Shown here piece by piece: positions 1-64,000 of a stretch of 64,000 bases of DNA (positions are counted from its first letter, which is position 1; every line of letters starts with the position of its first letter). The stretch is from Bacteroidetes bacterium CG2_30_33_31 (lineage in GTDB: Bacteria > Bacteroidota > Bacteroidia > Bacteroidales > UBA1556), in NCBI GenBank assembly GCA_001872625.1, contig MNXP01000049.1:100142-164141 (forward strand), written 5' to 3'. A program made the translations under genes and the position numbers. A model generated the notes under the pieces. The model ran no database searches. It was given only the letters and a program-made list of their open reading frames with translations, and was not told the origin of the DNA.

Positions 1-586
1 CTCTATCGAATTTTATCCCAAAAATAATTGGTTTAATTGTAAGATCTGAAATATTTGGTTCTTTATTTTTATGGAAATATTCAGCTATTTCAATAGCCCT
101 TAACAATCTTTCATTATCAATTATATCAGTAGTATTATGAAGTTTCGAAATAGATTTCAGATATTTAATAAGTTCATTATTATCATATTTTTCTAATTTA
201 TTTCGCAAATCAAAATCTATTGGAACAGTATTTAGCTGATAGTTATTCAAGATTGACTCAATGTACATTCCAGAGCCACCAGTCAGAATTGGTAATTTAT
301 TATTATTAATTATTTTGTAGAAAGCTTTTCGAAAATCCAATTTATATCGAAATACATTATATTCTGTTCCAGGTTCTACAATGTCTATAAGATGATAAGG
401 TACTGTTTTTGAATTGATTAAATACTCATTTAAGTCTTTTCCAGTTCCAATATTCATGCCTCTGTAAACTTGACGTGAATCGGCTGATATTATTTCTCCA
501 TCAATTTCATTAGCAATTTGAACGGCTAATTTAGTTTTGCCGGTAGCTGTAGTTCCAATTATGCATATCAATAAATTTTTATTCAT
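1..586 (-). CDS. miaA: tRNA dimethylallyltransferase (MiaA), N-terminal ~195 aa; 3' end runs off the window
   Basis: Not in the ORF track because no stop lies in the window. Reverse translation from the ATG at 586-584 gives MNKNLLICIIGTTATGKTKLAVQIANEIDGEIISADSRQVYRGMNIGTGKD... This is a P-loop GxTxxGKT followed by the SADSRQVYRGM-IGT motif typical of IPP transferases. Confidence 0.8.
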   Translation of the reverse strand, partial: MNKNLLICIIGTTATGKTKLAVQIANEIDGEIISADSRQVYRGMNIGTGKDLNEYLINSKTVPYHLIDIVEPGTEYNVFRYKLDFRKAFYKIINNNKLPILTGGSGMYIESILNNYQLNTVPIDFDLRNKLEKYDNNELIKYLKSISKLHNTTDIIDNERLLRAIEIAEYFHKNKEPNISDLTIKPIIFGIKFDR

Positions 587-699
587 ACATCAACTATTTT
601 CACCATCAATACTAAACTATTAATAGCATGTAATTAAATGAATGTAAAGCAATATAATTCAATAATTTACCTTAAAAATGAAAAAGAGGAACTCTTATT

Positions 700-3240
700 T
701 TAGCTTTCTTTATCAGCTTTTGGTTTTTTAGTTTTGAAAATAATCTTATTATTTTTTTCATCAAAATCAATCAAAATAACTGAACCGTTTTGATAAGTTG
801 CGCGAATAATTTCAGAGGCAAGTTCATCTTCGATATATCTCTGAATAGCCCTTTTTAATGGCCGAGCTCCAAATTGAGGATCCCATCCTTTTTCAACAAG
901 AAAATCTTTTGCTTTTTCTGTCAAACTAATGCTATATCCAAGAATTGCAACTCTTTTATATAAAGAATCTAATTCCAGGTCAATGATTTTATGAATGTCG
1001 TTACGTTCAAGAGAATTAAACATCACAATATCATCAATACGGTTTATAAATTCTGGAGCAAAAGCCTTTTTCAAGGCCTTTTCCACAATTCCTCTTGTAT
1101 CTTCATCCTTAGCAGCCATACGAGCACTTGTATTGAAACCAACACCAGTTCCAAAATCTTTCAGTTGTCTCGATCCTATATTTGAAGTCATAATGATGAT
1201 AGTATTTTTAAAATCAATTTTTCGACCATAGCTATCGGTTAACATACCATCGTCCAAAACTTGCAAGAGAAGATGGAAAACATCGGGGTGAGCTTTTTCT
1301 ATTTCGTCGAGGAGTATAACAGAATATGGTTTTCTGCGAACTTTTTCGCTAAGCTGACCACCTTCCTCGTAACCAACATATCCAGGAGGAGCTCCTACAA
1401 GTCGAGTAACGGCGAATTTTTCCATGTACTCGCTCATATCTACTCTAATGAGTGCATCTTCAGAATCGAAAAGATATCTGCTTAATATCTTAGCTAATAG
1501 TGTTTTCCCTACTCCAGTAGGACCAAGAAAAATAAAAGATCCAATGGGTTTATTAGGGTCTTTTAATCCAGCACGATTACGGCGTATGGCTTTGACAACT
1601 TTATTTACCGCCTCAGCTTGACCAATTATTGAACCTTCTAATTCTTCTTCCATATTTAGAAGTCTTGAACTTTCATTTTGTGCAATTCTTTGAACAGGAA
1701 CCCCAGTCATCATTGCAACAACTTCAGCAACATTTTCTTCATCAACAACTACTCTATTTATCATTGCCTCTTCTTCCCATTTCTGTTTTGCTATTACCAT
1801 AGAATCTTGGCACTGTTTTTCATTATCTCTATATTCAGCGGCTTTTTCATATTGTTGATTTTTTATTGCGAGCTGCTTTTCTTTTCGAGAATATTCAATT
1901 TTCTGTTCCAAATCAATTATATTCTGAGGAACATTAATATTTGTAATATGAACTCTTGCACCTGCTTCATCTAAAGCATCTATAGCTTTATCTGGCAAAT
2001 ATCTATCGCTGATGTACCTTTGAGTAAGTGAAACACAGGCTTTTATAGCTGTATCTGTATAAGTTACAAGATGATGATCTTCATATTTATCTTTAATATT
2101 TTGGAGTATTTGTTCAGTTTCTTCTGGTGAAGTTGGCTCAACAATAATTTTCTGAAATCGTCTTTCCAGAGCTCCATCTTTTTCAATATTTTGGCGATAT
2201 TCGTCTAATGTTGTAGCTCCAATACATTGAATTTCACCTCTTGCTAATGCTGGTTTAAACATATTTGATGCATCTAATGATCCTGTTGCACCTCCTGCAC
2301 CAACCAAAGTATGAATTTCATCGATAAAAATTATTACATCAGGATTTTTTTCCAATTCATTAAGGAGAGCTTTCACTCTTTCTTCAAATTGACCACGATA
2401 TTTTGTGCCAGCAACAAGTGAAGCCACATCTAAAGTTACTATTCTTTTATTAAACAATGTACGAGAAACTCTTCTTTGTATAATTCTTAGCGCAAGCCCC
2501 TCAGCTATTGCAGATTTGCCCACTCCAGGTTCACCTATTAATATAGGATTATTTTTTTTTCTCCTGCTTAATATTTGGGCAATTCGTTCCAATTCTCTTT
2601 CACGCCCAACAACGGGGTCCAGTCTATCTTCTTCTGCCAATTTTGTTAAATCTCTACCAAAATTATCAAGTACGGGAGTTTTGGATTTTCCATCGGAAGG
2701 ACGAATTGGTTTGCCTGCAAAAGGTCTTCCAGTAGGATTATCACCATATTCAGATTCTTCGTGTGGAATTTCGCTTGTAAGGGGTTCATCATTTTTAAAA
2801 ATATTTGTCTTTAAAATTGATTTAATATCACTACTAATCATTTGATAATCAACTCCATATTGTTCAAATATTCGGGTTACAAGATTGTCTTCATCTCTAA
2901 GAATTGCCAAAAGCAAATGTTCGGAGTTAATTTCGTCAGCTTTATAAATTTTTGCTTCGAGATAAGTTCTTTTTAAACATTTTTCTGCTTGTTTCACAAA
3001 AGGTAAATTTGCAGTTTCATTAATTTTGTTGCCAGTCATAATTGCGGATTCCACTTTTCTTTTAAGCTCTTTTGGATTTATAGAATAGTAGTTTATTATT
3101 TTTAATGCTGAGCCGCTTCCTTCTCTTAAAATGCCAAGGATAAAATGTTCAATACCAATAGTGTCATTGCCTAATCTTACAGCTTCTTCACGGCTGAAAG
3201 TTAATATATCTTTTAATTTTTCTGAAAACTTTGCTTCCAT
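700..3240 (-). CDS. clpC: ATP-dependent Clp protease ATP-binding subunit ClpC (class I AAA+ chaperone)
   Basis: 846-aa ORF with N-terminal Clp_N repeats. Two Walker A loops (GEPGVGKSAI and GPTGVGKTLLAK). A UVR-like motif (QYEKAAEYRDNEKQ) lies between the AAA modules. Confidence 0.9.
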   Translation of the reverse strand: MEAKFSEKLKDILTFSREEAVRLGNDTIGIEHFILGILREGSGSALKIINYYSINPKELKRKVESAIMTGNKINETANLPFVKQAEKCLKRTYLEAKIYKADEINSEHLLLAILRDEDNLVTRIFEQYGVDYQMISSDIKSILKTNIFKNDEPLTSEIPHEESEYGDNPTGRPFAGKPIRPSDGKSKTPVLDNFGRDLTKLAEEDRLDPVVGRERELERIAQILSRRKKNNPILIGEPGVGKSAIAEGLALRIIQRRVSRTLFNKRIVTLDVASLVAGTKYRGQFEERVKALLNELEKNPDVIIFIDEIHTLVGAGGATGSLDASNMFKPALARGEIQCIGATTLDEYRQNIEKDGALERRFQKIIVEPTSPEETEQILQNIKDKYEDHHLVTYTDTAIKACVSLTQRYISDRYLPDKAIDALDEAGARVHITNINVPQNIIDLEQKIEYSRKEKQLAIKNQQYEKAAEYRDNEKQCQDSMVIAKQKWEEEAMINRVVVDEENVAEVVAMMTGVPVQRIAQNESSRLLNMEEELEGSIIGQAEAVNKVVKAIRRNRAGLKDPNKPIGSFIFLGPTGVGKTLLAKILSRYLFDSEDALIRVDMSEYMEKFAVTRLVGAPPGYVGYEEGGQLSEKVRRKPYSVILLDEIEKAHPDVFHLLLQVLDDGMLTDSYGRKIDFKNTIIIMTSNIGSRQLKDFGTGVGFNTSARMAAKDEDTRGIVEKALKKAFAPEFINRIDDIVMFNSLERNDIHKIIDLELDSLYKRVAILGYSISLTEKAKDFLVEKGWDPQFGARPLKRAIQRYIEDELASEIIRATYQNGSVILIDFDEKNNKIIFKTKKPKADKES

Positions 3241-3264
3241 AATTTTTCTTTAATAAATATTATG

Positions 3265-3272
3265 CAAAAATA
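3265..3272 (-). promoter_or_regulatory. Candidate Bacteroidota -7 promoter box (TATTTTTG = TAnnTTTG) for clpC
   Basis: Exact TAnnTTTG match on the minus strand, 25 nt upstream of the clpC ATG (3240). Confidence 0.35.
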
Positions 3273-3573
3273 CCATTTTTACACTTTGGAAATTCTATCA
3301 ATTTCATAATATAAATATAGAATTTACGATTAATCAATTTAATCCATGTTTAATCAAAAATACTTATTTTTATAGAAATTAAGTTTTATGTTAATCGATT
3401 TTATCAACAAAAAAATGTTAGTAATATGATATAAGAATAGCCATCAAAGCTAAGGATTTTTTATCTAAATTCGTAACCTTGCTTTTAAGAAGCATAAGGA
3501 GATTCAATAGACTATAAACCAATAATTTATACATAATTTTATTTGTTGGTTTTATTAAATTATTTATAATAAT

Positions 3574-6180
3574 ATGAACGAAGAAAAGGAAAACATTCTT
3601 GATGATGGAGATGGCGAAGATAATTCGCGAATAATCAATGTAAATATTGACAATCAAATGAAATCGGCATATATCGATTATGCCATGTCGGTGATTGTTT
3701 CGCGTGCTTTGCCAGATGTAAGAGATGGCTTTAAACCAGTGCATAGAAGGGTTTTATATGGAATGCTTGATTTAGGAGTTTATTCAAATAAGGCATACAA
3801 AAAGTCTGCAAGAATTGTAGGAGAAGTTTTAGGAAAGTATCATCCTCATGGTGACTCATCTGTATATGATGCCATGGTTCGTATGGCACAAGAGTGGTCA
3901 TTGCGTTATCCTCTTGTTGATGGACAAGGTAACTTTGGTTCTATCGACGGTGATAGTCCAGCTGCAATGCGTTATACGGAGGCACGTTTGAAAAAAATTG
4001 CCGAAGAAATGCTTAATGATATTGACAAAGATACAGTTGATTTTCAGCTTAACTTTGATGATTCATTAAAAGAACCAACAGTACTTCCGACTAAAATTCC
4101 CAACTTACTTATAAATGGTGCATCTGGAATTGCCGTAGGTATGGCAACAAACATGGCTCCACATAATTTATCGGAAGTTATTGATGGCTGTATCGCTTAT
4201 ATTAATAATAACGATATAGAAATAAGTGAGTTAATAAAATATATTAAGGCTCCTGATTTTCCAACAGGCGCAATTATTTACGGCTATGATGGAGTGAGAG
4301 AAGCCTTTGAAACTGGTAGAGGTAGAGTAGTAATGCGTGGTGAAACAACTTTCGAAGAAGGCGTTAACGGATCCCGCGATAAAATTATCGTAACCTCAAT
4401 TCCTTATCAAGTTAATAAATCCGAACTCATTAAAAGAACAGCCGACCTAGTAAATGAAAAAAAGATTGAAGGAATTGCTGATATTCGTGATGAATCTGAT
4501 AGAAACGGCATAAGAATAGTTTATGAGCTAAAAAGAGAATCTGTAAGCAATGTAGTTTTAAATAAACTTTATCAATTCACACAACTTCAAACATCTTTTA
4601 GCATAAATAATATTGCCTTGGTTAATGGCAAACCTAAGCTATTAAATGTTAAGGAGTTGATAAAATACTTTATAGAACATCGCCATGAAGTAATCACTCG
4701 AAGAACTCAATTTGAATTAAGTGAGGCTGAAAAAAGAGCTCATATTTTAGAGGGATTAATTATTGCAAGCGATAATATTGATGAAGTTATTGCTATAATT
4801 AGAGCCTCACAATCACCTGATGAAGCCAGAGAAAAACTTATAATAAGATTTAATCTATCTGATATACAGGCACGTGCAATAGTTGAAATGCGTTTGCGTC
4901 AACTTACTGGACTTGAGCAAGACAAATTAAGATCTGAGTATGCTGAGATTGAAAAACTTATTGAGCATCTAAAAGCAATATTGGCAGATGTTAATCTCAG
5001 AATGGAAATTATTGCCAATGAATTAATTGAAATTAAAGCAAAATATGGTGATGAAAGAAGAAGTACCATAGAGTTTGCTGCCGCTGATTTTAAAGTAGAA
5101 GATACCATTCCTGATGATGATGTTGTCATTTCAATTTCACACCTTGGATATATTAAAAGAACAAATCTTTCAGAATATAGAACTCAAAATCGTGGAGGAA
5201 GAGGAGCAAGAGGTTCTTCAACAAGAAATGAAGATTTTATAGAAAATATTTTTGTTGCTACCAACCATAATTATATGTTGTTTTTTACAGAATTTGGAAA
5301 AGTTTATTGGCTTAGAGTTTTTGAAATACCCGAAGGTAATAAAACCAGCAAGGGAAGAGCTATCCAAAATATGATTGATATAGACCCAAATGATAAAGTA
5401 AGAGCTTTCATTCCAGTACAAAATTTGAAAGATGAACAATATGTAAATAATAATTATGTTGTGCTCTGTACAAAAAACGGTATCATTAAGAAAACAACTT
5501 TAGAAGCTTATTCTCGTCCTCGGCAGAATGGAATAAATGCAATAACAGTGCGCGAAGGGGACCAACTTTTAGAAGCAAGATTGACTAATGGCGAAAATAA
5601 CATTATGATTGCACTGAAATCTGGAAGAGCTATTAGATTTCCTGAGGAGAAAGTTAGACCGATGGGTAGAAATGCTTCTGGAGTAAAAGGCATTACTTTA
5701 ATAAAAGATAATGATGAAGTAATTGGGATGATTACTGTCAAAAATGATGAATCAACAATACTTGTAGTTTCAGAAAAGGGCTATGGAAAACGCTCATCTG
5801 TTGAGGATTACAGAATAACAAATAGGGGAGGGAAAGGCGTAAAAACTATAAATATTACCGATAAAACAGGAAAACTGATTGCTATAAAAGACGTTAACGA
5901 AGATAATGACTTAATGATAATGAATAAATCGGGAATTACTATTAGAATGTCTGTTTCGGAAATGAGAATCATGGGAAGAGCAACTCAAGGAACTCGACTT
6001 ATTCGACTTCAGGAAACTGATGAAATAGCGGCAGTAGCCAAAGTAATTTCTTTTGTAGAAGAAATAGTAGAAGAAATAATATCAGATGATATTAACAATA
6101 TAATTGATGAAAGTACTGAAGTAGAAGATATTAAAGATCAAAATATTGAAGATGTGGATATTCCAAACGATGATAATTAA
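3574..6180 (+). CDS. gyrA: DNA gyrase subunit A
   Basis: 868-aa ORF. Catalytic Tyr context is [10 protein letters not shown]. The QRDR reads [17 protein letters not shown], with Ser (3856-3858) and Asp at the E. coli 83/87-equivalent positions, i.e. a wild-type quinolone-target genotype. C-terminal beta-pinwheel repeats and an acidic tail ([11 protein letters not shown]...DIPNDDN). Confidence 0.95.
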
Positions 6181-6230
6181 TTTTTGGCAAATTTATTGAT
6201 TATTTAAACAAATATTTAAAATTACAAATT

Positions 6231-7604
6231 ATGAAAAGAATTTTGATTTCAATAGTAGTAATGGGATTGGTTCATGTGGCATTTGCACAGAATAATGTTG
6301 TCCTTTCTGCTTATAACTATTACAAAGAACAATCACCCGAAAAAGCTAAAGAGTTTATTGATAAGGCAATACAAAATGAAGAATCTGCCTCAGAAGCAAA
6401 AACTTGGTTTTACCGGGGGAATATTTATCTGCAGGTAAACTCTGTAGCTCACATGACAGATGGACTTGTAAAAGGTATTACGGCCGAGAATATAAAACAA
6501 AGACTTGGTGAGCCAGTTTCAATGAGAAATTATAATAAGCTAGAAAATGGTGAAAAATGGATTTATAGTTTTGGTCTAATAGTTTATTTGTCCAATAGTA
6601 TTATGGACTCGTATGAATATCCTAATGAAGCCTTGTACAGAAGCTTAGACAATGGAAATACACTTGATGTGGCTTATGAATCCTATCAAAAATCAATAGC
6701 AATTGATCCCAAATTTGTAAACGTTCAAATCTCCCCAATGAATGCTTTAACAGGTTTAGAAGCTGTTTCTGGTTCTTATTATAATAGTGGAATAAATGCA
6801 TATTCGGCTAAACATTTTGCAGAAGCACAGAAGAATTTGGAATCTGCTTTAAAAACTTCAGAAGCTCTTGGTAAACAAGATGCTGAATTAAATTATTATA
6901 CTGGTATTGCAGCAATGTCAGCTGGTGATACTACAAAATCAATTCAATATTACGAAAAATCAACATCTCTTGGTTATAAAGATAAACTGCTGTATTACAA
7001 TTTAGTAAATATATATCTCAATAAAAATATGATAAAAGAAGCTAAGGTTGCCATCCGAAAAGGTAGGGAAATTAATCCAGCAGATCAGGATTTATTGATT
7101 ATGGAAGCCAATATTTACTTAAAAACTGGCGAAGCTAAAGAAGCTGAACAGATTTTGTTGAAAGCAATAGAAAATGATCCAACTAACGCAAATCTCTATT
7201 ATGTTATAGGAGCAAATTATGATAATATTTTAAATGATACAGTTTCATCAAAAACTAAGAAAGATAATGCTTTTTTGCAAGCTCAACAGTCTTATGTAAA
7301 AGCAATTGAGCTGAATAAGGACTATTTTGATGCTAACTTTAATATGGGTGTTTTGCTAAATAATAAAGCCGCAGAGATACTTGTTTTGGCAGCTAATTTA
7401 CCTCTCGCTGAAGATAAAAAATATGAAGAGATGAAAAATGAAGCCATAGAATATTTGAAAAAAGCTCAACCGTTCCTTGAAAGAGCTTTAGAATTACAAC
7501 CTAATGATAAAGATTGTTTGGTATTGCTAAAACAAATTTATTTGAAAACTAATAATACCGAGAAGTTTAAATTTATTAGTGATTTATTGAAAGAAAATAA
7601 ATAA
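6231..7604 (+). CDS. Secreted tetratricopeptide-repeat protein with a BamE/SmpA_OmlA-like insert
   Basis: 457-aa ORF with signal peptide MKRILISIVVMGLVHVAFAQ. Multiple TPR-like helical pairs (AxxYYxKAIxxDP patterns). Residues ~76-128 (GITAENIKQRLGEPVSMRNY...EKWIYSFG) resemble a BamE-like lipoprotein fold. Confidence 0.6.
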   Translation: MKRILISIVVMGLVHVAFAQNNVVLSAYNYYKEQSPEKAKEFIDKAIQNEESASEAKTWFYRGNIYLQVNSVAHMTDGLVKGITAENIKQRLGEPVSMRNYNKLENGEKWIYSFGLIVYLSNSIMDSYEYPNEALYRSLDNGNTLDVAYESYQKSIAIDPKFVNVQISPMNALTGLEAVSGSYYNSGINAYSAKHFAEAQKNLESALKTSEALGKQDAELNYYTGIAAMSAGDTTKSIQYYEKSTSLGYKDKLLYYNLVNIYLNKNMIKEAKVAIRKGREINPADQDLLIMEANIYLKTGEAKEAEQILLKAIENDPTNANLYYVIGANYDNILNDTVSSKTKKDNAFLQAQQSYVKAIELNKDYFDANFNMGVLLNNKAAEILVLAANLPLAEDKKYEEMKNEAIEYLKKAQPFLERALELQPNDKDCLVLLKQIYLKTNNTEKFKFISDLLKENK

Positions 7605-7620
7605 TTCTTTCACTAATAAT

Positions 7621-7656
7621 AAAAGCCGTTTCTTAAATAATTGAGAAACGGCTTTT
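7621..7656 (+). terminator. Rho-independent terminator (potentially bidirectional) after the TPR gene
   Basis: Perfect 13-bp stem AAAAGCCGTTTCT (7621-7633) / AGAAACGGCTTTT (7644-7656) with a 10-nt loop. The A-run on the 5' arm and the T-run on the 3' arm make it usable from either strand. It starts 17 nt after the stop codon. Confidence 0.8.
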
Positions 7657-7852
7657 ATAATTATATGCGTTTTACAACACTTTGATTTACTGTTTGTTTT
7701 TTTTACTCCTATTCAATTTCAATCAATTTTTAAAGTCTTATAATTAATATTATGTTAAATAGAAATATTGACTTCTATTCTCTAATCGTTCTTTATAAAT
7801 CAAAATAAAAAATCAAGTAGATTTTGCACAATGCAAATACTGATAAGAAGAT

Positions 7853-8569
7853 TTATGAGAATAGACTAACTTCTATAATCCTACCATTAAAAAGTTTAGC
7901 CGAATTAACAGAAAAATCTGCAATATATTTTCCCATTTGCAGAGCAGAAATCTCAGCAGAATTTTTTGGAAATGCTTTCTTAAACATTTCGGTCATAACA
8001 GATCCTGGATTAATAGAATTCACGTGGATATTATCATCCAAAAATTCGACAGCCAAAGACTCTGTAATGCTATTTATTGCACTCTTTGACGCAGAATAAA
8101 TTGATAATCCACTAAATTTAGCAGCGCCCTGAATTCCACCCATTGAGCCAATATTAACAATGTGACTTCCGATATCTTTAGATTTTTCAAAATATGGATA
8201 CAATGATTTTATTAATCGCAAATTTGAAAAAAAATTCAAATCAAATTGTTTTGCCCAATCTTCTTCTGTCTGATTTAAGAAAGTTCTATTTGTTAGAATC
8301 CCAGCATTATTTATCAGTATATTAATCTTATTATTTGTTGAAAAGGAATTGATATTTTCAATTATCTGATTAACAATTAATTCAAAACTTTTATTTTCAA
8401 GATCGAATTGAATAATATTTATATTTTTTGGAGATAATTTTTTTAATTCAAGTAATTTATCCCTATTTCTAGCTATTGCTATCACAAAAATTTCTTCATT
8501 CTGAGCCAATGCTAAAGCAGTTTGAAATCCTATTCCACTGCTTGCGCCTGTTACGATTGCATTAATCAT
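7853..8569 (-). CDS. Short-chain dehydrogenase/reductase (candidate sepiapterin-reductase-like pterin reductase by context)
   Basis: 238-aa ORF with the TGASSGIG dinucleotide motif, NNAG and the catalytic YSASK. It overlaps the 3' end of the hydroxylase gene by 8 nt. Confidence 0.75.
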   Translation of the reverse strand: MINAIVTGASSGIGFQTALALAQNEEIFVIAIARNRDKLLELKKLSPKNINIIQFDLENKSFELIVNQIIENINSFSTNNKINILINNAGILTNRTFLNQTEEDWAKQFDLNFFSNLRLIKSLYPYFEKSKDIGSHIVNIGSMGGIQGAAKFSGLSIYSASKSAINSITESLAVEFLDDNIHVNSINPGSVMTEMFKKAFPKNSAEISALQMGKYIADFSVNSAKLFNGRIIEVSLFS

Positions 8570-10295
8570 AAAGATTTATTAATTTTAATCCATTAATAAT
8601 TAATTGATAATCTACTACTTTATGTTTAATTTTATTAATTAATCCGTCCAAAATTTCAGTTTTAAAAAGACTATTTTCGATATTAAGCTCAAGCAACTCC
8701 AGACTTAATAACCAATCTTGTGGATAATTAATTTTTAATTGATTAAACACCTTCCCTATTGAAAAATTTGTACTCCTCCCCTCTCTAAAATCTCTAACAG
8801 ACTGATATAGTGTTTGTAAAGGGTAATCTACAGATGAAATTCTATTTGTTAATGTTGGAGAAACATATAATTCAACATTAAGCTCAACTTTATCTGCAGA
8901 GCCAGCAAATACTGAGCAAATTCTATCACCAACAGCCAAGTCAAAATTTCCCCATTCAGGTTTAAAAAGAATTTTTTTATTTAAATTGACATTACAATCT
9001 TCAAATGAAAGTAGAAGAATTTTTCCGAACTTATTTAATCTTATAAGCGAAAGCTTACCATTTAAAACAATGCCACTTTTAAATTTCAGTTCGCAATATT
9101 TTCCAATAATTAAACCTTTAGCATCTAATTCTTCGATAGAATAATTTTCCAATGATTTTTCAAATCCAAAAAGCTTTCCAACTGGAGTGCTAAATCCATC
9201 GCCATGTTTATCAATCCCATGTCCAATCAATAATTGTTCGCGCTCACATAAAATACTTCTACCACTGGTTTTAAACCACGCCACTTCACCATCAGCATCC
9301 TTTATAAAATCTGTAAAAATTCCGCTAATTTGAATGCCAGAAGTCAACTCAACGGTTGCCAAACTCTCTGACTCAATGGCTTTTATAAGTCCATCAGTTC
9401 CACCTTTTCTTAAAGCCATACTATTAGCAAATTCATTTAAAACCACAGTTAAATAGTTAAAATCTGGCGTTATAAATAGTTGAGGTTGTTGCGAAGTAAT
9501 ATCAAATGCAAAATCAGCAGCTTTAATAGAATAAGGAATTTTTTTAACTGATTTATTTAGACAATTTTTACTTTCGCTCAAACTCGACAAAAGTCCAGCA
9601 CCATAAATTTTAGGGTTTCCTATTTCTCCAATTAAGCCATATTCAACTGTCCACCAATGCAAGTTGCGGATTTTTGCCATTTCTGACATTTCACCCATAT
9701 CCTTTTGAATTTCAATCACTTTACTATTTGCCTCTTCCACTTCTTGTAAAGAAGAATTTGGATTTTCTTTTAAAATTGATAAAAACCTGATTGCCTCATA
9801 CAAATCGTTATCACGTTTTGACGAAATTGCCTTGCAGCCGATTTCACCAAAAAGACGTAAGTATTCTGCATATTCTGCATTAGCAATTATTGGTGCATGA
9901 CCAGCAGCTTCATGAACAATATCTGGTGCTGGAGTATATTCAATGTGGTTGATAAAGCGAATATCAGCTGCAATTACCAAGACTTTATAGGCTTGAAATT
10001 CCATGAAGGCAGAGGGTGGAATAAAACCATCAACACAAACTGCTCCCCATCCAATTTTGGCTAATATTTCATTCATCTCCAAAATATTAGGAATACTTTC
10101 TATATTAATTCCTGTTTTTTTCAGCCCTTCAAGATAAGAATGATGAGCATGAATTGAATGAAATTTATAGCTTTGGCGAAGTATATAACGCCAAACGGCA
10201 TGATCTATTGAAGTATATTCCGCGTAATTCTGATTAACAATATATTTCAATAAATGCTTTGGTAGATTGCGTACACAGCTATTATTCATTATCAT
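8562..10295 (-). CDS. Pterin-dependent aromatic amino acid hydroxylase (phenylalanine-4-hydroxylase-like) with an unassigned ~280-aa C-terminal extension
   Basis: 577-aa ORF. Iron ligands sit in the canonical context: PDIVHEAAGHAP (H-x4-H) and LHWWTVEYGL (Glu). The catalytic domain covers about residues 1-300. Residues ~300-577 match nothing I recognise. Confidence 0.8.
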   Translation of the reverse strand: MIMNNSCVRNLPKHLLKYIVNQNYAEYTSIDHAVWRYILRQSYKFHSIHAHHSYLEGLKKTGINIESIPNILEMNEILAKIGWGAVCVDGFIPPSAFMEFQAYKVLVIAADIRFINHIEYTPAPDIVHEAAGHAPIIANAEYAEYLRLFGEIGCKAISSKRDNDLYEAIRFLSILKENPNSSLQEVEEANSKVIEIQKDMGEMSEMAKIRNLHWWTVEYGLIGEIGNPKIYGAGLLSSLSESKNCLNKSVKKIPYSIKAADFAFDITSQQPQLFITPDFNYLTVVLNEFANSMALRKGGTDGLIKAIESESLATVELTSGIQISGIFTDFIKDADGEVAWFKTSGRSILCEREQLLIGHGIDKHGDGFSTPVGKLFGFEKSLENYSIEELDAKGLIIGKYCELKFKSGIVLNGKLSLIRLNKFGKILLLSFEDCNVNLNKKILFKPEWGNFDLAVGDRICSVFAGSADKVELNVELYVSPTLTNRISSVDYPLQTLYQSVRDFREGRSTNFSIGKVFNQLKINYPQDWLLSLELLELNIENSLFKTEILDGLINKIKHKVVDYQLIINGLKLINLYD

Positions 10296-10314
10296 GTCAT
10301 GAAATTTTTAAATT

Positions 10315-10728
10315 TTAATTACCATAATATTCTGCAATATTATTTTCAGTTTCATAAAGTTTAATCTTATATAATTTTCGTGTATCAGTGTTGATTTCTG
10401 GCTTCAATTCTTTCCAGAAGGCAACTATTAAGTTCTCGGATGTTGGATTAATACCTTTCAGAAATTCGACATCTACATTGAGATTACGATGGTCAACTTT
10501 GGATAAAATCTTATCGAAAATAATAGTTTTTAGTATTTTAGCATCAATAACATAACCAGAAATTTTATCAATTTCACCAGCCACGGTAATATATAAATCA
10601 TAATTATGACCATGATAATTTGGATAAGCACATTTATCAAATAATTTATTATTTTCTTCTTCAGAAATATTCAGATTCCATAATTTGTGAGCTGCACTAA
10701 AGCGCTCTCTTCTTGTTATATATAGCAT
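10315..10728 (-). CDS. 6-pyruvoyl-tetrahydropterin synthase (COG0720 family)
   Basis: 137-aa ORF. FSAAHKL, then CAYPNYHGHNY (C-x5-HGH spacing), then a TSENL acid/His region. Size and motifs are typical of PTPS/QueD enzymes. Confidence 0.8.
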   Translation of the reverse strand: MLYITRRERFSAAHKLWNLNISEEENNKLFDKCAYPNYHGHNYDLYITVAGEIDKISGYVIDAKILKTIIFDKILSKVDHRNLNVDVEFLKGINPTSENLIVAFWKELKPEINTDTRKLYKIKLYETENNIAEYYGN

Positions 10729-10730
10729 AT

Positions 10731-11321
10731 TTATATCTTATAATCGATTTTAAAATTGTGTATCAAATGAATGTTTAACCTATGAATAAATGTATCAATA
10801 TTTGGATTCTTCTTCACATCATGCAAACTAAAAGAAGGCATTTTTTCTAAACCAACAAACTTTTGAGCACTATGAAAATTTAGAAATATATCATCAACAG
10901 ATTTGTTTTCAAGAAGATATTGATTATGACTATTAAAAGCTTCACTTGGAGCGTTCCAAGTTGTAAGAAGCATATATTTTTTATTAAACAATAAACCGCC
11001 GCTTCCATATTTTCCTCCTGAAGACCTTCCATCATCTGTAAAAAGTTTTCCTTTTCCAGCGGAAAAAACTTTCTCTATGTAAGCTTTAAATCCTGATGGA
11101 ATTCCAAACCAAAACACTGGTGTAAAATACAAAATATAATCTGCCCATAGATATTTTTCAACCTCCTCTTTTACATCAAAACCGATTTCGATGCTTGTAA
11201 CAGAAGTTTCAAAATTGGCCATATTAAATATGTTAATAGCTTCGGCAACTAATGTATTATTTAGTTTTCCAGGGGAGCTTTCCCAATATTGATGTCCATT
11301 TATTAATAATATTTTATTCAT
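10731..11321 (-). CDS. mdaB: NADPH:quinone oxidoreductase MdaB (flavodoxin-like fold)
   Basis: 196-aa ORF that aligns end to end with E. coli MdaB as I recall it: ILLINGH...G.LN.TL, FLWAD, KKYI..VF..G.G.L..SDGR, KYGSGGL...KKYML..TWNAP.EAF. Confidence 0.8.
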   Translation of the reverse strand: MNKILLINGHQYWESSPGKLNNTLVAEAINIFNMANFETSVTSIEIGFDVKEEVEKYLWADYILYFTPVFWFGIPSGFKAYIEKVFSAGKGKLFTDDGRSSGGKYGSGGLLFNKKYMLLTTWNAPSEAFNSHNQYLLENKSVDDIFLNFHSAQKFVGLEKMPSFSLHDVKKNPNIDTFIHRLNIHLIHNFKIDYKI

Positions 11322-11327
11322 TTTTAA

Positions 11328-11882
11328 TTATATAATGCTTTTTCTTCCAGAATACCAAGCAAGCCAAATTCCAGTAATTCCCCAGCCAATAATAATGTCG
11401 AAAATTTCTCCTTTAAGAAAATGTGAAGGTGTATGCCACCAATTCCAGCTGGTCATAAGACTCATGAAAAATATTATTGAAGCTATCGACATTACTAAAA
11501 ACCAACGGGAAACAAATCTTAAATTTGTTTTTAAATTAAACAAAATTATTGAGGCCATCAACAATCCCATGAAATTAAAAATAAATCCGAGCGTCATTCC
11601 TACGGCCATATTATTAGTTAAAGATTTGTGGTAATTTATTATTGCAAAAGGCTTTCCCTCAGCATTTTTATTAAACTCTTCCATGGTCTCACCATTTTTT
11701 TGGGATGGAACATAATAAAAACCATCTTCACTTAAATTTTTATTCAAAGTATGAAGAATTGTATCTTGATTATTAGTGTATTTAACTGAATTGGAATGTG
11801 TTGGAAGCAAAGTCCATGATAAAGACTGGTAGGCAAAGAAGATAATGGAGGCTACAATTGCCGAAATAAATATTCTTTTCAT
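11328..11882 (-). CDS. Small integral membrane protein, function unknown (first gene of the hydroxylase operon)
   Basis: 184-aa ORF with an N-terminal TM/signal anchor and three further hydrophobic segments. A 6-nt gap separates it from mdaB. Confidence 0.5.
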   Translation of the reverse strand: MKRIFISAIVASIIFFAYQSLSWTLLPTHSNSVKYTNNQDTILHTLNKNLSEDGFYYVPSQKNGETMEEFNKNAEGKPFAIINYHKSLTNNMAVGMTLGFIFNFMGLLMASIILFNLKTNLRFVSRWFLVMSIASIIFFMSLMTSWNWWHTPSHFLKGEIFDIIIGWGITGIWLAWYSGRKSII

Positions 11883-11990
11883 AATGTCTAAATTAAATAG
11901 TTAATAAACTCCGTGTTTGATAGGGTAAATTTACAAAAAAAAATTAAACCGAAAATTATAATAATAAACAGTAAAATTTTATACATAAAA

Positions 11991-13646
11991 TCACGAATTG
12001 AGCATCTCTTTTGCTGTAAGCTCTGCTTTTATAGAATTTACGTTACCGCTTAACATAGTTGCAATAGCTGAGATTCTATCTTTTTCAGTTAGCTTTTTCA
12101 GACTTATTTTTGTGATATCGTTTTGGTCAGTTTTAATAACTTCATAATGTTCACTTGCCTTTGCAGCAATTTGAGGTAAATGACTAATAACTATCAATTG
12201 TGCATTTTCCGACAATTTTTGCATAAGATCGCCAACTTTAACAGCTGTTTGTCCAGAAATTCCAGTATCAATTTCATCAAAAATAATTGTTGGCATTTTT
12301 TTCTTTTCGCTTAAAAGCGATTTTATAGCCAACATTAACCTTGACATTTCGCCACCCGAAGCAACTTTATTAATTGTTTGTGGTTCAATGCCTTTATTTG
12401 CCGAAAAGAGAAATTCAATTTCATCAAAGCCATCTTCATTACCCTTCTCTTTTAATTTATGTGTGATAAAGAAATTTGCTGATGGCATTGAAAGGGTCGT
12501 CAATATATTTTTAATTTCTTTCTGAATAATAGGAATTATTTTCGTTCGTGATTTTGTTAATTCCTTGGAAATTAGATTATATTCAACAGAAATTATAGAC
12601 TTTTGATTTTTAAGTTTTTTAATCTCTTCTAAAATATAATCGTAAGATGCAATACAATTTTCAAAATTTTCTTTTATGACACATAATTCCTCTGCACTTA
12701 AAAGTTTATGTTTATTTAAAAGTTTATTTATCAAAGTTAGTCGCTCCTCAACTTCATTTAATCTCTCCTCGCTATATTCAATTTTATCAAATTCATTTTC
12801 TAATTCATCCGAAATATCTGATAAATTGTATGAAAATTCGTTCAATTTAGAATATATTTCTTGAGCTTTCTTATGATGATTACTTGCTGGTTTTAGCATT
12901 GATATGGATGAGTTAAGCATACTTATAATACCAAAATCATCTTTTGTAAGTGACTGAAATACTGTAAATAAAGAGTTTTTAATCTCTTCAGCATTTTCTA
13001 ATAACTCCAACTCTTCTTCGAGTAATTTATTCTCTCCTTTGGTATAATTAAGCTCATTTAACTCATTAAGTTGAAACTGAAAATAATCCTGCTCTGTTTG
13101 CAGTCTGGACAGCTGGTTTTCAAATTCAGAAATTTTCTTTTCCAAGGAAGTTAATTCCAAATATAAAAGTTTATATTTTTCGAGTATCGAATTATTTTCA
13201 GCAAACAAATCTAACAGCTGAAGTTTGAAATTTTTTTTAAACAATGATAAAGTTTGATGTTGTTCATTCACATCTACGATAAATTCCGAGAGGTTTTTTA
13301 AGTCAGCAGTGGAAATAGAACTATCATTGACAAAAGCTCTTGATCTGCCCGATGGAGATATTTCTCTTCTGAGGATAATTGGCAGTTCAAAATCAATATT
13401 TTTATCAATAAAAAATTGTTTAATAAACTCATTATCAGTGTTTACAAAAAGTTCAATAATGCTTGTGGAGTTTTCATTAATATTTTTAATAGAGCTATTT
13501 CGTTCACCGAAAGCGAGCATCATGGCGCCTAAAATCATTGATTTTCCTGCTCCAGTTTCACCAGTAATTACGTTGAAACCCTTAGATGGTTCCCATCGCA
13601 ATTCTTCAATAAGCGCATAATTCTTTATATAAAGAGCTTCAATCAT
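11991..13646 (-). CDS. recN: DNA repair protein RecN
   Basis: 551-aa ORF. N-terminal Walker A GETGAGKS, a long central coiled coil, the SGGEMSRLMLA signature and a C-terminal Walker B (IIFDEIDTGISG). Confidence 0.9.
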   Translation of the reverse strand: MIEALYIKNYALIEELRWEPSKGFNVITGETGAGKSMILGAMMLAFGERNSSIKNINENSTSIIELFVNTDNEFIKQFFIDKNIDFELPIILRREISPSGRSRAFVNDSSISTADLKNLSEFIVDVNEQHQTLSLFKKNFKLQLLDLFAENNSILEKYKLLYLELTSLEKKISEFENQLSRLQTEQDYFQFQLNELNELNYTKGENKLLEEELELLENAEEIKNSLFTVFQSLTKDDFGIISMLNSSISMLKPASNHHKKAQEIYSKLNEFSYNLSDISDELENEFDKIEYSEERLNEVEERLTLINKLLNKHKLLSAEELCVIKENFENCIASYDYILEEIKKLKNQKSIISVEYNLISKELTKSRTKIIPIIQKEIKNILTTLSMPSANFFITHKLKEKGNEDGFDEIEFLFSANKGIEPQTINKVASGGEMSRLMLAIKSLLSEKKKMPTIIFDEIDTGISGQTAVKVGDLMQKLSENAQLIVISHLPQIAAKASEHYEVIKTDQNDITKISLKKLTEKDRISAIATMLSGNVNSIKAELTAKEMLNS

Positions 13647-13653
13647 ATAATTG

Positions 13654-13661
13654 CAAAGTTA
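13654..13661 (-). promoter_or_regulatory. Candidate -7 box (TAACTTTG) upstream of recN
   Basis: Exact TAnnTTTG on the minus strand, but only 8 nt from the ATG. That would imply a near-leaderless mRNA, so this is weak. Confidence 0.2.
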
Positions 13662-13835
13662 TAAATTTACCTTTAGGCATTATGCTTGAAATAGAATTTA
13701 TTGCTAAATTATAGTTTCTGCTGAATTTTTTTAAAAAATATTTGTATTGATATAATTTCTTTCTGACAAATTGAATTTATCTTGATTCAATCGAATAACA
13801 ATGTTTAGAAACAAAAAAAATTGTTGTAATTAAAT

Positions 13836-16800
13836 TTAAATCCATTCAACCACGCATAAATCTTGGCGATGCGGCAAAACATTATTCCAAGGGAAAACTC
13901 TAAAAGAAAAATTGAAAACACCAGCTTTCGAAAGATTCACATTAGCAGAATATTTTGCAATATTACTTTCAAATGAATCAAGTTTAAGTGGTTGACTATT
14001 AATAATATTCACGATAGTATCTTCATCCTTATTAGCTTTAATAAATTCAACTTTTATGTCTTCAGGGTTAATATCAATAATTTTTAGCCATACTTTCACT
14101 TTAAAATTATCTCCAATTGAAATCGAATTTTTAGCCGAATCGGTATAGCTAATATTTACTACTTCCACACTTTTCCAAGCAGTTAAAATATGACTTTTCC
14201 AAGTATTAATTTCTTTAGCTAATTTGTAGTTCTCAGAATTAACTTTCAAACTTCTTTCAATCAATTTATTATAGTATAAATTTACGTAGTCGTCAACCAT
14301 TCTGTTCATTGTAAAATGAGGAGCAATTTCACGAAAATTTGCTTTGATAACATTTATCCAATCGTGAGGCAGGCCATCCTTATCTCGGTTATAAAACAAT
14401 ACACTTATCTCATTTTCAATAATTTGATAAATATTTGTGGCGTCGAGTTCATTTTGAAGATTTTCATTATCATAAGTTCTTTTTTCATCCAAAGCCCAAC
14501 CTGCACCTTGAACATAACCTTCAGCCCACCAACCATCAAGAACAGAGAGATTTAGCACTCCATTCATAGCAGCTTTTTCACCACTGGTACCAGAAGCTTC
14601 AAGAGGTCTTGTAGGGTTATTTAACCAAACATCAACGCCCTGAACAAGTTTTTTGGCTAACTCAATATCGTAATCAGCCACAAAAACAATTTTACCTTCA
14701 AATTGGGGCATTTTACTGATTTCAAGAATTCTCTTAATTAAATCCTGACCCGCTTTATCGGCAGGATGCGCCTTTCCAGCAAATATAAATTGTATTGGTC
14801 GCTTTTTAGAGCTTACTAATTTTTCGAGTTTTTCTAAATTTGAAAACAATAAAAGTGCTCTTTTATAAGTTGCAAATCGACGAGCAAATCCTATAGTTAA
14901 TACATTGCTATCTAATGAATTAATTATTCTAAACATGATATTTGGGTCTTCCATCCTCTCAGTCATTTGAGAATGTAATTTCGATTTAACTGTTGTAATC
15001 AGTTCCGCTCTCAATTGTTGACGAATTGTCCAAATTTCTTTATCTTCAATATTTTCAATCTGCTGCCATTGAACTAAATCATTTTGCTGATTATTGAAAT
15101 CTATTTTAATTTTATTGGCAAAAAGCTTCTGCCACTTCTTTGAAGTCCAAGTTGAAAAATGAACACCATTAGTTACATGAGCAATAAATAGCTCTTGAGG
15201 AAAATAACCTGGGTACATATTGGCAAACATTTCACGGCTAACTTCACCATGAATTTTACTTACACCGTTCATTTCTTGCGACATGTTGGCAGCTAAAACA
15301 CTCATAGAAAACTGCTCATTACTATCGTTAGCGTTTACTCTTCCAAGACCTATAAATTCCTCCCAGCTAATACTAAGTCGATCAGCATAATGAGGTAAAA
15401 ATCTTCTAATTACCGACTCTTCAAAACGGTCGTGACCAGCAGGGACAGGTGTATGCGTTGTAAAGAGCGATGACGCTCTCACAACTTCTTTTGCCTCTTG
15501 AAAAGTTAAACCTTCGTTATTAATTAAATTTCTTAATCGTTCAAAACTTGTCATGGCAGCATGGCCTTCATTTAAGTGAAATATCTGAGGCTTTTCACCT
15601 AAAGAATTTAAAACTCTTACTCCACCTAATCCAAGGAGAATTTCTTGTAGCAGCCTATTTTCATTTCCACCTCCATATAAATGATGTGTAATTGCTCTGT
15701 CAGAGGAGTTATTTTCTTCAATATCAGTATCTAACAAATACAGTTTGACCCTTCCAACATTCAGTCGCCAGACTTTAGCTTTGATAGTCCTTCCTGGCAC
15801 CTCAATTTCTATTTGCAGCCAGCGTCCATCTTCTTCAAAAACTGGCTCTACTGGCATATGTGTAAATTTTTGTGCTTTCGATTCAGCAATTTGATCTCCT
15901 AAAAGTGTAATCTTCTGACTAAAGTATCCATAACGATATAGTAATCCAACTGCCACTAAATTAACATTTTGATCACTAATTTCTTTTAGATAATCACCAG
16001 CCAAAATTCCTAAGCCACCAGAGAATATTTTTACGCTATCATGAATGCCATATTCCATGCTGAAATAGGCAATTCTACTGGTTTCTTTAGAAATTTCAAC
16101 TTCTAGATATTTTGTAAATTCAGCATAAACTTTATTTAAATTTTCAATAAATGACTCATTAAGTTCAAGAGCTTGTAGCTCAATATAATCCAATGATTCT
16201 AACAATATTATTGGGTTATTCTCAGCAATATTCCACTTTATTGGATCTATTGATTCAAATAAATCAACAGCCTTAAAATTCCATGACCACCAAAGATTTT
16301 TTGAGAGTTCAACTAATGGAACAAGTTTAGGTGGTATACGAGGAACTACAAAAGCTTTTTTCCAATTTGGAGTTGAAGTTTTAACAGCTTTAAAATGATT
16401 GCCATCCATTGGTATTAATGTTTGGCCTAAATTTTCTAATCTTTCTTCAAGCACTTTAATAGCAAGATTATAAGCATCAAAATATTTCTCGGCTAACTTT
16501 TCCCAGCTTGAAAGCTGTGAAAGCAAAAGTGCATCATCATTTATTTTGGTGTAATCATCGGACTTCAAATAAAAGTTGATAGCTTCAGCAACATTTTTTA
16601 CAGCATCATCATAGTTAAAATCATCGCGGAAAATATATTTCGCACCAATATTTCCTTTTTCCAAAAAATTGTGAATCCACTGGCCAAAACCAGCCAAAGA
16701 AGTAGTTATTGTTGGAACTCGAAGTGCAAGGCTTTCCATAGGAGTATAACCCCATGGTTCATAATAAGATGGAAATACGCTTAAATCAAATCCAGCTAAA

Positions 16801-18059
16801 AAATCATAATAATTCAAGTTAAACAAGCCATCACTTCCATTTAAATATATTGGAGCAAAAATTATCTTGATTTTTGAATTTTTTTCATTAGTAAATCCCT
16901 TAGATTTTAAAAAATTAATAATTAGATCATATTCTTCATGAAAAAGTCGGTGAGTAAGAAATCCTGCTGTGGTGTCTGAAAAATCGCCGTTCATTCTTTG
17001 GGCAACCAATGAATGGACTTCGGCGGAATTTGCTGGTACTGCAATTACTGCAACTAACTCTTTATCAGAGTGATTTTCATTTTTCAATTTGTTTAAAGCA
17101 TCAATAAAAATGTCAATTCCTTTATTTTTAAATTCATAGCGACCACTATTTAAAAGTAAAAAAGCATCATTATCTATTTCGTAGCCCAACACATTTTTGA
17201 CAGAAGAAATGATTTTTTTTCTCGATGATTCTTTAAGTTCAGAAAATTGGATATCGGATAAATTAGTGTTGATATTAAAGCCATTGGGAGTTACAATATT
17301 TGGTTTTTTCTTCAAGAAGTATTCACATTCTTTAGCTGTAATTGTGCTTACAGTGGTGAATGTATCAGCATTATTAGCAGCAGTTCTTTCCAAAGAATAG
17401 CGAGCCATAATATTATATTTACGTGCCTCTACAACTGGCTGAATATTAGCAAGATTTTCATAAATTGGAACATTATTGCCAGCTAAAGTGCGACCTAAAA
17501 TTGTAGCATGAGTAGTAAAAATGGTAGAAATAGCTGGTGAATTCATTTTCAAATAAAGCACTCCCGCACCAGCCATCCACTCATGAAAATGAGCAAGCAC
17601 TACATCTTGAGGCTTTAAATAATAATTGTAGAATGAATTAATTATTTCTCCTGCAGCATATCCAAACATGGCCGGTTCGATATAATCCCATTGACCAGAA
17701 AGAGAATCCAAAGAAAATTCATCCCAGAGTTTGGTAAAAATTTCGTCCTTTTTTGAATAAAGTGATGTGAAATCGATAAGCAAGACAATGGGGCTTGATT
17801 CAATATCCCATCTGCCAGCTCTGAAATGCACTTCATTTGGTTTTCTGCTTTGTCGCCATTTCTGAAACAATGAGGAATCCTCAATAAATGAAGTATCAAT
17901 TGATGAGCTATCTCTCACTAAATCTGGGCCAATAAGAATATAATTATCACTTAATTGTTTTTTAATTTCTACGACTTTGCTGGCGATAACAGTGTTTATG
18001 CCACCAACTTTATTGCATACTTCCCAGCTAACTTCAAATAATTTATTAATTTTATTCAT
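13836..18059 (-). CDS. Fusion protein: GT3 (eukaryote-type) glycogen synthase + GT35 alpha-glucan phosphorylase
   Basis: Uninterrupted 1407-aa ORF. The N-terminal ~560 aa carry FEVSWEVCNKVGGINTV (GT3 signature) and a C-terminal Rossmann half. From ~aa 560 come the DUF3417-type leader (LSKNLWWSWN), AYFSMEYG...SGGLGILAGDYLKE and the PLP-lysine motif EASGTSGEKAAMNG of glucan phosphorylases. Confidence 0.85.
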   Translation of the reverse strand: MNKINKLFEVSWEVCNKVGGINTVIASKVVEIKKQLSDNYILIGPDLVRDSSSIDTSFIEDSSLFQKWRQSRKPNEVHFRAGRWDIESSPIVLLIDFTSLYSKKDEIFTKLWDEFSLDSLSGQWDYIEPAMFGYAAGEIINSFYNYYLKPQDVVLAHFHEWMAGAGVLYLKMNSPAISTIFTTHATILGRTLAGNNVPIYENLANIQPVVEARKYNIMARYSLERTAANNADTFTTVSTITAKECEYFLKKKPNIVTPNGFNINTNLSDIQFSELKESSRKKIISSVKNVLGYEIDNDAFLLLNSGRYEFKNKGIDIFIDALNKLKNENHSDKELVAVIAVPANSAEVHSLVAQRMNGDFSDTTAGFLTHRLFHEEYDLIINFLKSKGFTNEKNSKIKIIFAPIYLNGSDGLFNLNYYDFLAGFDLSVFPSYYEPWGYTPMESLALRVPTITTSLAGFGQWIHNFLEKGNIGAKYIFRDDFNYDDAVKNVAEAINFYLKSDDYTKINDDALLLSQLSSWEKLAEKYFDAYNLAIKVLEERLENLGQTLIPMDGNHFKAVKTSTPNWKKAFVVPRIPPKLVPLVELSKNLWWSWNFKAVDLFESIDPIKWNIAENNPIILLESLDYIELQALELNESFIENLNKVYAEFTKYLEVEISKETSRIAYFSMEYGIHDSVKIFSGGLGILAGDYLKEISDQNVNLVAVGLLYRYGYFSQKITLLGDQIAESKAQKFTHMPVEPVFEEDGRWLQIEIEVPGRTIKAKVWRLNVGRVKLYLLDTDIEENNSSDRAITHHLYGGGNENRLLQEILLGLGGVRVLNSLGEKPQIFHLNEGHAAMTSFERLRNLINNEGLTFQEAKEVVRASSLFTTHTPVPAGHDRFEESVIRRFLPHYADRLSISWEEFIGLGRVNANDSNEQFSMSVLAANMSQEMNGVSKIHGEVSREMFANMYPGYFPQELFIAHVTNGVHFSTWTSKKWQKLFANKIKIDFNNQQNDLVQWQQIENIEDKEIWTIRQQLRAELITTVKSKLHSQMTERMEDPNIMFRIINSLDSNVLTIGFARRFATYKRALLLFSNLEKLEKLVSSKKRPIQFIFAGKAHPADKAGQDLIKRILEISKMPQFEGKIVFVADYDIELAKKLVQGVDVWLNNPTRPLEASGTSGEKAAMNGVLNLSVLDGWWAEGYVQGAGWALDEKRTYDNENLQNELDATNIYQIIENEISVLFYNRDKDGLPHDWINVIKANFREIAPHFTMNRMVDDYVNLYYNKLIERSLKVNSENYKLAKEINTWKSHILTAWKSVEVVNISYTDSAKNSISIGDNFKVKVWLKIIDINPEDIKVEFIKANKDEDTIVNIINSQPLKLDSFESNIAKYSANVNLSKAGVFNFSFRVFPWNNVLPHRQDLCVVEWI

Positions 18060-18069
18060 AATATTGTAT

Positions 18070-18077
18070 CAAAAATA
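18070..18077 (-). promoter_or_regulatory. Candidate -7 box (TATTTTTG) upstream of the synthase-phosphorylase gene
   Basis: Exact TAnnTTTG on the minus strand, 11 nt upstream of the ATG at 18059. It sits inside a 9-bp direct repeat pair. Confidence 0.25.
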
Positions 18078-18156
18078 TTGTAATTTTTGCTAAATTTAAT
18101 ACATAATAGTATTATTAATTAATGAGTTATAAATATTTACTCAATAAATTTCTTAA

Positions 18157-19647
18157 CTAAATATTTTTAAGAATCTTTCTTTGAGCTTCAGTAATTTGTT
18201 TTGTGGTAAATTTATTCTTAGCTAAAATTGATTCCACTTCTTTTATAGATTTCTTACTGATATTTATGAAAAATTTATTTCTTAAATCGTCATTTGCTTT
18301 AGCCACTGCTTGGCTAATGGTTTTTGAATCGATTTTTTTTAAAGCTGACTTAATTTTAGTATCAGAGATATTTAGTATATCTGAAATAGTATTATCTTTT
18401 GGAATATCAGCAATATAGATATCACTATCTAAATTATTTATTTCTGATTTATTTATGTTTTGAAAAGCTTCATTTACCCTAATTTCAAAATCAGAAAATA
18501 CATTCATATAGTTTATAAAAGCTTCATAAGGAGTTCCGTAAGGATTAAAATATTTATGTACATCACCATCGGAAAACCATTTGGTACACATATAATAGAA
18601 ATGGTCGGAAGTTTGCAAATATTCCCAATCTATGGTTAGATTGTAGTCGTTAACTGCTTTCACTTTTTCTTCCATTTGATATAACTTATTATAGGCCTCA
18701 TCTTGCAATTCATTGCCAAGCCAAGCTGTCAAATCGCGTTCCTCATCAGCCCAACTTATTGGATGTTGCACATGTATTGGCGCTATCACTTGTAACTTAT
18801 CTGATAATTCTGATGGAGTGTTGAAGGTAAAATTTGACATTCCTAAAACTTTTCCAGGCAAAGCTTTCATAAATTCAAATATTCCAGTGCTCTCCCATTG
18901 ATGTTCGCCAAAAGTTTCATAATCCATAAAAAGGTTTACCACTTCTTCATTTTGATCTATTTCATTTAGCCAGCCAACAAATTTTTCGGTAGTGAGAGGC
19001 CATGCTGGCCATGAATTTTGAGAGAATCTAAAAGCAATATCATCGCTAAGTTGAAAATTTTTCAGAAGCAATTTCAAGCGTGGATTAATGGCATTGCAGT
19101 ACATATAATTAGGTGATTTCCAGCCCATAATATGTTTGGCGCCTTCTGTAAGCATAGTTTTAAATCCCATGTCATCCACCATTGAACCAATTTCATCGGA
19201 GTAGATAAGTTCGGTATTTCTAAAGGTCTGAGGTTCAATATTAAAAAGTTCTTTTATTTTATTCTGGTGTTTTTTTACTTGAGTAGTAAATTCAGTTTTG
19301 CTTTTTAAGGCTGAGAGAGAATGAGTATAAGTTTCGGAAAGAAACTCTACTGAACCAGTAGCAGCAAGTTTTTTAAAACTTTCTATCACGTCGGGAGCAT
19401 ACCTTTCAAACTGATCAATGGCAGTTCCTGAGATAGAAAAAGCAATTTTGAAATTACTGCCATATTCGTTTATCAAGTCCAAAAGAACCTGATTCATAGG
19501 TAAATAACATTTATCCGAAACGCGCCTTATAATATAAGAATTTTGATAATCATCATAATAATGGTGGTCTTTTCCAATATCGAAAAAGCGATATTTTTTA
19601 AGTCTAAAAGGTTGATGAACCTGAAAATAAAAGCATATTGATCTCAT
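18157..19647 (-). CDS. Glycoside hydrolase family 57 enzyme with a C-terminal FliG_C-like helical module
   Basis: The track ORF (550 aa) over-extends into the upstream gene. I start at MRSICFYFQVHQPFRLKKY (ATG 19647-19645), the canonical GH57 N-terminus containing the HQP motif. Also present: FMDYETFGEHQW. The last ~75 aa resemble FliG C-terminal domain. Confidence 0.8.
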   Translation of the reverse strand: MRSICFYFQVHQPFRLKKYRFFDIGKDHHYYDDYQNSYIIRRVSDKCYLPMNQVLLDLINEYGSNFKIAFSISGTAIDQFERYAPDVIESFKKLAATGSVEFLSETYTHSLSALKSKTEFTTQVKKHQNKIKELFNIEPQTFRNTELIYSDEIGSMVDDMGFKTMLTEGAKHIMGWKSPNYMYCNAINPRLKLLLKNFQLSDDIAFRFSQNSWPAWPLTTEKFVGWLNEIDQNEEVVNLFMDYETFGEHQWESTGIFEFMKALPGKVLGMSNFTFNTPSELSDKLQVIAPIHVQHPISWADEERDLTAWLGNELQDEAYNKLYQMEEKVKAVNDYNLTIDWEYLQTSDHFYYMCTKWFSDGDVHKYFNPYGTPYEAFINYMNVFSDFEIRVNEAFQNINKSEINNLDSDIYIADIPKDNTISDILNISDTKIKSALKKIDSKTISQAVAKANDDLRNKFFINISKKSIKEVESILAKNKFTTKQITEAQRKILKNI

Positions 19648-19657
19648 ATCTTTTCGA

Positions 19658-20938
19658 TTAATTATTTGTAAGAGAATTGTAAATATCCATGACTTTTGCT
19701 GCGGCATAATCCCATTTAAGAGCATCGACCTCAGCTTTACCCATGGTGATGAACATTTTAGAAAGTCCTTCGTAGTGCAAAAGACCATAAATTGAATCTG
19801 AAAGAGCATCTATATCCCAGAAATCTACTTTCAAGGCATAATGCAAAATTTCTGAAACGCCACTTTGTTTGGAAATAACAACTGGCACGTTAGAACTTAT
19901 TGCTTCCAATGGAGAAATACCAAAAGGTTCTGAAACAGAAGGCATTACATATACATCGCTAAGTGCAAACATTTTATCAACCTCTACTCCTTGCAAAAAT
20001 CCTGTAAAGTGAAACCTGTTTGAAATGCCTAATTCAGCAACGCGTTTTATCATTTTAAGCAACATATCACCTGAGCCAGCCATAACAAATCTAACATTTT
20101 TATCTTTCTGCAAAATTTTATATGCCGCCTCCACAAAATAATCAGGTCCTTTTTGAAAGGTTATCCTACCGAGAAATGTAACCACTTTTTCTTTTACGCC
20201 TCTTGACAATCCATAATAGTCTGATTTATTTGAAGTCTCCACAGCATTATGAACTGTGAAAACTTTTTCTGCAGGAATTCCATATTTTTCGATTATGATA
20301 TTACGAGTAAGATTGCTTACAGCAATAACGCTGTTGGCAAGCAACATCCCCTTTTTCTCTATCTCATAAACGGTTTGATTCACATTTTCGCCAGATCTGT
20401 CAAATTCAGTAGCGTGCATGTGAACCACTAAAGGTTTTCCACAAACTTTCGATGCTGCAATCCCAGCTTCATAAGTCAGCCAATCGTGAGCATGAATTAT
20501 GTCATAATCACCGTTAGCGGCTATTTGAGCAGCTACCAGAGCATATCTTTTAACTTCCTCTATCAAATTCTTTGCGTATTTTCCAGAGAATTTAAAATTT
20601 TTGGAAAAGACTGACTCATTTACTTCATTCTCATATTCAATTTTGCGAGTGATACGATAAAATTCATCATCATCAGCATAAGGAACTAATGTTGAATCAA
20701 TTTCAATGTAATTTAATTGATTCCAATATTCTTTAAAAATTGTATTTCTATAATCAATGGAGACATCGCTGGCACTGAGAATTCGGATATCTTTGCTTTC
20801 ATCGCCGTAGGCTTTAGGAATCACAAAAGTAACATTTGCACCTTGATTTAGCAGACCTTTTACAAGTCCGAAACAAGCAGTACCAAGTCCTCCAGTAATA
20901 TGAGGAGGAAATTCCCAACCAAACATTAAAACTTTCAT
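19658..20938 (-). CDS. GT4/GT5-type glycosyltransferase (bacterial/archaeal-type glycogen synthase-like)
   Basis: 426-aa ORF. The N-terminus MKVLMFGWEFPPHITGGLGTACFGL is the GT-B glycine-rich start. C-terminal EPFGISPLEA motif. A 4-nt overlap with the debranching gene upstream and a 10-nt gap to GH57. Confidence 0.75.
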   Translation of the reverse strand: MKVLMFGWEFPPHITGGLGTACFGLVKGLLNQGANVTFVIPKAYGDESKDIRILSASDVSIDYRNTIFKEYWNQLNYIEIDSTLVPYADDDEFYRITRKIEYENEVNESVFSKNFKFSGKYAKNLIEEVKRYALVAAQIAANGDYDIIHAHDWLTYEAGIAASKVCGKPLVVHMHATEFDRSGENVNQTVYEIEKKGMLLANSVIAVSNLTRNIIIEKYGIPAEKVFTVHNAVETSNKSDYYGLSRGVKEKVVTFLGRITFQKGPDYFVEAAYKILQKDKNVRFVMAGSGDMLLKMIKRVAELGISNRFHFTGFLQGVEVDKMFALSDVYVMPSVSEPFGISPLEAISSNVPVVISKQSGVSEILHYALKVDFWDIDALSDSIYGLLHYEGLSKMFITMGKAEVDALKWDYAAAKVMDIYNSLTNN

Positions 20939-22917
20939 AATGTTTCGGTATTTAAATATTTTTTAATAATCTCATTGGCTCTATATATCTCCGCTACAGA
21001 CCAAGCTTGTGAAATGCAACCGCGAGCTTTATGAGGTGGGTCGCCATCGTAAATTTCAGATATTGAGCCTATTCCATGCTCAGTCATCACTTCTTGAAAT
21101 TGTTCAAAATACCATTGAATTTTTGCAATTCCTGCTTTTCCATGAACTTTTAAATAGCCTTCGGCAAAGTGTCCAAAAAGCCAAGGCCAAACAGTTCCTT
21201 GGTGATAGGCGGCATCGCGTTCGCTGGTATTTCCTTCGCAAATTCCTTTATAGTTCAAATCTATTGGCGATAGAGACCTTAATCCTCTATTAGTCAATAA
21301 ATTATTTTTAGCTTCACTGAGTATCAACTCTCTGATTTTTATACTAATAGGACAATAAGGTAAAGATGTTGCAAAAATCATATTCGGTCTGATAGCCCAA
21401 TCTTTAAAATCTCCATTTACATAATCTGCAAGATATCCTTTATCTTTATTCCAGAAAGTATTTTTAAATGAAATTGGTATTTCTTCGGAAATAGGTTTCC
21501 ATTTTTCAATAAACTTCTTGTCGTCAAATTTTGTGGCAATCTCAAGGGTAAACATAACAGCATTATACCACAAAGCATTAACTTCCACAGTCTTGCCAAT
21601 TCTTGGAGTTATTGGTTTGCCATCCACAACCGCATCCATCCAAGTTAATGCTTTACCCATTTCACCCGCCCAGATAAGTTTATCATCAGTCATGTGGATA
21701 TTAAAGTCAGTTCCAATACGATAAGCTTCTAAGATAACAAGCATTTTTTTGTAAAACTTTTTCTCAACAGTTTGAATATCATCTGAAGCTTTTAAATATT
21801 GCTGAACCGACCAAAAAAACCAAAGTGGAGCATCAACTGAACCATAATTTTTATCTTTGCCAGAACCATAATTTGGAAATAATGAACCGTTCATTTCGGC
21901 AATAATACTGATAAGTGAGTCTTTAAAAATGTTGTTATCTTTAATAGCCATTGCCAAACCAGGCAGAGCAACAAAAGTATCTCTAGACCATCTTCCAAAC
22001 CATGGAAAGCCTGCAACTATTTCTGTTTTGTTGTCACGTTTATATATAAATTGTTCGGCAGAATTTGATAAGCAATGTTCAAAGCTATCTCTTGGAATTC
22101 GATTAGTCAATTCTTTGTTAAAAATTTTATTGATACTCGAAGGTTTTATTTCATTTAAGCCAGCACTTAGAATTATGGATTCACCTTTTTTCAATTTAAA
22201 TTCAAAATATCCAGGTACGAATAAATCTTCTTGAAAGTCATAGCCTCTGCGCTGTTCTTCAATGTATTCAATATTATAATACCAATCTGGAACATGCACA
22301 TAATCAACTTTTTTTGAAAATTGAAGATATAAATTTGAATAGCCTTGATACATTTTAAAAGTAACTCCATTTTCTACAACTTCATACTTTTTGTTTGCCC
22401 ATTCATTAGCTTTTGAGAGCTGGTGAACCTGACGGAAAGCTAAATATGGTTTAAGCCGAATTATGGTATCATCAGAATTACTTTTAATCAAAGTGTATCT
22501 TAATAGCACTCTATCTTCTATCTTGCTAAAAATAGTTTCTATAGAAAACAAAACGCCACCAATTCGATAAATAGTTTTTGGAATTGGATCGGACTGAACC
22601 TCATTTACATATTTATGCCCTTTTGGAATAAAAACTCCATTAGGATATTGATGAATTCCCAGATTAAATTCTTCCCTATGTTGAATAATTGTTGGATCTA
22701 TAGAAGATAATAATACATGCAATTCGTTGTCGATATTAGGTTGTGGGCAAATTAGTAAACCGTGGTATTTTCTTGTATTACACTTAATTAGAGTGGAAGA
22801 AGCGTATGAACCACGGCGGTTTGTTCGAAGTAATTCTTTGTCGAGTGAATAGGACAAATTGATTAATTTTTCCTTATTAAAATTGATGTATGTCATTGAT
22901 TGATTAATTGATTCCAA
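20935..22917 (-). CDS. Glycogen debranching enzyme (amylo-alpha-1,6-glucosidase, archaeal/bacterial GDE type)
   Basis: 660-aa ORF. N-terminal GDE_N-like region (NRRGSYASSTL...RKYHGLL). C-terminal (alpha/alpha)6 GDE_C motifs (GFPWFGRWSRDT, YHQGTVWPWL, SISEIYDGDPPH). Confidence 0.8.
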   Translation of the reverse strand: MESINQSMTYINFNKEKLINLSYSLDKELLRTNRRGSYASSTLIKCNTRKYHGLLICPQPNIDNELHVLLSSIDPTIIQHREEFNLGIHQYPNGVFIPKGHKYVNEVQSDPIPKTIYRIGGVLFSIETIFSKIEDRVLLRYTLIKSNSDDTIIRLKPYLAFRQVHQLSKANEWANKKYEVVENGVTFKMYQGYSNLYLQFSKKVDYVHVPDWYYNIEYIEEQRRGYDFQEDLFVPGYFEFKLKKGESIILSAGLNEIKPSSINKIFNKELTNRIPRDSFEHCLSNSAEQFIYKRDNKTEIVAGFPWFGRWSRDTFVALPGLAMAIKDNNIFKDSLISIIAEMNGSLFPNYGSGKDKNYGSVDAPLWFFWSVQQYLKASDDIQTVEKKFYKKMLVILEAYRIGTDFNIHMTDDKLIWAGEMGKALTWMDAVVDGKPITPRIGKTVEVNALWYNAVMFTLEIATKFDDKKFIEKWKPISEEIPISFKNTFWNKDKGYLADYVNGDFKDWAIRPNMIFATSLPYCPISIKIRELILSEAKNNLLTNRGLRSLSPIDLNYKGICEGNTSERDAAYHQGTVWPWLFGHFAEGYLKVHGKAGIAKIQWYFEQFQEVMTEHGIGSISEIYDGDPPHKARGCISQAWSVAEIYRANEIIKKYLNTETL

Positions 22918-22945
22918 AGATTTTAGATTAGAATTTATCTCGCTG

Positions 22946-22953
22946 CAAAATTA
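22946..22953 (-). promoter_or_regulatory. Candidate -7 box (TAATTTTG) for the GDE-GT4-GH57 operon
   Basis: Exact TAnnTTTG on the minus strand, 29 nt upstream of the ATG at 22917. Confidence 0.4.
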
Positions 22954-23323
22954 ATTCTTTTATGGCAATATTCCATTAATAAATTTTAATAACAATTTGA
23001 TAATATTCAGATTATGACATATATAATAAAAATGCTGCAATGATTAAAAAAAAAAAAAATAAAAAGTAAAATCAAAAAACATAATAAATATCTTCCAAAA
23101 ATTGGAATGATATAATATTGCAAGATGAATTTGCAAATAAGTAATTAACTGCATGATTATTTTTAGTTTTAATTTCGAATTATAATTATTTTAAAATATT
23201 AATTATCACCATTATAGGTAAATAGCTTAACTAATATAATAAATTTAAGGAATTAAAGGGAAAATTTCTTGTATTTGGAAAAACCTATTGTTACTTTAGC
23301 TGCTAATACTAAAGCCAGTCAAC

Positions 23324-26300
23324 ATGAAAAGGATATTTAAAAACATAAGGATTAATAAAAAATTTTTGAAAGGACTATCTATCTTGACAGCTATCAAATT
23401 AATTATTAGCATTATTGTATTTACTTTGATTAGCATAAATGCTAAAAGCCAAGTAATTAATTCAGTTGATACAGCTTATTATGGAGCAAATATTCAGTTT
23501 GCAATTAATACAGGCAACATTGCAAGTCAGAAGTGGTATTTTGGTGATGGCGATAGCAGTAATATTTCAACAACTTATCATATCTATACTCCTTCATCAT
23601 GTGGCTTCACTACTTTTAATTTAGTATTAAGTATAACTGACTCATCTAACTATACTTCAATTCATTATAAAACTATTGTTATAAAGAATTTGCCATCAAC
23701 GCCATCGCTTAGCGATATTGATTTAATCACTCCTTACAGCAATTGCGACCAAAGTCCAAGCATTTCAAATCCAAATTTTACCATTCACCTAAATAATTCA
23801 ACGCAAGACACTTCAAATATATCTTATTATCAGATTAATTGGGGGGATAACAATTCATCAAATTCAATAAGTAATACTGGATTTCCAGTATCACATACAT
23901 ATCAACAATTGGGTCTTTTTAATTGCGCCATAACAGCCTATAATACCAATGGATGCAGCCTTTCAACAACTTATGAAGTTGCTAATCAAAGTAATCCAGC
24001 TTTAGGATTAAGCACTTTAGGAAGCACACAAGGTTGCTCACCACAAGAATTCACCTTTATTCTTTCTCAATATCAAACCAATTCACCAGGAACATATTAT
24101 GTATGGAATTTTGGCGATGGAAGTCCAAATATAACTTGGAATTTTAATGCTCCATATTTTAATGATTCCATAAAACATATTTTCAATACTTCTTCTTGCA
24201 ATTCTACAAACAACTCATTTACAGTAAGTGTAACGGCTTACAATTTTTGTGATCAAACAACTGCAACTGTCAGCAATATAAGAATTTATACCAAGCCAAC
24301 TGCCAATTTCAGCAGCTCGTTGGATACTTCATGCACAAATACTTCCATCAATTTTTCAAATAATACATTATCTGGTTTTGGATATAATTGTAATGGAAAT
24401 GCGAATTATTTATGGGATTTTGGCGATGGAACATCGAGCAACTCAACAAATGCTATTCATTCGTATAACAATATTGGCAATTATACTGTAAAACTAACTG
24501 CTACTAACGGTGTTTGCGGAAGTTCAGTAGATAGTTTAAATATTATTGTAAATAAAATTCCAAAAGTAATTGGTGCAATTTCTCAATCTATTGCATGCGA
24601 TTCTCTAATAGTTAGCACAATGAATTGGAGCACTGGAGGCAACCTTAAATATAATTGGACTATAATTCCTTCCGTGGGTTGGCATTTTTTAAGTGGATAT
24701 TCTGCATCAGATAAGGAGCCCAAAATTTTGTTTGATTCACTTGGAATTTACACTCTGAAGTTAACTTCCTCCAATAAATGTGGTACCGACGATAGCAGTT
24801 TTACAATTACGATCATGGGAAAACCTGATGTAAATTTATCTACAATAGCTGATTTTTGTGGCTCTGCGACTATAAATCCTTCTGCAAATATTAATTTGAA
24901 TTTCTCAAATTCAAGTTCATATCTTTGGTCGTTCATTGGATCATCAATTTCAAGTACAAATATTCAATCTCCAAATAATATAATATATTCAAATACTGGA
25001 ACTTATAATATAATATTAAAAGTATCAAATCAATGTGGAATTGACAGTTCAGTCACGAGTTTCACTATACATAATTTGCCAGCGGTGAACCTTACAGCAG
25101 CATCAAATTCGATATGTTTTGGCGATAGCATTTCTTTATTTGCCTCTGGAGCATTTTCATATCAATGGACAGCAAATCAATCGCTATTGAATACATCGTT
25201 AAGTCAAATTTTAGTAAATCCAATTTCATCAACAACTTATATTTTAAAAGGGACTGACATTCATCAATGCGTTAATTATGATACATTAAATTTGATTGTA
25301 AATAATTTACCGAGTGTAATTGGCAATGCATCTAATACTTCATTTTGCAATGGAGATTCCGTTACTTTAACGGCAAATGGTGCACTAAGTTATTTATGGA
25401 AAATGAATGGAAGTAATATTGGAAACCAACAAATTATAAGCATTCTACCAAATCAATCCTCATCAATAATTGTTATAGGAACAGACACAAATTCTTGTAA
25501 ATCTTCTGACACTATCAACTTAACAATGTTCGTTAAGCCAAGCATAACTCTTAATAGTATTTATCCTCAAATTTGCCAAGGAAATAGTTTTAATTTGATT
25601 GCAAGTGGGGCAAGCAATATCTCAATTAACCCTGCAACTACGGTCAATTCAAATGGAAATTTCATTCTTTCACCGAGCTCTTCATGTATTTATACAATCA
25701 CCGCCTCCAATTTAACTTCTTGTAGTTCAGATACTATCATTCATGTTACGGTTTTAAATCTTCCAAATGTGAATATTACAAGCAATTCTTCAAATATCTG
25801 TGCAGGAGATACTTTTACTTTAAGTGGCAATGGTGCAGTAAATTATGAGTGGTATAATAGTGCAGGAGTAATAATATCGCAGAATGCAAACCTAAATTAT
25901 TTACCAACTACAAGTGGCAGCATTGTATTGGAAGGCGAGGATGTTAATGGTTGTGAAAATAATGATACATTATTTTATACAGTTTTCCCACTTCCGCAAA
26001 TTACTATCAATAGTAGTTCAAATTCAATTTGCGTAGGTGATAGCGTATTGTTAAATGCAAGTGGTGCTGTAAGTTACAACTGGTTAATTTCAAATCAGAT
26101 TATAGGGAATAGTTCTAATTTAGTTCAAATTCCAATTTCTTCTACAACATACAAAGTTGTGGGAACAGACCAGAATTCATGTTCAAATTTAGCAACCCAA
26201 CTAATTGTAGTCAATCAATTACCAATATTGAATGCAACACTCAATAATTCACAGATGTGTTTTGGTGACTCAGTATATCTAAGCTTAAGTGGAGCCGTCA

Positions 26301-29300
26301 ATTATTCATTAAATTCTGTAAATATTTCAGCTAATAAATATTTAAAGCCAACTATTACAAGTATTTACAATGTTATTGGTACTGACATTCATAATTGCAC
26401 CGACACTACAACATTTTCTATTAAAGTAAATTCATTGCCAACAATTGCAATAAATTCCACTGCTCAATCGATTTGTCTTGGCCAATCAGTTCAATTAAAT
26501 GCAAGTGGAGCTTCTCAATATTCATGGAATCCAGCATCAAATTTAAATACAGCCTTTGGAAATCAAGTTATTGCAACTCCAAATCAATCAGCAATTTTTA
26601 CTGTTCAGGGAACAGATAGTTTAGGTTGCAAAAATCAAGTTTCAATATCCATTATGGTAAGCAACAGTTTGAATATTCAGGTTAATGCTTCATCATCTTC
26701 AATTTGCTATGGCGACACAGTCAGTTTAATTGCTTCTGGAGCAAATACTTATCAATGGATTTCTGGCAATGGCTTATTGTCTCAAACAGGGAATCAGGTC
26801 AATGCATTTCCAAATTCAACTTCAAATTATGTGGTTACTGGCATTGATACTATGGGTTGTATTTCTACAAACAGCGTAAATGTGGTAGTTAATCAACTTC
26901 CAAATATTGTAATAGCAAGCTCTAATCAAAGTATTTGTTTAGGCGATAGTGTATCACTTTCTGCGTCAGGAGCGGCACAATACGAATGGGTTTTTCCAAA
27001 TAATTCTTCAATATTTTCAAATTCAATAGTTGAATATCCTCAAATAGGTACGACATATCAAGTCAAGGGAACCGACACAAATTTATGCAGCAATTACTCT
27101 TCAGTTTTTATAAGCATTAATCCAAATCCAGTGATTCAAGCAACCTCAAATAACTCGAGCGTTTGTAGTGGTGGGAACTTCATTCTTACTGCATCTGGAG
27201 GCAGCTTATACCAATGGTCGCCACAAAATCTTGTAAGTACACCGAATTCAAATTCCACTCTAGCAACGCCGTCACAAAGTGCTTGGATATATTTAAATGG
27301 AAGTAATTCTTATGGTTGCACAGCAATTGATTCAATTTATTTGACTGTAAATCCATTGCCAATTTTCACTTTAAGCCCTTCATCTGTTGCTATTTGCGTT
27401 GGCGATAGTGCTTTAATTTCTGCTTCTGGCAATTATCAATATAGCTGGACTCCAGCCAATGGCATTAGTAATAATTTTGGTAACAGCATTAAAGTTTCAC
27501 CATTAAATTCAATAAACTATACTGCAACAGCGACAGATTCAAATTTATGCTCAATTACAAAAAATATTTTAGTTACCGTAAATTCCTTGCCAACAGCTTC
27601 AATTTCAATGGATACAGTTGCTTGTAGCAACGTTGCGGTGAACATTGTAAATCAAAGCTACGGAGCAACTCAATTTTTTTGGAGTTTTGGAGATAATACT
27701 ACATCTAATCTACAAAACCCATCTCACTCCTATTCAAGCAATGGTTTCTATGAAGCAAGTTTAGTTGCTATTAATTCCAATAATTGCACTGATACTGTAA
27801 AAAACGAAATTCACATAATTAGTGTTCCCACAGCAACTTTCACATCATATCCACAGATCGGCTGTTCGCCATTAAATGTATTTATAAATAATAACTCTAC
27901 TGTGAGCAATGGCTCATATTCTTGGAATTTTGGCAATGGAAATTATTCATCTAATGCAAATCCAAATAATATTTTATTCAATTCTGTTGACGGGCATGAT
28001 ACCACATTTATTATTCACCTTTCATTAGCAAATATCTGCGGTACAAGTAACTATAGCGATACTATTACGGTTAATACTAAACCGATTTCCAATTTCGGTT
28101 ACGTTCTTAATAGCCAATGTTCGCCAGCGACAGCAAATTTTGGAAATATCAGTTCATCAAATGCAACATCATTTAGCTGGAATTTAGGAGATAATACTTT
28201 TTCCAACTCACAAGTTCCACAAAATCATATTTATTCGACAGGAAGCACAGTTAGTACTTTTCCTGTTTCAATGATAGCGTCAAATCAGTGCGGTTCAGAT
28301 ACTTCAATAAAATATATTAGTGTAAATCCAAATTACGTAAATGCCATTTTTACACCTTCTCAAATAAATGCTTGTGCGCCAGCCAACATCAATTTTACGA
28401 ATTACTCTAATATTCAAAATTCAGCACTTTGGAATTTTGGTGATGGAAATGTCTCTTCGCAAATAAATCCTACTCATGTTTATTCTGCCGCCGGCAATTA
28501 CAATGTATCTTTAATTGTAACAGATAATTGTGGAATTGACACTGCAAATATTACAATAAATGTAGGAAATTCTCCACAGCTGAGTTTCAGCACAAGCAAT
28601 GATACTATTTGTCAGTTTAGCTCTGTTAGTTTTAATAATTTGACTTCAAATCTAACCAATCTTCAATGGAATTTCGGGGATTCAATAACTTCTACACTTA
28701 ACTCATTATCACATACTTATCAAAGTTTTGGTAATAAACTTATAACATTTATTGGAGAAGATGCAAACTCAAATTGCACTGATACAATTTCAAAAATTAT
28801 TGTTGTTAATCCTTCAGCAAAGGCGATTATTAGCGTTGATACATTGGATGGATGTTATCCATTGACCGTAAATTTTCAAAGTCAGAGTATAAATTCAACA
28901 TTTTTTAGATGGAATTTCGCTGATGGAAATACCTCAGTTTCACAAAACATTCAGCATACTTTTTTAAATCCAAATAATTATAATGTTCAATTGGTTGCTG
29001 ACAATTATTTTGGTTGCAAGGATACTACTTATACAATAATTAAGTCCTACCCAAGACCGCAAGCAAATTTTACTTTTATAAATACAAATCCATGTGAATA
29101 TCCTGCTAAAATAAAGTTTATCAATAATTCAATTGGCGCTGTTGGATATTCTTGGAATTTTGATAATGGAGATAGTTCCAAAATTAATGATCCCATAGTA
29201 AGTTATAGTAATTCTGGAAATTATCATCCTACTCTTATTGCATTAAATGCTTATAATTGTAGCGATACTTTGTCAAATACATTAAGTTTGTTGAGTACAC

Positions 29301-30109
29301 CAAAAGCCAATTTTACGATTGACAATACAATTGGCTGTGAAGGAATAAATATTCAATTTACAAACTATTCCACTGATGCTCAATATTATAAATGGCTTAT
29401 AGATTATAACTTTATATCTTCATTGAACTCTCCTTTATTAACATTTACTTCAGAAGGTAAATTTATTTCGACATTAATCGCAATTAATTCTGCAGGTTGC
29501 AGCGATACTAATTCTTCATCAGACACCATAATTATTCATCCACGAGCTGTTGCAGATTTCAATTTTGAACAAGTCTCGAACACAGAAAATAATGAAGGAA
29601 TTTTTCAATTTACTAATTTATCTGACAAAGCAGATTTCTACAGTTGGCAATTTGATGATGGTGATTCATCAAATGCTATAAATCCTCAACATAGATTTTA
29701 TACCCACGGAGATTATAACATAACTCTCTATGCAACAAATAAATATAACTGTTCTAATCAAATTTCAAAAAATCTATCTGTTGATTTGCTAAAAGGTCTT
29801 TTTATTCCTTCAGCTTTGGCTCCAAATCATCCAAATCCTGATGTTCGACTTTTTACGCCAAAGGGAAATGGTCTAAAATCTTATCATATTGCTATTTATG
29901 ATTCATGGGGAAATATAATATGGGAATCTACTCAGTTGATAAATGGTCAACCAGCAGAAAGTTGGAATGGAAGTGTGGACAGAAAAGAATTGCCTTTAGG
30001 AACATATTTTTGGCAAGCTGTAGCAGTTTTCGAAGATGGCAGCATTTGGCAAGGCCAAACAGTTAACGGCACAACTTCGCGTCAAGGCTCTCTTACATTG
30101 CTTAGATAA
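23324..30109 (+). CDS. Giant cell-surface protein: ~15 PKD-like domains, 11 tandem Ig-like Cys-containing repeats and a T9SS type-B (gliding-motility-associated, CHU_C-type) C-terminal sorting domain
   Basis: 2261-aa ORF with an N-terminal signal anchor. Recurrent W-x-FGDG/FGDN/FDNG PKD signatures on both sides of the repeat block. The C-terminal ~95 aa are IPSALAPN...LFTPKGNG...YHIAIYDSWGNIIWES...WNG...LPLGTYFW...RQGSLTLLR, matching the type-B CTD pattern. Confidence 0.85.
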   Translation: MKRIFKNIRINKKFLKGLSILTAIKLIISIIVFTLISINAKSQVINSVDTAYYGANIQFAINTGNIASQKWYFGDGDSSNISTTYHIYTPSSCGFTTFNLVLSITDSSNYTSIHYKTIVIKNLPSTPSLSDIDLITPYSNCDQSPSISNPNFTIHLNNSTQDTSNISYYQINWGDNNSSNSISNTGFPVSHTYQQLGLFNCAITAYNTNGCSLSTTYEVANQSNPALGLSTLGSTQGCSPQEFTFILSQYQTNSPGTYYVWNFGDGSPNITWNFNAPYFNDSIKHIFNTSSCNSTNNSFTVSVTAYNFCDQTTATVSNIRIYTKPTANFSSSLDTSCTNTSINFSNNTLSGFGYNCNGNANYLWDFGDGTSSNSTNAIHSYNNIGNYTVKLTATNGVCGSSVDSLNIIVNKIPKVIGAISQSIACDSLIVSTMNWSTGGNLKYNWTIIPSVGWHFLSGYSASDKEPKILFDSLGIYTLKLTSSNKCGTDDSSFTITIMGKPDVNLSTIADFCGSATINPSANINLNFSNSSSYLWSFIGSSISSTNIQSPNNIIYSNTGTYNIILKVSNQCGIDSSVTSFTIHNLPAVNLTAASNSICFGDSISLFASGAFSYQWTANQSLLNTSLSQILVNPISSTTYILKGTDIHQCVNYDTLNLIVNNLPSVIGNASNTSFCNGDSVTLTANGALSYLWKMNGSNIGNQQIISILPNQSSSIIVIGTDTNSCKSSDTINLTMFVKPSITLNSIYPQICQGNSFNLIASGASNISINPATTVNSNGNFILSPSSSCIYTITASNLTSCSSDTIIHVTVLNLPNVNITSNSSNICAGDTFTLSGNGAVNYEWYNSAGVIISQNANLNYLPTTSGSIVLEGEDVNGCENNDTLFYTVFPLPQITINSSSNSICVGDSVLLNASGAVSYNWLISNQIIGNSSNLVQIPISSTTYKVVGTDQNSCSNLATQLIVVNQLPILNATLNNSQMCFGDSVYLSLSGAVNYSLNSVNISANKYLKPTITSIYNVIGTDIHNCTDTTTFSIKVNSLPTIAINSTAQSICLGQSVQLNASGASQYSWNPASNLNTAFGNQVIATPNQSAIFTVQGTDSLGCKNQVSISIMVSNSLNIQVNASSSSICYGDTVSLIASGANTYQWISGNGLLSQTGNQVNAFPNSTSNYVVTGIDTMGCISTNSVNVVVNQLPNIVIASSNQSICLGDSVSLSASGAAQYEWVFPNNSSIFSNSIVEYPQIGTTYQVKGTDTNLCSNYSSVFISINPNPVIQATSNNSSVCSGGNFILTASGGSLYQWSPQNLVSTPNSNSTLATPSQSAWIYLNGSNSYGCTAIDSIYLTVNPLPIFTLSPSSVAICVGDSALISASGNYQYSWTPANGISNNFGNSIKVSPLNSINYTATATDSNLCSITKNILVTVNSLPTASISMDTVACSNVAVNIVNQSYGATQFFWSFGDNTTSNLQNPSHSYSSNGFYEASLVAINSNNCTDTVKNEIHIISVPTATFTSYPQIGCSPLNVFINNNSTVSNGSYSWNFGNGNYSSNANPNNILFNSVDGHDTTFIIHLSLANICGTSNYSDTITVNTKPISNFGYVLNSQCSPATANFGNISSSNATSFSWNLGDNTFSNSQVPQNHIYSTGSTVSTFPVSMIASNQCGSDTSIKYISVNPNYVNAIFTPSQINACAPANINFTNYSNIQNSALWNFGDGNVSSQINPTHVYSAAGNYNVSLIVTDNCGIDTANITINVGNSPQLSFSTSNDTICQFSSVSFNNLTSNLTNLQWNFGDSITSTLNSLSHTYQSFGNKLITFIGEDANSNCTDTISKIIVVNPSAKAIISVDTLDGCYPLTVNFQSQSINSTFFRWNFADGNTSVSQNIQHTFLNPNNYNVQLVADNYFGCKDTTYTIIKSYPRPQANFTFINTNPCEYPAKIKFINNSIGAVGYSWNFDNGDSSKINDPIVSYSNSGNYHPTLIALNAYNCSDTLSNTLSLLSTPKANFTIDNTIGCEGINIQFTNYSTDAQYYKWLIDYNFISSLNSPLLTFTSEGKFISTLIAINSAGCSDTNSSSDTIIIHPRAVADFNFEQVSNTENNEGIFQFTNLSDKADFYSWQFDDGDSSNAINPQHRFYTHGDYNITLYATNKYNCSNQISKNLSVDLLKGLFIPSALAPNHPNPDVRLFTPKGNGLKSYHIAIYDSWGNIIWESTQLINGQPAESWNGSVDRKELPLGTYFWQAVAVFEDGSIWQGQTVNGTTSRQGSLTLLR
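25073..27583 (+). repeat. Eleven in-frame tandem ~76-aa (~228-nt) repeats inside the giant surface protein gene
   Basis: Each unit follows (N/Q/P)LP-x-(V/I)-x(6-8)-(I/F)C-x-GD(S/T)-x-L-x-ASGA-x-x-Y-x-W ... G-x-D-x-x-x-C ... (I/V)-x-V. First unit NLPAVNLTAASNSICFGDSISLFASGAFSYQW, last PLPIFTLSPSSVAICVGDSALISASGNYQYSW. The units are diverged at the nucleotide level. Confidence 0.85.
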
Positions 30110-30116
30110 ATATTGA

Positions 30117-30851
30117 TTAATTTTTCTCATCAATTTTTTTTAGATATTCTGACGCAGCATTTAAAGTCTCGATTTTTCCACAATCGAACCAGTAACTGTT
30201 ATTATCTTGATAAGCTAAAATTTTTTGTGATGAAGCTATTTCAAGATAAAAAGTTGTCAATGACCACTTTTTTATTTTGCCTAAAAGATTTAAAATCTTA
30301 GGAGAAATAATATGTATACCACTGAAAGCCAATTCATTTAAATTAATAGAATTACTATCATAAATAATTTCTTCAAATGTCAATTTATTCCTCCACCCTA
30401 CTAACCTATTGTTTTGGTTGAAAAGAAAATATCTTGAAGTATTTCTATTTCTCACAGCCAGGCTAATATCGGCATGATTGAATTTGTGAAAGTTTATAAA
30501 TTTTTGTAAATCAAGATTCGTTATGATGTCAACATTATAAAGTAAAATATCCTCATCAGAATCAAAGAAATATTTTGCTTGGGCAAGTCCACCAGCCGTA
30601 TCGAGAAGTTCAACTTCATAAGACAGGCTAATATTTACATTATCAAAGTGGTGAGTATTTAGAAACTCAATAATTTTTTCAGAAAAATGATGAGTATTTA
30701 TAATAATATCAGTAAAACCAGCATCTGAGATATAATTTATAGCTCTTTCGAGCAAAGATTTTTCGGCAACTATTGCCAAAGCTTTGGGCTTATCTTTTGT
30801 AATTGGCATAAGTCGGCTACCCAATCCTGCTGCAAAAATCATAGCTTTCAT
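30117..30851 (-). CDS. murU: Sugar-1-phosphate nucleotidyltransferase, MurU-like (N-acetylmuramate-1-phosphate uridylyltransferase candidate)
   Basis: 244-aa ORF. MKAMIFAAGLGSRLMPITKDKPKAL is the NTP-transferase G-loop. Overall similarity to P. putida MurU as I recall it. The start overlaps the stop of the upstream kinase gene (ATGA). Confidence 0.65.
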   Translation of the reverse strand: MKAMIFAAGLGSRLMPITKDKPKALAIVAEKSLLERAINYISDAGFTDIIINTHHFSEKIIEFLNTHHFDNVNISLSYEVELLDTAGGLAQAKYFFDSDEDILLYNVDIITNLDLQKFINFHKFNHADISLAVRNRNTSRYFLFNQNNRLVGWRNKLTFEEIIYDSNSINLNELAFSGIHIISPKILNLLGKIKKWSLTTFYLEIASSQKILAYQDNNSYWFDCGKIETLNAASEYLKKIDEKN

Positions 30852-32275
30852 AATCTCTTCATTTCTTGTTCGCGATGACGTAAAACCACTTTCACATTAT
30901 ATTTATCCTTAATAAAGCGGCTAATTTTTTCGGCAAAATAAACCGAACGGTGCTGACCACCAGTGCAACCAAAATTTATTGAAAGCGAATCAAAATTACG
31001 TTCAAGATAATTTTCTACCGATTGACTTACCAACTCAGAAACATTTTTGAAAAATATATTTACCGAATCTTCTCTCTCTAAAAACTCAATAACTGACAAA
31101 TCTATGCCAGTAGCTTCTTGATAGATTTCATATCTTCCAGGGTTTGGAAGTGCTCTGCAATCGAAAACAAAACCACCACCATTTCCACTTTCATCAACAG
31201 GAACGCCTCTTTTATATGAGAAACTATTCACTTGAACAGTAAGATTTTTTGATTGATTGCCCAAGCTTTTCAATTTCTCAGAAACAGCCACACTTTTTAG
31301 TAATGGAATCAAAGTATTTAGTTCAATTGGAAAGATATTATTCTTTAACACATAATTCAGATTGTCCATGGCAAAAGGAATGGAAGCTAAAAAATGAGCT
31401 TTCTTCTCATAAAAACCTCTAAAACCATAAGCTCCCATTGCTTGTAAAATTCTAATAATCACAAAACCTGCATAATACGACTTAAATTCGTCCTCATTAA
31501 TGGTTATGTATTGCTTCAATTCTTCAATATATTTATTTAGTAGAAGATTACGAATATCTTGAGGAATTTCCGCCTTTGCATCATATAATAAGGATGCTAA
31601 ATCATACTGGAGCGCACCACGTCGTCCACCTTGATAATCAATAAAATAAATATCATTATCCTTTAGCATAATATTTCTTGATTGAAAATCACGATAAAGA
31701 AAATACTTGTTATCTGCTTTAAGAAGATAATCTGTAAACTTCTGAAAATCATCTTCTAATTCTTGCTCATCGAAGCTCATTCCCGACAATTTAAGAAAAT
31801 AATATTTGAAATAATTCAAATCCCACATCATCGATTGCTTATCGAAGTCGGATCGGGGATAACAAATAGAATAATCCAAATTTTCTGATGCAATAATTTG
31901 AATTTTAGGCAATTGTGATATTATTTTCAAATATAAATCCAACAAATCTTTAGTAAATCCACCTTTTATTTGCTCCTGGCTTAGAAATTTGAACAGAGTG
32001 GTATCACCCAAATCTTCAATTAAATAAATATTGTTAGCAATGTCATCAGCATAAATAATTGGAACCTTAATACCTTTAGCAAGAAACTGTTTGCTAAACT
32101 CAATGAAGGCAAGGTTTTCGCGAGCATTTGGATTTAAAACCCCAAGAGCTTGTTTGCTTGCTGACACAATGCGAAAATATTTTCTATCGCTTCCCGATAT
32201 TGCAAGTGGCGTAATCTTTACAGCTTTTTCACCAGCCCAGTTATTATAAAGTAAAGTTATCTTCGGATTTATCAT
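30848..32275 (-). CDS. Fusion: AmgK-like anomeric sugar kinase (APH/choline-kinase fold) + RapZ C-terminal domain
   Basis: 475-aa ORF. Residues 1-335 are a phosphotransferase with catalytic loop YRDFQSRNIML and metal loop FIDYQGG. Residues ~345-470 read LTVQVNSFSYKRGVPVD...FVFDCRALPNPGRY...INFGCTGGQHRSVYFAEKI, matching the RapZ/YvcJ C-terminal domain. Confidence 0.75.
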   Translation of the reverse strand: MINPKITLLYNNWAGEKAVKITPLAISGSDRKYFRIVSASKQALGVLNPNARENLAFIEFSKQFLAKGIKVPIIYADDIANNIYLIEDLGDTTLFKFLSQEQIKGGFTKDLLDLYLKIISQLPKIQIIASENLDYSICYPRSDFDKQSMMWDLNYFKYYFLKLSGMSFDEQELEDDFQKFTDYLLKADNKYFLYRDFQSRNIMLKDNDIYFIDYQGGRRGALQYDLASLLYDAKAEIPQDIRNLLLNKYIEELKQYITINEDEFKSYYAGFVIIRILQAMGAYGFRGFYEKKAHFLASIPFAMDNLNYVLKNNIFPIELNTLIPLLKSVAVSEKLKSLGNQSKNLTVQVNSFSYKRGVPVDESGNGGGFVFDCRALPNPGRYEIYQEATGIDLSVIEFLEREDSVNIFFKNVSELVSQSVENYLERNFDSLSINFGCTGGQHRSVYFAEKISRFIKDKYNVKVVLRHREQEMKRL

Positions 32276-32457
32276 TGTCTAATAATTTAATTATCACAAA
32301 TTTAAGTTATGATACAAAATCAAATAAAAGTGTTCAAAATACTTATCCACAATTGATTGAGGAAAAGTTTGGGACTTTTAACAAAAAAAATAAAGTTAAA
32401 ATCATATTTCCTTTGCTAATTTTATACATTTGCAATCTTAATGAATTAAAAATTGCG

Positions 32458-33546
32458 ATGATGAAAAGGTTTTCAATATTATTATTGATTTTAATGGCAG
32501 CAAATATTAGTACAATATTTGCTCAAAGCGGCATAATTAGTTTTGAATCGACTACCAATGATTTTGGAACTATAAAAGAAGAGATAGGAAAAGTTACAAC
32601 CAAATTTTACTTTACCAATGTTGGAAGTGGTGATTTGAAATTGGTGAATGTTAAGCCGAGTTGCGGTTGTACTTCTTCTGAATATTCAAAAGAAATAATT
32701 AAGCCAGGTGAAAAAGGTTTTGTTTCAGCAACTTACTTCACCGCAAATCGTCCAGGGCCATTCAGAAAATCTATTACCGTAACCACAAATGATGTTGACA
32801 GGCCAAATACAATTTTGTTTATTAAAGGAACCGTTACGCCATTAAATACATCTGCTGAAGATGAACTTCCAATCAGCATTGGCAATTTAAAATTAATGAC
32901 TAACCATTTGGCATTCAATGATATTAAGAGCAACGAAATTAAAGTAGATTCAGTTAAAATCTACAACAAGTGGGGCCATCCTATGAATATTGGTTTTCAA
33001 GAAGTACCATCAAATGTTAAAATTGAAGCAATTCCAGCAGTATTGGAAAGCGGTGAATTTGGTTATATAAAAGTTACTTATGATGCAAAAAAGAGAAATG
33101 ATTTTGGATTAATATTCGATAGAATTGCAATTTCAACTAATGATAATGTGCAACCAATCAAGGTGTTAAATATATCTGCAAGAATAATTGAGGATTTCTC
33201 AAAACTTAATGAACGAGACCTCAAAAAATCGCCAATAATTTCATTTAAAGAAACTGATTTCGACTTTGGAAATGTTGTTGCCGGCACCGTTGTTAAACAT
33301 AACTTTGTGTTTACAAATCAAGGCAAAAGTGATTTAATAATCAGGAAAACAAAGTCATCATGTGGCTGTACGACTGCTGATTTAAAAAATTCGGTAATCA
33401 AAAAAGGCAAGACTGGTAGTATTGATATTGAATTTAATACCAGTGGAAGAAAAGACCGAGAACATAAAACGGTAACAATAATTACCAATGACCCAAAAAA
33501 TCATGAAATTGTTTTAAATATTCATGGTGAAATTTCGGAAAAATAA
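32458..33546 (+). CDS. Secreted DUF1573 protein (two DUF1573 modules flanking a central beta-rich region)
   Basis: The track ORF starts at 32275. I prefer MMKRFSILLLILMAANISTIFAQ (32458), which is a clean signal peptide. Two copies of the DUF1573 signature: NVGSGDLKLVNVKPSCGCT and NQGKSDLIIRKTKSSCGCT. Confidence 0.75.
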   Translation: MMKRFSILLLILMAANISTIFAQSGIISFESTTNDFGTIKEEIGKVTTKFYFTNVGSGDLKLVNVKPSCGCTSSEYSKEIIKPGEKGFVSATYFTANRPGPFRKSITVTTNDVDRPNTILFIKGTVTPLNTSAEDELPISIGNLKLMTNHLAFNDIKSNEIKVDSVKIYNKWGHPMNIGFQEVPSNVKIEAIPAVLESGEFGYIKVTYDAKKRNDFGLIFDRIAISTNDNVQPIKVLNISARIIEDFSKLNERDLKKSPIISFKETDFDFGNVVAGTVVKHNFVFTNQGKSDLIIRKTKSSCGCTTADLKNSVIKKGKTGSIDIEFNTSGRKDREHKTVTIITNDPKNHEIVLNIHGEISEK

Positions 33547-33577
33547 TTTTCCATTTCGAGAATCTAAATTAAATCAC

Positions 33578-33609
33578 AAAAAAATGCCGTTTATAAGCGG
33601 CATTTTTTT
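33578..33609. terminator. Bidirectional Rho-independent terminator between the convergent DUF1573 and recQ genes
   Basis: 12-bp stem AAAAAAATGCCG (33578-33589) / CGGCATTTTTTT (33598-33609) with an 8-nt loop. The A-tract and T-tract arms give a U-run on both strands. Confidence 0.75.
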
Positions 33610-33630
33610 GAATATTAATTCTTAAATATA

Positions 33631-35832
33631 CTAATTTCCTACATCGGAAAGATATTTTATTCTCATAAGACGAACATCTTTTTCGGTATAATCGTTTTCA
33701 CCAAGCTCTTTCAGAGCGTCATCCCATGAGTCACTCTCTGCCTGTTCTTCATAATATTCCATAATTTCTTCTTGAACATAAGGGTCAACATTTTCCTGAA
33801 TATAATAATCAATATCCAAATATGTACCCGAATCAACAATACTTTCTATCTCGGTCAAAAGTTCATAAATATCCATACCTTTTGATACAGCCACATCATC
33901 AAGTGAAGCTTTTCTATCAATAGCTTTAATTATATAAACCTTTGATATTGATTTATTTGGAACAGATTTAACGAGCATATCTGTTGGCCGAATAATTTCA
34001 TTTTCATCCACATATTGTTTAATAACATCAATAAATGGCTGGCCATATTTCTTTGCTTTTCCTCCACCAACACCTGTAATTCTCACCATTTCTTCCATAG
34101 TTATAGGATATTGAATTGTCATATCATCTAGAGATGGGTCTTGAAAAATTACAAAAGGAGGTTTCCCTTCTTTTTTAGAGATTGCTTTTCTTAAATCCTT
34201 CAGCATTGCAAATAAAATATCATCTCCAGCTGCGCCATTTGAAGATCCTGGAATATCGAAATCGTCGTTATCAATATTATCGTAATCGTGGTCTCTTGCA
34301 ATCTCAATATAAAAAGGCTTTCCAATAAATGCTTGGCCTTTTTCTGTGAGTTTTAAAACGCCATATTGTTCAATATCTTTGTCCAAAAGAAGTTGAACTA
34401 ATGCTTGGCGAATAACTCCTTCCCAGTGTTTTTCATCTTTTTCTGAACCTTTGCCGAAAATTTTCAAAAGATGATGTTTCACTGTTTTCACATTTGTATT
34501 AAGAGTGCCCATTAACACATGGCATATATGGTTAGCTTTAAAGAGTTCTTTAGTATCACGAACTGCTTCTAAGGCTAATTTAATATCTTTTGTAACATCC
34601 ATCATTTCTTTAGGATTCAGACAGTTATCACAGTTTTGACAGTTATCTTCGTTATATACTTCGCCAAAATAATGGAGAATTTGTTTACGACGACAGATAG
34701 AAGATTCTGCATAAGACACCGTTTCAAGAAGTAATTGAGTTCCAATTTCTTGTTCAGCGACAGGCTTTCCCTTCATAAATTTCTCTAATTTTTGAATATC
34801 GTCATACCTATAATAAGTAATACATTTGCCTTCGCCACCATCACGACCCCCGCGTCCAGTTTCTTGGTAATATGATTCTAAACTTTTAGGAATATCATGA
34901 TGAATAACGAACCTGACATCGGGTTTATCTATTCCCATTCCAAAAGCTATTGTTGCAACTATTACATCAACATCCTCCATCAAGAATCTATCCTGATTTG
35001 TACGTCGTGTAAGCGAATCTAATCCAGCATGATAAGGTAGTGCATTTATACCATTCACAACCAAAACTTCAGAAACTTCCTCAACTTTCTTGCGACTCAA
35101 GCAATAAACAATACCAGATTTATTTGGATTTTCCTTAATAAATCTGATGATATCTTTAAGTACATCTTTAGTTTTAGGTCTTACTTCATAATATAAATTT
35201 GGCCTATTGAATGAATCCTTAAAGACTGTTGTTTCATTCATTTTAAGGTTCTTCAAAATATCACTCTGAACTTTTGGTGTAGCTGTGGCGGTGAGTGCTA
35301 TTATTGGAACATCAGGACAAATTGCATCAATTGTAGGTCTAAGTTTTCTATACTCTGGTCTAAAATCATGTCCCCATTCAGAAATACAATGAGCTTCATC
35401 AATAGCGAAAAAATTGATTTTTAGTGATTTAAAAAATGCAATATTTTCCTCTTTCACTAAACTTTCAGGTGCTACATATAATAATTTGGTTAGACCGCTG
35501 AGCAAGTCATTTTTCACATCATCCATTTCTTGCCTATTCAATGAAGAATTTAACACATGCGCAATACCATTTTGTGCGCTAAAGGCTCTTATAGCATCTA
35601 CTTGATTCTTCATCAAAGCAATTAATGGAGAGATGATTATAGAAATACCTTCCATCATTATTGCTGGCAGTTGATAACAAAGCGACTTTCCACCACCAGT
35701 AGGCATTATTACAAAAGTATCTTTTCCTTCAAGAAGATTCTTTATAATTGCCTCTTGATGACCCTTAAAACTATTAAAGCCAAAAAAAGAATTTAGCGTT
35801 TTATATATCTCGCGATCCGTTTGCATATCCAT
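33631..35832 (-). CDS. recQ: ATP-dependent DNA helicase RecQ
   Basis: 733-aa ORF. FGFNSFKGHQEAII, Walker A TGGGKSLCYQLP, DEAH box AIDEAHCISEWGHDFRPEY, the zinc-binding Cys cluster (CRRK...CQNCDNC) and an HRDC-like region. Confidence 0.9.
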   Translation of the reverse strand: MDMQTDREIYKTLNSFFGFNSFKGHQEAIIKNLLEGKDTFVIMPTGGGKSLCYQLPAIMMEGISIIISPLIALMKNQVDAIRAFSAQNGIAHVLNSSLNRQEMDDVKNDLLSGLTKLLYVAPESLVKEENIAFFKSLKINFFAIDEAHCISEWGHDFRPEYRKLRPTIDAICPDVPIIALTATATPKVQSDILKNLKMNETTVFKDSFNRPNLYYEVRPKTKDVLKDIIRFIKENPNKSGIVYCLSRKKVEEVSEVLVVNGINALPYHAGLDSLTRRTNQDRFLMEDVDVIVATIAFGMGIDKPDVRFVIHHDIPKSLESYYQETGRGGRDGGEGKCITYYRYDDIQKLEKFMKGKPVAEQEIGTQLLLETVSYAESSICRRKQILHYFGEVYNEDNCQNCDNCLNPKEMMDVTKDIKLALEAVRDTKELFKANHICHVLMGTLNTNVKTVKHHLLKIFGKGSEKDEKHWEGVIRQALVQLLLDKDIEQYGVLKLTEKGQAFIGKPFYIEIARDHDYDNIDNDDFDIPGSSNGAAGDDILFAMLKDLRKAISKKEGKPPFVIFQDPSLDDMTIQYPITMEEMVRITGVGGGKAKKYGQPFIDVIKQYVDENEIIRPTDMLVKSVPNKSISKVYIIKAIDRKASLDDVAVSKGMDIYELLTEIESIVDSGTYLDIDYYIQENVDPYVQEEIMEYYEEQAESDSWDDALKELGENDYTEKDVRLMRIKYLSDVGN

Positions 35833-36179
35833 AATTAATTCTAAAATGTACCTTCACTAAGGATTTACTAAAGTAAACATAATTATCATTCAAATCCAAG
35901 TGAATTTTCAAAAGAATTGCGAATTTACATTAAATTATCTACCATAATTATTTATTTTTTTAATTTTAAAAATTGATATTAAATATTTTTATTAATGTAT
36001 TGATTTATAAGTATTAAGATAATATTTGAGAAGATTTATTTTGTTTATGAATATAATAATCTTTCCTAAGCGTAAACATATACATTTGAATATCAGCAAT
36101 ATTCATGATAATTATTATTTTTGAATATTGCTTTTTATTCAAAAATATTAATTTATAACTTGGTTTGCCTACAATTTAT

Positions 36180-36187
36180 TAATTTTG
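36180..36187 (+). promoter_or_regulatory. Candidate -7 box (TAATTTTG) for the kdsD / GT-C-TPR pair
   Basis: Exact TAnnTTTG, 28 nt upstream of the ATG at 36215. Confidence 0.4.
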
Positions 36188-36214
36188 TTTTTTTAAAATC
36201 GAACAAATAAATAT

Positions 36215-37180
36215 ATGTTAAATCGAGCAGAAATAATTATTGCTGGTAAAAAGACCATAGAGGAGGAAATTTTTGAAGTACAAAAATTATCGGAAAGAAT
36301 TTCCGAATCTTTTGCTGATGCAGTTCAATTAATTGCAAATTCTAATGCAAGAGTTGTAGTTACAGGTATTGGAAAAAGTGCAAATATAGGAGCAAAAATT
36401 GTTGCTACCTTAAATTCTACTGGAACTCCAGCCACATTTATGCATGCTGTAGATGCTATTCATGGCGATTTAGGCATTATTCAGAAAAATGATGTTGTAA
36501 TTGTAATTTCAAAATCGGGAAATACTCCTGAAATAAAAGTACTTGTATCACTTTTGAAATCACTCGGAAATAAAATTGTCGCTATTGTAGGAAATATTGA
36601 TTCGACTCTTGCTAAGCAATCAGACATTGTGTTGGACACAACTGTTGAAAAGGAAGCATGTCCAAACAATTTGGCTCCAACTTCAAGCACTACTGCTCAA
36701 TTGATTATGGGAGATGCTCTGGCAGTAAGTCTTCTAAAAAATAATAATTTTAGCGAAAAAGATTTTGCTAAGTTTCACCCTGGCGGAGCTCTTGGAAAAA
36801 AACTTTATCTTAGAATCGAAGCCTTGGCAATAGAAAACGAAAAACCTGCGGTGGACATCAACGACAAGATAAGAAAAATAATCCTTGAAATAAGTTCAAA
36901 AAGACTTGGCGCAACTGCTGTAATTGAAAACGACAAATTAGTTGGCATAATCACCGATGGAGATTTAAGACGCATGATGGAGAGATATAAAGACGTTGAT
37001 CCGTTGACAGCTCGTGAAATAATGAGCAAAAATCCACGAACTTTAGATAAAAATCAACTTGCGGTAGATGCTTTTAAAATAATGAAAGACAATAATATAA
37101 CTCAATTGTTAGTAACCTCAGAGGATAAATATTTTGGAGTAATTCATCTACACGACATCTTAAAGGAAGGAATATTATAA
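36215..37180 (+). CDS. kdsD: Arabinose-5-phosphate isomerase (KpsF/GutQ/KdsD family; SIS + tandem CBS)
   Basis: 321-aa ORF. SIS motif VVVTGIGKSANIGAKI and SKSGNTPE. C-terminal CBS pair (GIITDGDLRR...GVIHLHDILK). Confidence 0.85.
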   Translation: MLNRAEIIIAGKKTIEEEIFEVQKLSERISESFADAVQLIANSNARVVVTGIGKSANIGAKIVATLNSTGTPATFMHAVDAIHGDLGIIQKNDVVIVISKSGNTPEIKVLVSLLKSLGNKIVAIVGNIDSTLAKQSDIVLDTTVEKEACPNNLAPTSSTTAQLIMGDALAVSLLKNNNFSEKDFAKFHPGGALGKKLYLRIEALAIENEKPAVDINDKIRKIILEISSKRLGATAVIENDKLVGIITDGDLRRMMERYKDVDPLTAREIMSKNPRTLDKNQLAVDAFKIMKDNNITQLLVTSEDKYFGVIHLHDILKEGIL

Positions 37181-39400
37181 ATGAATAATTTAAAATCTTT
37201 TTTATCAAATTTCAACAGCAAAAGGATATTTGTATTGCTTTCTGTTGTTACATTATTGGTAATGATATGGCTACACAATGATTATTGTTTAACCAACGAT
37301 GAACCAATACACCAATTACATGGTAAAGTTTTGTTGGACTATTATAAAGGTGCAAATAATTCTGCTGTACTAAGTCCTCTCGATAGCGCTGGAAATATAA
37401 TTGCAACTTTCTCTGTAATTGAAGACAATAATTTTCGAGGCATGAATTTTTTTGGTGGCTTTTTTGATTTGACGGTAAATTATCTCCATTCCTATTTTCC
37501 TGAAACTGATCTTTACAATTTTAGACACCTTATAAATTCTTTTTTTGGTTTCATTTTATTCCTTTTTATTGGTTTAACTGCCAAAGAATTAGGAGGTTGG
37601 AAAACTGCCGTGATTGCCTTTTTATTTGCTGTCTTGTCGCCGCGTTTATTTGGACATGCATTTGTAAATCCCAAGGATATTCCATTTGCTGCCATTTATA
37701 TCGTTGGAATTCATCAGATTATTGTATTCTTAAAAAACCTTCCAAAAGTTAAAATACTCAACTCAATTTTTCTGGCATTAATATTTGCCATTTCTATTGA
37801 TATACGTGTTTCTGGTTTATTGCTAATAGTATATTTTTTGTTAAGCGTTGTAACTTATTGGATAATTGACTATTACAGATCGAGATACCTAAAAATTAAA
37901 GAAACTTCAAAAACTTTGGGAATCGCCATCGCAATTTCTTTAGTTGGATATTGGGCTGTACGATTTCTATGGCCTTACGCCGCCACAGATTTTTTTGCTC
38001 CATTTAAAGTTCTTCTAAAAGTTTCCTCATTTAGCATTTTCAATGCTTATGAAGTCTTTCAAGGCAATTGGTATAATGCTTGGGAAATCCCTTACAGCTA
38101 TATACCTACTTGGATTTGGATAAGTTCGCCTATTTTTATTAATTTAGGTATTTTGCTGACTATCACAGCATATCATCCAAAATTGAAAGGAGATTTAAAC
38201 CTATTTATATATTCCCTTTTATTATTTGTTACCCTTTTTCCTATACTATTTATCCTCGCAAAACATTCAAATATTTATAATGGAATTCGTCATCTATTAT
38301 TTGTTTTTCCCACTTTGATTGTCCTCGCAGCAGTAGCTTGGGAGAAATTGATTGATTTCTTAAAACAAACTCAATTTTACTTTATCACAATTTTAATTCT
38401 TGCCGCTTCAATGTTGCAACCTGCAATTTGGAGCATAAAAAATCACCCTTATGAAGCAATGTATTTTAGTCCATTGGTTGGTGGAAATTTAGCAATATTT
38501 GGTAAATATGAAACAGACTATTGGGGAATATCCACAAAGGAAGCTGTAGAATGGATTGCAAATCACACAATTGAAGAAAGGAAACAAAAAGTGGTTAAAA
38601 TTAAAATGTTCTATGGAGATGAAATGAAAGTAACAAATTACAGCAAAAATTTTTCAAATTTAGAATATATACCAGGTAATTACGAGAAGGGTTTCGATTA
38701 TGAAATTATCTATAGCGCTTCTGCAAAATTTAATAAAAATTTGATAAATACTTGGCCACCTGAGAACACAGTCTATGAGGTAAAAGCTGGAGGAATTCCA
38801 CTTTGTGCTATAGTAGAAAGCAAATTTAAAGGATTGAATACAAAAGAATTAGCCGAAAAATACCCTACAGAAGCAAATTATATGGCTTTGTGTTTAGAAT
38901 ATTATAATGCTGGTGATTTCATTAATTCTATTCTAAGTGCCAAAAAAATATTAGCAATTAACAGTAATAATTATTATGCCTTAAATAATATTGGTGCTGC
39001 TGCAAATTCTTTAGGATTATATGATTATGCATATATCAATTTGACAAAAGCTTTAGCTTTAAATTCAGATTTTGAGCTCGCCAAGAACAATATAGCAGTA
39101 TCTGTCAAAAATATTGATGCTTTTTCTAACAATCATGATTGGCTTCTTAGAAACTCATTAAATGCTTATTATATTGGTGAATTTGAATATGTTGTAAGGT
39201 ATTCACAGAGGTTAATAAAACTGTCGCCAAAAGATGCTATTGCCTATAATAACTTGTGCTCGGCGTACAATGCATTGGAGCAATATGACAAAGGAGAAAA
39301 AGCTTGCCTGAAAGCATTACAGATTGATAAAGATTTTCAACTGGCAAAGAATAATTTAGCATATTCTAGAGACAAGATGGCTAAAGCTGCTGGAAAATAG
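37181..39400 (+). CDS. Polytopic GT-C-like membrane protein (PMT/ArnT-like) with a C-terminal TPR domain
   Basis: 739-aa ORF whose ATG directly abuts the kdsD stop (TAAATG). About 10 or more hydrophobic segments in the first ~430 aa, with an acidic DE pair in the first loop (CLTNDEPIHQ). The last ~180 aa carry TPR-type repeats (YYALNNIGAAANSLGLYDYA..., AIAYNNLCSAYNALEQYDKGEKACLKALQIDKDF). Confidence 0.55.
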   Translation: MNNLKSFLSNFNSKRIFVLLSVVTLLVMIWLHNDYCLTNDEPIHQLHGKVLLDYYKGANNSAVLSPLDSAGNIIATFSVIEDNNFRGMNFFGGFFDLTVNYLHSYFPETDLYNFRHLINSFFGFILFLFIGLTAKELGGWKTAVIAFLFAVLSPRLFGHAFVNPKDIPFAAIYIVGIHQIIVFLKNLPKVKILNSIFLALIFAISIDIRVSGLLLIVYFLLSVVTYWIIDYYRSRYLKIKETSKTLGIAIAISLVGYWAVRFLWPYAATDFFAPFKVLLKVSSFSIFNAYEVFQGNWYNAWEIPYSYIPTWIWISSPIFINLGILLTITAYHPKLKGDLNLFIYSLLLFVTLFPILFILAKHSNIYNGIRHLLFVFPTLIVLAAVAWEKLIDFLKQTQFYFITILILAASMLQPAIWSIKNHPYEAMYFSPLVGGNLAIFGKYETDYWGISTKEAVEWIANHTIEERKQKVVKIKMFYGDEMKVTNYSKNFSNLEYIPGNYEKGFDYEIIYSASAKFNKNLINTWPPENTVYEVKAGGIPLCAIVESKFKGLNTKELAEKYPTEANYMALCLEYYNAGDFINSILSAKKILAINSNNYYALNNIGAAANSLGLYDYAYINLTKALALNSDFELAKNNIAVSVKNIDAFSNNHDWLLRNSLNAYYIGEFEYVVRYSQRLIKLSPKDAIAYNNLCSAYNALEQYDKGEKACLKALQIDKDFQLAKNNLAYSRDKMAKAAGK

Positions 39401-39532
39401 TTTTCCAAATCAAAACAAAGTTTTATATTTTACTGGTAAAGGTCAATTTAGAGAAAAAAAATTCTATTACCCATTAATTTTCAACATTTTACAAAATAAT
39501 AAATATTCACTTTGAAAATAGGAATATTTTTT

Positions 39533-39540
39533 TATCTTTG
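39533..39540 (+). promoter_or_regulatory. Candidate -7 box (TATCTTTG) for the liu operon
   Basis: Exact TAnnTTTG, 15 nt upstream of the TTG start at 39555. Confidence 0.35.
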
Positions 39541-39554
39541 GAAGTACAAACAAA

Positions 39555-41201
39555 TTGAAAGTTTTATCATATAAACATCAAAAACTCAACACTTTGTACA
39601 GAATAGAATCTAAAATAAATACATCCTCAGAGCTGTTTAAGTCGAATAAAGAAGACTTTCTAAGACTAATGGCTGAATACAGAGAGAAACTAAATTCAGT
39701 AATAAATGGATCAACTCCAAGTTCAGTAGAAAAGCATAAAAGTAGAGGAAAATTGTTGGCACGAGAGAGAATAGATTTGCTAATAGATCCAAATACTCCA
39801 TTTCTCGAACTTTCTACCATGGCAGCCTATGGTCAATATGAAAATCAATTTCCATCGGCAGGAATTATTACTGGAATTGGCATGGTGCAAGGTAGAGAGA
39901 CTATGATTATTGCCAACGACGCCACAGTAAAAGGTGGTACTTATATGAAGGAGACCATTAAAAAGCATATAAGAGCACAAGAAATTGCTATGGAAAATCA
40001 TCTTGCTTGCATTTATATGGTTGACTCAGGTGGCGTATTTCTGCCCGATCAGGCCAATGTTTTCCCAGATAGATTTGGTTTTGGGCGCTTCTTTTTTAAT
40101 CAAGCTCGAATGTCATCTCTTGGAATTCCGCAAGTGGCTATTGTAATGGGCTCATGCACCGCCGGTGGTGCTTATGTTCCCGCAATGAGTGATGAAACTA
40201 TAATTGTAAAAAATCAAGGCACAATATTTATTGGAGGTCCACCTTTAGTTAAAGCTGCTACTGGTGAGATAGTTACTGCGGAAGAACTTGGTGGCGCAGA
40301 TGTTCACACAAGTATTTCAGGCGTTGCCGACCATTATGCAGAAAATGATAGACATGCAATTTTAATTTGTCGTAATATTTTTGAAACATTGGGACATAAG
40401 GTTAAACAAACTCTGGATATCATAAAACCCGAAGAACCTTTTTATAATCCTGAGGAACTTTACGGCATAGCACCAATAGATTTTAAAAAACCCGTTGACG
40501 CAAAAGAAATTATCGCCAGAATGGTTGACGGCAGTCGTTTTCAGGAATTCAAAGCACGATATGCTCCAACTGTTGTTACTGGTTTTGCTCATATTATGGG
40601 GTATCCTATTGGAATAATTGCTAATAATGGAGTAATCTTCTCTGAGACCTCACTCAAAAGTGCTCACTTTGTAGAACTATGCACAAGTCGAAAAATTCCA
40701 ATACTTTTCTTACAAAATATTACTGGTTTTATCGTAGGAAGAGAGTATGAAAGACGCGGTATAGCTCGCGATGGGGCTAAGTTTGTTCATGCTGTAGCTA
40801 ATGCTGATGTGCCAAAATTTACAGTTGTTTTCGGCGGTTCATTTGGTGCTGGAAATTATGCAATGGCTGGCAGAGCTTACGACCCACGTTTGTTGATGAT
40901 GTGGCCAAATTCTCGCATTTCTGTTATGGGCGGCGAGCAGGCTGCTGGAGTATTAGTTCAAGTAAAGCAGGACCAATTAGCTGCCTCAAATAAAGTTATG
41001 AAAGCTGAAGATATTGAAAAACTCCGCAACTCTATTTTACAAAAATATGATTTCGAAGGCTCACCTTATTTCAGTACTTCACGTCTTTGGGACGATGGAA
41101 TTATTGACCCTACAGACACAAGAAAAGTGATTGCAATGGGTATAGCTATGAGTTTAAATAAACCATGGGATGATACTAAATATGGAATCTTTAGAATGTA
41201 A
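39555..41201 (+). CDS. liuB: Methylcrotonyl-CoA carboxylase, carboxyltransferase (beta) subunit
   Basis: 548-aa ORF. SRGKLLARERIDLLIDPNTPFLELS, GSCTAGGAYVPAMSDE and GGSFGAGNYAMAGRAY are typical acyl-CoA carboxyltransferase motifs. The start is a TTG (39555); an in-frame TTG at 39594 is an alternative. There is no upstream ATG or GTG. Confidence 0.85.
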   Translation: MKVLSYKHQKLNTLYRIESKINTSSELFKSNKEDFLRLMAEYREKLNSVINGSTPSSVEKHKSRGKLLARERIDLLIDPNTPFLELSTMAAYGQYENQFPSAGIITGIGMVQGRETMIIANDATVKGGTYMKETIKKHIRAQEIAMENHLACIYMVDSGGVFLPDQANVFPDRFGFGRFFFNQARMSSLGIPQVAIVMGSCTAGGAYVPAMSDETIIVKNQGTIFIGGPPLVKAATGEIVTAEELGGADVHTSISGVADHYAENDRHAILICRNIFETLGHKVKQTLDIIKPEEPFYNPEELYGIAPIDFKKPVDAKEIIARMVDGSRFQEFKARYAPTVVTGFAHIMGYPIGIIANNGVIFSETSLKSAHFVELCTSRKIPILFLQNITGFIVGREYERRGIARDGAKFVHAVANADVPKFTVVFGGSFGAGNYAMAGRAYDPRLLMMWPNSRISVMGGEQAAGVLVQVKQDQLAASNKVMKAEDIEKLRNSILQKYDFEGSPYFSTSRLWDDGIIDPTDTRKVIAMGIAMSLNKPWDDTKYGIFRM

Positions 41202-41286
41202 TTATTATTGTTTTTTTGAAACTAAAATATTAAATAAATCATCATAACAATCATAATATTAGTTAAATATAAATTAAATTAAACTT

Positions 41287-42075
41287 ATGAAAGAATATTC
41301 AACTATAGAATTTGAAATTAAAGATGACTTGGGAATTATTTGGTTAAATCGGCCAGAAATTCATAATGCTTTCAATGAAATAATGATATCAGAAATTATT
41401 TCAATTTTTGAGGACATCGAAAAAATGGACGATATCAGAATAGTTATTCTAAGAGGAAGAGGAAAATCTTTTTGTGCCGGTGCCGATCTGAATTGGATGC
41501 GTGATGTGGCAAAATATAATTATGAGGATAATTATAAGGAAAGCCTGAATTTATCAAAATGCTTTTATAAAATATATTGCTGCTCCAAGCCAACTATTGC
41601 AGTTATTCATGGCGCTGCAATTGGCGGTGCTAATGGCCTTTTAGCTGCTTGCGACTTTGCTTTTGCCGATGAAAACACTACATTTTCACTTAGTGAAGTA
41701 AAAATTGGAATTGTACCTGCTTGCATCTCTCCTTATGTTACAAAACGTGTCGGCGAATATGCTTCTAAGGAATTAATGATTACTGGAAAAAGGTTCAAAA
41801 GCCCTGAAGCTTATTATCACAGATTGATTAACAAATCGCTGCCCTCAGATGAGCTCGAAAACTACTTAAATGAAACTATTGCAATGCTAAGAACAAGTGG
41901 TCCAAAAGCGATGGCGCAATGTAAATCATTGCTTTACAATATCTCTAATAAGTTGAACTTAAATGATGCCATTGATTATACTGCCAAAATGATTGCTGAA
42001 ATAAGAGCCTCTGAAGAAGGGCAAGAAGGCATGTCGGCATTTCTTGGGAAGAGAAATCCAAATTGGGTAAAATAA
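41287..42075 (+). CDS. liuC: Enoyl-CoA hydratase/isomerase family (methylglutaconyl-CoA hydratase by context)
   Basis: 262-aa ORF. Crotonase signature GKSFCAGADLNWM and AVIHGAAIGGANGLLAACDF. It sits between the two MCCase subunits. Confidence 0.7.
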   Translation: MKEYSTIEFEIKDDLGIIWLNRPEIHNAFNEIMISEIISIFEDIEKMDDIRIVILRGRGKSFCAGADLNWMRDVAKYNYEDNYKESLNLSKCFYKIYCCSKPTIAVIHGAAIGGANGLLAACDFAFADENTTFSLSEVKIGIVPACISPYVTKRVGEYASKELMITGKRFKSPEAYYHRLINKSLPSDELENYLNETIAMLRTSGPKAMAQCKSLLYNISNKLNLNDAIDYTAKMIAEIRASEEGQEGMSAFLGKRNPNWVK

Positions 42076-42103
42076 TTTTAAAGAATAATAAATAAACCTC
42101 TGA

Positions 42104-44116
42104 ATGAAAATATTCAAAAAGATACTTATTGCCAACCGAGGTGAAATAGCAATAAGAATAATAAAGTCTGCTAAAGCTCTTGGAATATCTACAGTGGCCA
42201 TTTACAGTGAAGCAGATAAAAAAAGTCTTCATGTGAAAATGGCTGATGAAGCTTATAAAATTGGCAATCAAGAACTTAGTGACACTTATCTAAATATAGA
42301 AAAGATTGTTTCAATAGCTAAAAATTGTAATGCTGATGCTCTTCATCCTGGATATGGATTTTTAGCTGAAAATGCGGAACTCGTTGCTGCATGCAACAGA
42401 GAAAATATTACTTTCATTGGGCCAACATCAGAATCAATGCATTTGATGGGCAATAAAATTGAAGCACGGCAATTTGTTAGGAAGCTTGGAATTCCAATGA
42501 CAGAAGGAGCCACTGGCACCACCGAAGAAATTGTAGAAAAATCAAAAAAAATTCCTTTGCCTTTGTTAGTAAAAGCTGCTGCAGGTGGTGGGGGAAAAGG
42601 AATGCGCATAGTTCGCGATTTCGACTTATTAAAACAAACCATAGAAGCTACTGCCCGCGAAGCAAAAGCATATTTTGGTGACGGCGAAGTTTATGTGGAA
42701 CAGTATATCGAAGAGCCTCGACACATCGAAATTCAGGTTATAGGCGACAAGCATGGAAATACAATTCATCTTTATGAGCGAGAATGTTCAATCCAAAGGC
42801 GTTATCAAAAGATTGTTGAAGAAAGCCCATCTCCTACTCTAAATCAAGATGTTAGAGAAAAAATGGGAAAATCAGCGGCAGAAATTGCTCGTGGAATAGG
42901 TTACGACAGCGCTGGAACAATTGAATTTTTAGTGGATAAAAACCTCAATTTCTACTTTCTTGAAATGAACACAAGAATCCAAGTGGAACATCCAGTCACT
43001 GAAATGGTTACTGGTATTGATATTGTTCGAGAGCAGATTTTAGTTGCTGCTGGCAATCAACTTTCATTCAATCAGTCCGATGTTCGTCAAAAAGGACATG
43101 CTATTGAAGCCCGTATTTATGCTGAAAACCCAGCTAAAGATTTTTTACCATCGCCTGGTAAGATGAATTTATACCTTGAACCTAAGGGCGAGAATATTAG
43201 AATTGATGCAGGTATTGATTATGCTTGCGTTGTGGAAAGTTTTTACGATCCTATGATTTCGAAATTAGTTGTTTGGGGTGAAAACAGAGAAGCTGCCAGG
43301 CAAAAACTAATCTTCGCCCTAAAAAATTACATCATTCACGGTATTCATACAAATATTGCTTATCTATTGGAACTTACTCAAAATAAAGCCTTTATAACTA
43401 ATAATATATCAACAAAATTTTGTGATGAGCATAGTTCAGAAATTTTGAGTAACATTGAAAATCAAAATAATTGTCGTAATAAAAATACTTTCATCAGCGC
43501 TTTTCTATGTTTTGATTTCCATAAGCGAAAAAATACTTCAGATATAAATAATTTATGGAATCAGATTGGCTTTTGGCGATTGATTCCAATTATTAAAATT
43601 GAGATTGATAATGCAATAATTCCTGTTGAATTAATAAAATCTGATACAATAAATTATGTCTTTAAGATTGGCGATAAATCTATTAAACTTGAATTAATAG
43701 AAATCTCAGCTTATCATCTAAAAGCTCAAATAGACGGAGTTTTAGAACATTATTATTTTTCTCAAGATACTGAAGGAGTGCATCATGTATCAAATAATGG
43801 GAATAATTTGTTTATTTCGAGGTGCGATGAAATGGTAAATGAAGAAATTTATACACCTTCCGATTTGAAAGCTGGCGGCGATAATATAAACTCACCAATG
43901 CCTGGTAAAGTCATTAAAATAAATGTTGTTAAAGGGCAGCAAGTTAAAAAAGGTGATGTGGTAATGATAGTGGAAGCAATGAAAATGGAAAATAATTTGG
44001 AAGCACATAGGGATGCAATTATTGAAGATGTTAATGTAATTGAAAATGAAATGATTGATAGCTCTAAAGTGCTCATAAAGTTTGTAAAAAACGATGAAAA
44101 AAATAAAAACTTATAA
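42104..44116 (+). CDS. liuD: Methylcrotonyl-CoA carboxylase, biotin carboxylase + BCCP (alpha) subunit
   Basis: 670-aa ORF. KILIANRGEIAIRII, ATP-grasp GGGGKGMR, EMNTRIQVEHPVTE and the C-terminal biotinylation motif VEAMKMEN. Confidence 0.85.
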   Translation: MKIFKKILIANRGEIAIRIIKSAKALGISTVAIYSEADKKSLHVKMADEAYKIGNQELSDTYLNIEKIVSIAKNCNADALHPGYGFLAENAELVAACNRENITFIGPTSESMHLMGNKIEARQFVRKLGIPMTEGATGTTEEIVEKSKKIPLPLLVKAAAGGGGKGMRIVRDFDLLKQTIEATAREAKAYFGDGEVYVEQYIEEPRHIEIQVIGDKHGNTIHLYERECSIQRRYQKIVEESPSPTLNQDVREKMGKSAAEIARGIGYDSAGTIEFLVDKNLNFYFLEMNTRIQVEHPVTEMVTGIDIVREQILVAAGNQLSFNQSDVRQKGHAIEARIYAENPAKDFLPSPGKMNLYLEPKGENIRIDAGIDYACVVESFYDPMISKLVVWGENREAARQKLIFALKNYIIHGIHTNIAYLLELTQNKAFITNNISTKFCDEHSSEILSNIENQNNCRNKNTFISAFLCFDFHKRKNTSDINNLWNQIGFWRLIPIIKIEIDNAIIPVELIKSDTINYVFKIGDKSIKLELIEISAYHLKAQIDGVLEHYYFSQDTEGVHHVSNNGNNLFISRCDEMVNEEIYTPSDLKAGGDNINSPMPGKVIKINVVKGQQVKKGDVVMIVEAMKMENNLEAHRDAIIEDVNVIENEMIDSSKVLIKFVKNDEKNKNL

Positions 44117-44127
44117 AACAGAATGTT

Positions 44128-45276
44128 ATGGATTTTGATTTAAATGAAACGCAGAAAATGATTCGTGAGACAGTAAGAGATTTCGCCGAAAGGGAAATTA
44201 AACCTTATGCTCAAGAGTTAGATGAGAAGGGTGAATTCTCGATACAAAACACAAAAAAAATTGGTGAATTAGGTTTATTGGGAATGTATCTTCCTGAAAA
44301 ATATGGCGGGCAAGGTCTTGACACACTATCTTATATTATTGCAGTTGAAGAACTTGCCAGAGTTGACGGCTCGCACGCAGCAACTTTGGCAGCTCATAAT
44401 TCTTTAGGTATAGGACCAATTTATTATTATGGCACTGAGGAACAAAAGCTAAAATATCTTCCCCAGCTAAGCACTGGCGATGCCGTTTGGGCTTTTGGAC
44501 TCACTGAACCTGGTGCAGGCTCAGATTCGCGCGGTACAAAGACTGTGGCTGAGCTTATTGATGATAAATGGCAAATAAATGGTTCTAAGATTTTTATCAC
44601 AAATGGAGCATCAGCAATTTCTCTTGGCGCTACAGTTCAAGCAGTTACAAAAGTATTCCCAGATGGGAAAAAGGAATATTCTTGCATTATTGTTGAAAGA
44701 GGAAATAAAGGATTTAAGCAAGTTCCGATGCATGGAAAAATGATGTGGCGTGCAAGTGATACCGCTGAGCTATATTTCGATGATTGCAAAGTGCCCAAAG
44801 AAAACCTTTTGGGAAAAATTGGCGAAGGCTCGCACATGATGCTATCTACACTCGATAACGGAAGACTATCTATTGGTGCGATGGGTTTAGGCCTTGCACA
44901 AGGAGCATTTGAAATGGCATTGGCTTATGCAAAAGAACGCAAACAATTTGGCAAAGCAATTTCTAAATTTCAAATAAATGCTTTCAAACTGGCAGATATG
45001 GCAATGAAAATTGAACTTGCCAGAAATCTTTTATATAAAGCTTGTTGGCTGAAAGATAATCATAAACCCTTTGCTAAAGAAGCGGCAATGTCGAAATTAT
45101 ATTGCTCAGAAATTGCCAAAGAAGTTGCCGATGAAGCCGTTCAAATTCATGGTGGATACGGACTTATGAAAGATTATCCTATTGAAAGATTTTACAGAGA
45201 CCAAAGATTATTACAAATAGGTGAAGGCACCTCAGAAATTCAAAGACTTGTAATTTCTCGTTACATTGGCTGCTAA
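44128..45276 (+). CDS. liuA: Acyl-CoA dehydrogenase (isovaleryl-CoA dehydrogenase by context)
   Basis: 382-aa ORF. ACAD motifs GLTEPGAGSD and QIHGGYG. Catalytic Glu context IGEGTSEIQRLVISR. Confidence 0.75.
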   Translation: MDFDLNETQKMIRETVRDFAEREIKPYAQELDEKGEFSIQNTKKIGELGLLGMYLPEKYGGQGLDTLSYIIAVEELARVDGSHAATLAAHNSLGIGPIYYYGTEEQKLKYLPQLSTGDAVWAFGLTEPGAGSDSRGTKTVAELIDDKWQINGSKIFITNGASAISLGATVQAVTKVFPDGKKEYSCIIVERGNKGFKQVPMHGKMMWRASDTAELYFDDCKVPKENLLGKIGEGSHMMLSTLDNGRLSIGAMGLGLAQGAFEMALAYAKERKQFGKAISKFQINAFKLADMAMKIELARNLLYKACWLKDNHKPFAKEAAMSKLYCSEIAKEVADEAVQIHGGYGLMKDYPIERFYRDQRLLQIGEGTSEIQRLVISRYIGC

Positions 45277-45301
45277 AATAATTACGATAAAACTATGAAT
45301 T

Positions 45302-45994
45302 ATGAATAAAGTTGTAAAAAATGCGGCAGCTGCCGTAAGCGATATAAAAAATGGTCAATCAATAATGCTTGGAGGATTTGGCCTCTGCGGAATTCCTGAA
45401 AACAGCATCAACGCCTTATTTGACAAAGATGTAACTGGATTGACATGCATCTCAAATAATGCTGGTGTTGATGATTTTGGATTAGGAAAATTGCTTAGAA
45501 AACATCAAATAAAAAAAATGATTTCTTCTTATGTGGGAGAAAATAAAGAATTCGAGAGACAACTTTTAAGTGGTGAGCTTGAAGTAGATTTAGTTCCTCA
45601 AGGCACTCTCGCCGAAAGGATTAGAGCTGGTGGTGCAGGAATTCCTGCTTTCTTTGTTCCTGCAGGTTATGGCACTGAAGTAGCTGAAGGCAAAGAGGTT
45701 AGAATATTTGATGGAAAACCTCATATTATGGAAACTGGCCTAAAAGCCGATTTTGCAATTGTGAAAGCTTGGAAAGGTGATACTTCAGGAAATTTGATTT
45801 TCAGACATACCGCCAATAATTTCAATCAGGCAATGGCAACAGCTGGAAAGATTACAATAGCTGAAGTTGAAATACTTGTTGAAGCAGGCGAGTTAGACCC
45901 AAACCAGATTCACATTCCCGGAGTCTTTGTTCAAAGAATTTTCCAAGGTGTAAATTATGAAAAACGCATTGAGTTTGAAACAGTTCAAGAATAA
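45302..45994 (+). CDS. scoA: 3-oxoacid (succinyl-CoA:acetoacetate) CoA-transferase subunit A
   Basis: 230-aa [38 protein letters not shown]. Confidence 0.85.
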
Positions 45995-46043
45995 ATTAGA
46001 TCTTAATTTGAACAAAAAATAGAAATTAAATTATATCAAAACT

Positions 46044-46703
46044 ATGGCATTGACAAAAGAACAAATAGCGCAAAGAATAGCGCAAGAACTTCAAGACGGA
46101 TATTATGTAAATCTTGGCATTGGAATTCCTACACTTGTTGCTAATTATATTCCTGAAGGTATGGAAGTAGTGCTTCAATCAGAAAATGGACTTTTAGGAA
46201 TTGGACCTTTTCCTAAGAAAGGCTCTGCTGATCCTGACTTAATAAATGCTGGAAAACAAACTGTCAGCTATACTGCTGGCGCAGCATTCTTTGATTCATC
46301 CCTAAGCTTTGCTATGATTCGTGGCGGGCATATAGACCTTACAGTTCTTGGAGCTTTTGAAGTTACCAACGGAGGAGATATTTCTTCATGGAAAATTCCA
46401 GGTAAAATGGTGAAAGGCATGGGAGGAGCAATGGATTTGGTTGCTGCAGCAAAAAATATAATTGTTGCCACAACACATATTGATAGGGACGGCAATCCAA
46501 AACTTGTAAAAAAATGCACTTTACCATTAACTGGGGTCAATTGTGTAAAAAAAATAGTAACTGATATGGCTGTGGTTGAAGTAACAAAAAAAGGTTTTAA
46601 ACTTTTGGAAAGAGCACCCGGAATTTCGGTTGAAGAAATTATTGCAAACACTGGCGCTCCCTTAATTATTGAGGGAGAAATACCAGAAATGAAATTTGTT
46701 TAA
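46044..46703 (+). CDS. scoB: 3-oxoacid CoA-transferase subunit B
   Basis: 219-aa ORF. YVNLGIGIPT, the active-site Glu motif LQSENGLLG, and GGAMDLV. Confidence 0.85.
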   Translation: MALTKEQIAQRIAQELQDGYYVNLGIGIPTLVANYIPEGMEVVLQSENGLLGIGPFPKKGSADPDLINAGKQTVSYTAGAAFFDSSLSFAMIRGGHIDLTVLGAFEVTNGGDISSWKIPGKMVKGMGGAMDLVAAAKNIIVATTHIDRDGNPKLVKKCTLPLTGVNCVKKIVTDMAVVEVTKKGFKLLERAPGISVEEIIANTGAPLIIEGEIPEMKFV

Positions 46704-46733
46704 TATTTATGTTTTTAATTTAACCATTTTACC

Positions 46734-47741
46734 ATGAATTACCCAAAGAAAGTTACGATAGGCGACATCACCGTAAGAGATGGCTTCCAACATGAAGAAA
46801 AATTTATACCAACGGAAGCAAAATTATGGGTTTTAGAACAGCTTATTTTAGCAGGATTTAAACATGTTGAAGTAAGTAATTTCGGAAATCCTAAGGGAAT
46901 GCCTCAATTTCAAGATGCTGATGAATTATTCAAAGGAATACATAACAGCAAGAAAGTTAAGCATTTGCTATCTGGTGTAAGCCTTACTGCCATCACCATT
47001 AGAGAGAAAGCTATCCAAAGAGCCATTGAAGCAAAAAAGGAAGGATTTGGCCCAGATAGGATTTTACTTATGGTTTCTACAAGCGAATCTCACCATATTA
47101 AAAACTCAGGATTATCGTTGAAAGATTATTGGAAAATGGCTGAAGAATGGATTCCAAAGGCGCAAGCGGCTGGCATAAAAGTAAATGGCACTGTCAGCAC
47201 TATTTGGGGGTGCCCTATTGAAGGTCCAACAGAAATGGGAAAAGCTGTGGAATTTGCTCAAAGATGGATAAATATTGGTGCTAATGATGTAGAACATGCT
47301 GACCATGACGGCTCTGCTTCACCAGATAGAGTTTATAAATATTACTCGATGTTGCTTGAGCATTTTGGCAAACCAGATAAACATATTGCCCATTTTCATA
47401 CCACAAGAGGCTGGGGATTGGCAAATGTTTTGGCAGCTTTACAGGCTGGTATGACAAATTTTGAATCTACCATGGGTGGAATAGGTGGACAACCAGCAAA
47501 TTTTGTTAGCGGTGTACCTGTATCAGGAACTGGTGCCTATTATTATAAAGATCCAAATATTGTTGGATTAGTAAGCACTGAAGATATGGTTGTTATGATG
47601 GATGAAATGAATATAGAAACTAATCTTGACATAGACAAAATCCTTGAAATTGGAAGAATGGTTGAAAAAATTGCTGGCAGACCTTTGCGTTCTGAATGTA
47701 TAAAAACAGGAAGAATTCCCAAAAATCTTTCTGGAAGATAA
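46734..47741 (+). CDS. HMGL-like DRE-TIM metallolyase (hydroxymethylglutaryl-CoA lyase by context, divergent subfamily)
   Basis: 335-aa ORF. ITVRDGFQHEE (the R-D-G-x-Q substrate/metal motif) and HFHTTRGWGLANVLAAL (H-x-H metal ligands). The canonical GLGGCPYA loop is replaced by GGIGGQPANFVSGVPVSGTGAYYYKDPNIVGLVSTED. Confidence 0.65.
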   Translation: MNYPKKVTIGDITVRDGFQHEEKFIPTEAKLWVLEQLILAGFKHVEVSNFGNPKGMPQFQDADELFKGIHNSKKVKHLLSGVSLTAITIREKAIQRAIEAKKEGFGPDRILLMVSTSESHHIKNSGLSLKDYWKMAEEWIPKAQAAGIKVNGTVSTIWGCPIEGPTEMGKAVEFAQRWINIGANDVEHADHDGSASPDRVYKYYSMLLEHFGKPDKHIAHFHTTRGWGLANVLAALQAGMTNFESTMGGIGGQPANFVSGVPVSGTGAYYYKDPNIVGLVSTEDMVVMMDEMNIETNLDIDKILEIGRMVEKIAGRPLRSECIKTGRIPKNLSGR

Positions 47742-47822
47742 ACTATTGACATAAATATTCTACAAATTGAGTAGTAAGATTTGTTCCAATCACGTCCTAT
47801 AGTTTATTAAAACTAAGCAATT

Positions 47823-48836
47823 ATGAAAAAAATATTGGTCTTTCTTTTAGCATTAATAACTGAATTTCAAGGATTTAATCAAAATATTCAATATAAAAAT
47901 CTTGTATTTGAAGGCGGTGGGTTGATGGGATTAGCTTATTGTGGTGCACTTACTGAGCTCGAAAACAGAAACATTTTGCCATCGATAGAAAAAGTTGCTG
48001 GCACCAGTGTTGGGGCAATTACAGCAGTATTAATTTCTGTAGGATATAATGCCGATGAAATAACAAAAATTATTTTAGAAACAAATTTTGGAAAATTCAA
48101 TGATGGAAGCAATATGTTTTTCGATGGAGTTTACAGATTTTCAAAAAATTATGGGTTTTATAAAGGAGAAGAATTTCAAGACTGGCTTAAAAGCAAAATT
48201 GCAAAAAAAACAGGCAATGCAGATATTACTTTTTTGCAGCTAAGGCAATCGGGATATAAAGATTTGTATGTAACTGGTACCAATCTTTCAAAACAGAAAT
48301 CAATAATTTTTTCTGCAGAAAATTTTCCAGAAATGAAAATAGCTGATGCTGTGAGAATTTCAATGTCGATTCCAATGTATTATGAATCTTGTTTTGTCGA
48401 CAGTGTTGGTAATGTTTATCATGAGCAAAATGATACATTGCCAAGGGATTTAATCGTTGACGGCGGTTTGCTCAACAATTATCCTATTGATATTTTCGAT
48501 AGTATATTGCAGACTGATGATGGTTTAAAGCGGATTATTAATAAACAGACACTTGGATTTATGATCGACTCTGAAAAACAAACCGAGTACGATATCAATC
48601 GCAAAGGTTTGGCACCAAAGGATATAAAGGATATTCATGATTATTCTGAATCTGTTTTTATTTTAATTTATGAAACTTTAGTAAGAAAAAATTTGACCGC
48701 TGAAGATTGGAATAGAACAATCTCAATTTCCAATGTTGGAATTGGGCCTCAAGTAAAAAAAATTAGCCAAGTGCAAAAAAATAATTTGATAGAAAGTGGA
48801 AAATTAGCCACAAAATTTTATTTTTCTAAATTATAA
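47823..48836 (+). CDS. Secreted patatin-like phospholipase
   Basis: 337-aa ORF with a signal peptide (MKKILVFLLALITEFQG). Oxyanion GGGLMG, nucleophile elbow GTSVG and the catalytic Asp in VDGGLLNNYP. Confidence 0.8.
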   Translation: MKKILVFLLALITEFQGFNQNIQYKNLVFEGGGLMGLAYCGALTELENRNILPSIEKVAGTSVGAITAVLISVGYNADEITKIILETNFGKFNDGSNMFFDGVYRFSKNYGFYKGEEFQDWLKSKIAKKTGNADITFLQLRQSGYKDLYVTGTNLSKQKSIIFSAENFPEMKIADAVRISMSIPMYYESCFVDSVGNVYHEQNDTLPRDLIVDGGLLNNYPIDIFDSILQTDDGLKRIINKQTLGFMIDSEKQTEYDINRKGLAPKDIKDIHDYSESVFILIYETLVRKNLTAEDWNRTISISNVGIGPQVKKISQVQKNNLIESGKLATKFYFSKL

Positions 48837-48962
48837 AAACACTCTCTAAAGAAAAATTATATTATCTTTTTTAATCTCTTCCAATTTAATTTTTATAAAT
48901 AACCTTAGGCTGAGTTCTGCAATATAATTTTATTAAAATTCATTAAAAATATCTATAAATCA

Positions 48963-50906
48963 TTAAAAAGCAGTAACTTTCATTTCTGTTCTTCTGTTTT
49001 TCTGGCGACCTTCTTCATTATCATTTGAATCTATGGGGCTTTGCTCACCATAGCCAATGAAGGATAAATTTTTAGTTGATATTCCTTTATTAACTAAAAA
49101 ATTATATACCACTTTAGCACGATTTTCCGAAAGAATTTTATTATCATTTGGCGAGCCAACATTATCTGTAAAACCAGCTATTTGAACCTTTAAACTTGGG
49201 TTATTTGTTAGAAGATTAAATACTTTTTCCAATTCTACGTTTGATTCTGGATTAAGATTGAAACTGTTCGAAGCAAAGAAAACGTTTTCCAAAACAATGC
49301 TCTCCCCCACTTTTATTTTCGACATAGGTACATTTTTAATAAAAGGTTTGTCGGCAGGTTTAATGATATCAATTTTAAAATTTTCAGAATAGAATAAATA
49401 TCCTTCAAGATAAGTATTTAGAGCAAAATTCTGACCTTGGGGAATACAAAAAATAAACTCACCTGTTGTAGGATCTGAAGTAGAATGTATCCAAATTTTT
49501 CCTGTTTTCAAATCTATCAAATCAAATGATACTTTCAGGTTTACATGAGTCTCTTTGTCGAAGGCAATTCCTTTGGAATATGTTACAGGTGTTGGTCTTG
49601 CCTCTTTATAAAGTTCGAAATTATATATATCAAATCCACCTTTTCCTCCATATTTATCGCTGGAAATATATGCCAATGTTCCTTTTGAATCTATCAAAAT
49701 TCCCATTTCATTATCTTTAGAATTAATAGGATATCCAATATTTATCGGGTCAGAAAAACCGCCATTTGCATCTAATTTTGAATAGAATATGTCTGTTCCT
49801 CCCATTCCTAAATGTCCATTAGAAACAAAATATAGACTTTGTCCATCTGGATGAATAAAAGGTGTCATTTCATTTTTTGAAGTATTGATTTTTGATCCCA
49901 AATTTGTAAGATTTCCATAAGTTCCGTTTTCATTTAATGTAACTTTATATATATCACTTCCTCCAAAGCCACCTTTTCTGTTGCTTACAAAATAAATGGT
50001 TTTTCCATCGCTTGAAATCGATGGCTGTGATTCCCAATAAGCTGAATTGACTCCCTCTCCCATATTCACAGGATCACTCCATGAATCGCCATTTTTAACC
50101 GAATAGAACAAATCGAACCTTCCAAAATTTTCTGAACGGTTTGAAGCAAAGACAATTAGCCTTCCATCAGGCGAAATAACCATAGCCCCTTCATCGTTAA
50201 CTGAGTTGAATTTTTTACCTAACATTTGTCTAAATTTCCATTTATCTGATTCGTCCTTATTGGCAAAGAAAAAATCCTCTACTAGACTTCGTTGTCCAGA
50301 ATTCATGTCAGATGGATGTTTCACTGTAAAAATCATCATTTTATTTTCAGTGTTCAATGAGTTTACATATTCATCAAATTCCGAATTAATATTTTCGCCA
50401 AGATTAGTGGGATTAAAAGCTACGGGATGTTTCATGAGTTCGGAGGCAAAATCACATATATCAATATCGTGTAATACTTTATCATGCAATGTATTATCAA
50501 AATTTTCTGATTGCAAATAACTACGTAAATGAACGGCGGCATCTCCAAATTTTTCAATACTCATCTCTCTTTCAGCTGTCATATAAAGTAATTTTGGGTA
50601 ATAACTTTCATTTATGCTTAAAGCTTTTTTATAATATCCCAATGCTGCTTCATCATTTTTTTTGCTCGAATAAATATCGCCTAAAACCATAAATGCATCA
50701 ATAAAATTAGGATCCTTAGCTATTGCAAGTTTCAATGTTTCTTCAGCTCTTTCAGGCTTTCCAATTTTCATTAAATCGATGGCGTTTTCGTAAAGCTTTA
50801 TTGCTTTTTTTGAACTGCTGTAGTACTGCTGATTCTTTTGTGAGTAACATGAACTGAAAGCTAATAAACTTAATAAAAAAATAATAAATAATGGCTTATG
50901 ATGCAT
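48963..50906 (-). CDS. PorE-like (PG1058-type) lipoprotein: TPR + TolB/PD40 beta-propeller + CRD-like beta-sandwich + OmpA_C peptidoglycan-binding domain
   Basis: 647-aa ORF with lipobox LLAFSSC. N-terminal TPRs, repeated PD40-like blades (SPDGRLIVFASNR, SSDGKTIYFVSNRKGGFGGSDIY, HPDGQSLYFVSN), and a C-terminal OmpA motif (GFTDNVGSPNDNKILSENRAKVV...NRRTE). Confidence 0.7.
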   Translation of the reverse strand: MHHKPLFIIFLLSLLAFSSCYSQKNQQYYSSSKKAIKLYENAIDLMKIGKPERAEETLKLAIAKDPNFIDAFMVLGDIYSSKKNDEAALGYYKKALSINESYYPKLLYMTAEREMSIEKFGDAAVHLRSYLQSENFDNTLHDKVLHDIDICDFASELMKHPVAFNPTNLGENINSEFDEYVNSLNTENKMMIFTVKHPSDMNSGQRSLVEDFFFANKDESDKWKFRQMLGKKFNSVNDEGAMVISPDGRLIVFASNRSENFGRFDLFYSVKNGDSWSDPVNMGEGVNSAYWESQPSISSDGKTIYFVSNRKGGFGGSDIYKVTLNENGTYGNLTNLGSKINTSKNEMTPFIHPDGQSLYFVSNGHLGMGGTDIFYSKLDANGGFSDPINIGYPINSKDNEMGILIDSKGTLAYISSDKYGGKGGFDIYNFELYKEARPTPVTYSKGIAFDKETHVNLKVSFDLIDLKTGKIWIHSTSDPTTGEFIFCIPQGQNFALNTYLEGYLFYSENFKIDIIKPADKPFIKNVPMSKIKVGESIVLENVFFASNSFNLNPESNVELEKVFNLLTNNPSLKVQIAGFTDNVGSPNDNKILSENRAKVVYNFLVNKGISTKNLSFIGYGEQSPIDSNDNEEGRQKNRRTEMKVTAF

Positions 50907-51164
50907 AATTAAAAAGCTTTGATTTGGAGATTAAAAGTAAAATAAAATTGCTTTAGTTTTTCTACAAATTTCTTTGTTAATTCTTATCGAAAAGCTCTAA
51001 ATTTTGAAACGCAATAAAGATTAAAATTTTTATTAAATGATATTTTTCATGTAATGAAATTAAATCCATTTAAGTGTTAAATTTTATGTAACTTTGAGGA
51101 TGTTATTATGGTATATAATTATAATATATAAATCGGTAAATCTTTTAATACTTTAGATAAACTT

Positions 51165-51758
51165 ATGAATTACTTAGCCCACTTATATTTATCAGGCGAA
51201 AATGAACCTATAATGCTTGGGAATTTTATTGCCGATCATATTAAAGGTAACAAAGTGTCGAAGTTTTCTGATGAAATAAAGATGGGAATAGAGCTTCACC
51301 GTCATATTGATTATTTTACCGACCATCATACAGAATTCATTAAAACTCGTGAACGACTTCATGAAAATCATCATAAATATGCTGGTGTTGTGGCCGATAT
51401 TTTCTACGATCATTTTCTCTCGGTGCATTGGAAAAATTATTCAAATATTGCCTTATCAAATTATGTAACCTTCTGTTATGGACTGCTTTTAAGAAATTAT
51501 ACCATACTTCCTTCAATAACAAAAAAAATTCTCCCTTTTATAATTATGCAAAATTGGCTGGTTAATTATAAATCTTTCGATGGGTTAAATAGAAGTTTTG
51601 AATTGATGGCACGACGCACAAAATACAAGTCAAATATTGGCAATGCTGTCGAAGATTTAAAATTAAATTATGAAAGATATAATAGCGAATTTGTGCTATT
51701 TTTTCCTGATATTCAAGAGTTTGCCAAAGCAAAACTTAAAGAGCTTCAAAACAAATAA
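51165..51758 (+). CDS. acpH: Acyl carrier protein phosphodiesterase
   Basis: 197-aa ORF. MNYLAHLYLSG...LGNFIADHIKG...H..IDYFTD.H is the conserved AcpH N-terminus. Confidence 0.8.
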   Translation: MNYLAHLYLSGENEPIMLGNFIADHIKGNKVSKFSDEIKMGIELHRHIDYFTDHHTEFIKTRERLHENHHKYAGVVADIFYDHFLSVHWKNYSNIALSNYVTFCYGLLLRNYTILPSITKKILPFIIMQNWLVNYKSFDGLNRSFELMARRTKYKSNIGNAVEDLKLNYERYNSEFVLFFPDIQEFAKAKLKELQNK

Positions 51759-51776
51759 TATTTTCTTTCGAATATT

Positions 51777-53168
51777 CTAATACAAAACTTGAAGCAGAGC
51801 AGCCTGAATTTCTGCTGGGCCTTTTGGTTTGGACATAATTATGTCTTTTTTATCTAAAATATATATTGTGGGAGTCATCCAAATATTATAAGAATTAACA
51901 ATTGGGCTCGACATACCTTTCAAATCTGAAACGCTAATCCAGGTTAAAGAATCTTTAATAATATTATTTTTCCACATGCTTGCTTCATCATCAATGGCAA
52001 CGCCAATTACCTCAAGCCCAGAATTTTTATAATCATTATATATTTTCTTTAAATCTGGCATAGCTTCCTCACAATGGGGGCAATCACTTGAATAGAAAAT
52101 TATCATTTTTGCCTTAGCTTTTATATTATATAAATCTACCAAATTGCCAGCACTATCGGGCAAAATAATACTTGGCGCTTTTTTGCCAGGCTTCAAATTT
52201 TTTATTATAGTTGATTTATTAACATAATATTTTCTAATGCTTTCATTTAAATTAAATGAGTTAGTATAGTAATTATCAATTAAATAAACGAACACATCTT
52301 CCCAAATAGTATTGTCGAAATTTTTGATAAATAGGTTAAGGCAATATTGATAAACCTCCTCATTAGAATTAGCTAATGCCATGACTTTGCTTATAATATT
52401 ATTATAATTTTTTGTAGTTGCAGGTCCACCAAAATTTGTAATAAAATCGCTAATAGTTACATATACAACTTTTGAATTCAGCAATCTGGGATCAGAAAAA
52501 TCCACATTATCCAAAAAATGATTCCAATAATATTCCTTTTCAGAATCATAAGGTAAATTGCCATTGCCTGCAAGATACCGCCTGTATGAAGGTATTTGAT
52601 ACGATAAAAGCAATTTTGGGGCAAAAGATTCAGGATGCAATTTTTTTTCTTCGTCAATAAAGTCATAAAGCTTATCATTCAGTCGATTTATATCTTCATA
52701 CAATTTCAAGCTCTGTTTATTTTCATTTCCATAAGTCGCTTGCAATATTTTTTGTCTGGTCAAATTATATTTATTCACACTATCTTTTATCATAATTGCA
52801 TATTGCCAATATCCAAAAAGTATTTGATTCTCAACAGATTTTCTCACTTCCATGGTCATCAAAATATTTTCGATATTAGCTTCAAGCACAATGTCTTCAT
52901 CATTTAAAATCACTTCTGTATAAACAGAATCATTGAAACTCACCACATACATTCCAGCGGGATATTTTTCAATATTTGAAAAAGCAAATCCTCCAGATTG
53001 CTGCAAGTATGCAGTGTCGATTCCTACCGAGCTCTCCCCTCTCACATTGTACAAAATTGCTTTCTTCGATGCACAACCATTGAGTTTATAATATAAAAAA
53101 TGCGATGTTTGTGCCTGACACATTGTGCCAAAGAAAAGGAAAAACAATAAAATCTTATTTTTTATCAT
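51777..53168 (-). CDS. Secreted TlpA/AhpC-TSA-like thioredoxin-fold protein with a large N-terminal domain
   Basis: 463-aa ORF with a signal peptide. The C-terminal ~140 aa are a thioredoxin fold with SSDCPHCEEAMPDL (CxxC). A 4-nt gap separates it from the upstream PorE-like gene. Confidence 0.7.
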   Translation of the reverse strand: MIKNKILLFFLFFGTMCQAQTSHFLYYKLNGCASKKAILYNVRGESSVGIDTAYLQQSGGFAFSNIEKYPAGMYVVSFNDSVYTEVILNDEDIVLEANIENILMTMEVRKSVENQILFGYWQYAIMIKDSVNKYNLTRQKILQATYGNENKQSLKLYEDINRLNDKLYDFIDEEKKLHPESFAPKLLLSYQIPSYRRYLAGNGNLPYDSEKEYYWNHFLDNVDFSDPRLLNSKVVYVTISDFITNFGGPATTKNYNNIISKVMALANSNEEVYQYCLNLFIKNFDNTIWEDVFVYLIDNYYTNSFNLNESIRKYYVNKSTIIKNLKPGKKAPSIILPDSAGNLVDLYNIKAKAKMIIFYSSDCPHCEEAMPDLKKIYNDYKNSGLEVIGVAIDDEASMWKNNIIKDSLTWISVSDLKGMSSPIVNSYNIWMTPTIYILDKKDIIMSKPKGPAEIQAALLQVLY

Positions 53169-53172
53169 AATA

Positions 53173-55194
53173 CTACTTTTGGGTAATTACAAAAATTGTT
53201 CTACGGTTTTTCTGACGTCCTTCTTCGTCAGAATTATCGGCTATTGGCATAGATTCGCCATAGCCATTAAAAGTCATTCTCTTTGCCGATATTCCTTTAT
53301 TCAAAAGATATTTATAAACTGTTTCAGCTCTTCTTTGAGAAAGATCCAAATTATATTCGTCAGTTCCAATATTATCAGTATGCCCTTGAATTTCGATATT
53401 GATGCTTGAATTTTCATTCATAAATTCAAAGAATGATTCCACAATCTCTGTAGATTCTGGAATAAGCTGGTCAGAATCTGTGGCAAAAAAGATGTCCTCT
53501 AAATTATATGGTTTGCCAATTTGAATTTTCTGAAGTCTAAAATCTATTTCAGCAGGGATTTCATATTTATTATCTTTTTTGCTCACATATTTAGAAATAT
53601 AAACATAATCTCTTTGTTTAACAGTAAGCATAAAATCAGTTTTAAAAGTTGTGGCGAAGGCATATTCTCCTGTCTCAGGATTGACAGGAATTTGAGTTAC
53701 TTCTTTAGTTTTCATGTTTTTAATTTCAATTCTGCCATCAGTTAATATTTCTTTTGTTTCCTCATCTTTTAGAACGCCTTTCAAAAAAAGCACCTTTTGA
53801 GGTCGTGCCTCTGTATAAAGTTCAAAAGTATAAATATCCCAATTTTTTCCACCATTTAATCTGTTAGAAGCAAAAAATCCATTTCTCCCATCGGTGCTTA
53901 CAAAAAATCCGAGGTCATTTTCTTCGGTATTTATTGGATAGCCAATATTTTTGGGAATAGTCCAATTATTATCTTCCAGACGAGAAAAAAATATGTCGTA
54001 ACCACCAAGACTTTTGTGTCCATAATGAATTTCTCCACTTTGGGCATCATCAAATGAAGCTGAGCTAAAATATAAAGTCTGACTGTCGGTATGGATAAAA
54101 GGCGATTTTTCGTTTCCAGGAGTATTTATCACTTTACCCATATTTTTTGCTTTCATCCATTTACCATTTTTGTCTTTGTGTGAAACATAAATGTCTAATC
54201 CTCCAATATTTCCATCTTTTCTGTCGCTCACAAAGTACAAGGTATTACCGTCGGAAGAGATACTTGGCATTGATTCCCAACTGTCGGGCATATTAATTTC
54301 TGTACCCATAGGTGTAATTTCCGACCAATAGCCATTTTGGTAATCTGTTTCATAAATATCGCAATTAAAATATCTATTATTCAAATATTTACATCTTGTA
54401 TAAAATAAATGTCGATTGTCGATAGTTAGAGTCGCACCACCTTCGTTAGGTTGTTCATTAAAAGGTGAAGGCAGCGCAACACCTTCTTCAAAAGTGCCAT
54501 TTGCCAATTTTTTTGAAACAGTAAACCTCTCAACTGAACCATCTTCTTTTCCATAACTGCTATATTGAGGAGATTCTTCGCGTCTTGTAAAATATATATA
54601 TTCATTATCAAGGGTGATAATTGGCAGATATTCGTCCCATTTTGTTGTTGAAATATTGTTAAGTTTTATGGGTTCAAAGGGTACTTTATTGCCATAAACA
54701 TCGGCATAAAATTTTGCCCATTCAGAAAGTTTTAAAGCTTCTTCAAACTGTTTATCTTTAGTTTTTTCGGTGTCGGCAGAAAGAAATAATTCAAACATTT
54801 TATGTGCGCTTTCATAATTCATAGTCGCATAATAAATTTTTGCCAAATAATAATATGCATAGAAATCTTCATAGGCTGGGCAAATTCTAATAATTTCTTC
54901 GTAAGCTTTTTGAGCTATATCGCGCTTTCGAGTTCTATTAGTAACTTTTGAATTCACATCTGCAAGCACCCACCAAGCTTCCAAATAATCTGGCTCTTCT
55001 TCCACCGCACTTTCCAATATTTTACTTGCCTCAGTATATTTTCCATTATGTAGCTCATCCACAGCTTTCTTAAAAAGTTTTTTGGCAGATTTATTATCAA
55101 TATCTAAGCAAGGCGATCCATCTTGAGAATATCCATTTGCAGATATCATCATTATTAACAGTAGGCCGAATATTTTTATTGATAAAAATTTCAC
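53173..55194 (-). CDS. Second PorE-like TPR + PD40 beta-propeller + CRD-like + OmpA_C protein (paralog of 48963-50906)
   Basis: 673-aa ORF with the same domain order and shared motifs (SSDGNTLYFVSDRKDGNIGGLDIY, GGYDIFFS, ELYTEARP, GHTDNIGTDEYNLDLSQRRAETV, EEGRQKNRRT). It has a signal peptide but no obvious lipobox. Confidence 0.7.
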   Translation of the reverse strand: MKFLSIKIFGLLLIMMISANGYSQDGSPCLDIDNKSAKKLFKKAVDELHNGKYTEASKILESAVEEEPDYLEAWWVLADVNSKVTNRTRKRDIAQKAYEEIIRICPAYEDFYAYYYLAKIYYATMNYESAHKMFELFLSADTEKTKDKQFEEALKLSEWAKFYADVYGNKVPFEPIKLNNISTTKWDEYLPIITLDNEYIYFTRREESPQYSSYGKEDGSVERFTVSKKLANGTFEEGVALPSPFNEQPNEGGATLTIDNRHLFYTRCKYLNNRYFNCDIYETDYQNGYWSEITPMGTEINMPDSWESMPSISSDGNTLYFVSDRKDGNIGGLDIYVSHKDKNGKWMKAKNMGKVINTPGNEKSPFIHTDSQTLYFSSASFDDAQSGEIHYGHKSLGGYDIFFSRLEDNNWTIPKNIGYPINTEENDLGFFVSTDGRNGFFASNRLNGGKNWDIYTFELYTEARPQKVLFLKGVLKDEETKEILTDGRIEIKNMKTKEVTQIPVNPETGEYAFATTFKTDFMLTVKQRDYVYISKYVSKKDNKYEIPAEIDFRLQKIQIGKPYNLEDIFFATDSDQLIPESTEIVESFFEFMNENSSINIEIQGHTDNIGTDEYNLDLSQRRAETVYKYLLNKGISAKRMTFNGYGESMPIADNSDEEGRQKNRRTIFVITQK

Positions 55195-55228
55195 TATTAC
55201 TAAATGATATAAAATTATTTTTTACAAA

Positions 55229-56506
55229 TTATTTTGAATAAAAATTAATCATGTTAATGATAGCTTTTGTACAAACAGGACAAAATTTATTGTAAATCAC
55301 AGATTTCATCGAGCAGTCAAATACAGGGCGATAGACACCTTTTTCCACGTATCCTCCACCCTCGAAAGCGCCCACAACATTTTTAAATTTTGTTTCAGGT
55401 GGTGTAGGAATTGATATGCTGTCGTTTACCATACTTTTCCACTTTTTATCGAAGTTCACCAAAGTGGTAAGATTAGGTTCCCAAGGCTCAGACTTCAATT
55501 CGTAGAAATCTTCCACCGACACATCAGAAGTATAATATTCATCGCCTAAGCCAGCCATTGCATGGCCAAATTCATGAGTGAACACAAAGTCGGAATATTT
55601 ATCGTCGGCAGTGCATATTGAATAATAATTATAAATACCTGCACCACCATATTTATCTGAATTTACCAAAATATAAATTTGGTCGTAAGGTGCATTTGCA
55701 GCTGCATTTCTTAGCTGTTTATTGTTTACTGTATTCAAATATCTTTCAGTGCCGAAAGTGTAAAAATGAGAATCAAAAACAGTATTTTTCCATACATTTT
55801 TACCAGGAAGGTCGGTGCCCGACTCTTCGGAAACTACTGGTACAACCCATATATTTATGTTGTCGCTCATTGAACTAAAAGGTTGGCAGTTAATTAAATA
55901 ATCGCGAAAACGTTGTGCATCTTTCATAAATTTTTGCATCTCTGTTTGGTTATAACCTTCTGATAACAAGACAATATCTAAAGCTTTTGATGGAAGATTT
56001 TCGCCATGTATTTTAAAATTTTTGGAGTCTATTTTTAATTTGTTGCTAATAAATTCTGTCATTGGATTAATATAAACTTCATATTGCTTATTCCACAACT
56101 GATTTTTCTGACGGTTAAAAAATGCCACTTTTACAGTATTTTTTGGAAAAGGAAATATTACTGATTCTGAAAAACTTCTGTTAATAATTTTAGCTTCAGG
56201 AGTATAACGCCATTCGGCAAACAAGGATGAAAAACCTCGCGAATAAACCAAGGTATTTGACAGACTGTCATAAACTTCAAATTTATAATTGCCGTAGTCA
56301 AAAGTATCTATTAAATTTACTTTTGAACCACCCCAATATGGCTCGTGCAAAATCTCATCATTCGACATCATTTCCATTGAGCTATTTCCTGTGTGGTAAT
56401 AGTCGAATCTTAAACTTCCTTCAGAAAAATATTTGCTAAAATCCTGAGACATTGCACTATAAGCGAAAAATGTGCTTACTAAAAAAACTGCTAACTTCTT
56501 CATCAT
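55229..56506 (-). CDS. Secreted zinc metallopeptidase, M64 (IgA-peptidase-like) family
   Basis: 425-aa ORF with a signal peptide. HEXXH site in FTHEFGHAMAGLGDEY, the M64 signature context. The N-terminal beta-rich domain is typical of M64_N. Confidence 0.7.
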   Translation of the reverse strand: MMKKLAVFLVSTFFAYSAMSQDFSKYFSEGSLRFDYYHTGNSSMEMMSNDEILHEPYWGGSKVNLIDTFDYGNYKFEVYDSLSNTLVYSRGFSSLFAEWRYTPEAKIINRSFSESVIFPFPKNTVKVAFFNRQKNQLWNKQYEVYINPMTEFISNKLKIDSKNFKIHGENLPSKALDIVLLSEGYNQTEMQKFMKDAQRFRDYLINCQPFSSMSDNINIWVVPVVSEESGTDLPGKNVWKNTVFDSHFYTFGTERYLNTVNNKQLRNAAANAPYDQIYILVNSDKYGGAGIYNYYSICTADDKYSDFVFTHEFGHAMAGLGDEYYTSDVSVEDFYELKSEPWEPNLTTLVNFDKKWKSMVNDSISIPTPPETKFKNVVGAFEGGGYVEKGVYRPVFDCSMKSVIYNKFCPVCTKAIINMINFYSK

Positions 56507-56616
56507 CTAAGTTTTAAATTCGTGGCCAAATTACAAAAAATGGTGCTTAGAAAAGGAAGTTATTCAGTTGGCTTTAAAAAAAATCACAAATTATAGAATT
56601 CTAACAATGTATTATG

Positions 56617-59600
56617 TTAAAACATAAAACTTAGCACAGTGCTTATCACAATATCTTTTGTAAATGGCTTGGCAATAAATGCATCAAAACCTTGGTCGAG
56701 GAGTCTATGTTCATCGGCCTGCATATAATATGCAGTCTGTGCTACTACTGGCAATTCTGGATAAGCTTTCTTAATTAATTTCATTGCCTCAATTCCACTA
56801 ATTATGGGCATTTTAATGTCCATGAGAACCAATGATATTTTTTCCTTTTCAATAATATCCAATACATTATTCGCTGATTGTAAGTATATTATATTCACCT
56901 TTGGAACAATTTTGTGGAGAAAAGCAGTTAGCAAAACGATATTATTTATATCATCATCAACTACAAGAATTTTATTATTGATGTATTTATCTTTAAAATC
57001 TTCTTTAGGTTTTGTGAAAATATTTTTTCCTTTGGCATTTACTAATGGAATGGTAAAGTAAAATTCAGAGCCAACATCAATTTTAGATTCCACCCAAATT
57101 TTACCATTCATAAGCTCTACTAATGCTTTTGTAACTGCTAATCCAATGCCAGTACCTTCATTAATTACTCCTCTTGGACCTTCAGCTTGACGAAATCTAT
57201 CAAAAATTATTTTCTGATTTTCTTCCGAAAGACCTATGCCACTATCTTTTACATAAAAAGTTAAGAAACCATCATGCCTATCTTCAAATCCGAATTTGAT
57301 AAATCCTTCGCTTGTATATTTTATGGCGTTACCAATAATATTATATAAAATTTGTTTTAAACGGAGTTGGTCAGCGAGCACAAAATAAAACTGAAGTTTC
57401 AGCGATTCGCAATAAACTGAAAGGTTTTTGTTGGAAACAACTTTTGAATCAAAAATAAAATTTTCATATATTTCTGTCAAAACTTTCGTCGCCCTAATCT
57501 GTTCAAGATTCATTTTAAACTGGCCTGCTTCAATTTTTGAAATATCTATTATGTCGTTTATCAATTCCAGAAGATGATTGCTGCTTTTTTGTATGATATT
57601 TATGTAGGTGTTAAGTTCTTCATTAGTAACTCCTTGCTTTATAAACTCAGTGAAACCAATTATATGATTCATAGGAGTGCGAATCTCATGCGACATATTA
57701 GCTAAAAATGCCGACTTTAATCTATCACTTTCCTCAGCTTTAAGTTTGGCTTGCATTAAATCTTTTTGAATTGTTTTTTGCTCGCTAATATCTTTTGCAA
57801 TAACCATAAAATGAGGTGTTTCGCTCTTAGAGAGAACTGTGATTGATGCAAGTAAGGAATGAGTATTGCCTTCTAAATCATGAATTTCATATTCCAAATT
57901 AGTTAGTTTTCCCTGTTTTAGAAGTTTGGCTGTCATCTCTCTACTAACGTTAAAATCTTTGAAAAGACTTATTGGAAATTTAGATATTTGTAACTTATTC
58001 AAGCTATAACCTGTCATTTTTACAAAGCTTTCGTTAACTTCTATAGCTTTACCAGTTTTTGAATTTACAACAGCGATTGCATCTGGTGTGTTTTGGAAAC
58101 CAAGTCGGAATTTTTCTTCGCTTTCTTCCAAAACTTTTTTTGCTTTTACTTCTTCCGTAATATCTTTCATTATAACCTGAGCTGCGGCTTTTCCGTTGTA
58201 TTCAAAAGGTATTGAAACCACTTCTACAAATAGCATATTACCCTTCAAAGTGATAAATTTTTCTATAATTGCAGGTGCTGACTGTTTATCTTTAATAACC
58301 TTATCAATTCTGTCTTCCACTATAGATTGCATCTCTGGGAGTATAAAAGTAAAAATTGATTTTCCTATCAAATCTTTTTCATTTTTAGCTTCCGACATTC
58401 TAATTGCTGCCTTATTTGCCATTACAAAAATCCCATTTTGATGTACAACTATTGGACTTGGCGAAAAATCGAATAAATTTCGATACTTTAATTCATTGAT
58501 TTTTAATTCAGAAATCATATTATTCTGAAACAATTTCATCGAAATGTAAGTAGCAACGGATTCAAAAAGTCTCAAATCATCTTTGTCGAAGGCTGAATCA
58601 TTATTATAATCTTGAATTCCCAGAACGCCAATTACATTCTTTTTATGAATCAATGGAATTCCAAGCCAAATTTTTGATTTTGATCCAATAACTTTTATTT
58701 CTTTCTTCTTTTCTAATTTTTCAATATCTTGTTTATTTAATAGAACTGGTTTTTTATTTTTTCTCACATAATCTGTAAGTCCGTCAGAGTAATCACAACT
58801 GTTAAAATCTGATTCTTTATCAAATTCGTCGATGCTAAATGGGAAAGTGTATTTATTTTCTTTCTCATCATAAAGTGCTACATAGAAATTTTTCACCTGA
58901 ACAAATGTGTTGATTATTTCATAAGTTATTTTACAAAACTCACTTAAATCATTGGTAGTGAGAGCAATTTTAGCGATTTGATTTATTGCATCATTGCTTA
59001 ATTTCAATTTTCTTTCTTCCGAAATATCTCTAATGTAGTAGCGATTTCCATTTATCTTGCCTTCTGATTGTATTAATTCCACATAAATATTTAACCATTT
59101 TATATGGCCATTTTTTGTAACTCCGCGTAAGACATAATCTTGAGAGATTAAATCTTTTGAACTTCTATTCGCACGCTTTTCGTTTACTAAATTTAAATCA
59201 TCAGCATAAATGAGGTTAGAATAGTTCAATTTCTTAAGCTCATCGATATTGTATTCGAAAATTTTCAAAAAAGTTGGATTTGCAAAAATCAATTCGTTTT
59301 TTGAAGATTCTATCAAAATTCCCAAGTCTGAATTTTCTACTAATTCAGTATATTTTATGTTGATTTCCTTCAGTTTTTTTTCGTATTCAATTCTAATTTT
59401 CTCATTATTTTTATCTTGAATAGCCTTTTTTATTGCGGGTAAAAGTCTGTTTTGATGTTCTTTTATTATATAATTATCTGCACCAGCAATTAAGCAATCT
59501 ACAGCTGTCATTTCGTTTACCGAACCAGTTACAATTATAAAAGGCATTAGAGGATATTCTTCATTTCTTATTTTCAAAGCTCTCATTCCATCGAAATCTG

Positions 59601-59766
59601 GCATGGAATAATCTGATAAAATAATGTCGTAATTTGATTTTAGTTCACGTCTATATTCAGCTTCAGTATCGATTCTATATGCATATAAATCATCATATTC
59701 GGCTTTCAATATCCTTATGATAATTTTAGCATCATTAATATTATCCTCAACTAATAGAATTTTCAT
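56617..59766 (-). CDS. Hybrid sensor kinase: REC-PAS-GAF-PAS-PAS-HisKA-HATPase-REC
   Basis: 1049-aa ORF with no TM segments. N-terminal receiver (ILLVEDN...ILSDYSMPDFDG), H-box MSHEIRTPMN, G-boxes (DSGIGL, GTGIGLA) and a C-terminal receiver (ILVVDDD...LMDIKMPIISG). Confidence 0.85.
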   Translation of the reverse strand: MKILLVEDNINDAKIIIRILKAEYDDLYAYRIDTEAEYRRELKSNYDIILSDYSMPDFDGMRALKIRNEEYPLMPFIIVTGSVNEMTAVDCLIAGADNYIIKEHQNRLLPAIKKAIQDKNNEKIRIEYEKKLKEINIKYTELVENSDLGILIESSKNELIFANPTFLKIFEYNIDELKKLNYSNLIYADDLNLVNEKRANRSSKDLISQDYVLRGVTKNGHIKWLNIYVELIQSEGKINGNRYYIRDISEERKLKLSNDAINQIAKIALTTNDLSEFCKITYEIINTFVQVKNFYVALYDEKENKYTFPFSIDEFDKESDFNSCDYSDGLTDYVRKNKKPVLLNKQDIEKLEKKKEIKVIGSKSKIWLGIPLIHKKNVIGVLGIQDYNNDSAFDKDDLRLFESVATYISMKLFQNNMISELKINELKYRNLFDFSPSPIVVHQNGIFVMANKAAIRMSEAKNEKDLIGKSIFTFILPEMQSIVEDRIDKVIKDKQSAPAIIEKFITLKGNMLFVEVVSIPFEYNGKAAAQVIMKDITEEVKAKKVLEESEEKFRLGFQNTPDAIAVVNSKTGKAIEVNESFVKMTGYSLNKLQISKFPISLFKDFNVSREMTAKLLKQGKLTNLEYEIHDLEGNTHSLLASITVLSKSETPHFMVIAKDISEQKTIQKDLMQAKLKAEESDRLKSAFLANMSHEIRTPMNHIIGFTEFIKQGVTNEELNTYINIIQKSSNHLLELINDIIDISKIEAGQFKMNLEQIRATKVLTEIYENFIFDSKVVSNKNLSVYCESLKLQFYFVLADQLRLKQILYNIIGNAIKYTSEGFIKFGFEDRHDGFLTFYVKDSGIGLSEENQKIIFDRFRQAEGPRGVINEGTGIGLAVTKALVELMNGKIWVESKIDVGSEFYFTIPLVNAKGKNIFTKPKEDFKDKYINNKILVVDDDINNIVLLTAFLHKIVPKVNIIYLQSANNVLDIIEKEKISLVLMDIKMPIISGIEAMKLIKKAYPELPVVAQTAYYMQADEHRLLDQGFDAFIAKPFTKDIVISTVLSFMF

Positions 59767-59769
59767 AAT

Positions 59770-61722
59770 TTAATTTTTTGGCAAAATAAACCCAATTTTA
59801 CTTCCTTTAATATTTACACTTTCGGCAATCACCCTTCCACCATGATTTTCGATAATTCTTTTCACTAAAGCTAATCCTACGCCGCTTCCAGCAAAGTTTT
59901 TAGAATTATTCAATCTATTAAAAAGTTCAAACATCTTATCCTTATCGTTTTCCGAAAAACCAATTCCATTGTCTTGAACATAAAAGCCAACTTCATTTTT
60001 ATTTTCCTCAGAACTAATTTTAATTTGAGGTTTATCTTCTTTAGAGCTAAATTTCACAGCGTTAGACAAAAGATTTACCACCACTTGTTTTATCAAACCA
60101 TAATCGCCTAAAATATTAGGCATATTCTGAATCTCAATGTCAAAGTGTTTTTCTTCATTTCTAAATTTGATGGTTTCTGAGGCGACAGCATAAAAAAGCT
60201 CTTTCATATTTATTAGAGTTTTCAGTATTTTTTTTCTTCCATAGCGCGAAAATTGTAGAAGATTGTCCATCATACTATCCATATAATTGCTCTGGTTTAA
60301 AACTTCATCAAGCATATTTTTTCCTTCATCATTCATTAAATGATAATAGTCGCTCTTAATAAATTTGGAATAATTTAGAATTGCTCTTAAAGGCGCTTTT
60401 AAATCATGGGAAACTGAAAAATTAAACGATTCTAAATCAGAATTTGCAGTTTTTAATTTGCAATTTACCTTTTGTAAATCTTTCTGAATCAGCTGCATAT
60501 CCTCAAGAAGGTAAATCATTGCTTTCTGACTATGCTCCATATTCAAAGAGTTTTCAACAATTTTTTTTGTTTTTTCTTCTACCTTAATTTGCAGTTCTTT
60601 ATTAAAGTCAATAGTTCGCTTTTGTGATAATTTCGACTCACTTATATCTTGAACGATAACAATAAAAGCATCAAACATATCATTTTCAGACCTAATAGGT
60701 TTAACATCCAAATTATACCAAAGGGAAGATTTATTCTGCCTTTTATACTCAAAGTCGCAATTTGTAGATATTTTGTTTCTAATGGCATATTCAATCTGCT
60801 CCAACAAACTATCAGAAGGAAATTTTTCGATAAAATCATGAATATTGATTCCTATAACATTTGCTTTATCTATATTTTTATGATTAATTAAAGCCTCATT
60901 TACAAAAGTGATAAATCCTTCATTATCAATTATAATCATGTCAAAAGAAACCTTGTCTAATGCAATTTTAAATTTTTTTAGGTTATAAATAATCTCCTTT
61001 TCATGAGTAATGTTTTTAATAAGGACAAGATGATTTGGTTTTTTATTTATTTCAAATTGTTTCGATATAATTTCAAAAATGCCAATCTCACCATCTGGAA
61101 ATTTATGTTCAAATTCAAATTTAAAGCCAGCATCATGAACTTGGAATTGATTTAAGTTTTCTTGCTCTATTATTTTTTCAAATTCTGGAAATATTTCGAT
61201 TAGTTGTCGGCCTTCAACAACATCTTCGCGCTTAGCAAAAGCCATGTCTTTTAATGTCTTATTGGTGAAGATGATATTTTTCCCGTCATGTATCAGCAGG
61301 CCTAATGGCAGATTATTTATCAAGATATTCCATTGAATTTCGATTTTATGCATCGCCTTTAACTGCAAATAATCAATAGTTTTATCTAAAATTTCGGAGA
61401 TAATTATCTTTGATTTTGAATCAATCAAGCGTGAAGTAGCTTCAAAATATAAAATATTTTCGTTTACATTTATTTTAAAAATTTCAACAATTGATTTTTG
61501 TGTATTATCTTCTAAATCATTAATTATTTTATCAATTCTTGAGTGTTTTGATTGGTCAAAAAAATCCTTTAATGATTTGCCAATCATGTGAGATTGATTA
61601 TCTAAATGTAACTTTGACACTATTTTATTATTTACACTTAAGATTTTACCATTTTTATGCAAGACGATACCTTGAGGAGCAGAATCAAAAATTGATTTAT
61701 ATATATTTATATCTAAAATCAT
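59770..61722 (-). CDS. Soluble multi-PAS sensor histidine kinase
   Basis: 650-aa ORF with no TM segments and three or four PAS-like modules. H-box FNFSVSHDLKAPLRAI, N-box LLSNAVKFS, G-boxes DNGIGF and GSGVGLA. A 3-nt gap separates it from the hybrid kinase gene. Confidence 0.85.
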   Translation of the reverse strand: MILDINIYKSIFDSAPQGIVLHKNGKILSVNNKIVSKLHLDNQSHMIGKSLKDFFDQSKHSRIDKIINDLEDNTQKSIVEIFKINVNENILYFEATSRLIDSKSKIIISEILDKTIDYLQLKAMHKIEIQWNILINNLPLGLLIHDGKNIIFTNKTLKDMAFAKREDVVEGRQLIEIFPEFEKIIEQENLNQFQVHDAGFKFEFEHKFPDGEIGIFEIISKQFEINKKPNHLVLIKNITHEKEIIYNLKKFKIALDKVSFDMIIIDNEGFITFVNEALINHKNIDKANVIGINIHDFIEKFPSDSLLEQIEYAIRNKISTNCDFEYKRQNKSSLWYNLDVKPIRSENDMFDAFIVIVQDISESKLSQKRTIDFNKELQIKVEEKTKKIVENSLNMEHSQKAMIYLLEDMQLIQKDLQKVNCKLKTANSDLESFNFSVSHDLKAPLRAILNYSKFIKSDYYHLMNDEGKNMLDEVLNQSNYMDSMMDNLLQFSRYGRKKILKTLINMKELFYAVASETIKFRNEEKHFDIEIQNMPNILGDYGLIKQVVVNLLSNAVKFSSKEDKPQIKISSEENKNEVGFYVQDNGIGFSENDKDKMFELFNRLNNSKNFAGSGVGLALVKRIIENHGGRVIAESVNIKGSKIGFILPKN

Positions 61723-61735
61723 TTGCTATATTTTA

Positions 61736-62791
61736 TCAATTATTATTACGCTGCAAAAGATTTATCTCTTCTTCAAGTTCGATAATTTTATCCCTTAACT
61801 CCTTAATTCTAAATTCTCTATCGGAAAACAATTTGTTAAGTCTTTGTAAATCTTTATTTTTATCTTCCAATATTTCCGACTTCTTTTTTAGCTCCTCTGT
61901 GCGTGAATTCACCAGAATTTCGAGTTGATTATTGTAATCATTTAGGGCATTTTCAAGTTCAATTTTCTTGTCTGTCATTCTATCAAAGGAATTAATAAGT
62001 TCAGCTAATTCTTCAATCAATACATTATCCAAATCGTAGGTTGCATTTTTATCTCCTTCCATTTTTTTATTAAAATATTCATTTATTTGTAGTAATATTT
62101 TCATAAAGGTTTTAGAAATATATTTGCTTGATAAGTAAAAAATAAAAATAAATATTACAAAAACCAGAAGAATGTGAAATGCTCTTTGGGAAAATCTATC
62201 CCAAGTATATTGGATAAAATTCAAATCATTTTTCAAAAACTCATCTGGGTAGTTGCCAGCGCCAACTATCCAATTAAAATCTTGATATCCCTTTATAAAA
62301 GCTATTTTTTCATGTTCAATTGTATCATCAAGCCTTTTAAAATAATAGTTAATAAATTTGCCATTAGAAGAATTATATCCAGATATCTCCATTTCAAAAA
62401 TGGAATTTCCTTTCTTATCTTTTATATTTCTAATATTCTTATTTTCAACTCGTTTTCCATCAAAAATCAATGCTTTGCCATCGATATTATTAATAAAAAT
62501 ATAGCCAGCTCCGCCAAAACGATTTTGAGATAAAAAGTCTAAAATAAAGTTCTTTGCGATAGAATCATTGGCGAAATGCCTATTTTTATTGATATAATCA
62601 ATAAGGGAAATAGTTTCATCAACTTTTTGCTGCAGAAGTTTTTTATTTTGATAATGCGACTGTCTTACTTGCGCTTCTACATTATTTAAGTAATCGCTAT
62701 ATTCAGTAAATATCCATATAATTGAGAATAAGAAGAAGAATGCACCAATTAAAATAAATTGGAATAAAAAAGCCAACCTTCTTATACTCAT
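61736..62791 (-). CDS. Membrane Cache-domain sensor with HAMP-like linker and long coiled coil, but no output domain
   Basis: The track ORF starts at 62881. I prefer MSIRRLAFLFQFILIGAFFFLFSIIWIF (ATG 62791-62789). Layout is TM1, a ~190-aa periplasmic Cache-like domain (GAGYIFINNIDGKALIF...NWIVGAGNY), TM2, a HAMP-like segment and a ~90-aa heptad coiled coil (LEILVNSRTEELKKK...) that ends at the stop codon. Confidence 0.7.
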   Translation of the reverse strand: MSIRRLAFLFQFILIGAFFFLFSIIWIFTEYSDYLNNVEAQVRQSHYQNKKLLQQKVDETISLIDYINKNRHFANDSIAKNFILDFLSQNRFGGAGYIFINNIDGKALIFDGKRVENKNIRNIKDKKGNSIFEMEISGYNSSNGKFINYYFKRLDDTIEHEKIAFIKGYQDFNWIVGAGNYPDEFLKNDLNFIQYTWDRFSQRAFHILLVFVIFIFIFYLSSKYISKTFMKILLQINEYFNKKMEGDKNATYDLDNVLIEELAELINSFDRMTDKKIELENALNDYNNQLEILVNSRTEELKKKSEILEDKNKDLQRLNKLFSDREFRIKELRDKIIELEEEINLLQRNNN

Positions 62792-62943
62792 TTGTTTAAA
62801 ATGCACTGTCAAAAACTTTATGAATTGTAATTTTACCACTAAATAATTTGCCAAATTACGCATATAAAAAAGTAAAAGCAATAAGCAAATTAAAATTTTT
62901 AAAATATTTTCAAAAAATTATTAAAATTAAATTTTATTAATTT

Positions 62944-62951
62944 TACATTTG
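62944..62951 (+). promoter_or_regulatory. Candidate -7 box (TACATTTG) for the PUR-like gene
   Basis: Exact TAnnTTTG, 31 nt upstream of the ATG at 62982. Confidence 0.4.
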
Positions 62952-62981
62952 TAAAATATAAACCCCTAAAATGCAATACTT

Positions 62982-63284
62982 ATGGATTCAGATGATAAAA
63001 GAGAGCAGCGAATATTGCACACCAAAACCCTTAAAGCTGGCAAAAGGACATATTTTTTTGACGTAAAAGATACCATTGGCGGAGAATATTACTTGAGTCT
63101 TACTGAGAGCAAGAAATTTTTTAATAAAGACGATGGCAATTTTTATTTCAAAAAACACAGTATTTTCCTTTATAAAGAAAACATGAAAGAATTTATTGAG
63201 ATCCTTCAACAATCAATTGATTTCATAGAGAAAAATCAAGGAGAAATTCAAAAATTTCATCAACATGAGAGTGAATCAGAATAG
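62982..63284 (+). CDS. PUR-alpha-like nucleic-acid-binding protein (DUF3276 family)
   Basis: 100-aa ORF. The pattern L.TKTLKAGKRTYFFDVKDT..GEYYLSLTESKK......F.KH.IFLYKE....F matches the beta-beta-beta-beta-alpha PUR repeat seen in Bacteroidota DUF3276 proteins. Confidence 0.65.
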   Translation: MDSDDKREQRILHTKTLKAGKRTYFFDVKDTIGGEYYLSLTESKKFFNKDDGNFYFKKHSIFLYKENMKEFIEILQQSIDFIEKNQGEIQKFHQHESESE

Positions 63285-63439
63285 TGAATAAAATTTCAAA
63301 AGCTATTCCACAAGGCAGGTTTATTATTAATACATTTGCCAAATACATTTTATTTTTAATTGGTGCGATTTTACTATGAATGATTTAAATTTATTTTTTT
63401 AGAAAATGAAAGTAATTATCTAACAATCAAATATTTATT

Positions 63440-64000
63440 ATGAAACTCACATATTACGGCCATAGTTGTTGGCAAGTAGAAGTTAATGGGAAAAATCTAT
63501 TATTTGATCCTTTTATTTCACCTAACGAACTTGCCTCACATATTAAAGTGGAAGAAATTAAAGCAGATTATATTTTAATAACTCATGGTCATGAAGATCA
63601 TGTTGCAGATGTAGAACGAATAGCAAAAAATACTGGCGCCAAGATTATTTCAAATTTCGAAATCATTAATTGGTTTGCCAAAAAAGGCATTGAAAATGGG
63701 TATCCAATGAATATTGGTGGTAAATGCAAATTTGATTTTGGAACTCTTACTTATTTTACTGCTCAACATTCCAGCTCGATGCCTGATGGGAGTTATGGTG
63801 GAAACCCTGGAAGTTTTATCATAGAAAGTACGCAAGGAAATTTCTATCATACAGGCGACACAGGGCTGATGATGGATATGAAACTTATTCCACTGCTTAC
63901 AAAATTAGACTTTGCGTTTTTGCCAATAGGCGATAACTTTACAATGGGAATAAAAGATGCCGTTTTAGCGTCGGAATTTATCGAATGTAATAATATTTAT
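63440..64000 (+). CDS. Metallo-beta-lactamase-fold hydrolase (UPF0173-like), N-terminal 187 aa; 3' end runs off the window
   Basis: Not in the ORF track because it is open to the window edge. MKLTYYGHSCWQVEVNGKNLLFDPF...ADYILITHGHEDHVAD... contains the HxHxDH metal motif. Confidence 0.75.
   Translation, partial: MKLTYYGHSCWQVEVNGKNLLFDPFISPNELASHIKVEEIKADYILITHGHEDHVADVERIAKNTGAKIISNFEIINWFAKKGIENGYPMNIGGKCKFDFGTLTYFTAQHSSSMPDGSYGGNPGSFIIESTQGNFYHTGDTGLMMDMKLIPLLTKLDFAFLPIGDNFTMGIKDAVLASEFIECNNIY

Follow-up and report, generated by a model that had tools for sequence, protein, structure and literature searches.

A RapZ C-terminal domain as a module of an AmgK-MurU-like kinase and uridylyltransferase pair in Bacteroidota

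The AmgK-MurU shortcut bypasses MurA and MurB, and bacteria that possess it are intrinsically tolerant of fosfomycin. In T. forsythia, a MurNAc auxotroph, AmgK-MurU is the only route to UDP-MurNAc and hence a proposed drug target. The pathway has been reported for Bacteroides and, as a functional one, for T. forsythia (PMC8054146, PMC7670621, PMC10941766). A second described system, RapZ of E. coli, has a C-terminal domain with a pocket that takes sulphate, malonate, RNA phosphate and probably GlcN6P, and the residues that form this pocket have been defined (PMC9841335). The isolated C-terminal domain binds GlcN6P and dimerises (PMC7073468). Here we examine a gene in which an AmgK-like kinase and a RapZ C-terminal domain are joined in a single polypeptide, directly upstream of a MurU-like gene. 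The AmgK-MurU pathway itself is known; what is new is the RapZ C-terminal domain as a module of the kinase and uridylyltransferase pair, and we found no description of the fusion in the literature searched, in agreement with the initial annotation, which knew of no characterised example.

The window, that is, the whole stretch of 64,000 nucleotides that was analysed, comes from Bacteroidetes bacterium CG2_30_33_31, and its features are listed in Table 1. We abbreviate the AmgK-like kinase as K, the RapZ C-terminal module as Z and the MurU-like uridylyltransferase as U. The K-Z open reading frame is uninterrupted, starts with ATG, stops with TGA at 30848-30850, and contains the motifs YRDFQSRNIML, FIDYQGG, LTVQVNSFSYKRGVPVD, FVFDCRALPNPGRY and INFGCTGGQHRSVYFAEKI. 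The open reading frame listing thus bears out the single frame and the motifs that had been read from the letters, and the extents proposed for the kinase and RapZ halves were correct. An AF2 model of the full-length protein had a pLDDT of 91.1 and a pTM of 0.73, and the linker between the two domains was predicted to be structured, with mean pLDDT values of 78-96 in 10-residue blocks. Upstream of the start codon, TAAATTTG fits TAnnTTTG, the Bacteroidota -7 promoter consensus, and is a weak candidate for a promoter element.

Table 1. Positions of the K-Z and U genes and their features in the window (aa, amino acids; numbered residues refer to the K-Z protein).
Feature	Position	Strand	Basis
MurU-like sugar-1-phosphate nucleotidyltransferase (U), 244 aa	30117..30851	-	Pfam, NCBIfam
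ATGA stop/start overlap of K-Z and U, translational coupling	30848-30851	-	read from sequence
K-Z gene, AmgK-like kinase plus RapZ C-terminal domain, 475 aa	30848..32275	-	ORF listing, Pfam, NCBIfam
RapZ C-terminal domain (Z), aa 345-470	30866..31243	-	Pfam, AF2 model, Foldseek
Anion (sulphate/phosphate) pocket loop C437-T-G-G-Q-H442-R443-S444, Cys-X5-Arg-Ser	30944..30967	-	family alignment, AF2
Pocket remodelling: G364-N-G-G-G368 insert, F371-D372-C373-R374, N378-P379-G380-R381	31133..31186	-	HMMER and family alignment
Structured linker from kinase to RapZ C-terminal domain, aa 313-344; helices 322-330 and 333-340	31244..31339	-	AF2 secondary structure
Kinase domain (K), aa 1-312, APH/choline-kinase fold, AmgK-like	31340..32275	-	Pfam, NCBIfam, PDB sequence search, Foldseek
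I212-D213-Y-Q-G-G217, metal-binding DFG-equivalent motif	31625..31642	-	family alignment
Catalytic loop R195-D196-F-Q-S-R-N201, HRD-like, D196 predicted catalytic base	31673..31693	-	family alignment
TAAATTTG, weak candidate promoter element, 22 nt 5' of the K-Z ATG	32297..32304	-	sequence reading

The kinase half matched the Pfam APH family (PF01636) over residues 21-240 with 31.1 bits (gathering score 23.2; 2.6e-7), and its top Foldseek matches were all APH, choline-kinase or MTR-kinase folds. The PDB entry 3csv, which is AmgK-like itself (235.7 bits on the AmgK model NF045698), was matched at 4.7e-17 by sequence and took first place in the Foldseek search (1.2e-12). Conservation was counted throughout on 81 aligned sequences of the K-Z family. 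Residues R195, D196, Q198 and N201 of the catalytic loop are present in all 81, as are D213, Q215, G216 and G217 of the metal-binding motif, and R200 is found in 79; with Y194 preceding R195-D196, the loop conforms to the (H/Y)RD....N pattern. Over the whole kinase domain, the best NCBIfam kinase families for K were two AmgK models (5e-19 and 1e-13), with scores far below the equivalog cut-offs (68.6 of 550 bits for NF045759 and 51.4 of 500 bits for NF045698).

The partner protein U matched the Pfam NTP_transferase family (2.6e-20). Its best NCBIfam family was MurU NF045761 (1.1e-32; 113.8 bits, cut-off 250), matched over model positions 1-224 of 226, and a second MurU model, NF045697, gave 77.1 bits (cut-off 370). 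In comparisons with PDB entries, U matched MurU 4y7t at 6.4e-14, and mannose-1-phosphate guanylyltransferases scored slightly better. No family outscored AmgK for K or MurU for U, either in the window or in any of the five triple fusions described below. The AmgK and MurU identities proposed initially therefore stand as far as best families and synteny go, and fall short at the equivalog level (68.6 vs 550 and 113.8 vs 250). Because the scores are so far below those cut-offs, we infer substrate identity, and with it sugar specificity, from synteny and from the Bacteroidetes literature.

The overlap of the K-Z stop codon with the U start codon was present as originally read, and the proposed translational coupling of the two genes is supported. 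A 4-nt overlap was also found at 9 of 80 related loci, and two further loci had a 1-nt overlap. More broadly, of 76 informative loci, 48 have a MurU-like gene adjoining K, among them all of the loci labelled as non-Bacteroidota. There was no MurU-like gene within 8 kb in 27 of the 76, which belong to Draconibacterium, Mariniphaga and other Bacteroidota, mainly Prolixibacteraceae. Where MurU is absent, three gene families (2, 3 and 4) recur beside K. By eye, family 3 resembles a YebC-type regulator and family 2 a DUF218/YdcF-type protein, neither of them nucleotidyltransferase-like. An RNase E/G gene was also considered as a general neighbour and rejected, since it was confined to the L090 lineage and tblastn found none at the other 80 loci or in the window.

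The assignment of residues 345-470 to the RapZ C-terminal family was confirmed by profile and by structure. PF22740 (PapZ_C/RapZ C-terminal) matched at 5e-33 (114.3 bits, cut-off 27), with 1-120 of the 121 model positions aligned. An AF2 model of Z only (pLDDT 92.8) matched the RapZ C-terminal domain in 5o5s with a TMt of 0.92, an rmsd of 1.5 A, 34-35% identity and an E value of 3.8e-9. The alignment with E. coli RapZ given in the initial annotation was reproduced by HMMER against 5o5o (1.5e-17, residues 333-473), with one 5-residue gap on the RapZ side, at the Gly-rich insert of Z. The reported absence of the RapZ P-loop half was also upheld: the NCBIfam RapZ model NF003828 was covered only at positions 146-277 of 278, with 107.6 bits against a full-length cut-off of 244, and a regular-expression search of K-Z for a Walker A motif found none.

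The pocket loop of Z sits between strand 430-437 and helix 443-458 in the AF2 model, and it is as invariant as the catalytic residues of K. C437, T438, G439, G440, H442 and S444 are conserved in 81 of 81 sequences, and R443 in 80. Five of the six residues of the RapZ pocket set (H190, C247, T248, G249, H252 and R253) are kept and invariant in Z. The position of H190 is occupied by an invariant glycine, G380, with R/K381 adjoining. The surroundings are likewise conserved in their remodelled form, with G366-G368 in 80-81 of the 81 sequences, D372, R374 and G380 in all, and C373 in 71. Because the pocket of Z differs from that of RapZ in the replacement of His190 by Gly and in the Gly-rich insert, its ligand need not be GlcN6P.

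A survey of related sequences demonstrated that the K-Z architecture is very widespread, with at least 8000 protein matches and at least 588 species genomes, in Bacteroidota, Calditrichota, Ignavibacteria, Marinimicrobia, Acidobacteriota and others. In Bacteroides ilei, the fused K-Z is the kinase gene that adjoins MurU. The initial annotation had inferred that a sensor or adaptor module was grafted onto a kinase; the fusion is no unusual graft but the standard form of the kinase in Bacteroidota, and it also occurs in several other phyla. Nor is Z an appendage specific to the kinase. It was found in three arrangements, as K-Z plus U (as in the window), as K plus Z-U, and as a single K-Z-U polypeptide, and the order was constant. 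The K-Z-U polypeptides form five independent clusters in which the third domain best matches MurU, and one of them lies on a 93-kb contig. In the split form, a stand-alone 335-aa K gene, which retains the structured linker, is followed by a Z-U gene (three contigs with P0128 and 15 with P0272); between the two genes lie 53 non-coding nt with a 2-nt indel, and the changes in the coding parts are at third positions and apparently synonymous. Since Z may be fused to K, to U or to both, and always lies between them, it belongs to the enzyme pair and not to K alone, and behaves as a constant third component of the unit formed by kinase and uridylyltransferase. One further locus, P0295/L088, seemed to have Z-U without a kinase. 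It is an artefact or a pseudogene; tblastn found the kinase there, split among three reading frames, and the contig comes from long reads.

We propose that K-Z is the kinase subunit of a Bacteroidota/FCB-type AmgK-MurU shortcut in which Z binds a sugar phosphate and regulates or couples both enzymes, and we assign this reading a probability of about 0.5. K would act as an anomeric amino-sugar kinase that makes the alpha-1-phosphate of MurNAc (or GlcNAc), and the co-translated U would turn this sugar-1-phosphate into a UDP-sugar for peptidoglycan synthesis. Z, the constant third module between them, keeps the strand-loop-helix anion pocket and would most likely serve to bind a compound from the pool of cell-wall precursors, either an amino-sugar phosphate or a sugar nucleotide. 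Such binding, probably together with dimerisation as in the RapZ C-terminal domain, could regulate K and U allosterically or couple them. Feedback sensing would be a plausible role for Z. The proteobacterial AmgK-MurU pair works without Z, indicating that Z is unnecessary for the core chemistry. Cys-X5-Arg loops whose Cys is invariant are seen more typically in catalytic sites than in sites of passive binding, and this was counted against a Z that only binds. The AmgK and MurU scores below the cut-offs, the closeness of U to mannose-1-phosphate guanylyltransferases and the 27 loci with no MurU-like gene nearby also weigh against the proposed reading.

Alternatively, Z could be purely structural, dimerising or bridging K and U and possibly assisting hand-over of the sugar-1-phosphate, with no regulatory ligand. 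The fixed K-Z-U order and the fusion of Z to either partner or to both are what a scaffold might show, and the RapZ C-terminal domain dimerises alone through a contact residue, D182, that corresponds to the invariant D372 of Z. The structured linker and the pTM of the full-length model point the same way. However, the invariant anion pocket (C437, T438, G439, G440, H442, R443 and S444) would be superfluous in a scaffold, and we regard a purely structural Z as unlikely.

It is also conceivable, although doubtful, that Z is a Cys-dependent phosphatase or phosphotransfer module acting on sugar phosphates, for example an analogue of MupP that converts MurNAc-6P to MurNAc. The invariant C437-X5-R443-S444 in its strand-loop-helix setting resembles the P-loops of phosphatases, Z is always located inside the enzyme unit, and phosphatase activity has been reported for the RapZ homologues YvcJ and HpaP, as cited in PMC7525490. 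The pathway requires a MurNAc-6P phosphatase, and the MupP paper compared proteobacterial genomes only and never mentioned Bacteroidetes. On the other hand, Foldseek returned 266 matches to the Z model at E <= 10, of which RapZ chains alone were significant; similarity to the PTP, LMW-PTP, ArsC or EIIB folds was not found, neither phosphatases nor EIIB occurred among the best 50 of the 266, and PFK and APS-kinase matched with E values of about 1-2. The likeness of the Cys-X5-Arg loop to phosphatases therefore stays at the level of the motif. Furthermore, Z has Gly in place of His190, a residue that E. coli RapZ cannot do without, and no assignment of the YvcJ and HpaP activities to the C-terminal domain was found in the literature searched. 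T. forsythia takes up free MurNAc and, by prediction, has no AnmK, which leaves no obvious need for a 6-phosphatase in that species. We consider it quite doubtful that Z is an enzyme on a phosphorylated amino sugar such as MurNAc-6P and that the adaptor and sensor roles of RapZ are a later co-option. If Z were catalytic, K-Z plus U, or K-Z-U, would be a complete three-step salvage machine, and the enterobacterial roles of RapZ would have been co-opted from an ancestral domain that processed sugar phosphates.

Independently of what Z does, the K-U pair might activate a sugar other than MurNAc or GlcNAc, in which case the link to peptidoglycan salvage would be wrong. The AmgK and MurU matches far below the equivalog cut-offs, the pairwise proximity of U to mannose-1-phosphate guanylyltransferases, and the neighbours of the two genes in the window, which are unrelated to cell-wall recycling, all leave room for another substrate. 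Against this, K scores best on AmgK and U on MurU, here and in every triple fusion, published surveys report AmgK/MurU for both Bacteroides and T. forsythia, the T. forsythia pair handles MurNAc probes in E. coli, and the fused type of kinase gene lies beside MurU in Bacteroides ilei. A different sugar is thus distinctly improbable. Finally, docking of a small RNA and/or RNase E/G by Z, as in E. coli RapZ, for the control of amino-sugar gene expression is extremely improbable: RNA backbone phosphates do fill the same pocket in RapZ (PMC9841335), K170 of RapZ corresponds to K355 of Z (present in 58 of 81 sequences), and the one lineage noted above has an RNase E/G gene immediately upstream, but RapZ works as a tetramer that needs the N-terminal domain lacking in K-Z, and its basic RNA-binding tail (K270, K281, R282 and K283), which, like GlmY/GlmZ, reportedly occurs in Enterobacteriaceae only (PMC7073468), is variable or absent across the K-Z family, where K270 aligns with V461 and positions 472-475 are gapped in 15 to 49 of the 81 sequences and elsewhere variable. 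The initial suggestion of an RNA partner is accordingly disfavoured.

If the Bacteroidota version of the shortcut always has Z, gut and oral Bacteroidales probably control or organise their salvage flux by means that the Pseudomonas paradigm does not include. The ligand and the suspected chemistry of the RapZ C-terminal domain matter in the RapZ/YvcJ field, and the K-Z family offers a natural experiment in which the role of this domain is separated from RNA biology. The three fusion arrangements should make experiments on Z easier.

Compared with the known systems, K resembles AmgK of the Pseudomonas putida PP_0405 type in its APH-fold anomeric sugar kinase domain, its catalytic motifs and its MurU partner, but has an added RapZ C-terminal domain that proteobacterial AmgK is without. 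The Bacteroidales pair of T. forsythia, associated with Hottmann 2021 and Wodzanowski 2022, reportedly converts MurNAc to UDP-MurNAc and has been put to heterologous use in E. coli. The presence of the fused type in Bacteroides ilei makes it probable that the T. forsythia AmgK belongs to the same family as K-Z; in the literature searched, we found no mention of a RapZ C-terminal domain on it. U, like the MurNAc-alpha-1-phosphate uridylyltransferase MurU (4y7t, 8hhd), is a minimal sugar-1-phosphate nucleotidyltransferase encoded directly 3' of the kinase, whereas its relatives in other lineages are fused to the RapZ C-terminal domain or to K-Z. In Pseudomonas, the third component of the proteobacterial anabolic recycling pathway is MupP, a HAD-family MurNAc-6P phosphatase that acts on phosphorylated MurNAc; the fold of Z is unrelated to it. 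YvcJ of B. subtilis and HpaP of Xanthomonas have the RapZ C-terminal domain in common with Z, likewise are without the RNA-binding tail, and are linked to UDP-GlcNAc and cell-envelope homeostasis. They differ from K-Z in that the P-loop NTPase domain is kept and the partner is GlmR/YvcK, not a sugar kinase; the binding of UDP-GlcNAc by YvcJ depends on its Walker A motif (PMC7525490). RapZ itself (E. coli YhbJ, an RNase adaptor and GlcN6P sensor; 5o5o, 5o5s and 8b0i) has a C-terminal domain of the same fold as Z and shares with it C247/C437, T248/T438, G249/G439, H252/H442, R253/R443, D182/D372, R184/R374 and the N188-P189 motif. Unlike RapZ, K-Z is without the N-terminal P-loop domain and has an APH-fold sugar kinase as the partner domain, and Z has an additional Gly-rich insert of five residues, a further conserved Cys and G380 in place of H190.

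The initial annotation had read this 475-aa open reading frame as an uninterrupted fusion of an N-terminal APH-fold kinase (K) with RapZ's C-terminal domain (Z), and all of the motifs it quoted are present. Profile and fold searches agreed with it. Residues 345-470 matched the Pfam RapZ C-terminal domain (RapZ_C, PF22740) at 5e-33, covering positions 1-120 of the 121 in the model, and APH (PF01636) matched residues 21-240 at 2.6e-7, exceeding the gathering score. In alignments with solved structures, the C-terminal part matched E. coli RapZ (1.5e-17) and the N-terminal part 3csv (4.7e-17), which was also the top Foldseek match of the full AlphaFold2 model (pLDDT 91.1, pTM 0.73). The model of the C-terminal domain alone (pLDDT 92.8, pTM 0.88) superposed on the RapZ domain crystal structure 5o5s (TM 0.92, rmsd 1.5 Å, 35% identity), RapZ being its sole significant fold in Foldseek. 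The K-Z protein belongs to both the APH fold and the RapZ_C domain family. It is not a RapZ, since the P-loop half is missing, as the initial annotation had noted, and the score falls under the RapZ cut-off: the NCBIfam RapZ model was matched over the C-terminal half only (positions 146-277 of 278), and a search for a Walker A motif in the protein returned none. Nor is it an AmgK equivalog by NCBI criteria; its top two NCBIfam kinase families are the two AmgK equivalogs, but the scores of 68.6 and 51.4 bits lie far under the cut-offs of 550 and 500 bits. The portion of 3csv shown in the alignment scored 235.7 bits on an AmgK model, which makes the closest kinase of solved structure AmgK-like too. 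The K-Z protein nonetheless most probably works like AmgK.

Coordinates of the features discussed (window, or locus L carrying a related gene)
Feature	Sequence	Position	Strand	Remark
K-Z gene	window	30848..32275	-	single unbroken 475-aa ORF (ORF listing)
MurU-like gene (U)	window	30117..30851	-	244-aa ORF
ATGA	window	30848-30851		K-Z stop codon overlapping U start (read from sequence)
C373 codon	window	31157-31159
C437 codon	window	30965-30967
PKD-repeat protein	window	23324-30109	+	2261 aa; C-terminal CHU_C type IX secretion signal; stop 7 nt from that of convergent U
DUF1573 gene	window	32275-33546	+	divergent; two DUF1573 domains, HYDIN/VesB-like Ig domains
GH57 glycoside hydrolase	window	18160-19809	-	FliG_C-like C-terminal match, 2.3e-9
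RNase E/G gene	L090	1991-3565		directly upstream of split kinase gene
RNase E/G gene	L091			as L090
RNase E/G gene	L081	1-87		as L090
P0162 gene	L089	7-1719		570 aa
P0295 gene	L088	3295-5437		broken K-Z-U

The fusion had been viewed as the grafting of a sensor or adaptor module onto a salvage kinase; it proved to be common. Searching with the K-Z protein gave at least 8000 matches; the 120 listed were all about 475 aa long, all but one carried both Pfam domains, and where names were given they read 'phosphotransferase' only. Scanning a single genome from each species with two peptide patterns confirmed at least 588 loci, and all 80 of those examined aligned from about residue 1 to about residue 471. 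They were labelled Bacteroidota (Prolixibacteraceae, Draconibacterium, Saprospiraceae, Cyclobacteriaceae and others), Calditrichota, Ignavibacteria, Neomarinimicrobiota and Acidobacteriota, with one MAG each labelled Elusimicrobia, Methylomirabilis, Deferribacteres and Baltobacteraceae. In Bacteroides ilei (complete genome) both genes are present, 4 nt apart; its K-Z protein and that of the window share 45% identity over residues 6-475. This wide distribution makes K-Z the standard form of the kinase in much of the bacterial tree, rather than an odd graft. The papers searched contain no mention of AmgK together with RapZ, or of the RapZ_C domain outside RapZ proteins, in keeping with the earlier remark that no characterised example was known.

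An exhaustive search with Z alone returned 3188 representatives at E<=1e-3 (242 at E<=1e-30), and the best 150 of the 3188 were mostly K-Z fusions. Five independent protein clusters (P0144, P0161, P0174, P0193 and P0247; 722-768 aa) join APH, RapZ_C and NTP_transferase domains in single K-Z-U polypeptides, the third domain best matching MurU in all five. In P0144, found on five contigs including one of 93 kb, the Z/U junction is in frame (..LRHRELGIERE followed by MGKKALVLAAGLG..). A separate kinase gene, of 335 aa in L081, stands ahead of each of two genes for Z-U proteins of about 390 aa (P0128 on three contigs; P0272 on 15, up to 97 kb). The gene break coincides exactly with the domain boundary; the spacer is 53 nt, A-rich and non-coding, with a 2-nt indel between contigs, while coding differences are third-position and apparently synonymous. 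Additional Z-U and K-Z-U clusters were found. An apparently kinase-less Z-U protein (P0295) was rejected as a K-Z-U gene on a long-read contig, with its kinase part broken over three frames. Three arrangements (K-Z + U, K + Z-U and K-Z-U) in one fixed order show that Z belongs to the kinase-nucleotidyltransferase pair, not to the kinase alone. The salvage pathway is already known and public domain annotations already display the K-Z architecture; what appears undescribed is the constant presence in the unit of a third part, a RapZ-type module that is shuffled between the two enzymes.

Two unusual clusters were also seen. In P0162, HEAT repeats replace the kinase, followed by the usual linker and RapZ_C, with a MurU-like gene next (4-nt overlap); its source is one 3.1-kb contig starting at the gene, so that the domain replacement may be real or the product of a chimeric assembly. 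P0220 (718 aa) has a DNA_pol_A 3'-5' exonuclease domain ahead of APH-RapZ_C and may be a merged gene call.

The best-supported reading, to which we give about even odds (0.5), is that K-Z and U form an AmgK-MurU salvage unit of the Bacteroidota/FCB type into which a third, regulating or coupling module is built. The data show the architecture, its conservation and its distribution, whereas sugar specificity, ligand binding and any allosteric effect are inferred: the ligand of Z would be a phosphorylated amino sugar or a sugar nucleotide, and its binding, together with probable dimerisation, would regulate or couple K and U. The constant K-Z-U order would fit a Z that is purely a structural bridge, but an invariant pocket does not, and we consider this rather unlikely. 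Across 81 aligned sequences from all phyla sampled, the pocket loop residues C437, T438, G439, G440, H442 and S444, along with N378, P379, G380, D361, D372 and R374, were each present in 81/81, R443 in 80/81 and the Gly-rich insert G366-G368 in 80-81/81; the pocket is as conserved as kinase D196, N201 and D213. It is unlikely, too, that Z is catalytic. The predicted placement of Cys-X5-Arg-Ser on a strand-loop-helix element would suit such a role, chemistry at the pocket Cys is suspected in the RapZ field (PMC9841335), phosphatase activity is reported for RapZ homologues (cited in PMC7525490), and the Pseudomonas pathway requires a MurNAc-6P phosphatase (MupP); Foldseek, however, showed no fold likeness to known Cys phosphatases among the 50 best of 266 matches (E <= 10). 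A second Cys in Z, C373, adjoins the residue that corresponds to D182, a dimer contact in RapZ, and could conceivably form a redox-sensitive pair with C437.

The coupling of a MurU-like gene to the kinase, as described in the initial annotation, is supported. The stop/start overlap is present and the best NCBIfam family of U is MurU, at 113.8 bits across the whole model, but this lies under the 250-bit cut-off, and in pairwise comparison with solved structures mannose-1-P guanylyltransferases are about as close. A MurU-like gene lies directly downstream of K-Z in 48 of the 76 loci with enough flanking sequence, including all those labelled outside Bacteroidota; in 27 of the 76 (Draconibacterium, Mariniphaga and other Bacteroidota, mainly Prolixibacteraceae) there was none within 8 kb. 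With both enzyme assignments sub-threshold, K and U might act on a sugar other than MurNAc, whatever the role of Z. Publications report AmgK/MurU in Bacteroides and show that the T. forsythia pair, probably of the same family, converts MurNAc probes (PMC8054146, PMC7670621, PMC10941766), which makes this alternative improbable.

Among loci lacking an adjoining MurU, a divergent gene of about 240 aa, putatively a DUF218/YdcF-type envelope protein by eye, recurs at position -1 in 12 Draconibacterium/Mariniphaga/Prolixibacteraceae loci (L005, L007, L010, L011, L017, L019, L020, L025, L026, L027, L031 and L046), and a putative YebC-like gene, also by eye, is often downstream of K-Z in these groups. 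In the window, the remaining neighbouring genes have no connection with cell-wall recycling; they encode a DUF1573 surface protein, RecQ, a SIS-CBS isomerase, enzymes of glycogen metabolism and the PKD/T9SS protein. The TTG listed as start of the DUF1573 gene shares base 32275 with the ATG of the kinase and is almost certainly not the true start; a signal-peptide-like MMKRFSILLLILMAANISTIFA follows an ATG at 32458/32461, and a start there would put about 180 nt between the two divergent genes. The GH57 gene, with its unexpected FliG_C-like match, is part of a cluster for glycogen metabolism that also holds a GT4/GT5 synthase and a debranching enzyme.

That Z serves as an RNA or RNase adaptor, the RNA docking once suggested for it, is highly improbable, because the C-terminal tail is not conserved in the 81 sequences, the N-terminal RapZ domain is missing and RNase E/G adjacency is limited to the lineage with separate K and Z-U genes. 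This adjacency is intriguing in that RapZ is an RNase E adaptor; RNase E/G was rejected as a general partner, since neither the other 80 loci nor the window has it.

In E. coli RapZ, H190, T248, G249, H252 and R253, with C247 nearby, form a pocket for sulphate or malonate and GlmZ backbone phosphates, with GlcN6P a probable further ligand, and each of H190A, G249W, R253A, C247A and C247S inactivates the protein (PMC9841335). The isolated C-terminal domain binds GlcN6P and dimerises, D182 being required for self-interaction (PMC7073468). Unlike enterobacterial RapZ, the K-Z family does not conserve the basic sRNA-binding C-terminal tail: RapZ K270 aligns to Val in the window protein, which ends ..MKRL, and much of the family has gaps or variable residues at positions 472-475. 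Of the six pocket residues the family retains five, and it also keeps the D182 equivalent, but differs in the replacement of H190 by the invariant G380, in a 5-residue Gly-rich loop absent from E. coli RapZ and in the second Cys (C373, 71/81), and the ligand of Z need not be the same as that of RapZ.
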